Positions 1 through 64,000 of a DNA stretch of 64,000 bases are shown in pieces (within the stretch, counting starts at the first letter, position 1; each line of letters starts with the position of its first letter). The notes below the pieces were generated by a model, which was not told where the DNA came from, searched no databases, and worked only from the letters and a program-made list of their open reading frames with translations. The translations under genes were made by a program, and so were the position numbers. Source of the DNA: Dehalococcoidia bacterium. Its GTDB lineage: Bacteria; Chloroflexota; Dehalococcoidia; Plut-88900. The stretch lies in the NCBI GenBank assembly GCA_965207225.1, contig CBDBLV010000005.1, positions 1,184,001 through 1,248,000 on the forward strand, given 5' to 3'.

Positions 1-271
1 CGAGGCCGCGCTTCTTGAAGCAGGGGGCACAGACGAAGATGTCGCCACCGAAGGATGCGAAGCTTTCCATCAGGTCCTTGAGAGGCAGGAAGCCGTCCTC
101 GTGGATGTCGTCGACGTAGCCCTTCTGGGCGACTCGTACACCCTCGGTGCTGAGGAAGACCATAGTCTCTTTCTCCGAGCCGAGGGCGGCGTTGGCGATT
201 ACGAAGGCCACAGTAGCCTTGTCGGGGTTGTCTTTGGCATGGGTAAGGCTGACACAGAACTTATCGGACAT
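1..271 (-). CDS. DsrE/DsrF-like sulfur-relay protein (3' end runs off the window)
   Basis: Manual translation from ATG at 271: MSDKFCVSLTHAKDNPDKATVAFVIANAA...VFLSTEGV...IFVCAPCFKKRGL, a DsrE-family pattern with a CxxC; lies downstream of a TusA-like gene. Confidence 0.8.
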   Translation of the reverse strand, partial: MSDKFCVSLTHAKDNPDKATVAFVIANAALGSEKETMVFLSTEGVRVAQKGYVDDIHEDGFLPLKDLMESFASFGGDIFVCAPCFKKRGL

Positions 272-289
272 TTGGGTTCCTTTCAGGGT

Positions 290-523
290 CTATTTTTGTT
301 CGATCCAGTAGTGAGGGTGGTCTGCTTTGAGGAGTCGGCGGCCGGTGAGCCGGCACCAAGCGGGGATGTCTTGGTGGGCGCCGAGGTCGTAGGTTGTGAG
401 CTTGAACACCTCGCCCGGGGCCAGGGGCTGGACGCGCTGCCTGAGCAGGATGATGACCTCACCGCAGCCCATGTGGCCTGCGTCCCAATAATCGGCTGCA
501 GCGAATTCCTGAAGGGTGTCCAT
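290..523 (-). CDS. TusA/SirA-family sulfurtransferase
   Basis: DAGHMGC...DLGAHQDIPAWC pattern, 77 aa from ATG at 523. Confidence 0.8.
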   Translation of the reverse strand: MDTLQEFAAADYWDAGHMGCGEVIILLRQRVQPLAPGEVFKLTTYDLGAHQDIPAWCRLTGRRLLKADHPHYWIEQK

Positions 524-682
524 TCGGGTAGCAGTTTGGCCGTTATCAGTGTTAACCACGGATATGAAACGGCATTGGAGGAGTGTACCCAAGGGACGCA
601 TTGGCTACAAGGGGGTGCATGTGGAGTCTGCTATCCTTAAACTGTCCGGTGAAATACCCATGCTTTCAGTGGAGGAATCGGG

Positions 683-1294
683 ATGACGGAACTGGCAAAT
701 AAACGTTTGGACTATCACGTCCCCGCTCGAGAGGGCAAGGCGTTCAGGGTGTCCAAAGGCGAGTTGATCAAGGTGATTGATCTGAGAGGCGGCCAGGCGG
801 TCGACCTCTTCGCTTTCAACGTCGAAAACGTCAAGGAATTCCTTAGCGCCCACCACACCCGGCCTTCCATCGAGAGGCTGTTCCCCATTGAAGGGGAGGC
901 TTTCTATACCCAGGAGCGTCGGCCCATTATCACCCTCGTGAAGGACCACAGCCCCGGCATCCATGACCTGCTTTTCGCTGCGTGCAACCCGAGCCGGTAC
1001 CGGGAGTTGGGGGTGGAGGGGTGGCACGCCAGCTGCGAGGAGAACCTGCAGAAGGAGATGGAGAAGATCGGGGTGCCGGGCGTCGAGGTCCCGCAGCCGG
1101 TCAACCTGTTCACCAATTTCCCGGTGTTCCCCGATGGGCGGATGGGCGTAGCTGCTCCGCAGACCAAGGCCGGTGACTACGTGATTCTCAGGGTGGAGAT
1201 GGACTGCTGGATATGTGTCTCGGCGTGCCCGCAGGACCAGAACGACACCAACAGCGGCAACCCCACGGACGTCAGTGTGGAAGTTGGTTCGTAA
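683..1294 (+). CDS. DUF1989 / urea-carboxylase-associated family protein
   Basis: GGQAVD, HDLLFAAC, SCEENL, PVNLF, SACPQD motifs; GGAGG RBS. Confidence 0.85.
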   Translation: MTELANKRLDYHVPAREGKAFRVSKGELIKVIDLRGGQAVDLFAFNVENVKEFLSAHHTRPSIERLFPIEGEAFYTQERRPIITLVKDHSPGIHDLLFAACNPSRYRELGVEGWHASCEENLQKEMEKIGVPGVEVPQPVNLFTNFPVFPDGRMGVAAPQTKAGDYVILRVEMDCWICVSACPQDQNDTNSGNPTDVSVEVGS

Positions 1295-1311
1295 CCAACG
1301 AAAGAGACGTG

Positions 1312-1824
1312 ATGGAAGGCGCATCAATAGTAGAGCAGGTGGCAGAGGCGCTGAAGGAGCGGGGGCTGACTGTCTCGGTGGCTGAGGCCTGTACCTCGGG
1401 GCTGATAGCGTCGAAGCTGACCAGCGTATCGGGTAGTTCTCGCTATTTCCTGGGAGGCGTCTTGGCCTATGCCAACCAGGTCAAGGAGGGGGTGCTCGGG
1501 GTGCCGAAGGGCGTGATGGTCATGGAGGGGTCGGTCTCGCCAATCACAGCCCGAGAGATGGCCAAGGGCGCCCGACACCTGATAGGAACGGACCTCGCCG
1601 TTGCCGCAACGGGAGTCATGGGCCCGACGGGCGGCACCAGGACCAAACCCGTGGGACTGTTCTTCGTGGCGGTTGCAGGTGATGATATCGACGTTTGCGT
1701 GGAGAGACGCTTCTCGGGGGACAGGGCCGAGAACCGGGAGTCGGCGTCCAACGCCGCCATAGAGCTGCTGAGAGACATTCTGATGGGCAACAGCCCCGAG
1801 TCGGAGGTTCCCGCCAGGGACTGA
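1312..1824 (+). CDS. CinA C-terminal / PncC nicotinamide-mononucleotide deamidase family
   Basis: VAEACTSGLIA...SGSSRYF..G..AY.N..K...TG.MGP.GG..KPVG. Confidence 0.85.
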   Translation: MEGASIVEQVAEALKERGLTVSVAEACTSGLIASKLTSVSGSSRYFLGGVLAYANQVKEGVLGVPKGVMVMEGSVSPITAREMAKGARHLIGTDLAVAATGVMGPTGGTRTKPVGLFFVAVAGDDIDVCVERRFSGDRAENRESASNAAIELLRDILMGNSPESEVPARD

Positions 1825-2732
1825 TGGTACAGGAGGACGTTTCCCTCACGGAGGTCCGGGACGAAGCCATTGACATGGCCAAAGGGGCGGCCCGAATCCT
1901 CGAGAGCCATTTCGGAAACGTGGGGGGAGTGGAAGGGAAGGCGGGCAGCAAGTCCGACCTGGTATCCGAGGCGGACAAGGAGAGCGAAGCCTACCTGAAG
2001 GGCGAGATCGCCCGGCGTTTCCCGGGCCACGGGATCCTGGGAGAAGAGGGTACGGACGAGCAGACCGAGGAGTCGGAGTTTATATGGGTTCTGGATCCCC
2101 TGGACGGCACTCTCAACTACATCAACGGCCTGCCGATCTACGCGGTTTCCATAGGGGTGCTCCACAATGGGGAACCGGAGGTCGGGTGCATATGGACGCC
2201 TTGGCCCGCGAAGTCAGAAGGGGTGCTGTTCCACGCCTGCAAGGGGCAAGGGGCTTTCAAGGATGACGTTCCTGTAGCAGTGAAGCAGAACCCCGCACCC
2301 CAGCCTGGCCAGCTGGCCATATTCCACCGGGACTTCCGGATGATGTATACGAAGAATGCCGGCCCGAGCGCACCAATTGGGGAGGGTCGGGGGCCGGGGA
2401 GCCTGGCGTACGAGATGGCCCTGACCTCCAGCGGCGTGTTCCAGTATTCGGTGTTCACTGCGCCGCGGATATGGGATGTTGCAGCGGGAATCGTGCTGGT
2501 TAAGGAGGCCGGGGGCTCGGTGCTGACTTACGAGAGGGAACGGAAGCATTGGAAGGAGTTTTCCACGTTTCGGATGGGTACAGGGGATGGAAAAGTCGCC
2601 ACCCCCAGGCTCAGAAACTGGAACTCTCCCATAATGGCGGGCAATGAAGAGCTGGTGCAGTACCTGGCTAAGTTCGCCCGACACGAGACCTTTATAGAGA
2701 AGGTGAAGGGCGTCTTCGGGGGGAACGACTAG
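1824..2732 (+). CDS. Inositol monophosphatase family protein
   Basis: GEE, WVLDPLDGT.NY and WDVAAG motifs; TGATG overlap with the upstream gene. Confidence 0.9.
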   Translation: MVQEDVSLTEVRDEAIDMAKGAARILESHFGNVGGVEGKAGSKSDLVSEADKESEAYLKGEIARRFPGHGILGEEGTDEQTEESEFIWVLDPLDGTLNYINGLPIYAVSIGVLHNGEPEVGCIWTPWPAKSEGVLFHACKGQGAFKDDVPVAVKQNPAPQPGQLAIFHRDFRMMYTKNAGPSAPIGEGRGPGSLAYEMALTSSGVFQYSVFTAPRIWDVAAGIVLVKEAGGSVLTYERERKHWKEFSTFRMGTGDGKVATPRLRNWNSPIMAGNEELVQYLAKFARHETFIEKVKGVFGGND

Positions 2733-2744
2733 GCGGGCAAGCGT

Positions 2745-3515
2745 TCAGACCAGGGGCCAGGGGACCTCCCACCGGCTCCGCAGCACGGGCAACACTGGCT
2801 CACTGAGCACTTCCTGCATTCTCCTGGCCAGCCAGTCAATCTCTTCCTCGTCGAGTAGACCGTGTAGCCGGCTGGCAAGGCCCTCGGGGGTGTAGAACCG
2901 GGCGAGCTCACGGGCCACCGACTCGAGACAATCTCTCGCAATCTTTTCCCCGCCGAAGTCCCAGATGACCGTGCGGAGCTTGGGGTCGATGCTGAAGGTG
3001 AGGCCATGGTCGATGCCCCAGACCTTGCCGCCCGGATCCTTGATGCAGTGGCCGCCCTTCCTGTCCGTGTTGTTGACCAGCAGGTCGAAGACGGCGATGC
3101 GCTTCACCTCCTCTGGGTGGGTGTCCCGGAGGTCGAAGTAGTGGGTCTTGTGGGCATCGCGGATGAAGAGCTGGAGGGAGCCTTCGCCGTAGGGGCCGTC
3201 CCAGATGACGGTCGGGGGGATGAAGTGCCAGCCGAGGGTCTCGCTGAGCACGTAAGCGGCGACCTCCCTCTTGTACAGAGTGCCTATGGGGAAGTCCCAG
3301 AGTGGATTTTCGCCGCGGCGGGGCTTATAGATGCCGTAGTCGAAGGGCTTGCCGTCGAGGGAGAGGGCCACGAGGAAGGTGTAGTTAGAGCCCCTCAGGA
3401 CCTGGTCGCACCTGTCCGCCGTGGCCCGGGTAAGGTCGCGGCATATCTTGGGATGGCGGGAGGGGTCGATGCTCGGCCGAAGGGGGTCATCCGTCCCCTC
3501 GGCGTCCGGCGCCAT
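2745..3515 (-). CDS. SCO1664-family PI3/4-kinase-like protein
   Basis: GSNYTF, YKP.RGE.PLWDFP.GTLYKRE, NTDRKGGH, GIDHGLTF. Confidence 0.85.
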   Translation of the reverse strand: MAPDAEGTDDPLRPSIDPSRHPKICRDLTRATADRCDQVLRGSNYTFLVALSLDGKPFDYGIYKPRRGENPLWDFPIGTLYKREVAAYVLSETLGWHFIPPTVIWDGPYGEGSLQLFIRDAHKTHYFDLRDTHPEEVKRIAVFDLLVNNTDRKGGHCIKDPGGKVWGIDHGLTFSIDPKLRTVIWDFGGEKIARDCLESVARELARFYTPEGLASRLHGLLDEEEIDWLARRMQEVLSEPVLPVLRSRWEVPWPLV

Positions 3516-3516
3516 G

Positions 3517-4035
3517 CTATTGGAGCCTTTCGACAGCGTTGACGGGGTGGCCGTTGGAGCGGGAGCAGAAATGGCCGTCGGGGTTGATGGGCTCGTGGCA
3601 GAGGGGGCAGATGGGCCTGCCGGAGGAGCAGACCCGCAGGCTTTCATCGGCGAATTGCATCACCTGGGCCACCGTGGCCTCGAAAACGAGAGAGGCGACA
3701 TCGGCCTCGTCTTCAACATCGTAGTTCCAGAAGCGGAAAATGCCGCCCTCTTCGTCGAACTCCACGGCCTGCTTGCCCAGCTTGAATTCGAGGACCGGGG
3801 AGTCGAGGGCGGGGAAGTCGAGGCTGGGGGACTGGGCCCCCTCCATGTCATCCATCGTGCCCAGGGTCCTCTTGAGGTGGATCCCCAGCTCCAGGAGCTG
3901 CTCCTTTTCGAGCCAGATGACAGCCGTGCCCAGCTCCGAGCCGACCATTAGCCGGAAGGTGCGCTTACCGGGTTCGCCGATGGCCTCGGGGGCAAAGGTG
4001 TTGACGAGTCCCATGTCCTGGGTGGATTCGGGCAT
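3517..4035 (-). CDS. DUF3090 family protein
   Basis: AIGEPGKRTF, LEKEQ, C-terminal GRP.CPLC..PI.PDGHFC.R.NGH; usual partner of SCO1664. Confidence 0.85.
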   Translation of the reverse strand: MPESTQDMGLVNTFAPEAIGEPGKRTFRLMVGSELGTAVIWLEKEQLLELGIHLKRTLGTMDDMEGAQSPSLDFPALDSPVLEFKLGKQAVEFDEEGGIFRFWNYDVEDEADVASLVFEATVAQVMQFADESLRVCSSGRPICPLCHEPINPDGHFCSRSNGHPVNAVERLQ

Positions 4036-4213
4036 TGGTTCCTCCGGGAGACGCTTGGATGCGATGCGGCCCCTATTCTAACGTTTGGGGGTCGGGGCTT
4101 GCCATAACCGAGGTGGGAACCGGCAGGAATCCCGGTATAGGCTTCGACAGGCGGGGTGGGGTGGGTATAATGGCGCGGTTGTCCGAGGTCCCCAAGCGTT
4201 CAGGATAGATGCC

Positions 4214-5344
4214 ATGACAGAAGAGAGGATCACCAACCTGCTGCCGGAGTTCGCTATTGGGTCGGCGGGGCTGGAGGCGGCATTCGGGGCGGCCTACTTT
4301 GGGGCGTCGATAATCGCGGGATTTCTCGTGTATTTCATCGTCACAAGGATAATCAGGACGGCCACGGGCAAGACCGGGACCTCCCTGGACGATAAGATTG
4401 TCGACGCCGTGGGACGGCCTGTGTTCCTGTTCGTGGTCTTGTTCGGCGCGTATGCGGGGTTGACCGCCTCGACCTTCCTTGACACTCACCAGGAGCAGGT
4501 GGACAGGGGCCTCCTCTCCGCCGTCATCGTGGTTGCGGGATACCTGGTCAGCCGCCTGGTGCATGCATTGATCGCCTGGTATGGCGCCGAGATTGCGAGC
4601 CGGACGGAGACGACGTGGGACGACAGGATTCTGCCGCTGATCGAGCGGGTGACCAACGCGATCATATTCGGGCTGGTGATAATGCTGGTGCTCCAGGCCC
4701 AGGGTCTGAACATCAGCCCGTTGATCGCCGGTCTGGGCATCGGCGGGTTGGCTGTGGCACTGGCGGTGCAGCCCACGCTGGCCAACTTCGTAGCGGGAAC
4801 GTACACGGTGACCGAGAGCGGGATATCCGTCGGGGACTTCATCGAAATAGAAGGCGGGCCATCCGGGTGGGTCGAGCAGGTGGGGTGGAGGACTACGAAG
4901 ATACGGACATTCTGGAACAACCGGGTGATTATTCCGAACGGGAAACTCTCGGAGTCTGTGGTGACCAACTACCAGGGCCCCGACCCCTCTGTCTATGCGC
5001 TGGTGAACGGGGGCGTCAGCTACGACAGCGACCTGCAGCACGTGAACGACGTGGCCCTGGAGGTCGCCCACGACGTACTGAGCAAGACCGAGAAGGCGGA
5101 CATGAGCTACGAGCCGGCGGTAAGGTTCAGGAATTTCGGGGATTCGAACATTGACTTCATGGTGATCTTCAAGGTGAAGGGCTACGTGGACCAGTTCCTG
5201 ATCAAAGACCAGATCATCCGGGGCATCCACAAGCGGTTTGGAGAGGAAGGGATAGAGATCAACTACCCGGTGCGGAAGCTGGTCTACCCGCATGAGGTGT
5301 CGGGTGGGGAGGGAGACGGGAGCCCCCCGATAAACGGGGCTTAG
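4214..5344 (+). CDS. mscS: Small-conductance mechanosensitive channel (MscS family)
   Basis: TM helices, AGLGIGGLAVALAVQ.TLANF.AG, GDFIE, IPN..L, GVSYDSD. Confidence 0.85.
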   Translation: MTEERITNLLPEFAIGSAGLEAAFGAAYFGASIIAGFLVYFIVTRIIRTATGKTGTSLDDKIVDAVGRPVFLFVVLFGAYAGLTASTFLDTHQEQVDRGLLSAVIVVAGYLVSRLVHALIAWYGAEIASRTETTWDDRILPLIERVTNAIIFGLVIMLVLQAQGLNISPLIAGLGIGGLAVALAVQPTLANFVAGTYTVTESGISVGDFIEIEGGPSGWVEQVGWRTTKIRTFWNNRVIIPNGKLSESVVTNYQGPDPSVYALVNGGVSYDSDLQHVNDVALEVAHDVLSKTEKADMSYEPAVRFRNFGDSNIDFMVIFKVKGYVDQFLIKDQIIRGIHKRFGEEGIEINYPVRKLVYPHEVSGGEGDGSPPINGA

Positions 5345-5394
5345 GGGCGAGGGCGCCGGGCGCCGACGGGGTATGCGGCTGTGGGGGCGGGGTT

Positions 5395-5468
5395 TTGATT
5401 GAACGTTGATTGAACATTGATTAAACGTTGATTGAACTCGTAGCTGGTTTGATTGAATGACGCCTAAA
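5395..5468 (-). repeat. Phased 11-bp direct-repeat array (TTGATTGAACN on +) with a conserved 45-bp block shared with 45666-45710
   Basis: TTGATTGAACG TTGATTGAACA TTGATTAAACG TTGATTGAACT...TTGATTGAATGACGCCTAAA. Confidence 0.85.
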
Positions 5469-5517
5469 GGGATTTCTGGGGATTTCGCGTGGTGCGGGGG
5501 ACACCCCCAGCCCCACA

Positions 5518-5662
5518 GGGGAACCCTCACCCCCTTGATCCCCCTCTCCCCCTCGAGGGACTCGGGGCAGGCTCTCAGGGCCATTGAGGGAGAGGGGGAG
5601 AGAAGAACAGAGGCGGAGGTTGGCGCAGAAGCGCCAACCTCCGCCTCTAGTTCAATACTGGG
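5518..5662 (+). repeat. Dispersed two-hairpin repeat with variable palindromic core, copy R1
   Basis: GGGAACCCTCACCCCCTT..TCCCCCTCTCCC...AGAAGAACAGAG-[palindrome 5609-5648]-CTCTAGTTCAATACTGGG. Confidence 0.85.
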
Positions 5663-5686
5663 AGAAGAAGACAGGACACCACCCCA

Positions 5687-5851
5687 GATTCCTCGCGGGG
5701 CATCGGAATGACAGTGTGAGGGGCGTTGGTTGGTGTTTGCGGTCCCGCGCCAGGGAGGAACCCCGCCCCGTTCCGCTCTTGAGACCCTTCGACTCCGCTC
5801 AGGGCGAGCGGAACCCCCACCCGTAGGTTCCCGATCGGGGCCGGGAATGAC
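5687..5851 (+). repeat. REP-like palindrome cluster
   Basis: GATTCCTCGCGGGGCATCGGAATGAC, CCCTTCGACTCCGCTCAGGGCGAGCGG and TTCCCGATCGGGGCCGGGAATGAC, each recurring elsewhere in the window. Confidence 0.8.
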
Positions 5852-5859
5852 GGTGTAAA

Positions 5860-6502
5860 AGGTCGGGGCGGTGGAGAGGGTGGGGTAGGCGATGGAAGAT
5901 CCGTGACCAGGGCGCAGGGGCCAGGGGGCCAGGCTGCGCCAGACCCGCAAGTCGGCAGGGCTAGAGGAAGTATCCCTTTGCGGCCTGTCCGTATGCGGGA
6001 GACGCTCTACCATTCGGAGGGATGGGAGCGCGAACTCTCCGCCGTCTCCGGGTGTAAGGGCATCTCCGAGAGATGAGACGGGGGAGTCCTGAAAGGGGTA
6101 TGAACCCCAGACGCTTTCAACCGTTCGGAGGGGGTCGGGCGTATCCTCCTTCCCGTCGCCGTAGTAAAGGGGAGTTCCGAGGGAAGCGACGGGGGAGTCG
6201 AGCCGGGGCGCGATGGCCTCCGGGGACCCGAGGGTGTCGGGTCGTCCCCCTGGCCTGTAGCCGGGGGTGAGTGCGCCATTAAGGTGGCGCAGACGCGGGA
6301 GGGACCTGGGAGACAGGTGTGCCGCGTGTGGTCGATGGACCTTCCATCGCCTGGTAGGAAAGGGTGAGGGGCTGAGGCGCGTGTCGGTGGCCGGGCGGTC
6401 GCGCAGCGTCCGGGTGCGACGTGAGCTGATCAGGCTGGTGCGTCTCATAGACTCCTTATTCCTTTCCTGTGATGGGCCCCGAGGTACGAGGTCGGTGGCC
6501 TG
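5860..6502 (-). ncRNA. Putative structured ncRNA, copy A of a three-copy family
   Basis: Sigma70-type promoter upstream; helix AGGAAAGG/CCTTTCCT; 16-bp long-range helix 6337-6352 with 5887-5902; two 77-nt modules inside; no credible protein. Confidence 0.55.
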
Positions 6503-6508
6503 GGGTGT

Positions 6509-6537
6509 AGTATAGCACGGGGGTTCAGGTAGGGCAA
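6509..6537 (-). promoter_or_regulatory. Sigma70-type promoter of element A
   Basis: TTGCCC-17 nt-TATACT with extended TG. Confidence 0.65.
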
Positions 6538-6573
6538 ATGTGCAGGTTGGGGGGGATGCCCCTCGACCCCCCA

Positions 6574-6713
6574 GGGGAACCCTCACCCCCTTGATCCCCC
6601 TCTCCCCCTCGAGGGACTCGGGGCAGGCTCTTAGGGCCTTTAAGGGAGAGAGGAGAACTAGAGGGCCACGGGAGTGCTGCGCACCCCCGTGGCCCTCTAG
6701 TTCAGTACTGGGG
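6574..6713 (+). repeat. Variable-palindrome repeat, copy R2
   Basis: Same flanks as R1, different hairpin (6655-6703). Confidence 0.85.
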
Positions 6714-6892
6714 AGAGGAAGGGGGGAGGAGGGAAAAAGCGTGAGTGGGCAAGTCCTAGATTCCTCGCGGGGCATCGGAATGGGATGGGAGAAGGGGGGT
6801 AGATTCAGGGTATGGGGGCGGGATGAGGGTGCTGCTTCGGTTCGCTATGCTAGACTCTAGCCTCGGCCACACTCGATTTCAGGAGGAGAGAT

Positions 6893-7414
6893 ATGGAAGC
6901 TAACGAGCTGCTTACTAAGATGTTGAAGCAGAACCGGAGCATGGTGAGGAAGGCTTTTGACGGGCTTTCGGATGAGGAAGTTTCGAGGAGGCCGAGTGCG
7001 GACTGTAACTCGATGGCGTGGCTGTTGTGGCACCTGTGCCGGGTGGAGGACGGCTTCATATCCTCGTTGGAAGGGACGGGGGAGCTATGGGACCAAGGGT
7101 GGTCGGAGAAGTGCGGGATATCGGAGGAGACGGAGGGGATGGGGTACGGGCACAACGCAGGGGACCTGGAGACGTTCAGCGTGGGGTCGGTGGATGCCTT
7201 GAAGGAGTACTTCGGGGAGACGGAGAAGAGGGTGGCGAACTTCCTGGCATCGCTGACCCCCGAGGGCCTGGACAGACAGGTGCCAGCAATGATTGGAGAG
7301 GGTACAGTGCCGGTGGCTGCCCACATCCAGATCCTTGTGAACGAGGCGCTGGTACACGGGGGGCAGATTGCGTATTTGAGGGGGATGCACAAGGGGATGG
7401 GGTGGTATTTCTAG
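6893..7414 (+). CDS. DinB/YfiT-like putative metalloenzyme
   Basis: NSMAWLLWHL..VED...H.GQI.YLR; AGGAG RBS. Confidence 0.85.
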   Translation: MEANELLTKMLKQNRSMVRKAFDGLSDEEVSRRPSADCNSMAWLLWHLCRVEDGFISSLEGTGELWDQGWSEKCGISEETEGMGYGHNAGDLETFSVGSVDALKEYFGETEKRVANFLASLTPEGLDRQVPAMIGEGTVPVAAHIQILVNEALVHGGQIAYLRGMHKGMGWYF

Positions 7415-7490
7415 AGCGTGAGGGGTGGGAGGGTGACCCCTCCCTCACCCCGGGATAGAGTGGAGTCCCACCCACCCACCCTGTTTCATT

Positions 7491-7525
7491 GACATATCAA
7501 AAATGCAGTGCATTTTTGATATGTC
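7491..7525. repeat. AT-rich 17-bp perfect inverted repeat between convergent genes
   Basis: GACATATCAAAAATGCA-G-TGCATTTTTGATATGTC. Confidence 0.8.
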
Positions 7526-7662
7526 CTTCCCAAGGGGGATGCCGGGGAGGGCTGTGAGTTGTAGATATCGGGGTAGGTTTATGGATGGGCGTTGTAGATT
7601 CCTCGCGGGGCATCGGAATGGGAAGGAAAAGGAATCAGGATGGAAGGGGACGAGGAAAGGAG

Positions 7663-8664
7663 CTAGGTGAGGGTTAGGGCGGCGGCGCCGTTGATGCGGC
7701 CTTGTTTTAGGTCTATGAGGGCGTCGTTGGCGGATTCGAGGGGGTAGGGTTGGACGTGGGTGCGGACGGGGACTTCGGCGGCGAGGGTTAGGAGTTCTTG
7801 CACGTCTTGACGGGTGTTGTTGGCGGCGCTGCGTATGACTTTTTCGTCGTAGAGGTGTCGGGTGTAGTCGAGGGTGGGGATGGGGGTCATGTAGATGCCG
7901 GCGAGGGAGAGGACTCCACCCTTCTTCATGTGTTCAAGGGCCAGGGGGACCAGCTCGCCGGCGGGGGCGAAGATGATGGAGGAGTCGAGCTGGTGGGGCG
8001 GGCCCTGCTGCGCGGTCCCGACCCAAACTGCGCCCAGGTGTCGGGCGAGGGCTCCGTGCTCCTCGCTGCGGGAGAAGACGTAGACTTCCAGCCCCATGTG
8101 GACGGCTAGCTGGATAACTATATGAGCCGATCCCCCGAACCCGTATAGCCCCAACCTACCACCTGATGGGACATCGGCGAGGCGGAGGGCACGGTAGCCG
8201 ATTACCCCGGCACAGAGCAAGGGCACGGCCTGGAGGTCCGGGAAGGCGTCGGGGATGGGGAAGGTGAAAGAGGCCTCGCTGAGGATGTAGTCGGCGTAGC
8301 CGCCGTCGACGGTGTAGCCGTTGAAGAGGGCCGCTTCGCAGAGGTTTTCACGGCCTCGCTGGCAGAATTCACAGCGGCCGCAGGTGCGGTGTACCCAGGG
8401 GACGCCGACCCGGGTCCCGATCTCAAGCGCTTCCACTCCTTCGCCCAAGGCTTGCACCGTTCCAACTACCTGGTGGCCGGGGGTGAGGGGAGACTTCCTG
8501 GGCGGCAATTCTCCCTCGATGACGTGGAGGTCGGTGCGGCAGACGCCGCAGGCGGAGACCCGCACGAGGACCTGGCCCGGGCCCGGGGAGGGGATAGGGA
8601 CGTCGTTGAGTTCGAGCGGTCGGCGCTCCACGGGTGTGGGAGCGCTGAAGGACATGGCTCTCAT
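7663..8664 (-). CDS. Zinc-dependent alcohol dehydrogenase (AdhP-like)
   Basis: CGVCRTDLH, GHQ, C..C..C.......C structural Zn site, LCAG, GLYGFG. Confidence 0.9.
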   Translation of the reverse strand: MRAMSFSAPTPVERRPLELNDVPIPSPGPGQVLVRVSACGVCRTDLHVIEGELPPRKSPLTPGHQVVGTVQALGEGVEALEIGTRVGVPWVHRTCGRCEFCQRGRENLCEAALFNGYTVDGGYADYILSEASFTFPIPDAFPDLQAVPLLCAGVIGYRALRLADVPSGGRLGLYGFGGSAHIVIQLAVHMGLEVYVFSRSEEHGALARHLGAVWVGTAQQGPPHQLDSSIIFAPAGELVPLALEHMKKGGVLSLAGIYMTPIPTLDYTRHLYDEKVIRSAANNTRQDVQELLTLAAEVPVRTHVQPYPLESANDALIDLKQGRINGAAALTLT

Positions 8665-8680
8665 GGGTCGGGCCCTGCGC

Positions 8681-9292
8681 CTAGTCGTAGACCTCCAGCA
8701 GGAGGTCGGAGGGGTTGTAGCCGTTGCAGGGGTTCAGGTCCTGGGGGCAGGCCGACCCGGCGACGATAAGGTCGTCGAGGGCCAGAAGGACGACGTAGTC
8801 TCCGGCCCGGGAGACGGGCTCTTTGACGGAGAGGTTTCCTTCGTCGTCGGGGCCGCTGTTCTGGAAGATGTTGAAGACCTCGGGGGTCACGGGCGGGTGG
8901 ACGTCGAGGGTGGCGAGGGCTTCGAGGACGTTTTCCTTGCAGCTTCGGTGATCAGTGACTTCGTAGTCGATCAGGTATCTCTGGGGGTCGCAGGGGGCGT
9001 AGAGCATGTCGTGGATGCCGATGGTGGTGTCCTCGACGAAGGCCATGATGGCATGGCGATGGTTGTCGTATAGGGTGTCTCCGACTCGGGGGCGCACGCG
9101 GGCAATGGTACTCCGGGTGTAGACGCCCGAGAGGTAGACAGCGGGGTCAGACACCCGAAGGGCAAAGAAGTCGCAGACCTGCTTGCCCTCGACATCAGTT
9201 ACTTTAACTTTCTGACCCCCGCGTGCGATGACGGCGCGGCCGTGTCGGGCGGGGATGGTGACGGATTCTACCAATTTTCCTAGCTCTGCCAT
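8681..9292 (-). CDS. DUF1989 / urea-carboxylase-associated family protein (second paralog)
   Basis: GKQVCD, HDMLYAPC, SCKENV, FNIF, SACPQD. Confidence 0.85.
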   Translation of the reverse strand: MAELGKLVESVTIPARHGRAVIARGGQKVKVTDVEGKQVCDFFALRVSDPAVYLSGVYTRSTIARVRPRVGDTLYDNHRHAIMAFVEDTTIGIHDMLYAPCDPQRYLIDYEVTDHRSCKENVLEALATLDVHPPVTPEVFNIFQNSGPDDEGNLSVKEPVSRAGDYVVLLALDDLIVAGSACPQDLNPCNGYNPSDLLLEVYD

Positions 9293-9446
9293 GAGTGCCC
9301 CCTTTGGTTGAACCTGGAAATTCTTCAAGCGTCCGGGTCCGGGTATAGGGTAGTATATTCCCTCCGCGGATGAAATTACGAGATGCGTGGACTAGAATTG
9401 GCGTAACCGGGCTCCTGCCAAGGTGCCAGTTTCAGGAGGGACAATA

Positions 9447-10892
9447 ATGAGCAGCAGATACGTGGATACCATCGTGCATGACGGCGAGGTTGTTACGTCG
9501 AAGGATGTGACTCGGACGAGCATTGCGGTAAAGGATGGGAAGATCGTGGCGCTCGGGCCTAAGGAGCTGCTGCCGGAGGCGGGGCAGTACATCGATGCCT
9601 CGGGAAAGTACGTGCTGCCGGGCGCGATTGACGCCCATATGCACATCGACCCGCTGAAGTGTGACGACTGGGTCAACGCGCCCCTGGCTGCGGCGCACTC
9701 TGGGATAACCAGCCTCATCGTCTTCTGCATCTACGACGATCTGAACGGGGAGACGATTCCCGATGCCCTCCGGCGGAACCAGGAGGAGGCGAAGGCGGGG
9801 TCGGTGCTGGACTATGCCTTCCACTTCATCCTGCATAAGCAGCCCTACATCCTGGAAGGTCTGCCCGAGGCTTTCGACATGGGCGTTACCTCCTACAAGA
9901 TGTTCATGACCTACAAGACCCGGAAGTACCGTATGTGCTCCGACGACTTCATCCTGCAAGCCATGGACGTCATCGGGAGTCACGGCGGTGTGACCCAGCT
10001 TCACTGCGAAAACGGAGACGTACTGGACTACCTGCAGACAAAGTTCATGTCGGAAGGGTGCACGCACCCGCGGTACTTCCCTCAGTCCTGTCCCCCGTGG
10101 GCCGAGGCGGAGGCCATTAACAGAGCGATCAACATGGGAGCGATGACCCAGTGCCCGACCTACGTTGTCCACCTGAGCACCCAGGGAGGCCTGGAGAAGA
10201 TCAAGGAGGCGCAACAGCGGGGGCAGCGGATCTGGACCGAGACCTGTCCCCAGTACCTTCTTTTGACCGACGCCGAGATGGAAAAGTGGGGACCTCATGC
10301 GAAGATCGGGCCTCCTTTGAGGCCGGAAGACGGGCCTGACCAGGAGGCGCTGTGGGGCGGACTCCAGGGCGGACAGATCTCGATTGTTGCGAGCGACCAC
10401 TCGGCGACGCACAAGGAGAAGAAGGAGTCGGGGTGGGACAACGTGTTCCAGGACGCGCAGGGCAACACCGTGCCCTTTGGCAGCGCGTCAGTGGAGACGA
10501 TGCTGCCGCTTATGTACAGCGAGGGCGTGGTGAAGAGAGGGATGTCGATAACCTGGATAGCCCGGGCGCTGGCGGAGAACCCGGCGCGGGTGTTCGGGCT
10601 GTACCCGCGTAAGGGCGTGATAAACATCGGCTCAGATGCCGACCTGCTGCTGATAGACCCGAACTATGAGCGGACGATCACGGCTTCGGAAATGAAGAGC
10701 AATGCGGGGTTGACGCTGTACGAAGGCTGGGGTCAGAAGGGTCGGCCGTGGATGACTATGGTGCGGGGGGAGGTGGTGATGAAGGAGGGCGAGATCCTGC
10801 AGAAGCCGGGCTACGGAGAGTTCGTGCGGTGCGGCGGGCCGATGGCACCGCTAGGCGGGCCGGTGGCTACCACGGAAGTGGCGGTGAACTAG
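9447..10892 (+). CDS. Dihydropyrimidinase/hydantoinase-type cyclic amidohydrolase
   Basis: PGAIDAHMH, SYKMFMTY, LHCEN, VHLS, ETCPQYL, SDH, NPA..FGLYPRKG. Confidence 0.9.
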   Translation: MSSRYVDTIVHDGEVVTSKDVTRTSIAVKDGKIVALGPKELLPEAGQYIDASGKYVLPGAIDAHMHIDPLKCDDWVNAPLAAAHSGITSLIVFCIYDDLNGETIPDALRRNQEEAKAGSVLDYAFHFILHKQPYILEGLPEAFDMGVTSYKMFMTYKTRKYRMCSDDFILQAMDVIGSHGGVTQLHCENGDVLDYLQTKFMSEGCTHPRYFPQSCPPWAEAEAINRAINMGAMTQCPTYVVHLSTQGGLEKIKEAQQRGQRIWTETCPQYLLLTDAEMEKWGPHAKIGPPLRPEDGPDQEALWGGLQGGQISIVASDHSATHKEKKESGWDNVFQDAQGNTVPFGSASVETMLPLMYSEGVVKRGMSITWIARALAENPARVFGLYPRKGVINIGSDADLLLIDPNYERTITASEMKSNAGLTLYEGWGQKGRPWMTMVRGEVVMKEGEILQKPGYGEFVRCGGPMAPLGGPVATTEVAVN

Positions 10893-11776
10893 GGCCGGTA
10901 GGTGCGGAACTGGGGGCCGTCTTTGGGGGCCCAACTATCGGCTACGACCTCACGGGGGAAGGAGTCGGGGAGGACGCCGTCGGTGGCGTATTCGTAGAGC
11001 GCGGCTACGTAGATGGCCTTCAGCGCCGCAGTGACCAGGATGAGGGCCCCCAGCCCCACCACCCCCAGGGCCACGGCGATGACTATTCCTGCGGGCGCTG
11101 GGATAATAAAGGCTATAGCCACGCACACCAGCACGATGGGCAGCCCCACTATGATGACCATTAGGTCGAACCCAAACCTGCTGACGAGCTGCTCTCCCCA
11201 AGTCCTGCGCAACAATGCCGCCGAGCGTTTGATGGCCTCTATCGGGCCCACGCCTTCCACGACGAGAACGGGAATGACGAGATAGGTGAACACTGACCAG
11301 GCCCCTCGTAGCAACCAGGTCACGATCAAGAACGCGAAGGCTCCAATACCGCCTCGACCCCTTGCCGCCTTTTCGAGGGCATAGAAGATCAGGGACACGA
11401 TGGCAGAGATAAATGCCCACCCCAGGATGCCGACAAGGTTGGAATTGGCGGCGCGGAAACCGTCCCGGAGGGTAGGGTCGCCGCCTCGGAGGCGGATGCG
11501 TGCTGCGCCAATGAGGGCGGCGTTAAAGTATATGATGATGAAGTAGTTGACGAAGTAGAAGATGCCCATGAGCAGGTAGTCGGTGGGTACCAGGGCGATT
11601 TCGCCTTCTGTGGAGTCGGCGGCGCGGAATACCATGCCGGAGCCGAAGATCATCGCGGCGGTGATGACGAGGGCGATGGTCGAGATCAGGGGGAAGACGA
11701 GGAGCTCTTTGTCGTGGAGGAGGACCCTCCAGCAGACCTTGTAGAGCTGCCAACTCCGGCCGATGGTGGCGAACAT
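10889..11776 (-). CDS. Conserved membrane protein (DUF6159-like)
   Basis: Several TM helices; KELLVFP, AIKRS..L.R.TWGE. Confidence 0.7.
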   Translation of the reverse strand: MFATIGRSWQLYKVCWRVLLHDKELLVFPLISTIALVITAAMIFGSGMVFRAADSTEGEIALVPTDYLLMGIFYFVNYFIIIYFNAALIGAARIRLRGGDPTLRDGFRAANSNLVGILGWAFISAIVSLIFYALEKAARGRGGIGAFAFLIVTWLLRGAWSVFTYLVIPVLVVEGVGPIEAIKRSAALLRRTWGEQLVSRFGFDLMVIIVGLPIVLVCVAIAFIIPAPAGIVIAVALGVVGLGALILVTAALKAIYVAALYEYATDGVLPDSFPREVVADSWAPKDGPQFRTYRP

Positions 11777-11914
11777 GTAAGTAATTATACGCCTATCTCC
11801 CTTGTCCAACATCTTCGAATTGCGGGGCAAGGGGGGTGAGGGGACCAATAGGCATATACGGTATACTTGCGCCGGTTTTAGCCGGGGACAAGGGACGCAT
11901 GAAAGGAGCTCGGG

Positions 11915-13198
11915 GTGACTACGGAGGCAACGGCAGAAAAGACCGCAAATCCGGAGCAGGGAAGCGCCCTGGCGACAGCGCTAGAGCAGTTTGAGACGGC
12001 GGCGAACTTCCTTGACCTGGACGAGAATATCAGGAGGATCCTGCGTGCACCCAAGAGGGAGTTGATAGTCCATTTTCCTGTGAGCATGGATGACGGGAGC
12101 ACCGAGGTCTTCACGGGATACCGGGTGCAGCACAGCATGTCCCGGGGCCCGGCCAAGGGAGGCATCCGCTACCACCCCTCGGTAAGCCTGGACGAGGTCC
12201 GGGCACTGGCCATGTGGATGACCTGGAAATGTGCAGTGGTGGATATTCCGTTTGGTGGGGCCAAGGGGGCGGTGGCCTGCGACCCCAAGCTGCTTTCCAT
12301 GAGGGAGTTGGAAGGGCTCAGCAGGCGGTATGCCACAGAGATATCGATAATCATAAGCCCGGAAGGCGACATTCCGGCCCCGGACATGAACACGAACGCC
12401 CAGATCATGGCCTGGATAATGGATACCTACAGCATGCACAGGGGCTACTCGGTGCCGGGGGTGGTGACGGGGAAGCCGTTCAGCGTTGGGGGGACGCGGG
12501 GGAGGGTGGAGTCGACGGGGAGGGGCTGCATGAACATGGCAAAGGAGACCGCGAGGCACCTCTCTATGCCATTGGAAGGTGCGAAGGTGGTGGTGCAGGG
12601 GTTCGGCAACGTGGGCTCCGTGGCGGCGAGGATGCTTCAAGAGCAGGGATGCAAGATAGTTGCCATTAGCGATGCGTCGGGAGGGGTGTTCAACGACTCG
12701 GGGCTGGACGTGGAGGCGATGCTTGCCGACAGGGAACATATCCACAACCTTCGGGACTCGAGGCACGGGGACAGGATAACCAACGCCGAACTGTTGGAGC
12801 TCCCCTGCGATATCCTGATGCTGGCGGCCATGGAAGGTCAGATAACCGAGGCCAATGCCTCGAAGGTCAAGGCCAGGATCATCGTCGAGGGGGCGAATGG
12901 ACCCACTTCTACTGAAGCCGACAAAATCCTGGTGGACAAGGGCGTATTCATAGTGCCGGACATCCTGGCCAACGCAGGCGGGGTCATAGTCTCCTACTTC
13001 GAATGGGTGCAGGACCTGCAGTTCTACTTCTGGGAGGAGCAGGAAGTGGAGAAGCGTCTGGACTCGATTATGAAGCACAGCTTCGAGTCGGTGCTGGCGA
13101 CGGCGGAAGAGAATAAGGTGAGCATGAGGATGGGGGCTTACATTCAGGGGGTGAGCCGGGTGACGGCGGCGCACAACACCCGGGGCATATACCCCTAG
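11915..13198 (+). CDS. gdhA: Glutamate dehydrogenase (Glu/Leu/Phe/Val DH family)
   Basis: [54 protein letters not shown]. Confidence 0.92.
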
Positions 13199-13236
13199 TT
13201 CTAAATCTTCCCTGCGAAGTGCGATAGCAGAAAATC

Positions 13237-14478
13237 GTGGAATTTAATGCCGACGCGCCTATGAAAGACAGATCGCTTTACGGGATTAGGGTGGTGGAGG
13301 TGGGAGAGATGGTGTCGGCGCCGTATTGTGCGCGACTGATGGCGGCTCTGGGGGCGGAGGTGGTCAAAGTGGAGCCGCCCGGGGGCGACGGGGCCCGGGC
13401 CAACGGACCCTTCCTCAACGACGAACCCCACCCCGAAAAGAGCGGCCTCTTCCTGGCTATGAACCTGGACAAGAAGGGGGTCACGCTGGACATCACGTCC
13501 GCGGAGGGGGCCCGGCTATTCAGGAGGCTGGTGGGGGAGTCGGATATAGTGGTGGAGAACGGGCCGCCGGGGTGGTTGGGGGAGTTGGGACTGGGGTACG
13601 AGTCGCTGAAGGCGGAGAACCCGGGGTTGATCATGGTGTCGATTACCCCTTTCGGGCAAGACGGGCCTTACAAGGATTTCAAAGCCCACGATCTGAACAG
13701 GTGGCACGCCGGGGGATGGGGGTATTTGTGGAAGGAACGAGGCGCTGATGGGGTGCCGGGTCGGCTGGTGGGGGGCCCAAGTTTCCTGCCGGGATTTCAA
13801 GCAGCGTACAACGCCCTGACGGCCACACTGGGCGCTCTTTATTTCCGGGACATGGGTGGGGAGGGGCAGCATATCGACGTGTCGGAGCAGGAGGCGATGG
13901 CCTTCATCATTGCCGGGAGCTTTCCCGTGTACAACGGAGAAAAACGCATACATGGGAAGGACGTGGCGATACCTGCGTCGGTGCCTTCCGGAGTGCTGCC
14001 GTGCCGGGACGGGTACGTGTTGATCAGCGCTATCGAGCACCACCAGTGGGAAGGGTTGGTGAAGATGCTGGGAGAGCCGGGGTGGAGCCAGGAGGGGTGG
14101 GCCAACACGGTGGAGGGTCGACGGCTGAACTACGACATCATAAACGCCTTCATGATGGAGTGGCTGGAGGACAAGAGTGTCGACTGGGTAGTCAAAAAAG
14201 CGATTGAGCATCGGATACCGGCCAGCCCGGTCGGGGTGACGGCGGAGCACATCCATGGAGATGAGCATCTGAAGGAGCGGGGATTCTTCTCCGAGATCGA
14301 TCATTCGGTGGCGGGTAGGCTGGAGTATCCGTCGGCGCCGTTCAGATTTTCGGAAACGGAGAGCGGGACGAGGGCGCCGGCACCGTTGCTGGGCCAGCAC
14401 AACGATGAGATTTACAGTGGGTGGTTGGGGTTGGGACAGGATGAACTGGCGCGGCTGAAGCGAGAAGGAACCATCTAG
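13237..14478 (+). CDS. CaiB/BaiF family III CoA-transferase (start may be 13261)
   Basis: LGAEVVKVEPP.GD, K.GVTLD, SITPFGQ.GP, APLLGQH. Confidence 0.88.
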   Translation: MEFNADAPMKDRSLYGIRVVEVGEMVSAPYCARLMAALGAEVVKVEPPGGDGARANGPFLNDEPHPEKSGLFLAMNLDKKGVTLDITSAEGARLFRRLVGESDIVVENGPPGWLGELGLGYESLKAENPGLIMVSITPFGQDGPYKDFKAHDLNRWHAGGWGYLWKERGADGVPGRLVGGPSFLPGFQAAYNALTATLGALYFRDMGGEGQHIDVSEQEAMAFIIAGSFPVYNGEKRIHGKDVAIPASVPSGVLPCRDGYVLISAIEHHQWEGLVKMLGEPGWSQEGWANTVEGRRLNYDIINAFMMEWLEDKSVDWVVKKAIEHRIPASPVGVTAEHIHGDEHLKERGFFSEIDHSVAGRLEYPSAPFRFSETESGTRAPAPLLGQHNDEIYSGWLGLGQDELARLKREGTI

Positions 14479-14510
14479 GGTTGGTTAAGGGAGTCAGGGG
14501 GACGGGGGGA

Positions 14511-15722
14511 ATGAAAGGGGCGCTAGCCGGGGTACGGGTGGCGGATTTTACGGCGTCGTGGGCGGGGCCTCACTGCGTATCGCTGCTGGCCTTCATGGGG
14601 GCGGAGGTCATCAAGATAGAGAGCGAGGCCAAGCTGGACCTGGCCCGTTACTACCCGCCTTTCAAGGACGGCATCGAAAGCCCGGACAGGGCGATGTGGT
14701 TCGCCCAGATGCACCGGAACAGTCTTAGCGTCACCCTGAATCTGCGGGAGCCCGAGAGCGTGGAGCTTGCCAAGAGGATTGTCGCCATCTCGGATGTGGT
14801 GGCGGAGAACTTCCGGGCGGGAGTGGCGGACCGACTCGGGCTGGGATATGAAGAGCTAGTAGGGGTGAATCCGCAGGTGATTATGGCGTCGCTGTCGGGG
14901 TTTGGGGCGTATGGCCCGAGGTCGCGGTGGGTGACCTACGGGATGCACGTGTCCAATATCTCGGGGCTGATGAGCATGGTGGGGTATCCGGATTCGGAGC
15001 CGGTGTCGGACTGGGTGGAGATGCCGGACCCGTCGGGAGGGGTGGCGGGGGCGTCGGCAATTCTGGCAGCGCTTCACTACAGGTTGAAGACCGGGAAGGG
15101 GCAGCACATCGACCTATCGGAGGAAGAGACGGCGATCGGCTTCCAGCCTGAGAAGCTAATGGACTACGCGATGAACGGCAGGGAGGCCGTGAAGATGGGC
15201 AACCGGCGCCCGAGCATGGCGCCCCACGGGGTGTACGGGTGCGCCGGCGATGACGAGTGGGTGAGCATAGCGGTCGGGAGCGAGGAGGAATGGGGCAGGT
15301 TTTGCTCGGCGGTTGGGATGGAGTGTTTAGCCCAAGATTCAAGGTTTGCCACGGTGTCGGCGCGGAAGGAGAATGAGGATGCGCTGGACGAGATTGTGGA
15401 GAGGTGGACCCGACAGCATTCCAAGTCGGAGGTGATGAGGGTGTTGCAGGGGTCGGGGGTGGGGGCGATGGTCACCTTCACCAATGCCGACCTGTATCAC
15501 GACGAACACCTGGCGGCCCGGGGTTTCTTCACGTGGGACGAGCACCCGGTGCAGGGTCGGGCGAAGATGCCTGCACAGCCGTGGAAGATGTCGGAGACGC
15601 CGTTGGCGATGACCAGGCCGGGCCCGAGGATGGGTGAGCACAACAGGTATGTGCTGGAGGAGCTGCTGGGGCTGAGTCGGGAGGAGGTTGAGGGGCTGGT
15701 GAGGGGTGGGGTGGTGTATTAG
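14511..15722 (+). CDS. CaiB/BaiF family III CoA-transferase (probable partner subunit)
   Basis: WAGP, GAEVIKIES, ENFR.G, SGFG..GP, catalytic PD, GEH. Confidence 0.88.
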   Translation: MKGALAGVRVADFTASWAGPHCVSLLAFMGAEVIKIESEAKLDLARYYPPFKDGIESPDRAMWFAQMHRNSLSVTLNLREPESVELAKRIVAISDVVAENFRAGVADRLGLGYEELVGVNPQVIMASLSGFGAYGPRSRWVTYGMHVSNISGLMSMVGYPDSEPVSDWVEMPDPSGGVAGASAILAALHYRLKTGKGQHIDLSEEETAIGFQPEKLMDYAMNGREAVKMGNRRPSMAPHGVYGCAGDDEWVSIAVGSEEEWGRFCSAVGMECLAQDSRFATVSARKENEDALDEIVERWTRQHSKSEVMRVLQGSGVGAMVTFTNADLYHDEHLAARGFFTWDEHPVQGRAKMPAQPWKMSETPLAMTRPGPRMGEHNRYVLEELLGLSREEVEGLVRGGVVY

Positions 15723-15726
15723 GGGT

Positions 15727-16032
15727 TCAGGCTATCTGATAGCGCTCAACGTGGATATCGGAGGCTTGGGCGCGCATTTGGGCGGCGTCGTACCAAGCCT
15801 GCATTCGGAGAAGCATGTCCATGCTCATGCCGAAGGCCTTTTCAACTCGTAACGCCATCTCGGGAGACAGGGAGGACTTGGAGTTGAGGAGGTCGGAAAG
15901 TGTAGCCCTACGCACCCCCAGGGCCTTTGCGGCCTTTGTTACGCTCAGCCCTAAATCTTCTATGATTTCTGTTCGTATGAAGTCGCCGGGGTGGGAGGGG
16001 GTCATTTTGACCTTGATTTCAGGCGTTGTCAT
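15727..16032 (-). CDS. higA: HigA-family antitoxin (XRE HTH), no intact toxin upstream
   Basis: HPGDFIR.EII..LGLSVT.AA..LGV.R.TLS.LLN....SPEMALR.EKAFG. Confidence 0.85.
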   Translation of the reverse strand: MTTPEIKVKMTPSHPGDFIRTEIIEDLGLSVTKAAKALGVRRATLSDLLNSKSSLSPEMALRVEKAFGMSMDMLLRMQAWYDAAQMRAQASDIHVERYQIA

Positions 16033-16152
16033 CAATGGTAAGGCAATAAAGCAAAACTGATTTGCAGTCCTTACTGTATTGCAATGCGCGTCCAATTGCC
16101 ACCCGCTTTTTACCGCGCCGGACTAACAAGTGATGTGAGCGGTTAAGTCCGA

Positions 16153-16400
16153 GATCCCTCGCGGGGCCTCGGGATGACATAGCGGAGGTGGGTGGCGGGG
16201 TGGATGTGGACGCAAGGGCAGGCATGGGCCTCTCCCCGCTCATGCTTCGAGAGCCTCAGCACGAGCGGCCTCACCGCCGGGGGGGCAGGCACGAGACCTG
16301 TCCCTACGGGGGATAGGACGGGATGCCACCCTATTCCGCTCTAGAGACCCCCTCGAGGGACTCGGGGCAGGCTATTCGACTCCGCTCGGGGCGAGAATAC
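16153..16400 (+). repeat. REP-like palindrome cluster
   Basis: GATCCCTCGCGGGGCCTCGGGATGAC, CTTCGAGAGCCTCAGC, GGCAGGCACGAGACCTGTCCCTAC, CCCCTCGAGGGACTCGGGGCAGGCT. Confidence 0.8.
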
Positions 16401-16420
16401 CCCAACCCCCAGGATGCACC

Positions 16421-16891
16421 CTACCGGCGGCGGACGTGGGAGCGACCGGCGCGGGCCACGAGGTCTCCGTGCTGGTTGTGGAAGCTGTGCTCGACGACTA
16501 TGAAGGCCATGTCTCCGGTGCGGCCGGTCTTGCGGTAGACGTCTGCGAGTCGGGCGGTACAGGTGAGGGTGTCGCCGGGACGAACGGGGAGAAGGGGCTC
16601 GACCCACTGACCGGCCATGTAGATGGTGCCATCGAATTGGAGGTTGAGGTCGGGGGGCTCTTCCAGGCGGATAAAGGAAGCGACGAAGGCGGGCGGGGCG
16701 ATGATGTCGCCGTGGGGGCCACGGGCGGCGGCTTCCTCGTCGACAAAGAGCGGGTTGGTTTCACCTATGGCGAGGGAAAAACCGAGGATCATGTCCCGGG
16801 TGACGGTGTGGGTGGCCCTAAGGAAGTCCCTACCCAATGTCTCCCGGTTGAACCGGAGGGTGTCCTCGGGGGTGGGTTGGGCGGCGGTCAT
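16421..16891 (-). CDS. MaoC-like/FAS1 dehydratase N-terminal domain protein
   Basis: F..AIGETNPLF.DEE.A....IIAPP.F...P.RPGDTL. Confidence 0.85.
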   Translation of the reverse strand: MTAAQPTPEDTLRFNRETLGRDFLRATHTVTRDMILGFSLAIGETNPLFVDEEAAARGPHGDIIAPPAFVASFIRLEEPPDLNLQFDGTIYMAGQWVEPLLPVRPGDTLTCTARLADVYRKTGRTGDMAFIVVEHSFHNQHGDLVARAGRSHVRRR

Positions 16892-16906
16892 GGCTTTTGG
16901 GGAACC

Positions 16907-18241
16907 CTAGTCGTGGGCCTTGATTTCGACTACGACCCGATCCCCGGACTGGACAGCGCCGTTGGTAAAGCCGGGGCTGGTGTAGTCACCGCAGAAGTGG
17001 AGCCGGCCCACGGGCTTTTGGAGGAGGGGATAGGTCTCGGTGTGGCCCGGTTTCCAGAGAGGAATGGCGTGGCGCCAATGGGCGACGTCGGACTCGACTA
17101 CCTTGCCCCGGACCCCGGGGACCATGTCGATGAGGTCGTCAAGCAAGATTTCCGAGACCTCGCCGTCGGAGCGGGACATGAGGTCTTTGGCGACGGCGTT
17201 GCCCGTGTAGACCCTCAGGATACCCTGGCCGGTCTTGCGCTTGTATTCATCGGGGTAGGTGAAGGAGGGGTCGGTGATGGCACAGACCTTCTGGCCGGCG
17301 ACCGGGACCCGCCATACGCCCCTGCCAATCAGGTTCTCCGAAAGGTCGTTGACCAGGAAGGCGGCGGTGGTCATGGAGCCATACTCGATCTTGGCGAGGG
17401 CGTCGCGCTTCCAGTCGGGGAGGTCCTGGACGCATTCGAGGGTCAGGGGGGCCTGGGTGGCAAGGACGCAGCGTCGGGCGTGGACGGTTTCCTTCTTGCC
17501 GCCGCGGTCGTAGGTGACCTGAACCCGGTCATCGAGCTCTTTGACCTCAGTTACTTCCGCGCCGAGAAGGGCCTTGTCTCCGAGGAGCCTGTGGAGGGCG
17601 ATGGTGGCCTGGTGAGTGCCGCCTTCGACGAAATACTCTTCGGCCATGAAGAAGAAGATGACCATGAGGGCGTGGTAGGGGGTGACGGCCTCGGAGCCCA
17701 TGGTGCTGGCTGTGACGGCGAATACGTCCCAAATCTCCCGGACGGACCTGGGGGCCTTGCCGATGAACTCAGCCACTGTCTTTGAGTTCAGCTCGATGAC
17801 CTTGGGATCCGTAGGGTCGAAGTCGGCGCCGAGGAGGGACCTGTATTTGCGTCGGGTCTTCCAGATGTGCCAGGCGAACCAGACCTTGTCCCACAGGGGA
17901 ATGGGCATTTTGAGCAAAAGCCCGAGCTCGCTCGATGACGCAACCAGCTTGCCGTTTATGTACATGGGCAGCTTGGACTTAGCGATCAGGGTGCGCTTGA
18001 CGCCAATCTCGTCGACAAGGGTGGCCAACGGGCCGTCGTCACCGAGGACGACCTGGGCCCCGGCGTTGTAGACGTAGGGGCCCAGGGTGCGGGACTCGGT
18101 GCGGCCGCCGGGAATCTCCTCCTTCTCCAGCAGGAGGATGTTGCGGTCCCGAAGGCGGTAGGCGGCGGTAAGGCCGGCGAGGCCACCGCCAACGATGACA
18201 ACGTCGAGGAAAGAGTCGGGGGTGGTGAGTGAGTCGGGCAT
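16907..18241 (-). CDS. Flavin amine oxidase / protoporphyrinogen-oxidase-like FAD oxidoreductase
   Basis: GGGLAGL.AA, LEK....GGR, GAQ, FCGDY...GAV.SG. Confidence 0.85.
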   Translation of the reverse strand: MPDSLTTPDSFLDVVIVGGGLAGLTAAYRLRDRNILLLEKEEIPGGRTESRTLGPYVYNAGAQVVLGDDGPLATLVDEIGVKRTLIAKSKLPMYINGKLVASSSELGLLLKMPIPLWDKVWFAWHIWKTRRKYRSLLGADFDPTDPKVIELNSKTVAEFIGKAPRSVREIWDVFAVTASTMGSEAVTPYHALMVIFFFMAEEYFVEGGTHQATIALHRLLGDKALLGAEVTEVKELDDRVQVTYDRGGKKETVHARRCVLATQAPLTLECVQDLPDWKRDALAKIEYGSMTTAAFLVNDLSENLIGRGVWRVPVAGQKVCAITDPSFTYPDEYKRKTGQGILRVYTGNAVAKDLMSRSDGEVSEILLDDLIDMVPGVRGKVVESDVAHWRHAIPLWKPGHTETYPLLQKPVGRLHFCGDYTSPGFTNGAVQSGDRVVVEIKAHD

Positions 18242-18244
18242 GGG

Positions 18245-19594
18245 TTAGGCGGCGGGTTCCTGCTGCAGTTCCCGGAGGACGCGCTGGGCGGAGAGGACAG
18301 CGGCTTCCAGACCTCCGCTGACTGTGTAGTCGCCGCAGTAGTGGATTCGGCCCGTGGGCTGCTTGATCCTTTCGGCGATTTCCAGGCGTCCGATGCGCCA
18401 GGGGCTGATGGCGTGGGGCCAATGCTTTATTGAGGTCTCGACGATCTTGCCAGCGATGTCGGGGAAGGCGGAGATTAGATCTTCAGTGAGGACTTCGAGG
18501 GCCTCACCGTCGGACATTTTCTGTAGCTCCTTGGACTCCTTGTCGCCGGTGTATACCCTCAGGAGCCCCTGTCCAGTGCGTTCCTTCACTTCCCTCGGGA
18601 AGGTGAAAGTAGGGTTGGTCACCGATATGATTTTCCTGCCAACGATAGGTACCCGCCATACACCCTCACCGAGGAATTTCTCCGAGTTCTCGCTGAGGAG
18701 GAACCCGGCGGAAGTCATGGATCCGAAGTCGACCTGCTCCATAACTTCCCGTTTCCACTGGGGCATGTCCTTGACGATGCCGGTGACGAGGGGTGCGGGT
18801 ATGGATATGACGCAGCGTCGGGTGGTTACGGTCTTGCGCTCACCGGAGTGGTCGTAGCTTACGCGAACGGCGCCGTTTTCGTGGACTATCTCGTCGACGG
18901 TGGCCGAAGTCTCGGTCTTGTCCTTGACGTGGTCCCAGAGGGCCCTGGTCAACTCCCAGGTGCCGCCGGTGACGTAGTACTCGTCCTCGGCAAAGTGAAG
19001 GAAGGTATTGATGGGCTGGAATGCGGCGACTTCGTCGGCGGTGGCGGTGTTGGCGCCCTTGGAAAGGGTGTCCCAGATGGCCCGGATGTCGGGGTGGTGG
19101 GCGTCCATGAAGTCTTCCAGGGTCTCGGCGCAGAGCTCCTGGGTCTTGGGATTATTGGGGTCGGGTTCCTGGTCGACCAACTCGCTGAAGCGGCTGCGGA
19201 TTCGGAGGACCTTGAGGCCCATCTTGACCTTCTCTATCAACGGGATGGGGAGGCGCCAGAGGAAGAGGGGTTCACCGAGGGAACGGGGGCGGAGGGGGGC
19301 GGTAATCAGCCTGCCCTTCATGTGCATGGGCATACGGGTCTTGTCGATGAGGGTCTTCTCTACACCGATCTCCCGGGCCAGCTTGGACGTTTCGCCTTCG
19401 TCGTTGAGGACCACCTGGGCGCCGGTGTTGTAGACATACTCGCCCATCTTGCGGGAAACGGTGCGTCCGCCGCATACGTCCTCCTTTTCCAGGACGAGGA
19501 TGTTCTTGTCCCTGAGTCGGTAGGCGGTAGCGAGGCCTGCGAGGCCCGCACCCACGATTACTGCGTCAAGGATTTGATTGTTTTCATCGGGCAT
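18245..19594 (-). CDS. Flavin amine oxidase-like FAD oxidoreductase (tandem paralog)
   Basis: GAGLAGL, GGRT, GAQ, YCGDY; clearly similar to the adjacent gene. Confidence 0.85.
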   Translation of the reverse strand: MPDENNQILDAVIVGAGLAGLATAYRLRDKNILVLEKEDVCGGRTVSRKMGEYVYNTGAQVVLNDEGETSKLAREIGVEKTLIDKTRMPMHMKGRLITAPLRPRSLGEPLFLWRLPIPLIEKVKMGLKVLRIRSRFSELVDQEPDPNNPKTQELCAETLEDFMDAHHPDIRAIWDTLSKGANTATADEVAAFQPINTFLHFAEDEYYVTGGTWELTRALWDHVKDKTETSATVDEIVHENGAVRVSYDHSGERKTVTTRRCVISIPAPLVTGIVKDMPQWKREVMEQVDFGSMTSAGFLLSENSEKFLGEGVWRVPIVGRKIISVTNPTFTFPREVKERTGQGLLRVYTGDKESKELQKMSDGEALEVLTEDLISAFPDIAGKIVETSIKHWPHAISPWRIGRLEIAERIKQPTGRIHYCGDYTVSGGLEAAVLSAQRVLRELQQEPAA

Positions 19595-19766
19595 TTGCGG
19601 TTGTCCCTTCGGGCAGTGAGGTTGGTGGCAAGCAGAGGCTCGGGGGCCGGGGGAATGATACAACATCGGGGTGGGGGGTGTGCGATGGTGCCACGGGGCT
19701 GAGAGCAACCACTCAGCCCCACAAGGGAACCCTCACCCCCTTGGTCCCCCTCTCCCTTAGGGCCTG

Positions 19767-21035
19767 TGTATAGACCGGGGAGAAGGGTAACAGTTGTTCG
19801 GGGAGATAGGTAACACATTTCCTACTTACTTAGATCTATGGTAGCAATGGGTTGTACGGAGAAGAAGACTTTCCACGTGCCGTCTTTGGACCCGGGTCTA
19901 AGGGCGACACACTTTCTTCGGAAGGCTTTCCCCACCTTAAAGGTTCTGCCCTTGAACCATATGCGGCCGTTGATGTCGACCTTGCGCACCTGGTCATTGG
20001 TGTCGTACTCGATGGCAGGCAGGACCTCGGGGAAGGGCCGGGGGCTGGGGGTGTATCGGCTGGAGGGGGTATTGAGGTCCAGGGCATGGTGAGGACGCTG
20101 GAGGTTGTAGAAGTCTCTCCAGGTGTCGAAGCTGCCCTGGCAGTGGTGCAGGTCTGTGTAGATGCTTCCCTGGAGCAGTTCGCTCTTGAGGGACTTGTGG
20201 AAGCGTTCAAGCTTGCCGAGAGTCTGGGGGTGGTGGGGTCTGCTGTGGATCACCCTGACTCCCAGTTGCAGCAACCAGACGGTCAAGGGCGTGAAGGGAT
20301 GGTAGAGGTCGTGGCCCCAGGGGGCGCCGTTGTCTACCAGCATAGTGACGGGCATGCCGTAACGGCGGAATACAGAGGTGAGGTGGCCACGGACCGTGGG
20401 AGTCTTCTCATCTGGGCAAGCCCTTACAGCCAGGGAGAACCTGGAGTGATCATCGAGGATCGTCAGAGGGTGACATCTTCCACCACTGGACATGGGTATA
20501 TGTCCCTTGAAGTCCATCTGCCAAAGGTCGTTGGGCCGGGGGTGCTCAAAGCGGCGGTAGGGCTTGTGCTTGAGGCTCTGGGCCGGCTCTATAAGTCCAT
20601 GTCGACTGAGGATGGCTGTGACGGTGCTCTTGGCCGGTACACCGCCGTACCCTCTGTCCTTGAGCATCTTGGCCAGCACATGACCCCCCTTGGTGGGGAA
20701 CTCCCTTCGAAGGTCTATTACCAGTTGCTCCATATCGGCGCTGGTGCGGTTCGGCGAGTGATGGGGACACTTGGAAAGGTCTTCCAGACTCCCCTTACCC
20801 CCTTCCAGGTATCGTCTCAGCCACTTGTAGCCGGTCTTACGGCTGATCCCGCTGCGCAGACACAGCTCACTCATGTTCACACCCTCGGACTGGGCCAGGA
20901 CCACAAACTCTTCCCGTTGAGACATGACCGTTCCAACCTTCCATGGCATAGAAACCCTCCTCTTGCAGAATCGCTATGCCTAATGGTGTAACCTATGTCT
21001 CCGAACATGTGTAACCTATGTCCCCGGTCTATACA
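19767..21035 (-). mobile_element. IS481-family insertion sequence
   Basis: 26-bp imperfect terminal inverted repeats TGTATAGACCGGGG...CCCCGGTCTATACA, internal repeated GATAGGTAACA-like sites, single transposase. Confidence 0.93.
19822..20949 (-). CDS. IS481 DDE transposase
   Basis: MPWK, HTH ISRKTGYKW, WQMDFKG, DDHSRF, DNG.PWG, PQT.GK.ERFH. Confidence 0.93.
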   Translation of the reverse strand: MPWKVGTVMSQREEFVVLAQSEGVNMSELCLRSGISRKTGYKWLRRYLEGGKGSLEDLSKCPHHSPNRTSADMEQLVIDLRREFPTKGGHVLAKMLKDRGYGGVPAKSTVTAILSRHGLIEPAQSLKHKPYRRFEHPRPNDLWQMDFKGHIPMSSGGRCHPLTILDDHSRFSLAVRACPDEKTPTVRGHLTSVFRRYGMPVTMLVDNGAPWGHDLYHPFTPLTVWLLQLGVRVIHSRPHHPQTLGKLERFHKSLKSELLQGSIYTDLHHCQGSFDTWRDFYNLQRPHHALDLNTPSSRYTPSPRPFPEVLPAIEYDTNDQVRKVDINGRIWFKGRTFKVGKAFRRKCVALRPGSKDGTWKVFFSVQPIATIDLSK

Positions 21036-21313
21036 ACGGCCCTAAGGGAGAGGGGGGAAAGAAGAACAGAGACATACCCCATGCGCTAAAGCGCATGGGG
21101 TATGTCTCTAGTTCAGTACTGGGGGGTGGGCGATGTTCACTGGCCCACACAGAATCCGTTCGACCCTTCGAGTCACCTCAGGATGAGCGGATTCTGCCCC
21201 ACCCCTACAGCTAAACTGCTAAGTGTTCCGGGAGAGCCAGGCATCAAGTTATGTAAGGGTCTCCTTAAGTGGGAGGGGACCGGACATCTCCACGCGTCCT
21301 GCAGAGTCGGGGG

Positions 21314-21730
21314 TTAACTGGGGTCGTGGTTGAGCATCCAGCTTATGCCGAACTTGTCGGTGCAGGAGCCGAAGTAGGAGCCCCAGAACATGTCCTGCTG
21401 GGGCATGGTTACGATGCCGCCCTCGGAGAGTTTGGCAAAGAGCTGATCGGCTTCCTCTCGGGTGGAGGGCATGTAGGAGATGGAGAAGTTGGTGCCCGAG
21501 ACGGGGGGAGGGCCAAAGGCGGAGGGGACGTCGCTGCCCATGAGGACGCTGCTGCCGATGCTGTAGGAGACGTGCATGACGTTGTTGCGCTCTGCCTCGG
21601 GGATGGGCATGTCCTCGGGGCCTTCGGCGAAGGTGGTGAAGATGTCGTACTCCCCGCCGAAGATGGAGCGGTAGAACTCGAAGGCCTCGCGGCAGTTGCC
21701 GTTGAAGTGGAGGTATACGTAGAGGGACAT
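21314..21730 (-). CDS. VOC/PhnB family protein
   Basis: YLHFNGNCREAFEFY..IFGG, VMH, FWG..FG...DKFGI.W. Confidence 0.9.
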   Translation of the reverse strand: MSLYVYLHFNGNCREAFEFYRSIFGGEYDIFTTFAEGPEDMPIPEAERNNVMHVSYSIGSSVLMGSDVPSAFGPPPVSGTNFSISYMPSTREEADQLFAKLSEGGIVTMPQQDMFWGSYFGSCTDKFGISWMLNHDPS

Positions 21731-21932
21731 GTTTTCCTGCCTTTTGGTTTATTTCTATCACGGACACCAGGAGCACTGTGGCGCAAGTTGATTGACACCG
21801 AAGGTGTATTTTACTCAATCACACTCCATTCCCCAAACACCAATCCTGATGACCTGGGCTAATGCCCTTCGTTACTTGTACCATGAGGGATACGGGCCTA
21901 GTGGATGATATAATTGGCCATCCGGTGAAACC

Positions 21933-22220
21933 ATGCCTCTGAAGCGCGAAGAAGTTGAGCACATTGCCCGGTTGGCGCGGGTCGGGATGACGGAGGAGGA
22001 TTTGGAGATCTTCGGGGGGCAACTGTCGCACATCCTGGAGCAGTTCAACGTGCTGAGGGAGGTCGACACCGAGAATGTTCTCCCTACCTCCCACACCGTG
22101 AACCTGTCCAGCGTCTTCAGGGACGACGAGGAGCGCGCCTCCCTGGCCCAGGAAGACGTATTGGTAAACGCGCCTCGCAGGGACGACGACTTTTTCAGGG
22201 TCAAGCCGGTGCTCGGCTGA
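21933..22220 (+). CDS. gatC: Glu/Asp-tRNA amidotransferase subunit C
   Basis: VEHIARLAR, L.EVDTENV.PT, NAP.....FF.V; directly upstream of gatA. Confidence 0.92.
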   Translation: MPLKREEVEHIARLARVGMTEEDLEIFGGQLSHILEQFNVLREVDTENVLPTSHTVNLSSVFRDDEERASLAQEDVLVNAPRRDDDFFRVKPVLG

Positions 22221-22228
22221 CCCGCACC

Positions 22229-23698
22229 ATGAACGCTTCGCAACCTCTCCACGCTCTCACCATCCACGACGCATCCGAACTGCTGGCGCGCCGCCAGATC
22301 TCCTCTGTAGAGCTTACGGAGGCCGTGCTGGCCCGCATTGAGGGAGTGGATGAGAGGGTCAAGGCTTTCGTTACGGTCACTGGGGATAGGGCGATGGAAG
22401 AAGCGCGGGCGTCGGATGAGAGACGGGGTGCAAGAAGGCTCGGGCCCCTGGACGGGGTGCCGATGATGCTGAAGGACAACCTCTGCACGAACGGCATTAG
22501 AACCACGTGCTCCTCCAAAATGCTAGAGAACTTCGTGCCGCCCTATGATGCCCACGTTACGGAGCGGCTGCGGGAGTCGGGGGCGGTTATGGTGGGGAAG
22601 GGCAACCTTGACGAGTTTGCGATGGGGTCTTCGACGGAGAACTCGGCGTATTTCACGACGAGTAACCCCTGGGACCTGGGTCGGGTGCCGGGGGGGAGCA
22701 GCGGGGGAGCAACGGCTGCGGTGGCGGCGGGGGAGGCAATGTATTCGCTGGGCTCCGACACGGGCGGCAGCATCCGGCAGCCGGCGTCCTTCTGCGGGGT
22801 GGTGGGATTGAAGCCGACCTACGGGGCGGTGAGCAGGTACGGGCTGGTGGCCTTCGGGAGCTCGCTGGACCAGATAGGCCCGATTACCAAGGACGTGAAG
22901 GACAGCGCGCTGGTGATGAACGTGATTGCGGGGCACGATGCACGGGACTCGACGTCCGTACCATTTGAGCCGCCGGACTACACTGAATCCCTGGTGCCGA
23001 ACATCAAGGGGATGAGGATAGGGGTACCGAAGGAGTATTTTGTCGAGGGGATGGGGCAGGACGTGGTCGACGTTATAGGGAGAGCCATTGCCAAGCTTGA
23101 GGAGCTGGGGGCGGAGGTAGAACGCGACGTATCCTTGCTCCACACGAAGTACGCACTGGCGGTGTACTACATCATTGCTCCCTCGGAGGCGTCGGCGAAT
23201 TTGGCCCGGTACGACGGTGTGAAGTACGGGTACTCGGCGCAGGATGCGGGGAGCATGTGGGAGGCGATGGAGAAGACGCGGCAGCACGGGTTCGGGCCCG
23301 AGGTGAAGCGGCGGATAATGCTCGGGACCTATGCTCTGTCGTCGGGCTACCACGATGCTTACTACCTGAAAGCGCAGAAGGTGAGGACGTTGATACGTCG
23401 TGAGTTCGAAGAGGCGTTTGAGCGGTACGACGCCCTGGTAGCGCCGACTTGCCCGACTCCGGCCTTTGAGCTCGGGGCGAAGACCGACGACCCCGTGCAG
23501 ATGTACCTGAGCGACATTTGCACCATCCCGGCGAACATTGCTGGCATCCCTGCGATCTCGGTGCCGGCGGGGTTTTCGTTCGGGCTGCCGGTGGGGATGC
23601 AGATCATGGCCAAGGCCTTTGGGGAGCCGACCCTCTTCAGGCTGGCCTACGCCTACGAGCAGTCGATGGGGTGGCGGCACCTTCGGGCGCCGGTCTAA
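22229..23698 (+). CDS. gatA: Glu/Asp-tRNA amidotransferase subunit A
   Basis: KDN, DEFAMGSSTENS, GGSSGG, GSDTGGSIRQPA, EVKRRIMLGTYALSSGY. Confidence 0.95.
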   Translation: MNASQPLHALTIHDASELLARRQISSVELTEAVLARIEGVDERVKAFVTVTGDRAMEEARASDERRGARRLGPLDGVPMMLKDNLCTNGIRTTCSSKMLENFVPPYDAHVTERLRESGAVMVGKGNLDEFAMGSSTENSAYFTTSNPWDLGRVPGGSSGGATAAVAAGEAMYSLGSDTGGSIRQPASFCGVVGLKPTYGAVSRYGLVAFGSSLDQIGPITKDVKDSALVMNVIAGHDARDSTSVPFEPPDYTESLVPNIKGMRIGVPKEYFVEGMGQDVVDVIGRAIAKLEELGAEVERDVSLLHTKYALAVYYIIAPSEASANLARYDGVKYGYSAQDAGSMWEAMEKTRQHGFGPEVKRRIMLGTYALSSGYHDAYYLKAQKVRTLIRREFEEAFERYDALVAPTCPTPAFELGAKTDDPVQMYLSDICTIPANIAGIPAISVPAGFSFGLPVGMQIMAKAFGEPTLFRLAYAYEQSMGWRHLRAPV

Positions 23699-23837
23699 GA
23701 AGGCCCGGCACTTAACCTCGCAAGTAATCTTCTTAGATTCGCCCATGCTTCGACAGGCTCAGCACAGGCAGTGTGAGTACGGTGCATTTTGCTATACTCA
23801 CAGGACTCCTCCCGAGTCTTTATTTCCTGACGACACT

Positions 23838-25379
23838 ATGGGCAATCGCGACGTTTCGGCGGCCTGGGACTATCACAACGCCACCAAGCACACTTACTGG
23901 AGCGTGCGCGGGGGTCTCGGGCTGGACTGGCCCAACCAACCCCTGCCTTTCAAGATTTACAAGGATGTAGAGAGCATTCGGCTTCCGAGAGACGGGGGCC
24001 CGATAACGGCGGGACTGCTGGAGGCGCTAGGTGCTTCCCCAGCATCTCTTGAAGGGGAGTCGGTCCCCGACCTGGGCCTGCTGGCCCGCATCCTGTATTT
24101 CTCCGCGGGCATTACGAAGAGGATGCCGTACACGGGAGGCGAGATCTTCTTCCGGGCGGCGGCCTGCACGGGTGCGCTGTATCACATCGACCTGTACCTG
24201 GTCTGCGGTGACATGCCGGGCCTGGAAGCGGGGATCTACCATTTCGGGCCGCACGACTTCGGGTTGGTGCAATTGCGGAAGGGAGACTTCCGGCGTGTGC
24301 TGGTGGAAGCATCGGGGGAGGAGCCGGCAGTGGCAGAAGCGCCGGTGACGGTTGTTCTGGCCGACACCCATTGGAGAAATGCCTGGAAATACGGGGCCCG
24401 GGCGTACCGGCACGCGTTCTGGGACTCGGGGACGCTGCTGGCGAATATGCTGGCTGCGGCGTCGGGGGCGGGAGTCCCGGCGAGGGTTGTGACTTCTTTT
24501 GTGGACGAGGAGGTGCACCGATTGCTCGGGTTGGAAGCGGAGAAGGAGTCGGTGATTGCATTGGTGCCGTTGGGTCAGGTGCCGGGTCAAGTGGTCGGGG
24601 AAACACCTCCCATCGAGCCTCTCAACCTTTCCACCGAGTCCCTTTCCCCCAAGATGATCGAGTACCCCGCGATCTACGATTTTCACAGGAGTTCTTCCCT
24701 TGAATCGGCAGAAGAGGTGAAGGACGTAAGAGATGGGACGCCGGAGAGGGAAGAAGGTGAGGAAGTGGGAGAGCTTATCGCACTGCCTCGGGATGGGGAG
24801 GGGTTGGGGGACCGGACGCTGGAGGAGACGATTGTAAGGCGGGGGTCGACGCGTGCGTTTGCGCATGAGTCGATATCCCTGGAACAGCTAGTTGTGGCGC
24901 TGGACTATTCGACTCGGGGGATTGACGCAGACTTCCTACCGTCTTGCGGTTCGTCGATCAACCGGCTTTTCCTGATAGTGAACGCAGTCGAGGGCCTCGC
25001 CCCGGGCGCGTACCTGTACCACCGAGGGCAGCATGCGCTGGAGTTGCTGAAGGAGGGAGACTTCCGTAGGGAGGCGGGATATCTGGGTCTTGAGCAGAAG
25101 ATCCCTGCCGATGCCAGCGTTAACGTCTACATGCTTGCAGACTTGAACCAAGTCCTGGGAGCGTACGGGAACCAGGGGTACCGGATGGCGGAGCTGGAAT
25201 CGGGGATAATAGGGGGCCGGTTGTACCTGGTGGCCTACGGCACGGGATTCGGGGCCAGTGGTCTGACATTCTACGACGATGAGGTAGTCGAGTTTTTCGG
25301 GCCGAGGGCGGAAGGGCTGAGCGTGATGTTCCTGGTGGCGCTGGGACGGTCTGTGAAGCGGCGGAAAGTCGGGGAATAG
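23838..25379 (+). CDS. SagB/ThcOx-family two-domain nitroreductase-like dehydrogenase
   Basis: YH..TKH, RAA...GALY, WKYG.RAYRH, R.STR.F, GASGLTFYDD. Confidence 0.85.
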   Translation: MGNRDVSAAWDYHNATKHTYWSVRGGLGLDWPNQPLPFKIYKDVESIRLPRDGGPITAGLLEALGASPASLEGESVPDLGLLARILYFSAGITKRMPYTGGEIFFRAAACTGALYHIDLYLVCGDMPGLEAGIYHFGPHDFGLVQLRKGDFRRVLVEASGEEPAVAEAPVTVVLADTHWRNAWKYGARAYRHAFWDSGTLLANMLAAASGAGVPARVVTSFVDEEVHRLLGLEAEKESVIALVPLGQVPGQVVGETPPIEPLNLSTESLSPKMIEYPAIYDFHRSSSLESAEEVKDVRDGTPEREEGEEVGELIALPRDGEGLGDRTLEETIVRRGSTRAFAHESISLEQLVVALDYSTRGIDADFLPSCGSSINRLFLIVNAVEGLAPGAYLYHRGQHALELLKEGDFRREAGYLGLEQKIPADASVNVYMLADLNQVLGAYGNQGYRMAELESGIIGGRLYLVAYGTGFGASGLTFYDDEVVEFFGPRAEGLSVMFLVALGRSVKRRKVGE

Positions 25380-25423
25380 TGATTTCGTATGTAGGTTGCC
25401 TTGATCAGAAGGGAGAAGGGAAG

Positions 25424-26584
25424 ATGAAACAGGCTACATGGCAGTATTGCACGCTGGAGGAATACCAGGGCAGGCTGGATGCGCTGAGGGCTCGCATGGA
25501 GGCCAAGGGCGTGGACTGCATGATGGTGCACACGCCGGAGAACCTGTGCTACCTGACGGGATATCAAACGCCCGGCTACTACTGGTACCAGACCCTCATC
25601 GTGCCCATGGACCGGGAGCCGGTCTTCATCACCAGACTCCTCGAGAACTCCAACGTGGAGCACCTTACCTGGGTGGAGGACAGCCGGCCCTACGGTGACT
25701 CGGACGACTGGGTAAAGCAGACCAAAGACACACTTGTCGATCTGGGCATGGGGTCGAAGAGGATTGGGGTGGAGATGGGCTCCTGGTTCATAACCATCTC
25801 GGACTATCAACGTCTCCAGGGGATGCTGCCGGATGCACAGTGGGTGGACTGCTCGATGATGGTGGAAGAGGGCCGGATGATCAAATCGCCGCAGGAAATC
25901 GAGTACATCACGCAGGCGGCGAGGGCCACGGAGGCGGGGGTAGTGGCCGGCATCGAGGCCTCGGCGGTGGGGGCGACGGAGAATGAGGTAGCGGCGGCAG
26001 TGTATGCGGCGCAAATCAAGGCTGGCAGCGAGTACACGGGCCTGCCGCTGTTCGTAACGGCGGGCAAGAGGTCGTTCCTGGGCCACGTGACGTGGTATCG
26101 AGAGACGATTCAGGCGGGGGACACGGTGTTCCTTGAGATATCGGGGTGCATAAACCGGTATCACGCATCGCAGATGCGGAACGTGTACCTGGGGGACCCG
26201 CCGGAGGCGTCGGTAAGGGCGACGGGTGTGATGGCCACGGCCCTGGAGGAGATGATCAAGTTCATCAAGCCGGGGGTCAGGGCGCACGACGCCCACATGG
26301 TCTGCAAGAACGTTATCGGGGACGCGGGGCTGGGGGTAGAACTCAATCACCGGGCGGGATATTCCATCGGCATAGCCTTCGCACCTGACTGGGGGGAGGG
26401 CCACATCATCAGCCTGAACGAAGGCGAGTACCGGGAATTGCGTCCCGGCATGACGTTCCACCTGATCCCGGCGGTCTTCATACCGGGCCTGACGTCGGTG
26501 GGGGTGAGCGAGACGGTGCTTGTTACGGAGTCGGGGTGCGAGCCGATAACGGGGAACGTTGAGAGGAAGCTGTTTTCGAAGTAG
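25424..26584 (+). CDS. M24-fold hydrolase, ectoine hydrolase (EutD/DoeA)-like, paralog 1
   Basis: PEN..YLTGY, IKS..EI, H.TW, E..GC..RYH, GYSIG....PDWGE, GMTFH. Confidence 0.8.
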   Translation: MKQATWQYCTLEEYQGRLDALRARMEAKGVDCMMVHTPENLCYLTGYQTPGYYWYQTLIVPMDREPVFITRLLENSNVEHLTWVEDSRPYGDSDDWVKQTKDTLVDLGMGSKRIGVEMGSWFITISDYQRLQGMLPDAQWVDCSMMVEEGRMIKSPQEIEYITQAARATEAGVVAGIEASAVGATENEVAAAVYAAQIKAGSEYTGLPLFVTAGKRSFLGHVTWYRETIQAGDTVFLEISGCINRYHASQMRNVYLGDPPEASVRATGVMATALEEMIKFIKPGVRAHDAHMVCKNVIGDAGLGVELNHRAGYSIGIAFAPDWGEGHIISLNEGEYRELRPGMTFHLIPAVFIPGLTSVGVSETVLVTESGCEPITGNVERKLFSK

Positions 26585-26719
26585 GGGGTTGAGGGTGATC
26601 CCTCACCTTAAGCCTCTGCCAAGCCTACCCCAGCCCCCCGCTCATACTTCGAGAGCCTCAGCATGAGCGGCCCCACCCAATGGATGAATGGAGTTTATGA
26701 GTTGTAGGTAAAGAAAGAG

Positions 26720-27880
26720 ATGAAGAAACCGAACTGGCAGTATTTCGAGTTGGAGGAGTACCAGCGGAGGCTGGATGCTCTGAGGGGTCGGATGGAGGGG
26801 TTGGGTGTGGACGCGGTGCTCATCAACACCCCCGAGAACCTCTACTACCTTTCGGGATACCAGACCCCTGGGTACTACTGGTGGCAGACGCTGGTCGTGC
26901 CGATGGACCGGGAGCCGGTTTCGGTGACACGCCGGGTGGAAGATTCGAACATGCGGGAGCTGGGGTGGGTGGAAGATAGGCGGCCCTATGAAGATTACGA
27001 AGACTGGGTCGAGAAGACCCGGGACGTGCTGGTGGACCTGGGGCTTGGGGGGAAGACCATCGGGATGGAGTTGGGCAGCTTCTTCCTGCCAGCGAGGGAC
27101 TATCTGAAGCTGCAAACGCTGATGCCCGGCGCCCGGTTTGTCGACAGCACGGGACTTGTGGAGGCCGGACGGCTTATCAAGTCCCCTCAGGAGATTGAGT
27201 ACATGTGGCAGGCGGCCCGGGCGGCGGAGGCGGCAACACTGGCAGGTATCGAGGCGGTGAGACTCGGGGCAACGGAGAACGACGTGGCAGCGGAGATGCA
27301 CCTGGCACAGATCAAGGCCGGCAGCGAGTACACGGGCCTACCGATGTTCATAGCGTCGGGGGTGAGGTCTACGATGACCCACGCCACCTGGTACCGGAGA
27401 CCCTTGGAGAAGGACGAGGTGGTCTTCTTCGAGGTGCCGGGGTGCATAAACCGCTACCACGCAGCGATGATGCGAGAGGTCTACATTGGGGACCCGCCGG
27501 AGTGGATGTCACGAGGGATGGACGTGGTGACCGACACCCTTGCAAAAGCCAAAGAGAAGATCAAGCCGGGGGTCGTGGCTGGGGAATTGTTCGAAGAGAT
27601 CAAGGGGATGCTGGACTCGGCGGAGCTGGGGGCCAAGCTGGAGCGTCGGGCGGCGTACTCCATAGGCATAGCATTCGCGCCCGACTGGGGCGAGGGCCAT
27701 ATACTGAGCATAATGAGGGGCGAGGAGCGGACTCTCCAGCCGGGGATGACCTTCCACCTGATCCCCGGGGTCCGGGTGGTGGGGCTGGGGGGCATCCTGT
27801 GCAGCGACACGGTGCTTGTCACGGAGGACGGGTGTGAGACGTTGACGAGTGGGGTGGAGCAGAAGCTGTTTGTGAAGTGA
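26720..27880 (+). CDS. EutD/DoeA-like M24-fold hydrolase, paralog 2
   Basis: Same motifs, highly similar to its neighbours. Confidence 0.8.
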   Translation: MKKPNWQYFELEEYQRRLDALRGRMEGLGVDAVLINTPENLYYLSGYQTPGYYWWQTLVVPMDREPVSVTRRVEDSNMRELGWVEDRRPYEDYEDWVEKTRDVLVDLGLGGKTIGMELGSFFLPARDYLKLQTLMPGARFVDSTGLVEAGRLIKSPQEIEYMWQAARAAEAATLAGIEAVRLGATENDVAAEMHLAQIKAGSEYTGLPMFIASGVRSTMTHATWYRRPLEKDEVVFFEVPGCINRYHAAMMREVYIGDPPEWMSRGMDVVTDTLAKAKEKIKPGVVAGELFEEIKGMLDSAELGAKLERRAAYSIGIAFAPDWGEGHILSIMRGEERTLQPGMTFHLIPGVRVVGLGGILCSDTVLVTEDGCETLTSGVEQKLFVK

Positions 27881-28010
27881 GGGTAAGCGAGACGGAATGG
27901 CGGGAGTGAACCCCGCCCCCGCTCGACCCTTCGACTCCGCTCAGGATGAGCGGCCCCGCCGCCCCAGAGAAAATATACAGGAGTTATCTGTAAACGGGTA
28001 AGGAGTGAAG

Positions 28011-29186
28011 ATGAGAAAACCGAAGTATCAGTTCTTCACGCTGGAGGAGTACCAAGCTCGGCTGGACGCACTTAGGGGTCGGATGGAGCAGCGGGGGATC
28101 GACGTTTTGCTGGTGAACTCGCCGGAGAACCTCTACTACATCTCGGGGTACCAGACGCCAGGTTACTACTGGTACCAGACTCTGATCGTGGGGCTGGACA
28201 GGGAGCCGACCTTCGTGACGCGGCTAAACGAGGCTTCCAACATCGAACCCTTCTCCTGGGTGGAGGACAGCCGTCCATACGAAGACCACGAGGACTGGAT
28301 TGATCACACGCGGGTTGCGCTGGTAGACCTGGGACTGGCGGACAAGCGGGTCGGGCTGCAGTACGATTCATTCTTCCTGACCTCAAGGGACGAGAAGAGG
28401 CTGACGGCGGCGCTGTCCGATGCGACGTTCGTGGATGGGTCGGGGTTGGTGGAGGAGGGGCGGATGGTCAAGTCGGAGCAAGAGATCGAATATATCCGGC
28501 AGGCGGCGAGGACGGCGGAGGCGGGGCTGAGGGCGGGGATCGAAGCGTGCGCGGTCGGGGTGACGGAGAACGACGTAGCGGCGGAGATTCACCGGGCCCA
28601 GATAGCAGCGGGCAGCGAGTACACGGGCCTGCCCATATTCATCAGGACGGGGTCTCGAGACCTGATGACCCACTCGACCTGGTATCGCAACACCCTGCAA
28701 GCCGGAGAGAGCGTTACCATCGAGATGCCAGGATGCATCAACCGGTATCACGCGGCGACGTACCAGCAAATATATCTCGGGGACCCGCCGGAACTGCTGT
28801 TGAGGGCGCGGGAGGTAGGGGCAAAGGTGATGGCTGAGGCGAAGTCGGCGATAAGGCCTGGGGTGCCAGCCGGGGACATTCACAGGCTGGTTCAGGACAG
28901 TTTGGAGGAGGCGATGGGTGTCGGGAGCAAGCGGAACAGTCGGGCGGCGTACTCTATAGGCATCGCCTTTGCGCCCGACTGGGGGGAGGGGCACATCATC
29001 AGCATGACAGAGGGCGAGACACGGCCGCTGCAGGTCGGTATGACCTTCCACCTGTTGGCGGGCCACGTGGCCCTGCAGGGCCTGGACGGGGTGAAGAGGG
29101 CTGTGAACAGCGACACGATACTGGTAACGGAAGAGGGCTGTGAAACGCTAACGGACGGGTTGGAGCACAGGTTGTGGGTGAAGTAG
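28011..29186 (+). CDS. EutD/DoeA-like M24-fold hydrolase, paralog 3
   Basis: Same motifs; AAGGAG RBS before ATG 28011. Confidence 0.8.
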   Translation: MRKPKYQFFTLEEYQARLDALRGRMEQRGIDVLLVNSPENLYYISGYQTPGYYWYQTLIVGLDREPTFVTRLNEASNIEPFSWVEDSRPYEDHEDWIDHTRVALVDLGLADKRVGLQYDSFFLTSRDEKRLTAALSDATFVDGSGLVEEGRMVKSEQEIEYIRQAARTAEAGLRAGIEACAVGVTENDVAAEIHRAQIAAGSEYTGLPIFIRTGSRDLMTHSTWYRNTLQAGESVTIEMPGCINRYHAATYQQIYLGDPPELLLRAREVGAKVMAEAKSAIRPGVPAGDIHRLVQDSLEEAMGVGSKRNSRAAYSIGIAFAPDWGEGHIISMTEGETRPLQVGMTFHLLAGHVALQGLDGVKRAVNSDTILVTEEGCETLTDGLEHRLWVK

Positions 29187-29204
29187 GAACCTGGAGGTGA
29201 CACC

Positions 29205-30203
29205 ATGAAATTCGGGATTATGCTGCCGCATTCAGGGGCGCTGGCGGAGGTGGAAGCTATCAGGCGCGTGGCGCTGGAGGCCGACGATTTGGGCTTCGAC
29301 TCCGTATGGTGCCACGACCACGTGACCTACGATACAGACTGGTTCCTGCACCGGGGTTCGGGGTTGATTGAGCAGTGCGAGGGTATCGAGCCACATTTCT
29401 ACGAGTCGATAAACACGCTGACCTGGGTGGCTGGGATGACGCAGAACGTGAAGCTGGGGACGGCGATACTCGTGCTGCCTCTGCGGGACCCCCGGGTGCT
29501 GGCCCGGCAGGCGATGACGTTGCAGTCACTGTCGGGTGGGAGGCTGATGCTGGGGGTCGGGATCGGGGACTACCCGATCGATTTCCGGGTGATGCAAATC
29601 CCCTACGACGAAAAGAACCGCATCACCGACGAGTACATAGACGTACTGAACGCGGCGTTCCAGGGCGGACACGTCGACTTCCAGGGGCCGAACATCTCGT
29701 TTGAGAATGCATCGTACTTCCCGAGAACGGAGCCCAAGGTGCCGGTCCTATACGGGGGTGGGGTGGTGTACCCGCGCCCGACGCGCCAGCCGAAACTCTA
29801 TGAACCGGCCATTCGGCGCATAGCCCAACGGTGCGACGGGTGGATACCTGAGGGGCCGCCCCATGTGATGGCGGAGGGTATCAAGCGGATCCGGGAGCTG
29901 GCGGCGGAGGCGGGGAGGGGGGACGTCGACTTCCAGGTGACGGGGTACATCCCGCTTTACATAGACCAGGACTCGGCGGCGCAGGCGATGACCAGAAAGA
30001 CATTGGTAACGGAGATCCACACCTTTGAAGAGGGGTTGGCAGGGTCCCTGGTGGGGTCGGTGGGGCGGATATGCAAGGTGATCGAGTCTTACCAGGAGGC
30101 GGGTGTCAATGGGTTGGGGATGCGGTGCTGGGCAGAAAACTTGCCGAGGTTCGTGGCGATGATGAGGACGTTTGCGCGGGAGGTTATGCCTCGGTTTGCG
30201 TGA
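29205..30203 (+). CDS. Luciferase-like (LLM) flavin/F420-dependent oxidoreductase
   Basis: MKFG, GFDSVW.HDH, LGT..LVLP.R.P..LA, SGGRL.LGVG.G. Confidence 0.88.
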   Translation: MKFGIMLPHSGALAEVEAIRRVALEADDLGFDSVWCHDHVTYDTDWFLHRGSGLIEQCEGIEPHFYESINTLTWVAGMTQNVKLGTAILVLPLRDPRVLARQAMTLQSLSGGRLMLGVGIGDYPIDFRVMQIPYDEKNRITDEYIDVLNAAFQGGHVDFQGPNISFENASYFPRTEPKVPVLYGGGVVYPRPTRQPKLYEPAIRRIAQRCDGWIPEGPPHVMAEGIKRIRELAAEAGRGDVDFQVTGYIPLYIDQDSAAQAMTRKTLVTEIHTFEEGLAGSLVGSVGRICKVIESYQEAGVNGLGMRCWAENLPRFVAMMRTFAREVMPRFA

Positions 30204-30306
30204 GGGTCTGGGTTAACCCTCACCCCAGCCCTCTCTCGTAGAGGGAAATGCGGTTGGCCTTCTCCCCAGATTCCTCGCGGAGCCTCGGAATGACCGTTCG
30301 ATGGAG

Positions 30307-31467
30307 TTAACCGACGGTGGGGGCGGGAATGGTGAGATTGTAGAGGGCCAAAGCGTTTTCGCCGAGGATTTTGCGTTGGTCTGCTTCGGGGAGGTCTGAG
30401 ATGTGGGACTTGACCTTGCTGACGGGGTCGGTGTGGCCCTCGGGGTGGGGCCAGTCGGAGCCCCAGAGGAAGCGGTCGGTCCCGACTATGGGGGCGATGG
30501 CGCCCAGGGCTTTCTCGGTGGGTTCGGCACTGATCCAGCACTGGCGCTTGAAGTATTCGCTGGGCTTCATAGTGAGGATGGACTCGTGTCCGAAGCGGGA
30601 GAACTTGAAGTCGAGGAAGTCGAGCCAGTGGGCGATCCACGTGCAGCCGATCTCGACCATGGAGATGCGCAGCTCGGGGAACTTTTCGAAGACGCCCTCA
30701 GTCATCATGTTGGTGAAGGAGAGGAAGGGGTCGCCGAAGACCATGGACTCTACGAAGAAGTCGGGGCCGAGGCCCGGGTAGTCGGGGTAGAGGTGCTTGC
30801 CGATGTAGTCGGGGTTGAAGATGACGTGCAGGGTGACGGGCATGTCCAGCTCCTGGGCGGCGGCCCAGAATGGATCGTAGTAGGAGTCCCCGTACTTGAT
30901 GCCGTTCACGGGCGCTGGGCAGATGAAGGCGCCTTTCATACCGTCCCTAGCGGCGCGGTACAGCTCCGAGACGCCAAGCTCGACCTCCCTGACCGAGACG
31001 TGGGCCACGGGGTAGAGCTGGTCTGAGTGGTCCTTGCAGAACTCGACGAGCCAGCGGTTGTAGGCCCGGCAGTAGGCGTCGGAGATTTCGGCGTCTTTAC
31101 ACTCGGCCTCCCAGCCCAGGCCGAGGCTGGGGAAGAGGAAGGTCTTGTCGACGCCCTCCCTGGCCAGGTGCTTGATCCGTTCTTCGGGGTAGGCGGCGCC
31201 CGGGGCAAGGTTGGCGGCCTCGGCGTAGGGGAGGGGGAAGGTCCCCCTGACCCACTCGGGGTCCTTTTCGACGCCGGCGATACGGCCCAGGGCCCCGCCG
31301 TTGTAACCGCTGCTCATCTTGCCGTCGATGTCCAGGTATTCAAGGCCCTGGTCGTCTGCGTTGATGAACATGGCGCGGGATCGGTAGGCGGGGTCGATGT
31401 AATCACGCCACATGTTGGCGGGTTCAACGATGTGGCTGTCGGAGTCTACGACTGTTCCTCGTGACAT
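30307..31467 (-). CDS. Amidohydrolase_2 family metallo-hydrolase/decarboxylase
   Basis: DSDSHI.EP, AYNRWL, YDPFWA, FP.L....E, WGSDWPH. Confidence 0.88.
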   Translation of the reverse strand: MSRGTVVDSDSHIVEPANMWRDYIDPAYRSRAMFINADDQGLEYLDIDGKMSSGYNGGALGRIAGVEKDPEWVRGTFPLPYAEAANLAPGAAYPEERIKHLAREGVDKTFLFPSLGLGWEAECKDAEISDAYCRAYNRWLVEFCKDHSDQLYPVAHVSVREVELGVSELYRAARDGMKGAFICPAPVNGIKYGDSYYDPFWAAAQELDMPVTLHVIFNPDYIGKHLYPDYPGLGPDFFVESMVFGDPFLSFTNMMTEGVFEKFPELRISMVEIGCTWIAHWLDFLDFKFSRFGHESILTMKPSEYFKRQCWISAEPTEKALGAIAPIVGTDRFLWGSDWPHPEGHTDPVSKVKSHISDLPEADQRKILGENALALYNLTIPAPTVG

Positions 31468-31485
31468 GGCAGATGCTCCTTCCGG

Positions 31486-32649
31486 CTAGCCAACTGCGGG
31501 GGCCGGCACGTTCAGGCCGTACATGGCGAGGGCATTTTCGCCCAGTATCTTGTTCTGGTCGGCTTCAGGGAGGGTGGAGATGTTGGACTTTACCTTGTTG
31601 AGTGGGTCGGTGTGGCCCTCGGGGTGGGGCCAGTCTGAGCCCCACATCAGGCGGTCGGCCCCGACCATCTGGGCCACGGCCCCAATACCCTTCTCCACGG
31701 GCTCGGCGCTGACCCAGACCTGGCGGCGGAAATATTCGCTGGGGGTCATGGTGTGAGGCATGTCGAAGCTGAATCGGTCGGTCTTGAAGTCCATCATGTC
31801 GAGCCAGTGGAGCAGCCACGTGCAGCCGATTTCGACCATGGCGAGCTTGAGTCGTGGAAACTTTTCGAAGGTGCCGTCGCCCATCATGCAGGTGAAGCTG
31901 ATGAGGGGGTCGGCGAAGGTCATCACGTTGTTGAAGAAGACAGGCCCGAGGCCGGTCTCGTCTTCGGGGTAGGAGTTGCGGCCGGGGTAGTCGGGGTTCA
32001 GGACGACGTGGAAGGTGATGGGCATGTCCAGGTCTTGTGCGGTGGCCCAGAAGGGGTCGTAGTATTCGTGGCTGTAGCGGATGCCGTTCATGGGTGCGGG
32101 GCAGATGAAGGCGCCCTTCATGCCGTCCCTGGCTGCCCTTTCCAGCTCCTTTACCCCTTCGTTCACGTCCCGGACGGTAATGTGGGCGATGGGGAAGAGG
32201 CGATCGGGGTAGGGGGAACAGAAGTCGACGAGCCAGCGGTTGTAGGCCGTGCAGTAGGCGGCCGAGAGAGCGGGGTCTTCACACTCGGCTTCCCAGCCCA
32301 GGCCAAGGGTGGGGAACAGGAAGGTCTTGTCGACGCCTTCCTTGTCCAGGTGCCTGATCCTGGCGTGGGGGTCGACGGAGCCCGGGGCGATGTTCTTTAT
32401 CTCGTCGTAGGGGAGGGTGGGATGCTCCATCATCCACTCCCGGGTCTGGTCTATGCCGGCGATCCTGCCAAGGGTGCCGCCGTTGTATCCGATGCTGACC
32501 TTTCCATCAATGTCGAGGTACTCCAGGTCGAACTCATCGACGTTGATGCGGAGGGCACGGTCGCGGAACTGGGGGTCCATGTACTCCTGCCAGAGGTCGG
32601 CGGGTTCCATGATGTGGCTGTCTGCGTCGACGATTATGGAACGGGTCAT
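31486..32649 (-). CDS. Amidohydrolase_2 family protein (tandem paralog)
   Basis: DADSHI.EP ... WGSDWPH; very similar to the adjacent gene. Confidence 0.88.
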   Translation of the reverse strand: MTRSIIVDADSHIMEPADLWQEYMDPQFRDRALRINVDEFDLEYLDIDGKVSIGYNGGTLGRIAGIDQTREWMMEHPTLPYDEIKNIAPGSVDPHARIRHLDKEGVDKTFLFPTLGLGWEAECEDPALSAAYCTAYNRWLVDFCSPYPDRLFPIAHITVRDVNEGVKELERAARDGMKGAFICPAPMNGIRYSHEYYDPFWATAQDLDMPITFHVVLNPDYPGRNSYPEDETGLGPVFFNNVMTFADPLISFTCMMGDGTFEKFPRLKLAMVEIGCTWLLHWLDMMDFKTDRFSFDMPHTMTPSEYFRRQVWVSAEPVEKGIGAVAQMVGADRLMWGSDWPHPEGHTDPLNKVKSNISTLPEADQNKILGENALAMYGLNVPAPAVG

Positions 32650-32772
32650 GGCATTCCTCCTAAGAAATCGGGGCCGCGAGCGAGTTTTGAGTATACATTT
32701 TGGGGAAATATCGGGTCAACGCGGAGATGGGTCGGCGCCTCAGCGACTGTACCGAGGGAGGGGTGGAGGGGA

Positions 32773-33741
32773 CTAGAGGAGGGGGGCGACTTTGTTGGCC
32801 ATGAGGTCCATCTGGCGCATGAGGGTCTCGTGGGGTTCGACACCGTGGCGGATGAAGTCGAAAACGAAGTGGTCGAGGCCGGCGTCCAGGTAGCTTGAGA
32901 TGCGCTCGGCGCTCTGTTCGGGGGAGCCGGCGACGGTTACGGCGCCAATGTCTACGGCATATTCCAAGTCCATAAGGCCTGAGAAGTAGTCTTCAATTTC
33001 GGAGGTGGAAAGGTCCCGGCCCTCAGTGACCTGGGAGTAGATCCATGCGCTGACCTTGGGCTTCTGGCCCCACTTGCCCATCGGGGCGTCTTTGATACGG
33101 GGAAGGTAAACATCCTTCAGCTCGTCGAAGGTGGGCCATGGGGGGTTGATATATTCGCAGTAGCGGGCGGCGCGGGGAATGGAGACAGCTCGGCCGCCCC
33201 ACCAGATGGGTGGATAGGGTTTCTGCACGGGTTTCGGCTCCATGGAGACCCCATTCAGCTTGTAGAACTGACCGTCATAGGTAACTTCGTCCTCGGTCCA
33301 GAGCCGGGTGATGATTTCGAGCTGTTCGTCGGCGATGGCGCCGCGCTTGCGGCGGTCGGCGCCGACGGCGTGGAAGGCTTCATCGACCATGCCCAGGCAC
33401 ATTCCGACTATCACCCTGCCATTGGATATGACGTCCAGGCTAGCGAAGTACTTGGCCCAGTCGAAGGGCGGGAGGTAGGGAAGGGGGATAGAGTCGACGG
33501 CTATGCGAATTTTGGAGGTGGCGGCAATGATGGCGGGAAGGAGGACACGGGCATCCAGGATGCTCTTATTACCGAAGCGGCCGAAGGGTCCGGCGTCCGG
33601 GATGGCGTTCATGAGGGGGACGTTGACGGAATAGAAGCCTAGCTTTTCGGCGAACTGGGCGGCTTCGACTACTTCGTTCATGGTCGGGGGTTTGCGGCCC
33701 CAGGGGAAAACGGCGACGCTGAAGTGGTCCATTATGGGCAT
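32773..33741 (-). CDS. LLM-class flavin-dependent oxidoreductase
   Basis: AE.LGF, LD.ISNGR, LWT...V.YDGQFY, PKPVQKP.PPIW.GG. Confidence 0.85.
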   Translation of the reverse strand: MPIMDHFSVAVFPWGRKPPTMNEVVEAAQFAEKLGFYSVNVPLMNAIPDAGPFGRFGNKSILDARVLLPAIIAATSKIRIAVDSIPLPYLPPFDWAKYFASLDVISNGRVIVGMCLGMVDEAFHAVGADRRKRGAIADEQLEIITRLWTEDEVTYDGQFYKLNGVSMEPKPVQKPYPPIWWGGRAVSIPRAARYCEYINPPWPTFDELKDVYLPRIKDAPMGKWGQKPKVSAWIYSQVTEGRDLSTSEIEDYFSGLMDLEYAVDIGAVTVAGSPEQSAERISSYLDAGLDHFVFDFIRHGVEPHETLMRQMDLMANKVAPLL

Positions 33742-33759
33742 GGGGTGTCTCCGGGGTGG

Positions 33760-36195
33760 TCAGGCGACTATGTTGACGAGGCGGCCGGGGACGTAGACTA
33801 CTTTGCGGGGGCCGTTCTTCATGAAGGCCCGTATTCGTTCGCTGGAGAGGGCTACTTCCTTGGCTTCATCCTCGGTGATGGCGGCGGAGACGGTGACGCG
33901 ATCCCGGACCTTACCGTTGACCTGCACCACGAGGGTCACTTCTTCCTCGGCGGCGAGGGACTCGTCCCACGCGGGGAAGGGCTGGTTGTGGATGCTGTAG
34001 TCGCAGCCTTGGGCGGCCCACAATTCCTCGGCGAGGTGGGGGGCGGTGGGGGCGAGCATGAGGAGCAGGGCTCTGATGGACTCGTTCCACGTTTCGCTGT
34101 CGACGGCACCTTCGTCCCAGGCCCGAGCCAGGTGGTTGGTGAACTCCATGAGTGAAGCGAGGGCGGTGTTGAAGTGGAACCGGTCGAGGTCCTGGTAGAC
34201 CTTCTTGACGGTCTTGTGGAGCATGTGGGCGGTCTGCTTCGATGACTGGCCCCTAGCTAGCTGCGGGTCTTTGTTCTCTACGAGGTCCCAGACGCGGTTG
34301 TACCAGCGGACGATGCCGTTGATGCCCTGGTCTACCCACTCACCGCCCTGGTCCCAGGGCCCGATGAACATGAGGTATCCGCGGACGACGTCTGCGCCGA
34401 CGGTGTCGACGTACTCATCGGGGGTGATGACGTTACCCCGAGACTTGCTCATCTTCTGCCTGTCGCTGATGATGATGCCCTGGTTGTAGAGCCTGACAAA
34501 GGGTTCGTCGAAGTCCAGCAGGCCGATGTCGCGGAGGGCCTTGACGAAGAATCGGGCGTAGAGGAGGTGCATGACGGCGTGCTCTGCGCCGCCGGTGTAC
34601 TGGTCGACGGGGAGCCAGTGCTTGATGTCCTCGGGGGTGAAGGCTGAGTCGCCGGAGTTGGGAGAGGCGTACTTGAGGAAGTACCACGATGAACACATGA
34701 ACGTGTCCATGGTGTCGGTCTCCCGTCGGGCGGGGCCTTCGCACTTCGGGCATGAAGTGTTCACGAAGGCTTCGTGGAAGGTGAGGGGTGACTCGCCGGT
34801 GGGCCGGAACTCGGCGTCCTCGGGGAGTAGGACAGGGAGCTGGCTCTCGGGGACGGGGACAATGCCGCAGGCGTGGCAATAGACCATGGGAATCGGGGCT
34901 CCCCAGTAGCGCTGGCGGGAGATCAGCCAGTCCCTGATGCGGTAGGAGATGGTGCCGCCGCCTATACCCTGCTCCTCCATGGCCTGGATGACGGCCTGCT
35001 TGCCCTCTTCGTTGGGCAGGCCGACGAACTGTCCGGAGTTGACCATTTCCCCGGGGCCAGTGTAGGCCTCGACGAGGTCTTCACCACCCCAGCCGGGCGG
35101 TGCGATTACCGTCCTGATGGGAAGGTTGTATTTCCTGGCGTAGGCGAAGTCCCGTTCGTCGTGGGCGGGGACGCCCATAACTGCGCCTGTGCCGTAGGTG
35201 AGGAGGGCGTAGTCGGCGATGAAGATGGGGACTTTTTCGCCGTTCAGGCGGTTGGTGCAGTAGGCCCCGATGAAGACGCCGGTCTTCTCCTTGTCGGCGG
35301 AGAGGCGTTCGATCTCGGAGCGGCGCCGGGTCTCTTCGATGTAGGCCTGGACCTCGTCGGACTTGTCGGCGGTTGTGAGTTGGGAGACCAGGGGGTGTTC
35401 GGGGGCGAGGACCATGAAGGTGACGCCGAAGACGGTGTCGGGGCGGGTGGTGAACACACGTATCTCCTTCGTGTCGAGTCCGTACTCCTCGATGCCGAAG
35501 GAGATCTCGGCGCCCTGGCTGCGGCCTATCCAGTTGGACTGCATGGTGTTGATGCGGTCGGGCCATTCGATGCTGGAGAAGTCGAGGAGCTCATCAGCGT
35601 ACTTGGTGATTCGGAAGAACCACTGCTCCAAGTCTCGGCGGGTTACGGCGGCGCCGCAGCGTTCGCAAGTGCCGTCGGGGAGGACCTGTTCGTTGGCGAG
35701 GGTGGTCTGGCAGGTCGGGCACCAGTTGGCGGGGGCCTTGTTGCGGTAGGCTAGGCCGGCGTTGAAGAGCTGGAGGAAGAGCCACTGGGTCCACTTGTAG
35801 TAGTCGGGGAGGGAAGTTACGACTTCACGGTCCCAGTCGTAGACGGCGCCGATGCGCTTGAGCTGGCGGCGCATGTTCTCGACGTTGCGCATGGTCCAGA
35901 TGTGGGGGTGGATGCCGTTCTTGATGGCGGCGTTCTCGGCGGGGAGGCCGAAAGCGTCGAAGCCCATGGGGTGGAGGACGTTGTAGCCCTGCATGCGGCG
36001 GAAGCGGGCGTGGACGTCCGAGGGGGCCATGGCGTACCAGTGGCCGATGTGGAGGTTCCCCGAGGTGTAGGGGAACATGGTGAGCTCGTACCACTTGGGC
36101 TTGTCGGGGTCTTCGTGGACGCTGTAGAGGGCGTCGGCGGCCCAGCGGTCCTGCCACTTGGTCTCTATGACTGTGGGGTCGTATTTGAGGGGCAT
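33760..36195 (-). CDS. leuS: Leucine--tRNA ligase
   Basis: MFPYTSG.LHIGH, FTTRPDT editing domain, KMSKS. Confidence 0.97.
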   Translation of the reverse strand: MPLKYDPTVIETKWQDRWAADALYSVHEDPDKPKWYELTMFPYTSGNLHIGHWYAMAPSDVHARFRRMQGYNVLHPMGFDAFGLPAENAAIKNGIHPHIWTMRNVENMRRQLKRIGAVYDWDREVVTSLPDYYKWTQWLFLQLFNAGLAYRNKAPANWCPTCQTTLANEQVLPDGTCERCGAAVTRRDLEQWFFRITKYADELLDFSSIEWPDRINTMQSNWIGRSQGAEISFGIEEYGLDTKEIRVFTTRPDTVFGVTFMVLAPEHPLVSQLTTADKSDEVQAYIEETRRRSEIERLSADKEKTGVFIGAYCTNRLNGEKVPIFIADYALLTYGTGAVMGVPAHDERDFAYARKYNLPIRTVIAPPGWGGEDLVEAYTGPGEMVNSGQFVGLPNEEGKQAVIQAMEEQGIGGGTISYRIRDWLISRQRYWGAPIPMVYCHACGIVPVPESQLPVLLPEDAEFRPTGESPLTFHEAFVNTSCPKCEGPARRETDTMDTFMCSSWYFLKYASPNSGDSAFTPEDIKHWLPVDQYTGGAEHAVMHLLYARFFVKALRDIGLLDFDEPFVRLYNQGIIISDRQKMSKSRGNVITPDEYVDTVGADVVRGYLMFIGPWDQGGEWVDQGINGIVRWYNRVWDLVENKDPQLARGQSSKQTAHMLHKTVKKVYQDLDRFHFNTALASLMEFTNHLARAWDEGAVDSETWNESIRALLLMLAPTAPHLAEELWAAQGCDYSIHNQPFPAWDESLAAEEEVTLVVQVNGKVRDRVTVSAAITEDEAKEVALSSERIRAFMKNGPRKVVYVPGRLVNIVA

Positions 36196-36243
36196 CCGGT
36201 GTTGCGGTCTCCTGTGCTGCGGGTCAGGTCTATGCAATGGGAG

Positions 36244-36272
36244 AAATTACCACGCAGGGGGTGGAGGCGCAA
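36244..36272 (-). promoter_or_regulatory. Probable leuS promoter
   Basis: TTGCGC-17 nt-TAATTT about 50 nt upstream of the ATG. Confidence 0.5.
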
Positions 36273-36309
36273 GGATGGGGGCTCGTTGGGGCAGGTTGGC
36301 GACCCGGCG

Positions 36310-36917
36310 GGTTATTCGGTTGTGGGGGCGGGGTTTCTGTTCTGTCTGTTGGGTTTTGGGTCGGCGATGGAAGGTCCGGGACTCAGTTTCAGGGGGCGGG
36401 AGGCCAGCCTGGTTCAGCCCCGTGTTCCTGTGTCACATGGCAGACAAGCGAGGGGATCTCGCCAGAGGGCGTCTCTACCACCAGTTTCTCAGTTTTCCTG
36501 GCCCACTCGGAGGGGTGGGGAGGTGTTTTCTCGCTGCCGTCGCTGGGTTAATGGGAATCTCCGAAGGGAACGACGGGGGAGATTTTCCAAGGGCCGTAAA
36601 GCCCGAGTTTTTCGGCAGGGCTCCTATATGAGGAGACGTGCCGCTTAATGTTGTGGACCTTCCATCGCCTGGATGGATGGGGAAGGAGCACGGGGCCCGT
36701 GGGGTGAGGAGATGGCGTCCCCGACGTCTCGGGGATGACGTATTCGCTTGTGCCGCAACCTGCCTGTCTCGTAAGGGGGGCGATTGGCCGGTCGCCTCCT
36801 ACGGGAAGGGAGAGGTCTTGGGATGGGCTAGGGCGTTGAGTCCTCGGTCGGGTCTCGGGGGCTTCCCTGGGTTTTTGGTTCCTCCTTTGCTGATGTGAGT
36901 TAGTGTTCGATCGGACG
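36310..36917 (-). ncRNA. Putative structured ncRNA, copy B
   Basis: Canonical promoter; leader AAGGAGGAACCAAAAACCCAGGGAAGCCCCCGAGACCCGACC shared with copy C; perfect 15-bp helix 36655-36669 with 36363-36377; one 79-nt module; tail GACCCAAAACCCAACAGACA shared with copy C. Confidence 0.6.
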
Positions 36918-36923
36918 CAGGAC

Positions 36924-36952
36924 ATGATAGTACGGTCGGACAGGTGTGTCAA
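36924..36952 (-). promoter_or_regulatory. Sigma70-type promoter of element B
   Basis: TTGACA-17 nt-TATCAT. Confidence 0.75.
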
Positions 36953-37075
36953 GAGCAAACGTACGGCTTTCTGAGGGGGATATCTGAACTGTGATTCGTG
37001 GGTTTGATGGATTCAGGGTCGGGGGTGGGGGGAGGGGGTGCGATGGGCTACGTGGATCTAGGGAGGGACGCGGTA

Positions 37076-37143
37076 GATTCCTCGCGGGGCATCGGAATGG
37101 GAAGGGGGGAGGGGGTGGGGGTTCCCAATTGTTCGGGAATGAC
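37076..37143 (+). repeat. REP-like palindromes at the left edge of the low-GC island
   Basis: GATTCCTCGCGGGGCATCGGAATG and TTCCC...GGGAATGAC. Confidence 0.75.
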
Positions 37144-37162
37144 GATGGAGAGAGAAGGGGGA

Positions 37163-45794: not shown

Positions 45795-47045
45795 CTACAC
45801 CCACCTGGTCTGCTTGCTCGACGCCTTCGCAGACCTCACCGCCCCCAACCCCTCTCCTCCCATCTCGATATCCACCATCCGCCAGAACTCCTCCCTGTCC
45901 CCTCCGCTCAACACCGCCTGCTCATGGGCCTCGGCCAGGGCCAGCGGATACCCTTGCCCCAGCCGGCACTGCTCCAGCACCACCGAGTGCACCAGGTCCA
46001 CCATCCCTTCCTCTCTACTTGCCCACCGGGGCATCTCCACCCGACCCACCTCCTCTCCAACGTTCACGTAGAAAAACTCAACATGGTGCTCCCGGTACCT
46101 CTCCCTCACAATCGACGACCGGCTTGCAAACAGCCCCGACCTCTCCCCCACCCCCAACAGCCTCCCGAACAAATCTCGGTCCCGAATCATCGATACCACA
46201 TCGCACTCCCTCGCCCCTTCCGGCGACGTCACGCACGTCCCGCATCTCCCATTCCCACCCCGGAACCCAGAACAATGCCTGTCGCAATCTGGAAACGGAG
46301 TGTGCGGACAAACTTGCACCCTCAGGCTGTTCACTACCTCCACGCTTCCCGGATAGCTTATGTATGAAGCCAGTGCCACCGGTGCCGACTCCGCTAGCTC
46401 CCGAAACCCGTCCAACGCCTCCAAAAGCCCTTCCTCCAGGAATTTACGCCTCACAAACTCCGGCGCCCCTCCTCCTATCAAGCCAATCGGCACCAGGGTT
46501 CCGTCCAGCAGGCACACCGTCGGCACCCGAGGCGGAGATTTCCGCATCTCCTTCAACAGGTAACAGACCTCCTCAACCGACCGCCTGATCCCGACCAGCG
46601 CCGGCGTCATCGCCTGCTCCCCCGCCGAGTCCGGATCCCTTAGCACCAGGTCCTCTTCCCCTGCATAAAGCCTCGGCTCGCTCCGAAGCTCAGCACCATG
46701 CCCCGACCCGTACCGCAACGCCGCCAACCCGAGGTTTATCAGGTAACACCTCGCAGGCCCGTGCCGGTCCGAGTCAATGCTCGACCCGTCCACCGACACC
46801 ACTCCGTAGTTATCAGGTAGTGTCGGTGCGGGGTACCTGCTCGAAATCCCTTCCACCGGCTCCGACACCAGCCAGGTCACCTTCGCCCTCTCGATCCGCG
46901 TCCTCAACGTTTCCGCATCCATACCCGGCTCATTCGCCAGGTTTAGCGCTTTATCAAGGTGCTCCTGCCAGCCCACCTCCCCCGACCGGATTTCCTCCGC
47001 CATCTGGGCTATCTGCCCGATCACCTTGTCTATCTCAAGGCTCAC
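45795..47045 (-). CDS. NurA-domain nuclease
   Basis: VDGS.I..DRH, LLDGTL, GYP.AL.EAHEQAV. Confidence 0.85.
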   Translation of the reverse strand: MSLEIDKVIGQIAQMAEEIRSGEVGWQEHLDKALNLANEPGMDAETLRTRIERAKVTWLVSEPVEGISSRYPAPTLPDNYGVVSVDGSSIDSDRHGPARCYLINLGLAALRYGSGHGAELRSEPRLYAGEEDLVLRDPDSAGEQAMTPALVGIRRSVEEVCYLLKEMRKSPPRVPTVCLLDGTLVPIGLIGGGAPEFVRRKFLEEGLLEALDGFRELAESAPVALASYISYPGSVEVVNSLRVQVCPHTPFPDCDRHCSGFRGGNGRCGTCVTSPEGARECDVVSMIRDRDLFGRLLGVGERSGLFASRSSIVRERYREHHVEFFYVNVGEEVGRVEMPRWASREEGMVDLVHSVVLEQCRLGQGYPLALAEAHEQAVLSGGDREEFWRMVDIEMGGEGLGAVRSAKASSKQTRWV

Positions 47046-48904
47046 CTGAGCACCCTGTCATCCCCAACCCGACGCGTTATCTTCTGCTGGTCCAGGTACT
47101 CCATCAGCGCCAGGGCGTATTTTCTGCTTGTGTCGAACATGTCCCGCACCCGACCCACGTTGATCTTCCCCTCGGCCCTTGCCACCTCCACTACCTTGTT
47201 CCTCATCTCTTCGTATGCACCGGCACTGAACACAACATCTTGATTGACCTTCACTACCTTCCCCTCATCCACCAGACCGGCCACCAATTCACCGCTTATG
47301 CCGAGGTCCGTCGGCGGAGAATAAGGCTGCGCTTCCAGCGCCGACAAGTATCGATATACCTCTTCTTGCTGCTTCGCACTCAGTACCCTACTGTGCCCCG
47401 GCAGCCTCACCACCGACCCGTCTTCCACCAGCACACCCTCTTCTCCCAGCTTCTCTACGACCCTCCCGAATATCTGCCCTCCTAGCCCCAGTCGACTCCT
47501 CAACTCTTCCTTCGGCAGCCCGGCCCTCAGCGGATACTGCCTGTGGTACGACTCCACAGCCTCCTTTGACCGCTCTATAACCCTCCCCCACCCCCTCCCC
47601 GAGTACAGCACCGTCCCACCGGTCACCTTTCCATCTCCCAGGACCCTCAATTCCCCTCTCTCCAGCAAGCCCTTCAACGCCTCCTCCGCCTCTTCCCCCG
47701 AGACCCCGCTTTGCTCAACCACCTTCTTCCATGAACTCGGTTCCATGCTCTCCAGCGCCTTCAGCAGCACATCTTCCGGCCGGCCCTCGACTAGCACACT
47801 CAGCCGGTCCACCACCGGGGCATCGAACCTCTTGTGCCGTCGGGCCAGCGTTTCCACCACCTCCCCGCCCCCCAACGTCCCCTGGTGCGACCTGATTACG
47901 AACAGGTCGCCCTTGACCGCCGCAATTGGATATTGCAGGTACAACTGTGCCCATCCCGACTCCCCTGGCTCCAACTCCTGCTGGTCCAGAAGCCTCACCC
48001 TAGCCAGCGTCTCGCTCGTCCCAAGGTGCAGCGTCACCGAGGCCCGATGCTTCACCGGAACCGGAGAGTCCTGCACCACCCGAAGCCTCACGTCCAACGC
48101 ACGGCTCTCCCTCAACCAACCCCGGTCTGTCAGGATCTGCCCCCGTTCAATGCTCTCGTGGCTGATCCCCGATATGTTCGCAGCCACCCGTGTCCCCGGC
48201 ATTCCCACCTTCGCACTCTGCTTGTGCGTCTGGATCCCCCTCACCCGACCCCTCTGTCCTCCCGGCACAAGCTCAACCTCTTCCCCCACCTCTAGCTTCC
48301 CTCCCACCAGCGTTCCCGTTACCACCGCCCCAAACCCTGAGATAGTAAACGCCCTGTCGATTGGTAAACGCGGATGCCCGTCAGCTGTCCTGGCCTCCAC
48401 CCCGTCCAGTATGGAATCCAGGGCTTCTTGCAACTCCCCCAGCCCCTCCCCCGACACCGAAGACACCCCGACCATTCGCGCATCTTCCAGCGTTGTCCCT
48501 TTCAGCACATCCCCAATGTCCGATGTAACCAGCTCCATCCAGTCATCATCCACCAAGTCCTTCTTTGTCACCGCTACCAAGCCACGATCAATGCGGAGTA
48601 GGTCTATGATTGCTAAATGTTCCCTGGTCTGGGGCATCACCCCCTCGTCCGCCGCTACAACCAGCAGGGCAACGTCTATTCCCCCCACCCCCGCCAGCAT
48701 GTTCCTGATGAACCGCTCGTGTCCCGGCACATCTACGATGCTAACTTCTCTACCACTCGGCAGCGTCACCCATGCAAACCCCAGGTCTATCGTCAGCCCC
48801 CGTTCTTTCTCCTCCCGCAACCGGTCCGGGTCGATCCCGCTCAGCGCGCGCACCAGCGCAGACTTCCCATGGTCGACGTGTCCTGCCGTTCCTATGACGT
48901 ACAT
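47042..48904 (-). CDS. selB: Selenocysteine-specific elongation factor
   Basis: GTAGHVDHGKS, DRL.EEK.RGLTIDLGFA, DVPGHE.F, winged-helix tail SRKYA..L.E.LD....T.R.GD.R. Confidence 0.95.
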   Translation of the reverse strand: MYVIGTAGHVDHGKSALVRALSGIDPDRLREEKERGLTIDLGFAWVTLPSGREVSIVDVPGHERFIRNMLAGVGGIDVALLVVAADEGVMPQTREHLAIIDLLRIDRGLVAVTKKDLVDDDWMELVTSDIGDVLKGTTLEDARMVGVSSVSGEGLGELQEALDSILDGVEARTADGHPRLPIDRAFTISGFGAVVTGTLVGGKLEVGEEVELVPGGQRGRVRGIQTHKQSAKVGMPGTRVAANISGISHESIERGQILTDRGWLRESRALDVRLRVVQDSPVPVKHRASVTLHLGTSETLARVRLLDQQELEPGESGWAQLYLQYPIAAVKGDLFVIRSHQGTLGGGEVVETLARRHKRFDAPVVDRLSVLVEGRPEDVLLKALESMEPSSWKKVVEQSGVSGEEAEEALKGLLERGELRVLGDGKVTGGTVLYSGRGWGRVIERSKEAVESYHRQYPLRAGLPKEELRSRLGLGGQIFGRVVEKLGEEGVLVEDGSVVRLPGHSRVLSAKQQEEVYRYLSALEAQPYSPPTDLGISGELVAGLVDEGKVVKVNQDVVFSAGAYEEMRNKVVEVARAEGKINVGRVRDMFDTSRKYALALMEYLDQQKITRRVGDDRVLR

Positions 48905-48953
48905 CTACCTTCTCGGATCTCCCTTATCCGAAGCTAGAATAGCACCCTACCGC

Positions 48954-50183
48954 CTACGCCCTCACCGACACGAACCTCTGAAATACCTCGTTCCCCAGTA
49001 ACTTTCCTCGGTCCGTCAGCCGCCATCTATCTCCTGCTTTCTCCAACAGGTCCAATTCTCTCAACTCTTCGAGTTCGGGCCCGAACACCGACCCTACCGA
49101 ACACCCGAACCGCTCCCTGAACCCCTCCCCTGACACTCCCTCCATCAAACGCAGCCCCATCATCATCGTTTCTCCCATCTCCACCATCTCCGAAATCACC
49201 TCCACCTCAGACACCGGGCCGCTATTCTGCAGGATTTCAGCAGTGGCCTCTTTATCCCCGAGCGGCAACCGACCCCACCCTCCCCCCACCCCCAACTCCT
49301 TCACCCGACCCGCGTACCGCCGGGGACTCCGCTCCTCAGCAAACCTGCACCCCCCGAGGAACGAATGCGCCCCAGCCCCTATCCCCACGTACTCCTCGTT
49401 ACGCCAGTACACCAGGTTGTGCCGGCATTCCCGACCCGGTTTTGCCCAGTTAGATATCTCGTACTGCTCGTACCCCGACTCGCCCAGTGCTTCCATCGCA
49501 TACAGGTACATCTCCGCAGCCAGGTCCCCATCCGGCCCCGGCGTATACCCCTTGGACACATCCCTCTGCAACGGCGTCCCCTCTTCCAGCGTCAACGCAT
49601 ACAGCGACAAGTGCTCGGGCCTTAAGTTTGCAACCTTGTCTACACTCTCTTTCCACTCCTCCAGCGTCTGTCGCGGCAATCCAAACATCAAATCCAGGTT
49701 AACGTTGTCGAACCCCGCTCCCCGCACCATTCCAAACGCCCGCTCCGCCTCCGCCGCCGAATGCCTACGAGTCAATGCCAGCAGGTGGGCGTCGCTAAAG
49801 CTCTGCACCCCGATGCTCAACCGGTTCACCCCCGCCCCCCTCAACCCCTCCAGATGTTCCACCGACAAATCTCCGGGATTCGACTCCAGCGTGACCTCCA
49901 TCCCCTCCTCACACAAGAATGCCCGTCGGCAGGCCCCGAGGATCCTTTCCACATCCTCAACAGGCAAGAGCGACGGCGTCCCGCCCCCGAGGAAAATCGT
50001 CGGTACCCGAGTCTTTCCTCCCAACCCCTCCCCCCACATTCCTATCTCATCCACCACAACCGACACGTATTCCGGCATCAGGTCTTCTATACCCGCATAC
50101 GTGTTGAAGTCGCAGTAGTTGCACTTCGTAACACAGAACGGGATATGCAGGTACAGCGATACCCTACGTTGTGTGTTATACAT
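48954..50183 (-). CDS. hemW: Radical SAM heme chaperone (HemN-like)
   Basis: YLHIPFC..KC.YCDF, GGGTPS, YEISN, HN..YW. Confidence 0.9.
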   Translation of the reverse strand: MYNTQRRVSLYLHIPFCVTKCNYCDFNTYAGIEDLMPEYVSVVVDEIGMWGEGLGGKTRVPTIFLGGGTPSLLPVEDVERILGACRRAFLCEEGMEVTLESNPGDLSVEHLEGLRGAGVNRLSIGVQSFSDAHLLALTRRHSAAEAERAFGMVRGAGFDNVNLDLMFGLPRQTLEEWKESVDKVANLRPEHLSLYALTLEEGTPLQRDVSKGYTPGPDGDLAAEMYLYAMEALGESGYEQYEISNWAKPGRECRHNLVYWRNEEYVGIGAGAHSFLGGCRFAEERSPRRYAGRVKELGVGGGWGRLPLGDKEATAEILQNSGPVSEVEVISEMVEMGETMMMGLRLMEGVSGEGFRERFGCSVGSVFGPELEELRELDLLEKAGDRWRLTDRGKLLGNEVFQRFVSVRA

Positions 50184-51270
50184 TGAACAGGAAGTTGATA
50201 ACGTCTCCGTCCTGCACCCGGTACTCCTTGCCCTCCTGCCGGATCAACCCCTTCTTGCGGGCTTCCACCAGCCCCTTGCACTCCAGCACTTCCTCGTACC
50301 CAATCACCTCTGCCCTGATAAATCCACGCTCTATGTCCGAGTGTATCTTACCCGCCGCTTTCACCGCTGCCGTCCCCCGACCCACCGGCCACGCCCGCGT
50401 CTCATCTGGGCCTACAGTGAGGAACGACACCAGCCCTAGCAGCTCATATGACACCCGCAGAACCTTGTCCAGCGCTGGCTCTCCTCCGTTCATAGACACC
50501 CGGAACTCCCCAGCCTCCTCGGCATCTAGCTGGGCAAGCTCTTCCTCCAACTTCCCGCACACAGAGGCCACCCCCACCGATTCCCCTCCGAACCTCTCTA
50601 TCACCTGCCGTTCAAGAGCATCCGTACTGTCTAAATCATCCTCTCCAACGTTCAGCAAAATAAGCTCCGGTTTGGCAGTTAGAAACTGGTATCCGCTCAG
50701 CGCCTTCTGCTCATCAGTGCTCAACTCCTGCGAGCGTAAGGGTAAACCCTCTTCCAGCTTCTCTTTAACCCTGTCAATCAACGCCTGCTCGCCAAGCAGA
50801 TTGTCCCTCTCCTGAGCTCGGGCCCCTTTCAAGGCGTCCTCCAGCCGCTCCCGCTTTCGCTCCAGAATCGTAAGGTCAGAATACGTCAGCTCCAGGTTCA
50901 GCACCTCGATGTCCCGCAGAGGGTCGACGCTCTCCTCCATGTGCGGTATCGACTCATCATCAAAGGCCCGTACCACGTGCAGCAAGGCATCCGCCTGCGA
51001 CAGCACGTTCAGCAGCTTCCCTCCGAAACCCTCGCCCTTCCCCAACCCCCTTGGCGTCAACGGCACGTCGAAGTATTTCACCTCCGCCTGCACTATCTTT
51101 CGTGAGTTGAACAGCTCCGAAAGGGGTTGCAGCCGGGAGTCCGGCACCTTCGCCACCCCCACCGCCGCCCTGTCCCCGTGACCCCCCTGCCCCGCCCCAC
51201 CCAGGCCAGTCAAGGCATTGAATATACTCGTCTTGCCGCTCTGCGGCAGCCCGATGATTCCTATTTCCAC
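50176..51270 (-). CDS. ychF: Redox-regulated ATPase YchF
   Basis: GLPQSGKT..FNALT, G.G.G, AG.IHSD.ERGFIRAEV, EGK.Y.VQDGD. Confidence 0.92.
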   Translation of the reverse strand: MEIGIIGLPQSGKTSIFNALTGLGGAGQGGHGDRAAVGVAKVPDSRLQPLSELFNSRKIVQAEVKYFDVPLTPRGLGKGEGFGGKLLNVLSQADALLHVVRAFDDESIPHMEESVDPLRDIEVLNLELTYSDLTILERKRERLEDALKGARAQERDNLLGEQALIDRVKEKLEEGLPLRSQELSTDEQKALSGYQFLTAKPELILLNVGEDDLDSTDALERQVIERFGGESVGVASVCGKLEEELAQLDAEEAGEFRVSMNGGEPALDKVLRVSYELLGLVSFLTVGPDETRAWPVGRGTAAVKAAGKIHSDIERGFIRAEVIGYEEVLECKGLVEARKKGLIRQEGKEYRVQDGDVINFLFNV

Positions 51271-51310
51271 TGTTGTTTTCTATCTCTTTGGAAGTTCATG
51301 GCCGGGATCC

Positions 51311-51561
51311 TTAAATCCTATGTCCTTCATGCCGCCGCGCCAGTATCTCTTCCAGCGTCGCTTTAATCTTCGGCCCTTCATCTCGACGGCGAATAAACTC
51401 CTCTACCGCCTTTTCCCGCCGTAATCTGGCTTGCGACTCATCCGGAACGAGGTATGCAACCACTTTTCCATGCCGCGAGATTTCAATGGTCTCTCCTGCC
51501 TCCACATCTCGAAGCAACTCGGACCACCGTTTTCTGACTCAGTTACTTGCATGTTATTCAT
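51311..51561 (-). pseudogene. Phd/YefM-family antitoxin, frameshifted, no toxin
   Basis: MNNMQVTESE from ATG 51561 joins RWSELLRDVEAGETIEISRHGKVVAYLVP only if one A is added to GAAAAC. Confidence 0.7.
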
Positions 51562-51631
51562 GAAATCAAATTCCCCAGAGTATTGTAGCGTCTATTTCAT
51601 GGGCGGAGAAAACAGCGGCAACCCCAATTCC

Positions 51632-51660
51632 TTGACAACCACCCCCCTCCCCCCTACTGT
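51632..51660 (+). promoter_or_regulatory. Sigma70-type promoter for the LLM gene
   Basis: TTGACA-17 nt-TACTGT. Confidence 0.55.
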
Positions 51661-51699
51661 GACACCCGTCCCTATCCCCCTCCCCACAGAGGTGCCAGG

Positions 51700-52839
51700 A
51701 TGAGATTCGACAGCGGTCTCTACGCCCACGGCGGCCAGATTGATGGCTACCCTTGGATAGAGGAATGGCGCTCCGAGGCCCGCCTCTACGAACAGGCCGG
51801 CTTCACCACGGTATGGGTTGCTGAGCACCACTTCTTCTGGGACGGCTGGGTCACCCCCACCCCCTCCAATCCTGTCCTCGCCTGCGCCGACCTTGCAGGG
51901 CAGACCTCTACCCTTCGCCTCGGGCAGTGTGGCGTCTCCATCACCGATAGACACCCCGTTCACGTCGCCGAGGACATCGCCATGCTCGACCACATGAGTC
52001 AGGGGCGCGTCGACTTCGGCGTCATTCGCGGTATCAACAACCGCGTCAACGCCAACTTCAACCTCAACGCCGACCGCCGGGACCAGAAAAAGAACTACGC
52101 CCTCTTCGAAGAGTCCCTCGACATCATCCTCAAGTGCTGGACGGAAGACGCCTTCACCCACACCGGAGAGTTCTACACCCTCCCCGTCCCCGGCTGGCGG
52201 GAGACTGTCCCCGATATTGCCCAGGACCGCCGCTACAACAACGAGGACGGTGAGCTAATCGCCCTGGGAGTCCACCCTAAGCCCTACCAGCAGCCCCATC
52301 CCCCCATCTGGCAGATGGCCGACTCCGCTTCCTCCCACGCCTTCGCCGCCAGCCGGGGGTTCGGGACCATGTCCTGGGGCCGCACCCTGGAAGGCACCCG
52401 GGAAGCCTGGAACGCCTACAGGAACGCCGCCTCCGACGCCCAGGGCAGGGACGTGCCCATGGGCGAAGGCGTCGCCATGATGCGGCCCATCTTCGTTGCC
52501 CCGACCATGGAAGAGGCCCGACGCATCATGCGCCCCGTTATCGAGACCGCTATGACCTACGGTGCAGGAAAGTGGGCCCGACCCACCATGATCGGCAAAT
52601 CCGAACCCCTCTCCGACGAAGACCAGGCCGACGACTGGCTCGACTTCCTCACCAAGCGTGGCCATACCCTCGTTGGCACCCCGGAATTTGTCGCTGAGGG
52701 CATCGAAAAGTGGCGCGAAGAATTAGGGTGTCAGCACGTGACTATGTACTGGCCCCTCCCCCACCTCACTTTCTCTGAGGTCATGCGCTCCCTCTACCTC
52801 TTCGCCGACAAGGTCATGCCCCAATTCTTGGACGAGTAG
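51700..52839 (+). CDS. LLM-class (luciferase-like) monooxygenase
   Basis: GF..VW.AEHHF, P..VAEDIA.LD..S.GR..FG..RG, PKP.QQPHPPIW. Confidence 0.9.
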   Translation: MRFDSGLYAHGGQIDGYPWIEEWRSEARLYEQAGFTTVWVAEHHFFWDGWVTPTPSNPVLACADLAGQTSTLRLGQCGVSITDRHPVHVAEDIAMLDHMSQGRVDFGVIRGINNRVNANFNLNADRRDQKKNYALFEESLDIILKCWTEDAFTHTGEFYTLPVPGWRETVPDIAQDRRYNNEDGELIALGVHPKPYQQPHPPIWQMADSASSHAFAASRGFGTMSWGRTLEGTREAWNAYRNAASDAQGRDVPMGEGVAMMRPIFVAPTMEEARRIMRPVIETAMTYGAGKWARPTMIGKSEPLSDEDQADDWLDFLTKRGHTLVGTPEFVAEGIEKWREELGCQHVTMYWPLPHLTFSEVMRSLYLFADKVMPQFLDE

Positions 52840-52851
52840 CCGGAGTTTGAA

Positions 52852-53595
52852 ATGCCCAGGTTCGGCCTGATTCTAGCTTTGTCCCTGCTTCTGCTCCTGC
52901 CGGTCTCCATGTCCTGCGCCCAAGACCCGACCCCAGTCCGCATCGGCACCGACGGCGATTACCCACCCTACAACTTCGTCAACGACGCAGGAGAGGTGGA
53001 TGGTTTCGAATCGGACTTGATGAGTGAAGTTTGCCAACGGGCCAACCTGGAATGCGAATGGGTGGTCACGCCTTGGGAGACCATCATCAACGACCTTACT
53101 GGCGAGAAATTCGACGTGATAGTTTCCGGTATGAGCATCAATGCTGAAAGGGACCAGATCATAGACTTTACTCAGCCCTACCTCCCCCCGACTCCCTCTG
53201 TCTACATTGCCCTTGCCGACTCCTCGGAAGAAGCCCTGAATGGCATAATCGCCGCCGGTGTGGCCACTGTCCACTCCGCCTATCTCGCCGAAACCGGCGC
53301 AGACTTCACTGAATTCGGTGAGGGCGAAGACGCAATCTCTGCCATCCTTAACGGGGATGTGGACGCGGGCCTATTCGACCGGGAGTTCGCTCACTCCATC
53401 GTCGCCGAAAGCGGGAGCAGACTCGCCGTTTTGGGCCAGCCCGTACTGCTGGAAGAGGGCATCGGCGCAGGTGTTAGGGAAAGCGACTCAGACCTTAAGG
53501 ACAGGCTCAACGACGCTATCAGCGCCATGAAAGAGGACGGCTCCCTCAACGACCTTATCCGCAAGTGGTTCGACGAAGACGCCGAACTCTTCTAA
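52852..53595 (+). CDS. Polar amino-acid ABC substrate-binding protein (no permease adjacent)
   Basis: Signal peptide; G.YPPYN, GFE.DL, D.I.SGMSI..ER, DFT.PY. Confidence 0.88.
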   Translation: MPRFGLILALSLLLLLPVSMSCAQDPTPVRIGTDGDYPPYNFVNDAGEVDGFESDLMSEVCQRANLECEWVVTPWETIINDLTGEKFDVIVSGMSINAERDQIIDFTQPYLPPTPSVYIALADSSEEALNGIIAAGVATVHSAYLAETGADFTEFGEGEDAISAILNGDVDAGLFDREFAHSIVAESGSRLAVLGQPVLLEEGIGAGVRESDSDLKDRLNDAISAMKEDGSLNDLIRKWFDEDAELF

Positions 53596-53620
53596 TGCAC
53601 TTGGCGGGAACCCCGAGCCC

Positions 53621-55150
53621 CTAGACCTTCAGCATTTCCAGCGTCCGGTCGAAGATCGTCCGCTCCTTGCCGCCCTCGACCACCGCCACCGACTTCACAG
53701 CCGCCACAAGGTGGTTCCACCGGTACGGTTCCCGGGTCGCATAGAACTCGTCTACTAAGGCCTGGTGGTGCTTGATCCCGTGAAGCTCCGTAAAGTCATC
53801 CCTGCAGATTAGCTCACCAATCCTCCGGAACAGGGCCTCGGGGCTGTACCGACGGTCTGCGTACCGTTGCGCCAGCAGCATCGCCTCCTGCACCTCGCCC
53901 CCGAGCTCCAGGTTGTCCACCCCGATCTCGCGCCAGTTGGCCCACGGCTGACCTTCAATGCTCTCGACGATAGCGTCCAGCAAATCAGCCTGGCCCATCT
54001 CCGGCAGGGACTCCGCTTTCGCGGGATCGAATGGCCTCTCCCACTGCATCCGGGCCCCGTTCAGACACTCCGGCCCGGTCAGCCCGGTGATTAGCGCCTC
54101 GATCTTGTGCCTTTGGCTCACCCCTTCCATGTTCACCAGGTACCGACGCCCGTTCGTACCCGTGTGCAGGTGTGAGTCCATCGGGTTTCCGTAGCTCGAC
54201 TTCAGGTACGCCTTCGACGCCCCCACCGACAACCCCTCCCCTGCCCCTTCCAGCGACAGTCCTTCCGCCAGGGCCTTCGCCATCGGCTCCATGCCGTCCA
54301 GGTAGTCCGTGCAACCACCGATCGCCTCTCCCAGCTCCCCGATCGCCCGGGTCTCCCGGTCACCTGTCTGTACCGGTATCTCCCGGTCCATCAACGCGTA
54401 GTCTTCGATAAGCCGGGTGACGTCCTCGAACACCGACTCCTGCGTCCGGGTTAGGCTGAAGGGGTTCCTCGCCTGGTACCGTACTACAACCCTCATCAGC
54501 ACCGGCGCCCACTCCCACCCGATTACGTCCAGCGCCTTGAACGTGAACATCGGGTACACAAAGTAGTGGTCGTCAATGCTGTTCCGAGACACGGACGCCG
54601 GAAGCAGTAGGTCCAGCGTCTCTCCCCTCGTCCGGTTCTGCTCCAGCCACAGGTAGTACTGCTCCGCAAGGCTCGGCTTCCTCACCTGGATAGCCCTCAA
54701 AAGGGCCTCCTCCGTCGACCCCATAACATCAGGGTCATCCGAGGCCTCCGTCCCGTCAGAAAGGTGGTAGGAGCCGATCATCGCTCCCGTCCCCTCTAGC
54801 GCATCCATCGCCGGCATGATGTAAGGCCCCATCTGTGGAGAGTGAACGTGGTTGTTGCACAGTGCCACGTGCTGCACTATCGGCATGAAAGCCATCTCCC
54901 CGCTCAGCCTGCGCGATGTGTTGTAAACACCCGGAATCCCGCAAATCGGGTGTACGGGACCACCGTGATGCTCAGGCGGAAGCTCCGTAGACCGGCACAC
55001 CGCCAAGGCCCCTGCCCTGAGCAGGTCCACCGCGGGCGTTCCGGCCCTCAGCTTATCCAGCGTCCTTTCGATTATCTCGCTCGGGTCCGTCTCCTCGACA
55101 AACTGGACCAGCTCTTCAACCTCGTCCCGAAATACGATTCCTCTGAACAT
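53621..55150 (-). CDS. Conserved hypothetical helical protein with repeated His motifs
   Basis: 509-aa ORF in operon-like orientation with frc; HHGGPVH, DDHYF, DSHLH, ELHGIKH. Confidence 0.7.
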   Translation of the reverse strand: MFRGIVFRDEVEELVQFVEETDPSEIIERTLDKLRAGTPAVDLLRAGALAVCRSTELPPEHHGGPVHPICGIPGVYNTSRRLSGEMAFMPIVQHVALCNNHVHSPQMGPYIMPAMDALEGTGAMIGSYHLSDGTEASDDPDVMGSTEEALLRAIQVRKPSLAEQYYLWLEQNRTRGETLDLLLPASVSRNSIDDHYFVYPMFTFKALDVIGWEWAPVLMRVVVRYQARNPFSLTRTQESVFEDVTRLIEDYALMDREIPVQTGDRETRAIGELGEAIGGCTDYLDGMEPMAKALAEGLSLEGAGEGLSVGASKAYLKSSYGNPMDSHLHTGTNGRRYLVNMEGVSQRHKIEALITGLTGPECLNGARMQWERPFDPAKAESLPEMGQADLLDAIVESIEGQPWANWREIGVDNLELGGEVQEAMLLAQRYADRRYSPEALFRRIGELICRDDFTELHGIKHHQALVDEFYATREPYRWNHLVAAVKSVAVVEGGKERTIFDRTLEMLKV

Positions 55151-55192
55151 CAGGCCCTCCTATCGAGCCTCGGCCCGTAGCCGAAATAACGT

Positions 55193-56401
55193 CTAGATTA
55201 CGCCCGCAGTCTTCAACTCTTCGTACTTGCTGCCGTTTATGCCCAGCACCTCGTTCAGCACCTCTGCCGTGTGTTGCCCGAGCAAAGGCGCCGGTTCCAT
55301 GTCGAATGACGAATGGGACAGCTTTATCGGGTCGGCAATGATCTTGAACTTACCCCGCTGCGGGTGGTCCATGTCCACTATCATGCCGCGCTCGATGAGG
55401 TGCTTGTCCGTGTGTATGTCCTCGGCGTTCAGCATCGCCCCGCAAGGTATCCCCGCCCCGCCTATCTTCTCCATGACCTCGTACTTGGTGTGCTGCATCG
55501 TCCACTCTTCGACGATCATGTTGACTTCCATGCCGTTCTCTTTGCGGGCTTGGGGAGTGCTGTACCTCGGATCGCCTATCAGGTCCTCCCGGCCCATCAC
55601 CTTCAGCAAAGCTGGCCACATCTTGTCCCCGATAACCGAGCTCACGTATATGAAAGCGTAGTCGTCGAAGCCGCCCGGCGCACACCTGAAAATGTCCCCC
55701 GGGTAAACCCCGGCCGTAGTCGTGCCCCGACGGTCCGGCGCCTTGCCCGTCATGTTGTAGGTCATCATGATCACCCGACCCAGGTTCACCACCGCGTCTT
55801 GCATCGAAACTTCGAGTTCCTGTCCCACCCCCGTGGCCTGCCTTTGCCACAGCGCCGCCATGATGCCCAGGGCCGTGTGGTAGCCCGTTCCGATGTCGCC
55901 GGCTGTTATGCCCATCAACGTCGGCGAGCCACCGGGGTGTCCCGTAGTCGCTGCGGCGCCGCCCACCATTTGAGCGATCATATCGAAACTCTTGAACCCG
56001 CTGTATGGACCGTACGTCCCGAATCCCTTTACCCGCGCCAGGACTATTCTTGGGTTCACCTTCGAAAGCACGTCGAATGTCAGGCCCAGCCGCTCCAGAG
56101 TCCCAGGCCCCAGATTCTCCGCCACCACGTCAGCATTCTTCACCAGTTCCAGGAACAGCCGCTTCCCTTCCTCGGTCTTAACGTCCAGGGTCATGCTGCG
56201 CTTGTTCGCGTTCAGAAGCAGGAAATAGTAGCTGTCCAGCCCCGGGACATCCATTGAGGCCCGTCTCCCCGGGTCTCCCTTCCCCGGCGCCTCGATTTTG
56301 ATGACATCAGCGCCGAGCCACGCCAGGGCCTGGGTGCAAGTGGTCCCGGCCTCGAACTGTGTTAAATCTATGACCCTGATGCCTTCGAGCGCTTTACCCA
56401 T
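55193..56401 (-). CDS. frc: Formyl-CoA transferase-like family III CoA-transferase
   Basis: DLTQFEAG..CTQ.LAWLGADVIKIE, NANKRS, KGFG, GD.GTG. Confidence 0.8.
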   Translation of the reverse strand: MGKALEGIRVIDLTQFEAGTTCTQALAWLGADVIKIEAPGKGDPGRRASMDVPGLDSYYFLLLNANKRSMTLDVKTEEGKRLFLELVKNADVVAENLGPGTLERLGLTFDVLSKVNPRIVLARVKGFGTYGPYSGFKSFDMIAQMVGGAAATTGHPGGSPTLMGITAGDIGTGYHTALGIMAALWQRQATGVGQELEVSMQDAVVNLGRVIMMTYNMTGKAPDRRGTTTAGVYPGDIFRCAPGGFDDYAFIYVSSVIGDKMWPALLKVMGREDLIGDPRYSTPQARKENGMEVNMIVEEWTMQHTKYEVMEKIGGAGIPCGAMLNAEDIHTDKHLIERGMIVDMDHPQRGKFKIIADPIKLSHSSFDMEPAPLLGQHTAEVLNEVLGINGSKYEELKTAGVI

Positions 56402-56460
56402 ACGCCCTCCCGATACTCGTCAACTATTGCAGGAAATAATATCACACTGACCCAAGCGCA

Positions 56461-56892
56461 TTAGGCGTCATAGGTAGGAAGCTGCACCACCGCCCGACCG
56501 TTTTTCAGCACCCTTGTCCCGTGCTGGTTTTCAATCCAAAGTTCGCACTCCACAACCCTGTTTCCTTTCTTCTCCACCACGCTTCCCCTGCAAGTCAATG
56601 TGTCCCCCGGAAATACGAAGTCCCCATACCTGAACGACAGCCGTTTAAGTGTCGCCTCCACCCCCGCCCAATCCACGACAAGCTGGGCCAGGTATCCGCC
56701 CATCTGCTGGCCGTCCAGGAACTGCTCCTGCATCCCCTTTCCCTTCGCGTAGTCCATGTCGTGGTGATACCGATGAAAGTCCCACGTTGACGCCGCATAC
56801 ATCACCATGCTGACCGTGGATATCTCCTTGACCAATGCCGGAATCTCATCTCCCACCTCAACGTCCTCAAACCGGACCCCGTTCTTACCCAT
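56461..56892 (-). CDS. MaoC-family acyl dehydratase
   Basis: FEDVEVGD, YA..TWDFH..H.D, VFPGDTL. Confidence 0.85.
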   Translation of the reverse strand: MGKNGVRFEDVEVGDEIPALVKEISTVSMVMYAASTWDFHRYHHDMDYAKGKGMQEQFLDGQQMGGYLAQLVVDWAGVEATLKRLSFRYGDFVFPGDTLTCRGSVVEKKGNRVVECELWIENQHGTRVLKNGRAVVQLPTYDA

Positions 56893-57388
56893 CCCCACTC
56901 CCCTCATCCCGAAATATCATCGTCTCATGGTTCACCGCCAGCAGCTCACCCCGTTGGTTCGTATAGGTGATGTCGTACTCCAGGAAATACAACGTGCCCG
57001 TCCGACCCTGCTTCTCCCGCACGTTGATTACCTTCCAGTGGGCAGTCAGCACGTCGTCGGGTCTCATGGGTTGAAAGAACTCGTAATCATTCGCCGCCCG
57101 GATCTCCATACCGACCGGCAGCCCGAACCGCCCCGCCGCCCCACCCGTTTCGTCCACCTCGCCCACCATGTACTGCAGCGTCTCGCACACCAGCGTCGGC
57201 GGAGCGATTATCCCTCGATGCCTTGTCCCCGATGCATACTCCTCATCGAAATACAGCGGGTTCATGTCCCCCTGCGCCTGTGCAAAGGCCCGTATCCCAG
57301 ACCTCCCAATCTCGTCAGGAGAGGTGATACTCATCTCCCTCCCGACCATCTTCTTCAGTTCTGTTAGAACCTGGCTTTCCTCGGTCAC
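56885..57388 (-). CDS. MaoC/FAS1-like dehydratase N-terminal subunit
   Basis: IR.FA.A.GD.NPLYFDEEYA....IIAPPT, TNQ.GE. Confidence 0.85.
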   Translation of the reverse strand: MTEESQVLTELKKMVGREMSITSPDEIGRSGIRAFAQAQGDMNPLYFDEEYASGTRHRGIIAPPTLVCETLQYMVGEVDETGGAAGRFGLPVGMEIRAANDYEFFQPMRPDDVLTAHWKVINVREKQGRTGTLYFLEYDITYTNQRGELLAVNHETMIFRDEGSGDG

Positions 57389-57485
57389 AACTCCTCTTCT
57401 CACTCTCGGTGAGTATACACCTCCGATTGCCCTCCCCCGCGCCCCGTGTTACCTTGCATCCACACCCCTCCACGGAGGCCCGACC

Positions 57486-58823
57486 ATGACCGATTACCTT
57501 GATCAGCTCTCCCAGTTCGTCTCAGATACCACCTACGACTCCCTCTCACCCGAGGCCCAGGCCGCCGCGAGGGACGTCATCATGGACACCTTTGGCGCAA
57601 TCATCGCTGGCGCTCAGCTCCCGGAAAACCGTGCCCTTGCCAGCCTCGCCTCCCAGCGCTCCCAACCTCCCGCCGCCACCCTTCTCGGGCACAACCTCAA
57701 GGCCGAGCCCATGTTCGCAGCCCTCGCCAACTCCACCGCCGGAGTAGCCCTCGAAATGGACGAAGGCAACCGCTTCGGCGGCGGCCACCCCGCCATTCAC
57801 ACCATCCCCGGGGCCCTCGCCGCAGGCGAAGAGATGGGCGTCGACGGTAAGAGGTTCATCGAAAGCGTCATAGTCGGCTACGAGATAGAGTCCCGCCTCG
57901 GCGGCGCCACCAAACCCCGCGAAAACGTACACTCCCACGGCCACTGGGGCACGGTCGGTACAGCCGCCGCCATTGCCAAACTTCGCTGCTACGAACCGAA
58001 CCAGGTACGAACCGTCATCAACCTCGCCGCCTCCATGAGCCCCGCCAACACATGGACCACCGCCTTCCGAGGCGCCACCATCCGGAACCTGTACCCCGGC
58101 CGCTCGTCTTTCCAGGGCATCCTTGCCGCCCACCTCTACGATTGCGGCTTCACCGGCCTCCACGACGCCCCATCCGACGTCTTCGGCACCATCCTCGGCG
58201 ACTCCTTCAACCCCGAGGCTGCTGTCCAGGGCCTCGGAGGAGAGCTCCGCATCCAGCAAAACTACTTCAAGTTCCACGCCTGCTGCCGCATTAACCACGC
58301 CTCCATCGAAGCCGTCCTCGACGCCCGCTCCCGAAACGGCCTGGATCCAGACTCCATCGAACGTATAGACCTCCGTGCTCATCGTATGCTCGATGGTATG
58401 CTCGGCCCCTACCCCGACAACGTCCTCGCTTCCAAGTTCCACGTCCCCTATGCCATCGCCGTCACCCTCTTCGAAAACAAGACTGACATCACAGTCTTCC
58501 ACCCCGACGTCATATCCAACCCCAGGATCCAGGAATTCGCTTCAAAAGTGAATGTGCAAATGGACGATGAACTGGCCGCCGCCCCCGACGGCTCCACCCT
58601 CGCCAGGGCCGCCATCCTCCTGAAGGATGGCACAACCGTGCACGGAGAAACGGCCACCCTATGGGGTGACTACGGCAACCGCGCCCCCCGGTCCCGACTC
58701 GTGGACAAAATCCACTTCCTCTGCGATGACATCCTCGGCCAGGAAGGCGTCAACCGCCTGGTTGAATGCACAGAGAAACTGGACGAGTTGCAGGACGTTC
58801 GGGAGCTTACCAACTTCACCTAG
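57486..58823 (+). CDS. MmgE/PrpD family protein
   Basis: A.AN....ALE.DEG, GHP, GYE, YFK.HACC...H, KF..PY. Confidence 0.88.
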   Translation: MTDYLDQLSQFVSDTTYDSLSPEAQAAARDVIMDTFGAIIAGAQLPENRALASLASQRSQPPAATLLGHNLKAEPMFAALANSTAGVALEMDEGNRFGGGHPAIHTIPGALAAGEEMGVDGKRFIESVIVGYEIESRLGGATKPRENVHSHGHWGTVGTAAAIAKLRCYEPNQVRTVINLAASMSPANTWTTAFRGATIRNLYPGRSSFQGILAAHLYDCGFTGLHDAPSDVFGTILGDSFNPEAAVQGLGGELRIQQNYFKFHACCRINHASIEAVLDARSRNGLDPDSIERIDLRAHRMLDGMLGPYPDNVLASKFHVPYAIAVTLFENKTDITVFHPDVISNPRIQEFASKVNVQMDDELAAAPDGSTLARAAILLKDGTTVHGETATLWGDYGNRAPRSRLVDKIHFLCDDILGQEGVNRLVECTEKLDELQDVRELTNFT

Positions 58824-60433
58824 AACGGCGCAGGCATCTGCCCCAGCGGAACCTCTATCAACACCGGCTTATCCAGGTCGACCGCCTTCTTTAGCGCCAA
58901 CCCCAGTTCCTCTGGCGACTCTGCCCTCATCCCCACCACCCCGTATGCCTCCGCCAGCTTCACGAAGTCCGGGTTCTGCAACTCGGACCCGATCACCCGA
59001 CCGTTGAACATCTCCTGCTGGTCCCGGAGAACGTTCCCATACGCCCCGTCATTGAAAACTATCGCGATAACGTTGATACCGTATTGCGCCGCCGTTGCCA
59101 GTTCCTGCGAGTTGTACAGGAATCCCCCGTCTCCGCACGGCGATATAACAACTTTGTCCGGCTGTGCCACCTTCGCCCCGAGAGCCGTCGGATAAGCAAA
59201 CCCGAGATTCCCCGCGTACGATGAAGTGAAATACGTCCTCGGCTCGTATGCCTGGAAGTACGCCCGGGAGTAATACCCGACCTGCGTCATGTCCGGCACC
59301 AGGATCCCATCCTCCGGCATGCAATCACGGATCGTCCGAACGAACCCTCCCAGCGGCTCGATCTGGTTCGCGGGGTCATATCGCAGCCCCCTTAACGTCT
59401 CACACTCCTCCCTGCGCGAATCTGCTTGCGGCCCCGCCTCCCGACACCCCGCCAGTATCTTCTTCAACGCCAGCTTCGCATCCCCCGCTACACCCACCGT
59501 ATCCGCGTGGTTCCGCCCGAGTTCCTGCTCGTCGATATCTATCTGTACCACTCTCTGCTCTTCCAGCGCTTCCACACCGGCGAACCTCGTCCCTACCGCT
59601 AGAATCACGTCCCGCTCCCAGAAGTACATCCGCAGTGCATCCCGGATCTGCCCCGTGGATCGACCCCTCGTCACCCCCACGGACAGATAGTGCCTGTCCG
59701 AAATCGCACCCTTGCCCTCAGGGGTCGTGATTACCGGCGCCTGTAGGTACTCCGCCAGTTCCAGCAATTCCTTGCTCGCCCCCGAGGAAATCACCCCTCC
59801 CCCCGCCCAGATTATCGGCCTCTCCGCATGCATCAACACCGTCACCGCATCCTCTACCTCGTCCTTCTCCGGCGCGGACGTCTCGTTTTCCGCAGGCTTG
59901 CACAGCTCTATGTCCGCGACCTCCGCTAGAGTCTCCGGCGGTATCTCTATCTCCACCGGGCGCGGACGGCCGTTCTTCAGCTGCCTGAACGCCTCCTGCA
60001 CCGTGCTCGGCACTTCGACTGCATTCATGATTCGGGCGTTCCACTTGGTCACCGGGTCAATTATGTCCAGCTGGTCGTTGACTTCGTGCAGTATCCCCAC
60101 GTCCCGACCAATGTTCTTCTTGTTTATCTGCCCCGAGATCAGCAGCACCGGCGACGAGCACGCATACGCATTTCCCAGCCCTGCACCCGCGTTCTGGAGC
60201 CCGGGCCCCGGCACCACCATCGCCGTCCCGATAGTGCCCCCCGCCCTCGCATATCCGTCCGCCATGTACGTTGTTCCCTGCTCATGCCGGGTCGTGATGA
60301 ACCTGATTTCGGGGGTGTCGTACAGTGCATCCATCGCGTGGTAAAGCTGCACCCCCGGCAAGCCGAAGATAACCCTCACCCCTTCGTTATATATCGAGCG
60401 GACCAGTGCCTGGCCCCCCGTCATTTCCGTCAT
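58820..60433 (-). CDS. Thiamine-pyrophosphate-binding enzyme (acetolactate-synthase-like / decarboxylase)
   Basis: FGLPG, RHEQ...MADGYAR, GPG, GDGGF...N. Confidence 0.9.
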   Translation of the reverse strand: MTEMTGGQALVRSIYNEGVRVIFGLPGVQLYHAMDALYDTPEIRFITTRHEQGTTYMADGYARAGGTIGTAMVVPGPGLQNAGAGLGNAYACSSPVLLISGQINKKNIGRDVGILHEVNDQLDIIDPVTKWNARIMNAVEVPSTVQEAFRQLKNGRPRPVEIEIPPETLAEVADIELCKPAENETSAPEKDEVEDAVTVLMHAERPIIWAGGGVISSGASKELLELAEYLQAPVITTPEGKGAISDRHYLSVGVTRGRSTGQIRDALRMYFWERDVILAVGTRFAGVEALEEQRVVQIDIDEQELGRNHADTVGVAGDAKLALKKILAGCREAGPQADSRREECETLRGLRYDPANQIEPLGGFVRTIRDCMPEDGILVPDMTQVGYYSRAYFQAYEPRTYFTSSYAGNLGFAYPTALGAKVAQPDKVVISPCGDGGFLYNSQELATAAQYGINVIAIVFNDGAYGNVLRDQQEMFNGRVIGSELQNPDFVKLAEAYGVVGMRAESPEELGLALKKAVDLDKPVLIEVPLGQMPAPF

Positions 60434-60478
60434 CCAATTCTCCTCTTTGTTAGCAGTTTATTAGTGGCAACCCCCACC

Positions 60479-61624
60479 CTACCCCGTCGCCAGGTTGTAC
60501 AACCTCGCGCAGTTGTCCCACAGCACCTTTCTCTTGGTCTCATCACTCACCTTGTCATAAGCAAGGAATGATTCGACCGCGTGTGGATAGCTTGAGTCCG
60601 TGTGGGGGTAATCGGTCGACAACACTACATTATCATCCCCAATCTCGTCCACCAAGTGATGAAGCAGCTCCCCGTCCGTCTCCGTCGACACATAGCACTG
60701 CCTCACGAAATACTCGCTCGGCATCATGTCCAGTTGGACCTCCTGGCTGTCCCCGTACGTCTCCCACTGGTCGTCCAACCGATACAGCGCCCACGGCGCC
60801 CAGGAGCAGTTGCCCTCTAGGAACGCCATCCTCAACCGTGGAAACCTGTGCAGAAGACCTCCGGCAGTAACGCTCCCAATTGCCAGCATCAACGGTATCG
60901 GAAACGAAAACGCGTGCACCAGCACCAGGTTGTTAGGATGGTCCCGAAACCAGTTCCCCGGGTTCCGAGCCGCGTACCCCTGCGACGTATCGTGAAACGT
61001 CACCGGAATGTCCATGTCCTGCAGGGTCGTCCACAGCGGATCGCATTCCGGGTCGTGAAACATCCGGTTGTCCACAAACGTTGGTAGCAGGGTCACCGCA
61101 GCCATACCCTGCCCCTTCACGCACCTCCCCGCCTCCCTCACCGCCGCCGGGATGTCGTTCAACCCCAGTATCCCCGACCCCTTCAACCGTTCCCCATCCA
61201 CCGACGCAAACTCCGATAGCCAGTTGTTGAACGCCCGACAAATAGCAAACGTATAGTCGGGGTCCTGCCCGTCCACCTGGATTGCCATCTGCGCAAACGT
61301 CCTGAAAAGGATCGCAACGTCTATCCCCTCCACGTCCATCGCCCTCAGCGTCAATTCCGGCGTGTAACCGTGCTCCATCTCCTCCGCATATACCACCGCC
61401 ATCCGGTCGTCCAGGTGCTTTCGGGACACCATCTCCTTCTTCATCCACTCCTCGGTCACGGGAGCATCCACCTTCACCACGAAGTCCTTGTGCCCGCTGT
61501 CAGGCCGCGCCATCCACACCGGCGCCCGTTCCCGATACCTGGGTTCGAGATATCTCTCGTACAGGTCGGGTGGCTCCATCACGTGGAGGTCGCTGTCGGC
61601 TACAAGAAATCCGTCTCTGGACAT
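60479..61624 (-). CDS. Amidohydrolase_2 family protein
   Basis: DSDLHV.EP, AFN.WL, FP.LR..FLE, STDYPH. Confidence 0.88.
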   Translation of the reverse strand: MSRDGFLVADSDLHVMEPPDLYERYLEPRYRERAPVWMARPDSGHKDFVVKVDAPVTEEWMKKEMVSRKHLDDRMAVVYAEEMEHGYTPELTLRAMDVEGIDVAILFRTFAQMAIQVDGQDPDYTFAICRAFNNWLSEFASVDGERLKGSGILGLNDIPAAVREAGRCVKGQGMAAVTLLPTFVDNRMFHDPECDPLWTTLQDMDIPVTFHDTSQGYAARNPGNWFRDHPNNLVLVHAFSFPIPLMLAIGSVTAGGLLHRFPRLRMAFLEGNCSWAPWALYRLDDQWETYGDSQEVQLDMMPSEYFVRQCYVSTETDGELLHHLVDEIGDDNVVLSTDYPHTDSSYPHAVESFLAYDKVSDETKRKVLWDNCARLYNLATG

Positions 61625-61708
61625 GGTTAAGTGTCTGAGCGCGTTCAGGATAGAGAGAGCATTATACTTAATGCCCCCGGCACACGTTGTATGGCTGAGT
61701 AAGAGCGG

Positions 61709-62938
61709 CTAGCTGCCGAGAGTCTGCGAAGGAATAGCCTTCTTAGGATCGACAAACGGGATCGGCACTATCGCAGCGTCCACGGGCCCGTCGCCCGGCA
61801 GCACCGCCTTCAGCTTGGTACCATCCGCCGTCTTGTCTATCGGCATCATCGCCAGCGCTATGTTGCAGTCCAGCCTCGGCGAGAAGAACGCACTCGTGAT
61901 GTATCCCACCTCGTTCTCCCCCGACTCATCTTTCACTATGAAATAGTCCGGGTTGTACCAGGTAATCGGCGTCCCCCCCATCGCCAGGCCAACCATCCTC
62001 TGCTGTATCCCCTCTTCCTTGATCCTTACCAGCGCTTCCCTGCCGATGTAGCCTTCCTTCTTGAAGTCAACCTGCCAGTCCAGGTTCACCTCGAACGGGT
62101 TTGTCTCGATGTCCATGTCCTGGCCGTAGGACAGGATCGCCGCCTCCAGCCGACGCACGTGGCTCGGCGCTATAACGTGCAAGTTGAACTCCTCGCCCGC
62201 TGCCAGGATCGTGTTCCACATCTCGTCCGAGTTGTCCACGGCATCGTGCAGGTAGATTTCAAACCCCACCTCCGCCGAGAACCCCGTCCTCGATATGTCC
62301 ACCCGGAGCCCGTTCAGGTCCGTCTGCCAGATCGTGTAGTACTTCATGTCCAGGATCCCGGGCCCGAACAGCTTCTGCATCAGCTGCACCGACTTCGGAC
62401 CCTGGATCTGCACCGGCGAGATGTCAACCTCGCTGATGTCCACGTTGAACTCGCCCTTGCAGTTCACACCCTGGCACCACAACAAAACATCCGAGTCCGA
62501 AATGCTGAACCGGAACTCGTCCTCTGCCGTTCTCAGCAGCACCGGGTCGTTGATGATCCCGCCTTTCTGGTTGCACAGGATTACGTAGCGGGCCTTGTTT
62601 ACCGGCAGTTTTGAGTACACGTCCCTCGTAATGACCCGGTCGACGAACGCCGCCGCATCCGGCCCCTTGACCTGGATCTGCCGCTCTACCGCCACGTCCC
62701 ACATCGTGACATGCTGGGTGATGTACTCGTACTCCTTCATAAGCCCGCCGTCCTCGGGCTTTACGTACGCCCGAGGGTGGTACGTGTGGTTATACGTCGC
62801 GAAAGCCCAGGCCCCCGCTTTTACCGCCAGGTGCCAGTAAGGCCCCTTCCGCAGGCGAGTAGTTATCTTGATTTTCGCGTCCACGTCGCCGCTCTGCCTC
62901 ATGTTCAAAGGCAGAGTTCGATTCTTCAATCGCAGCAT
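61709..62938 (-). CDS. GcvT-family folate-dependent aminomethyltransferase (DmdA-like)
   Basis: YNH, WDVAVERQ...GPDA, GGIINDPVLL, SRTG...E.GFEIY, R.EA..LSYG.D. Confidence 0.85.
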   Translation of the reverse strand: MLRLKNRTLPLNMRQSGDVDAKIKITTRLRKGPYWHLAVKAGAWAFATYNHTYHPRAYVKPEDGGLMKEYEYITQHVTMWDVAVERQIQVKGPDAAAFVDRVITRDVYSKLPVNKARYVILCNQKGGIINDPVLLRTAEDEFRFSISDSDVLLWCQGVNCKGEFNVDISEVDISPVQIQGPKSVQLMQKLFGPGILDMKYYTIWQTDLNGLRVDISRTGFSAEVGFEIYLHDAVDNSDEMWNTILAAGEEFNLHVIAPSHVRRLEAAILSYGQDMDIETNPFEVNLDWQVDFKKEGYIGREALVRIKEEGIQQRMVGLAMGGTPITWYNPDYFIVKDESGENEVGYITSAFFSPRLDCNIALAMMPIDKTADGTKLKAVLPGDGPVDAAIVPIPFVDPKKAIPSQTLGS

Positions 62939-62998
62939 TTGACCAGCCCTTCCGGTCGATATCGACCGCGGAATGTCCGGGCGCCGAGGCGCCGGCCC

Positions 62999-64000
62999 TT
63001 AGTTGAGGAACCCGTAGAGCTTCCCGGCATTCTCATAGACCAGCTTGTGTCTCATCCCTGCGTCCAGCTTGCCCAAATTGCGATCAATCGTCTCCCTGGA
63101 ATCGGGCCACACACTGTCTGCATGTGGGTAGTCCGACCCCCAGAGCACGTTTTCAGTTCCAACCGACTCTATGACGTCCGCCGTCAATGGCTCATCCTGG
63201 AACGTCGAATACCCGTGTTTGCTCCAAAGTTCGCTGGGCATCGCGCTCAGCCCCAGCGGGAACAGCCTGTCCTCGTATTCCACGTCAATGCGGTGAAGTA
63301 CATACGGAAGCCACCCGATGCCGCACTCCCCGAGCACGAACTTGAAGTTCGGGAACTTGTCGCACGCCCCCGACAGCAGAACGCTCGTCATGAACTCGGG
63401 CCCCGACAACTGGAACAGCGTGTACATCAGCCCCAGCGAAATCGTCTCGTACCTCTCATCCGCCCCCGACTCCGGCTGCCTGTAGTTCAGCCCGACAGTG
63501 TGGAAAGATATCGGCATGTTGCACTCACCCGATGTCTCCCACAGCTCATCCCATTCCTCCTGGTAGATCGGCGACGAAGCGCTTGACACGTTCATTTCCG
63601 CGCCCTTCAACCCAAGGTCCGCCGCCCTTCTCAACTGCTTTGCCGCCACCGAGGGGCTGTGACTCGTTATGCATGCCAGCGCTGCCAGCCTCTTCGGATT
63701 TACCTTGCAAAAGTCGGCAGCCCATTCGTTGTATATGTCGTAGACGCAGGTAAGGGCCTCCGGGCCGGATAGCCCTCCCTCAGCATCCGAAAACCCCGTC
63801 GATACCCCCAGGATTCCGTATATCACCTCCGCCTCGATTCCGTCCGCATCCTGGTCCTTCAGCCTCAACTCGGGCGTACTGGGATGAAATCTCCCTGCAT
63901 CCGCATCGGAGAAGAACCCCATCTCTTCCATCCTGTCCAAACGCTTGGACTTCCCCGGCTGGTACGGTTCGTATGACCCGGTCAGCGCCCCCGCCGCCAC
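62999..64000 (-). CDS. Amidohydrolase_2 family protein (5' end outside the window)
   Basis: D.DG..AEVIY, YN.W, FH, FP..K..L.E.GIGW, WGSDYPH. Confidence 0.88.
   Translation of the reverse strand: MAAGALTGSYEPYQPGKSKRLDRMEEMGFFSDADAGRFHPSTPELRLKDQDADGIEAEVIYGILGVSTGFSDAEGGLSGPEALTCVYDIYNEWAADFCKVNPKRLAALACITSHSPSVAAKQLRRAADLGLKGAEMNVSSASSPIYQEEWDELWETSGECNMPISFHTVGLNYRQPESGADERYETISLGLMYTLFQLSGPEFMTSVLLSGACDKFPNFKFVLGECGIGWLPYVLHRIDVEYEDRLFPLGLSAMPSELWSKHGYSTFQDEPLTADVIESVGTENVLWGSDYPHADSVWPDSRETIDRNLGKLDAGMRHKLVYENAGKLYGFLN

What the first reader, a model, noticed from the sequence alone, without database searches (positions are those of the whole stretch)
6010..6197. Covarying 77-79 nt RNA module present twice in A (6010-6086, 6121-6197), once in B (36503-36581) and absent from C
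Seen (transcript sense): CUCCC-CCGUCN...NGACGG helix with compensatory changes (CCGUCGC/GCGACGG, CCGUCUC/GAGACGG, CCGUCGU/GCGACGG), an internal small hairpin around UCGGA, a CCC.UUA linker, and a 3' CCCUCCGA that is complementary to the UCGGA(G) in all three copies. Inference: a discrete folding unit, possibly a pseudoknot or switch, such as an aptamer or protein-binding domain, whose copy number (2, 1, 0) partly explains the insert lengths.
Basis: partly seen in the sequence, partly recalled or inferred. Interest (0 to 1): 0.7.

Follow-up and report, generated by a model that had tools for sequence, protein, structure and literature searches.

The report
Two-hairpin module of multicopy promoter-leader repeat
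The repeated 77-79-base unit is a real two-hairpin RNA-like building block, but it belongs to an undescribed family of about 40 promoter-carrying structured repeats that sit in front of housekeeping genes in one genus of uncultured soil Dehalococcoidia, and it is not a free-standing sensor.

Summary
Observation confirmed. The three copies lie where stated on the minus strand, and element C (45211-45408, + strand) lacks the module. On 61 distinct copies from 8 genomes the CCGUCG/CGACGG helix is 98% paired, with three compensated columns. A second 4-bp hairpin, not noticed before, shows the CCCUCCGA in its loop and also covaries. The UCGGAG:CUCCGA pairing would then be a loop-loop contact. It is invariant, so it has no covariation support.

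The module is one interchangeable insert (0-3 tandem copies; periods 102, 111 and 162 nt) inside a helix-closed core. That core is part of a larger dispersed cassette: near-consensus sigma-70-like promoter, SD-like leader, 15-16-bp closing helix, CA-rich tail. There are 31 canonical cores in this genome and 15-31 arm matches per strand in four relatives. Matches were found only in this genus.

The downstream gene is co-oriented in 28 of 29 cases, and these genes are unrelated housekeeping genes (leuS, def, katG, nusA, rpsB and others). At orthologous loci the core type differs between species.

Best reading: a cis-acting, promoter-bearing structured leader cassette spread by recombination. It is not an aptamer. 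Expression is untested because no RNA runs were listed. This scan met the same family before on another piece of this genome (e1-4378031).

The parts
6509..6537 (-). Element A: promoter-like site TTGCCC-17-TATACT with TG before the -10
   Evidence: Scan (9 of 12 matches; 0.1 expected in shuffles). The same site is conserved in the A-type and 354-type copies.
6446..6457 (-). Element A: SD-like AAGGAG (6457-6452) and ATG (6448-6446) opening a frame with no stop through the whole element
   Evidence: Sequence. Frame 0 has 0 stops from the ATG to the 3' arm in 7 of 7 A/354-type copies. There is no codon-position bias in substitutions.
6337..6351 (-). Element A: 5' arm of the closing helix (GGCGAUGGAAGGUCC)
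6121..6197 (-). Module copy A-up (77 nt)
   Evidence: E 1.2e-11.
6087..6120 (-). 34-nt spacer hairpin (CUGGGGUUCAUACCCCUUUCAG) between the two modules. Module plus spacer makes the 111-nt period.
6010..6086 (-). Module copy A-down (77 nt)
   Evidence: E 2.3e-13.
5888..5902 (-). Element A: 3' arm of the closing helix (one mismatch to the consensus)
5608..5649 (-). 19-bp hairpin followed by a T-rich run. It is terminator-like and belongs to another repeat family. It lies between A and the convergent MscS gene.
   Evidence: The MscS gene at 4085-5344 (+) was identified by Pfam.
36924..36952 (-). Element B: promoter-like site TTGACA-17-TATCAT
   Evidence: 11 of 12 matches. The site is conserved in the 13 copies listed.
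36870..36888 (-). Element B: SD-like AAAGGAGGAACCAAAAACC with no start codon after it
   Evidence: 39 matches in the genome at up to 3 mismatches.
36655..36669 (-). Element B: 5' arm of the closing helix
36503..36581 (-). Module copy B (79 nt). P1 strands are 36576-36569 and 36544-36537. Loop UCGGAG is 36564-36559. P2 strands are 36518-36515 and 36506-36503. Loop CUCCGA is 36512-36507.
   Evidence: E 6.0e-16.
36363..36377 (-). Element B: 3' arm of the closing helix
36312..36362 (-). Element B: CA-rich, G-poor tail ending in CCCCACAACCGAAUAA
   Evidence: The same motif stands about 132-134 nt before leuS in G004 and G005.
36196..36275 (-). Native leuS promoter-like region (TTGCGC-17-TAATTT) and 5' UTR. 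The leuS start codon is at 36195-36193.
   Evidence: conserved upstream of leuS in all 4 genomes shown, including G001, which has no cassette there. Read by eye; the scan did not call it.
45033..45470 (+). Element C: promoter-like TTGACT-16-TAAACT (45033-45060), SD-like 45092-45110, degenerate-arm core 45211-45408 without a module, tail 45409-45470
   Evidence: The same core type sits upstream of leuS in G005.

Best explanation
The module is a two-hairpin sub-domain. A P0/P1 stem carries a roughly 25-nt loop containing UCGGAG. A 4-bp P2 stem presents CCCUCCGA in its loop. It is one of several interchangeable hairpin inserts inside the helix-closed core of a genus-specific, multicopy promoter-leader cassette.

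Each cassette consists of five parts:
- a near-consensus sigma-70-like promoter;
- a leader with a perfect Shine-Dalgarno-like sequence (15 copies in this genome also carry an ATG and an open frame that shows no constraint on the protein);
- a 15-16-bp closing helix;
- 200-650 nt of modular hairpins enclosed by that helix;
- a roughly 55-nt CA-rich, G-poor tail.

The cassette lies just upstream of, and points toward, unrelated housekeeping genes.

Shown here: the anatomy, the copy numbers, helix covariation in P1, P2 and the closing arms, the orientation bias, the restriction to one genus, conserved positions, and core exchange between species.

Inferred: the cassette is transcribed from its own promoter toward the gene. 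It then acts in cis as a structured leader or tandem promoter, affecting read-through, termination at the C-rich tail, or transcript stability. The module would be a structural or protein-binding building block, possibly held together by a loop-loop contact, and not a ligand sensor. Copies would spread and be homogenised by DNA recombination between the conserved leader, arms and tail.

The confidence of 0.55 is for the whole statement. The part shown here (a sub-module of a dispersed promoter-leader cassette) I hold at about 0.9. The inferred cis-leader function I hold at about 0.45.
For: Family and anatomy:
- 31 arm pairs of 307-464 nt in this genome.
- Homology runs about 315 nt upstream and about 55 nt downstream of the arms.
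- Promoter-like sites are called at 11 of 12 and 9 of 12 matches.

Module structure:
- Always found between arms.
- P1 is 98.2% paired with 3 compensated pairs; P2 is 89.3% paired with 2 of 4 compensated.
- In P0+P1 there are 71 G.U cells against 7 A.C cells. This favours folding of the C-rich strand, the one downstream of the promoter.
- Cores fold far better than shuffles (z -9.2 and -4.9).
- Three arm classes keep pairing through changes on both arms.

Context and distribution:
- The downstream gene is co-oriented in 28 of 29 cases, while upstream genes split 14 same to 15 opposite (own gene-calling heuristic).
- Downstream genes are unrelated: leuS, glnS, pnp, gyrB, nusA, rpsB, def, katG and others (named from N-terminal sequence by recall; only MscS was checked by Pfam).
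- Genus-restricted: BLAST found it in 8 of 8 genus genomes and 0 of 32 others. The covariance model found it in this genome plus 5 of 5 sampled genus genomes and 0 of 145 others. 70 of 78 exact 19-mer loci lie in 9 Dehalococcoidia MAG assemblies.
- Positions are conserved. 37 of 80 fetched loci have a downstream gene matching one of this genome's element-associated genes, 30 of them at 75% identity or more.
- Core type differs at the same locus for def, katG, leuS, rpsB and glnS.

Known families:
- No Rfam family at gathering score in the window.
- Only hairpin-like sub-threshold matches at E up to 5.
Against: - No expression data. No RNA run was listed, so transcription, RNA ends and strand are inferred from sequence only.
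- Both strands of the B-like core give the same RNAalifold energy (-84.4 and -83.7). On the 40 strand-neutral pairs, G.U outnumbers A.C only 23 to 8. A DNA-level palindrome is therefore not excluded.
- Covariation is modest. Copies are close kin: the effective sequence number of the model is 3.4, and only 5 of 69 predicted pairs in B-like cores are compensated.
- The arms are conserved in sequence, and their variants are often uncompensated (A10U in about 14 copies, T13A in 8). This fits protein or DNA recognition, or recent descent, as well as RNA pairing.
- leuS keeps its own promoter-like region, and one species (G001) has no cassette there. The cassette is therefore dispensable for that gene.
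- Element A faces a convergent gene.
- The orientation bias could simply reflect selection against antisense transcription from a selfish, promoter-bearing insert.
Confidence: 0.55

Rival explanations
1. Selfish, non-autonomous mobile DNA in the MITE, BOX or Correia style. The inverted arms and hairpins would serve DNA-level mobilisation or simply persist. The promoter and orientation bias would be by-products of which insertions are tolerated. There would be no host function, and the module would be a boxB-like expandable unit.
For: - Dispersed multicopy family with 85-92% identity between copies.
- 15-bp inverted arms conserved in sequence, with uncompensated variants.
- Modular units in 0-3 tandem copies.
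- Presence/absence at the leuS locus among species.
- Restricted to one genus.
- BOX elements share the modular A-B(n)-C build, the independent folding of boxB and the open frames (passages of PMC3049150).
Against: - The repeat unit does not end at the inverted arms; homology extends about 315 nt upstream and about 55 nt downstream.
- No direct repeat flanks the arms (flank sequences).
- No longer copy carrying a gene was seen between arms. This was only checked as arm pairs up to 700 nt apart in this genome.
- Only 1 of 29 copies faces a convergent gene. BOX, RUP and SPRITE are over-represented between convergent genes (PMC3049150).
- 30 of 80 loci in sister species sit before the same gene at 75% protein identity or more, with promoter-like site and helices intact.
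Confidence: 0.3
2. A family of free-standing, trans-acting structured RNAs of about 0.6-0.9 kb. Each would have its own promoter. The conserved closing helix, 5' and 3' hairpins and loop motifs would bind a common protein or target. Proximity to genes would be incidental.
For: - Own near-consensus promoter-like site.
- Conserved closing helix with variable inner expansions, as in large ncRNAs.
- A is followed by a terminator-like hairpin and is not upstream of a co-oriented gene.
- Invariant loop sequences UCGGAG and CCCUCCGA on covarying stems.
Against: - No intrinsic terminator on the transcribed strand of the B unit.
- 28 of 29 copies point at the next gene.
- The inner content is swapped freely between loci and species. 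This is hard to reconcile with one conserved trans function.
- About 40 near-identical genes for one RNA would be unusual.
Confidence: 0.15
3. One reading: the module is an aptamer, switch or pseudoknot that senses a ligand or protein and controls the adjacent gene.
For: - Loops UCGGAG and CUCCGA are complementary in 95.6% of cells.
- Alternative pairings exist. GGAG-type sequences after P1 and the leader's GGAGG could compete for CCUCC (sequence).
Against: - No covariation in the loop-loop pairing.
- The module is missing from 10 of 31 canonical cores and from element C.
- Copy number varies from 0 to 3.
- Downstream genes are unrelated.
- Module-bearing and module-less cores replace each other before the same gene, for example leuS and def.
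- No Rfam family matched.
Confidence: 0.05
4. The ATG-led copies, including element A, are real protein-coding genes whose product contains the module as a 37- or 54-residue repeat.
For: - SD plus ATG is present.
- Frame 0 has no stop in the first 600 nt in 14 of 15 copies, against 1-10 stops in the other frames. Dinucleotide shuffles give P(no stop) of 0.02-0.08 per copy.
- The tandem periods 102, 111 and 162 nt are all multiples of 3.
Against: - Substitutions are even over codon positions (690, 665, 691), and 24% of aligned columns are read in different frames in different copies.
- The frames run on through unrelated repeats. In A the frame runs antisense through the MscS gene, with no conserved stop.
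- No Pfam or PHROGs match.
- The majority B type has no start codon.
Confidence: 0.05
5. Invertible DNA switch (inverton): the 15-bp inverted repeats are recombinase sites that flip the enclosed segment.
For: Identical inverted repeats flank 200-650 bp upstream of genes at many loci.
Against: - The enclosed segment has the same orientation relative to leader and tail in 31 of 31 copies here and in 78 of 78 distinct copies fetched from relatives.
- The promoter-like site lies outside the repeats.
Confidence: 0.02

Closest known systems
BOX elements of Streptococcus pneumoniae and S. suis (boxA-boxB(n)-boxC; Croucher et al. 2011, PMC3049150; passages read)
   Same: - Dispersed intergenic composite repeat.
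- Conserved end modules pair with each other.
- An inner module folds on its own and is present in 0 to several tandem copies.
- Long copies create open reading frames.
- Proposed to act through RNA secondary structure on co-transcribed genes.
   Different: - Here the unit is 0.5-0.9 kb and carries its own near-consensus promoter-like site, an SD-like sequence and a CA-rich tail.
- It points at the downstream gene in 28 of 29 cases, and only 1 copy faces a convergent gene. BOX elements are over-represented between convergent genes.
- Its inner content comes in several unrelated types.
- No sequence similarity to BOX was tested or expected.
Putative mobile promoters (Matus-Garcia, Nijveen and van Passel 2012; commentary PMC3575422 read, part 1 of 2, which holds the whole main text)
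   Same: Highly similar upstream sequences (80% or more over 50 nt or more) in front of non-homologous genes within one genome. That paper also notes that such promoter regions can carry RNA motifs.
   Different: PMP is an operational class, mostly pairs of sequences. This is a family of about 40 copies per genome with a defined RNA-like architecture, and it occupies conserved positions across a genus.
Correia elements of Neisseria (named in PMC3575422 and PMC3049150; further details recalled)
   Same: Inverted-repeat-bounded intergenic repeats. They can supply promoters and, when transcribed, fold into a hairpin that is cut by RNase III. They are a model for how the closing helix could work.
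   Different: - Correia elements are about 100-155 bp, have terminal inverted repeats at their true ends and a TA target duplication (recalled).
- Here the inverted arms are internal to the repeat unit, and no duplication is seen.
Large structured bacterial RNAs found by comparative genomics (OLE, GOLLD, ROOL, raiA, HEARO; recalled, all in Rfam)
   Same: Hundreds of nucleotides, a multi-helix fold closed by a long-range helix, and variable peripheral hairpins.
   Different: - None of them matched at Rfam gathering score in the window or in the listings at E up to 5.
- Those RNAs are usually single-copy and conserved across wide taxa.
- This family has tens of copies, is limited to one genus, and its inner content is exchangeable.

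Membership tests
Any Rfam 15 family (riboswitches, T-box, OLE, HEARO, group II introns, ribozymes and others) | Covariance-model score at or above the family's gathering score | tested here: not met
   0 matches in the whole window. At E up to 5 there were only miRNA-like hairpin matches on flanking repeats, and one sR43 match at 11.5 bits.
MITE / Correia-type miniature transposon | Terminal inverted repeats | tested here: met
   15-bp inverted arms, perfect in most copies.
MITE / Correia-type miniature transposon | The repeat unit ends at the inverted repeats and is flanked by a target-site duplication | tested here: not met
   Homology continues about 315 nt upstream and about 55 nt downstream of the arms. 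The bases next to the arms (..CCA | GAC.. or ..CCA | TAC..) are not direct repeats.
MITE / Correia-type miniature transposon | A parent insertion sequence with the same ends and a transposase | tested here: inconclusive
   No arm pair enclosing more than 700 nt was looked for beyond the list. Unpaired arms there belong to degenerate copies. Relatives were not searched for this.
BOX-like mosaic repeat | Conserved end modules with a variable number of an inner, independently folding module | tested here: met
   0, 1, 2 or 3 modules at periods of 102, 111 or 162 nt. P1 and P2 lie within the module.
BOX-like mosaic repeat | Sequence homology to boxA/B/C | not tested
Putative mobile promoter | 80% or more identity over 50 nt or more upstream of non-homologous genes in one genome | tested here: met
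   Copies are 85-92% identical over 400-690 nt. Only 5 pairs among 29 downstream proteins show any similarity.
Riboswitch / cis-regulatory aptamer | A conserved aptamer upstream of functionally related genes, kept at orthologous loci | tested here: not met
   Downstream genes are unrelated. The module is absent from 10 of 31 canonical cores. Cores are swapped at the def, katG, leuS and rpsB loci.
Invertible promoter (inverton) | Both orientations of the segment between the inverted repeats occur | tested here: not met
   One orientation only, in 31 of 31 and 78 of 78 copies.
Protein-coding gene | Excess of third-position substitutions and a conserved frame | tested here: not met
   690, 665 and 691 substitutions at codon positions 1-3. 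24% of aligned columns are out of frame.

The most novel reading that the evidence does not exclude
The cassettes form a genus-wide RNA-level wiring of some 30-40 housekeeping operons. A shared promoter, a helix-closed RNA scaffold and a CA-rich tail would put them under one common control, for example a protein that reads the invariant arms and loops, or Rho acting at the tail. The inner hairpin 'cargo', including this module, would be exchanged cassette-fashion between loci. The module's two loops imitate a Shine-Dalgarno sequence (GGAG) and its partner (CCUCC). In the ATG-led third of the family, selection would keep a stop-free frame while ignoring the encoded protein. Translation itself would then be the function: ribosomes melt the structure and protect read-through.
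Probability: 0.15. Interest if true: 0.8.

Novelty: new variant of a known kind. Interest (0 to 1): 0.6.

Why it matters
If the cassettes are active, they show a way for a bacterial lineage to place dozens of unrelated essential genes behind one portable promoter-plus-structured-leader. The RNA modules inside could be swapped like parts. That bears on how regulons arise, on how 'junk' repeats become regulatory, and on the origin of large structured RNAs.

The stop-free but unconstrained frames would be a rare case in which the act of translation, not the product, is under selection.

For annotation, these 0.5-0.9-kb units explain many long 'empty' intergenic regions and spurious long ORFs in these MAGs, such as the 900-codon frame over 4073-6775.

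If they are merely selfish repeats, the finding is an ordinary, though unusually large and ornate, member of the BOX/Correia world.

Tried and rejected
- **RNA evidence.** The look-up of sequencing runs listed no RNA holder, so expression could not be examined.
- **Laying contigs.** Logan contigs of 4 DNA runs from 2 studies were laid on 35600-37400. This gave only short contigs broken at the repeat, plus 'skip' joints that look like paralogous copies. No strand-change joint was listed. This is uninformative for inversion or excision.
I tested the 134-residue antisense frame of the 367-405-nt subfamily. It had no PHROGs or Pfam match at E up to 1 (8 frames from 5 loci and the window). It had no tblastn match in 50,697 phage records. 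In this genome it hit only other element copies. It had no longer homologue in the 5.8-billion-protein set (which the tool itself calls weak evidence). So the claim was not reproduced for this frame. Other frames and the near-length search were not tried.
- **Extension of the closing helix beyond the arms.** Matched 5'/3' flanks pair no better than mismatched ones (mean 4.24 against 4.17 bp). Dropped.
- **Strand call from RNAalifold energies.** The two strands are equal, so this was dropped as an argument.
- **Translational coupling of the ATG-led frames to the next gene.** Stops lie from -211 to +190 nt relative to the next coding-like start, and 6 of 15 have none nearby. No pattern.
- **DnaA boxes near the GC-skew turn.** 8 matches against 7.0 expected. 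Nothing.
- **Literature.** ('Dehalococcoidia' plus 'repetitive extragenic') returned 0 papers. One search returned 14,261 papers at 3 of 4 terms; the 8 listed were irrelevant. I saw no paper on this family, but these two searches are a thin basis for saying none exists. Supplements were not consulted.
- **Not used.** The metagenome contigs and viral-contig scans.
Full report
**What is at the coordinates.** On the minus strand, 6197-6121, 6086-6010 and 36581-36503 are three copies of one 77-79-nt sequence, with 84% mean column identity. Each lies inside a segment closed by a 15-bp inverted repeat, GGCGATGGAAGGTCC ... GGACCTTCCATCGCC. Element A is 5888-6351 (464 nt) and element B is 36363-36669 (307 nt). 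Scanning for the conserved leader and tail motifs found a third element, C, on the + strand. Its core (45211-45408) has degenerate arms and no module.

**The module's fold.**
- *Data.* nhmmer found 24 copies in this genome and 50 in the 80 loci I fetched from seven sister genomes. Those loci came from G001 (22), G002 (22), G005 (11), G006 (5), G007 (6), G008 (13) and G004 (1). The 74 copies collapse to 64 distinct sequences. 61 were aligned (A3); three copies from this genome were not held in any locus and were left out.
- *P1.* This helix (columns 6-13 with 39-46) is paired in 98.2% of cells. Three of its 8 pairs change on both sides: G-C to U-A in 8 sequences, U-A to C-G in 2 (with a U.G intermediate), and one more in 1. 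One position is U.G in 52 sequences. No shuffle out of 500 reaches the observed covariation score, and slid controls pair 31-67%.
- *P0.* This short outer helix (CUC with GAG) is 96.7% paired, but it varies only through G.U.
- *P2.* The 3' CCCUCCGA turned out to be the loop of a 4-bp hairpin: CCAC/GUGG, CCAU/AUGG or CCGA/UCGG. It is 89.3% paired, and 2 of 4 pairs are compensated.
It is complementary in 95.6% of cells. None of its 6 pairs covaries, and every change seen breaks it.
- *Strand.* In P0+P1, G.U cells outnumber A.C cells 71 to 7. This favours folding of the C-rich strand.
- *Fold stability.* Single modules do not fold better than shuffles. Whole cores do: z is -9.2 for A, -4.9 for B, and -3.5 for the opposite strand of B.

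**The module is part of a much larger repeat.**
- *Core classes.* The genome (4.03 Mb, 5 contigs) holds 31 arm pairs, in these size classes:
  - 14 of 307-311 nt (B type, one module);
  - 2 of 330 nt (no module);
  - 4 of 348-354 nt (one module);
  - 8 of 367-405 nt (no detected module);
  - 3 of 456-464 nt (A type, two modules).
- *Divergent copies.* A covariance model of the module (R1) finds 31 copies in this genome. The 7 extra ones are divergent. They sit in roughly 650-nt cores with variant arms and occur in tandem at a 162-nt period.
- *Tandem periods.* Across the genus the periods are 102, 111 and 162 nt, with up to three copies in a row.
- *Extent of homology.* Similarity between copies does not stop at the arms. 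It runs about 315 nt upstream and about 55 nt downstream.
- *Upstream part.* It begins with a near-consensus promoter-like site: TTGACA-17-TATCAT in B (11 of 12 matches) and TTGCCC-17-TATACT with TG in A. About 45 nt later comes AAAGGAGG. In B-type and most other copies no start codon follows. In 15 copies, including A, an ATG does follow.
- *Downstream part.* This is a CA-rich, G-poor tail ending in CCCCACAACYGAAUAA.
- *Terminators.* No intrinsic terminator was found on the transcribed strand of unit B.

**Context.**
- With my own crude gene caller (ORFs with GC3 > GC1 > GC2), the gene downstream of the element is co-oriented in 28 of 29 cases. Upstream genes split 14 same to 15 opposite.
- The one exception is element A itself. 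Its downstream neighbour is a convergent MscS channel gene at 4085-5344 (+) (Pfam).
- The 900-codon open frame at 4073-6775 is therefore not a gene. It is an open frame running through the element and then antisense through mscS.
- The downstream proteins are almost all unrelated to each other. By their N-termini (my recall, not a search) they include LeuRS, GlnRS, PNPase, GyrB, NusA, S2, peptide deformylase, KatG, MoaA and FBP aldolase/phosphatase.
- Several copies show a second promoter-like site between tail and gene.
- For leuS, a TTGCGC-17-TAATTT site read by eye is conserved in all 4 genomes displayed, including G001, which lacks the cassette entirely.

**Distribution and dynamics.**
- BLAST with unit B hits 8 of 8 genomes of the genus, and 0 of 32 genomes from other genera of the family and class.
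- The covariance model hits this genome plus 5 of 5 sampled genus genomes, and 0 of 145 others in the class.
- An exact 19-mer spanning the 5' arm occurs at 78 loci among 185,579 species genomes. 70 of these lie in nine 'MAG: Dehalococcoidia bacterium' assemblies; the other 8 are single hits in unrelated taxa.
- Four relatives hold 15-31 arm matches per strand, against 0 for the reversed control pattern.
- 37 of the 80 fetched loci have a downstream gene matching one of this genome's 29 element-associated genes, 30 of them at 75% identity or more. Positions are therefore conserved.
- The enclosed core nevertheless differs at the same locus:

| Locus | This genome | Relatives |
|---|---|---|
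| def | 308 nt | 398, 394, 310, 311 nt |
| katG | 308 nt | 388, 311, 308 nt |
| rpsB | 354 nt | 421 nt |

- At leuS the cores are:
  - B type in this genome and in G008;
  - a 394-nt type in G002;
  - a roughly 400-nt type in G003;
  - a cassette with a degenerate 3' arm in G006;
  - a C-type core in G005;
  - a further type with arms GGCGAUGGAAGACGCC/GGCGUCUUCCAUCGCC in G004;
  - no cassette at all in G001.
- Three arm classes keep pairing through changes on both arms. Within the main class, mismatches are often left uncompensated.
- The core always has the same orientation relative to leader and tail: 31 of 31 copies here and 78 of 78 distinct copies in relatives.

**The open frames.**
- In the 15 ATG-led copies, the frame set by the ATG has no stop in the first 600 nt in 14 cases. 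The fifteenth has switched to another open frame. The other two frames hold 1-10 stops.
- Dinucleotide shuffles give a 2-8% chance of a stop-free frame per copy.
- Substitutions between copies fall evenly on the three codon positions (690, 665, 691), and 24% of aligned columns are read in different frames in different copies.
- The frames have no conserved end and no Pfam or PHROGs match.
- This agrees with the earlier scan note on another copy (e1-4378031): the frame is kept open while the residues drift.
- All three tandem periods of the module are multiples of three, which fits.
- I could not reproduce that note's terminase origin for the frame I tested.

**What it most likely is.**
- *Solid:* the anatomy, the numbers, the distribution and the exchange of cores.
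- *Supported by real but modest covariation:* these are RNA-level structures of the C-rich strand. The evidence is P1, P2, the arm classes, the G.U excess, and the position downstream of a strong promoter-like site. The copies are close kin; the model's effective sequence number is 3.4.
- *Weak points:* the two strands of B-like cores give equal RNAalifold energies, and only 5 of 69 predicted pairs in those cores are compensated. That alignment (A4) held 43 sequences, 8 from this genome and 35 from relatives. Seven cores from this genome that were not in a locus, and one 330-nt core, were left out.
- *Function, by inference:* a promoter-bearing cis leader placed in tandem with native promoters. 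It would affect read-through, termination at the C-rich tail, processing at the closing helix, or message stability. The module would be a structural or protein-binding insert.
- *Main rival:* a selfish, BOX- or Correia-like repeat whose orientation bias only reflects which insertions are tolerated.
- *Disfavoured:* an aptamer or switch, a protein-coding gene, and an inverton, each by tests run here.

**Comparison with what is known.**
- No Rfam family matches.
- The nearest described things are the pneumococcal BOX elements, the operational class of 'putative mobile promoters', and Correia elements.
- BOX elements have end modules plus a variable number of an independently folding boxB, and large copies form open frames (PMC3049150, passages).
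- Putative mobile promoters are described in PMC3575422 (main text read).
- Correia elements are named in both papers.
- This family differs in five ways: its size; its own promoter-like site, SD-like sequence and tail; arms that are internal to the repeat unit; its strong co-orientation with downstream genes, where BOX is enriched between convergent genes; and several unrelated, exchangeable core types.
- I therefore class it as a new variant of a known kind. My literature check was thin.

Noticed in passing
window 5682-5722, 6754-6794, 7592-7632, 16148-16188, 30264-30304, 37071-37111; opposite strand 44594-44644, 44775-44825, 45465-45515: A separate short REP-like repeat, core (A)GATTCCTCGCGGGGCATCGGAATG. 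It is a small hairpin found in many intergenic regions, often next to the cassettes (families D7, D12 and D13).
   Followed up: no
window 5596-5659, 6653-6710 and many other loci in the genome: A long-hairpin repeat (..CAGTACTGAACTAGAGGC[stem]GCCTCTGTTCTTCTCTCCCCC) that looks like a mobile intrinsic terminator. The scan calls it a terminator at 5649-5608, and it gives the miRNA-like sub-threshold Rfam matches. It is usually followed by the 94-nt repeat D8 (5504-5597, 6560-6653, 44866-44959).
   Followed up: partly
window about 44000: GC skew of the + strand changes sign (+0.15 to +0.3 before about 44 kb, -0.17 to -0.39 after). leuS and elements A and B lie on the minus strand before it, and element C on the plus strand after it. 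The coding/transcribed strand is thus C-rich here, the reverse of the usual purine excess. There is no DnaA-box cluster.
   Followed up: partly
window 25422-29066 and 30308-32263: Three tandem paralogous units of about 1.29 kb (67-81% identity) and two of about 1.18 kb (75-80%) (families D1-D6, D16 and D18). They are probably tandem gene duplicates. They may relate to the oxidoreductase expansion noted for this genome in e1-3115415.
   Followed up: no
window 44479-44774: Two tandem copies of a 182-nt unit at 90% identity (D10), each ending in the REP-like hairpin, just upstream of element C.
   Followed up: no
window 38001-40000: A dip in G+C to 0.50 against about 0.61 elsewhere, over ORFs 37163-40687 on the minus strand. 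Possibly foreign DNA.
   Followed up: no
L019:1135-1536 (G000:C5:104961-105362) and the other 367-405-nt cores: This module-less core type has a frame open on the strand opposite to the promoter over the whole core in one copy (134 codons). A stretch (GDGRSGT..QD..GTYADA.GIGG) recurs between copies. No homologue was found.
   Followed up: partly
relatives, alignment A4 columns 60-85 (e.g. L035, L037, L105): B-like cores of several sister species carry an extra 26-nt hairpin (..GCCCCGCTCACGCCGGGC..) that is absent from all B-type cores of this genome. This is another insert-or-delete hairpin module.
   Followed up: no
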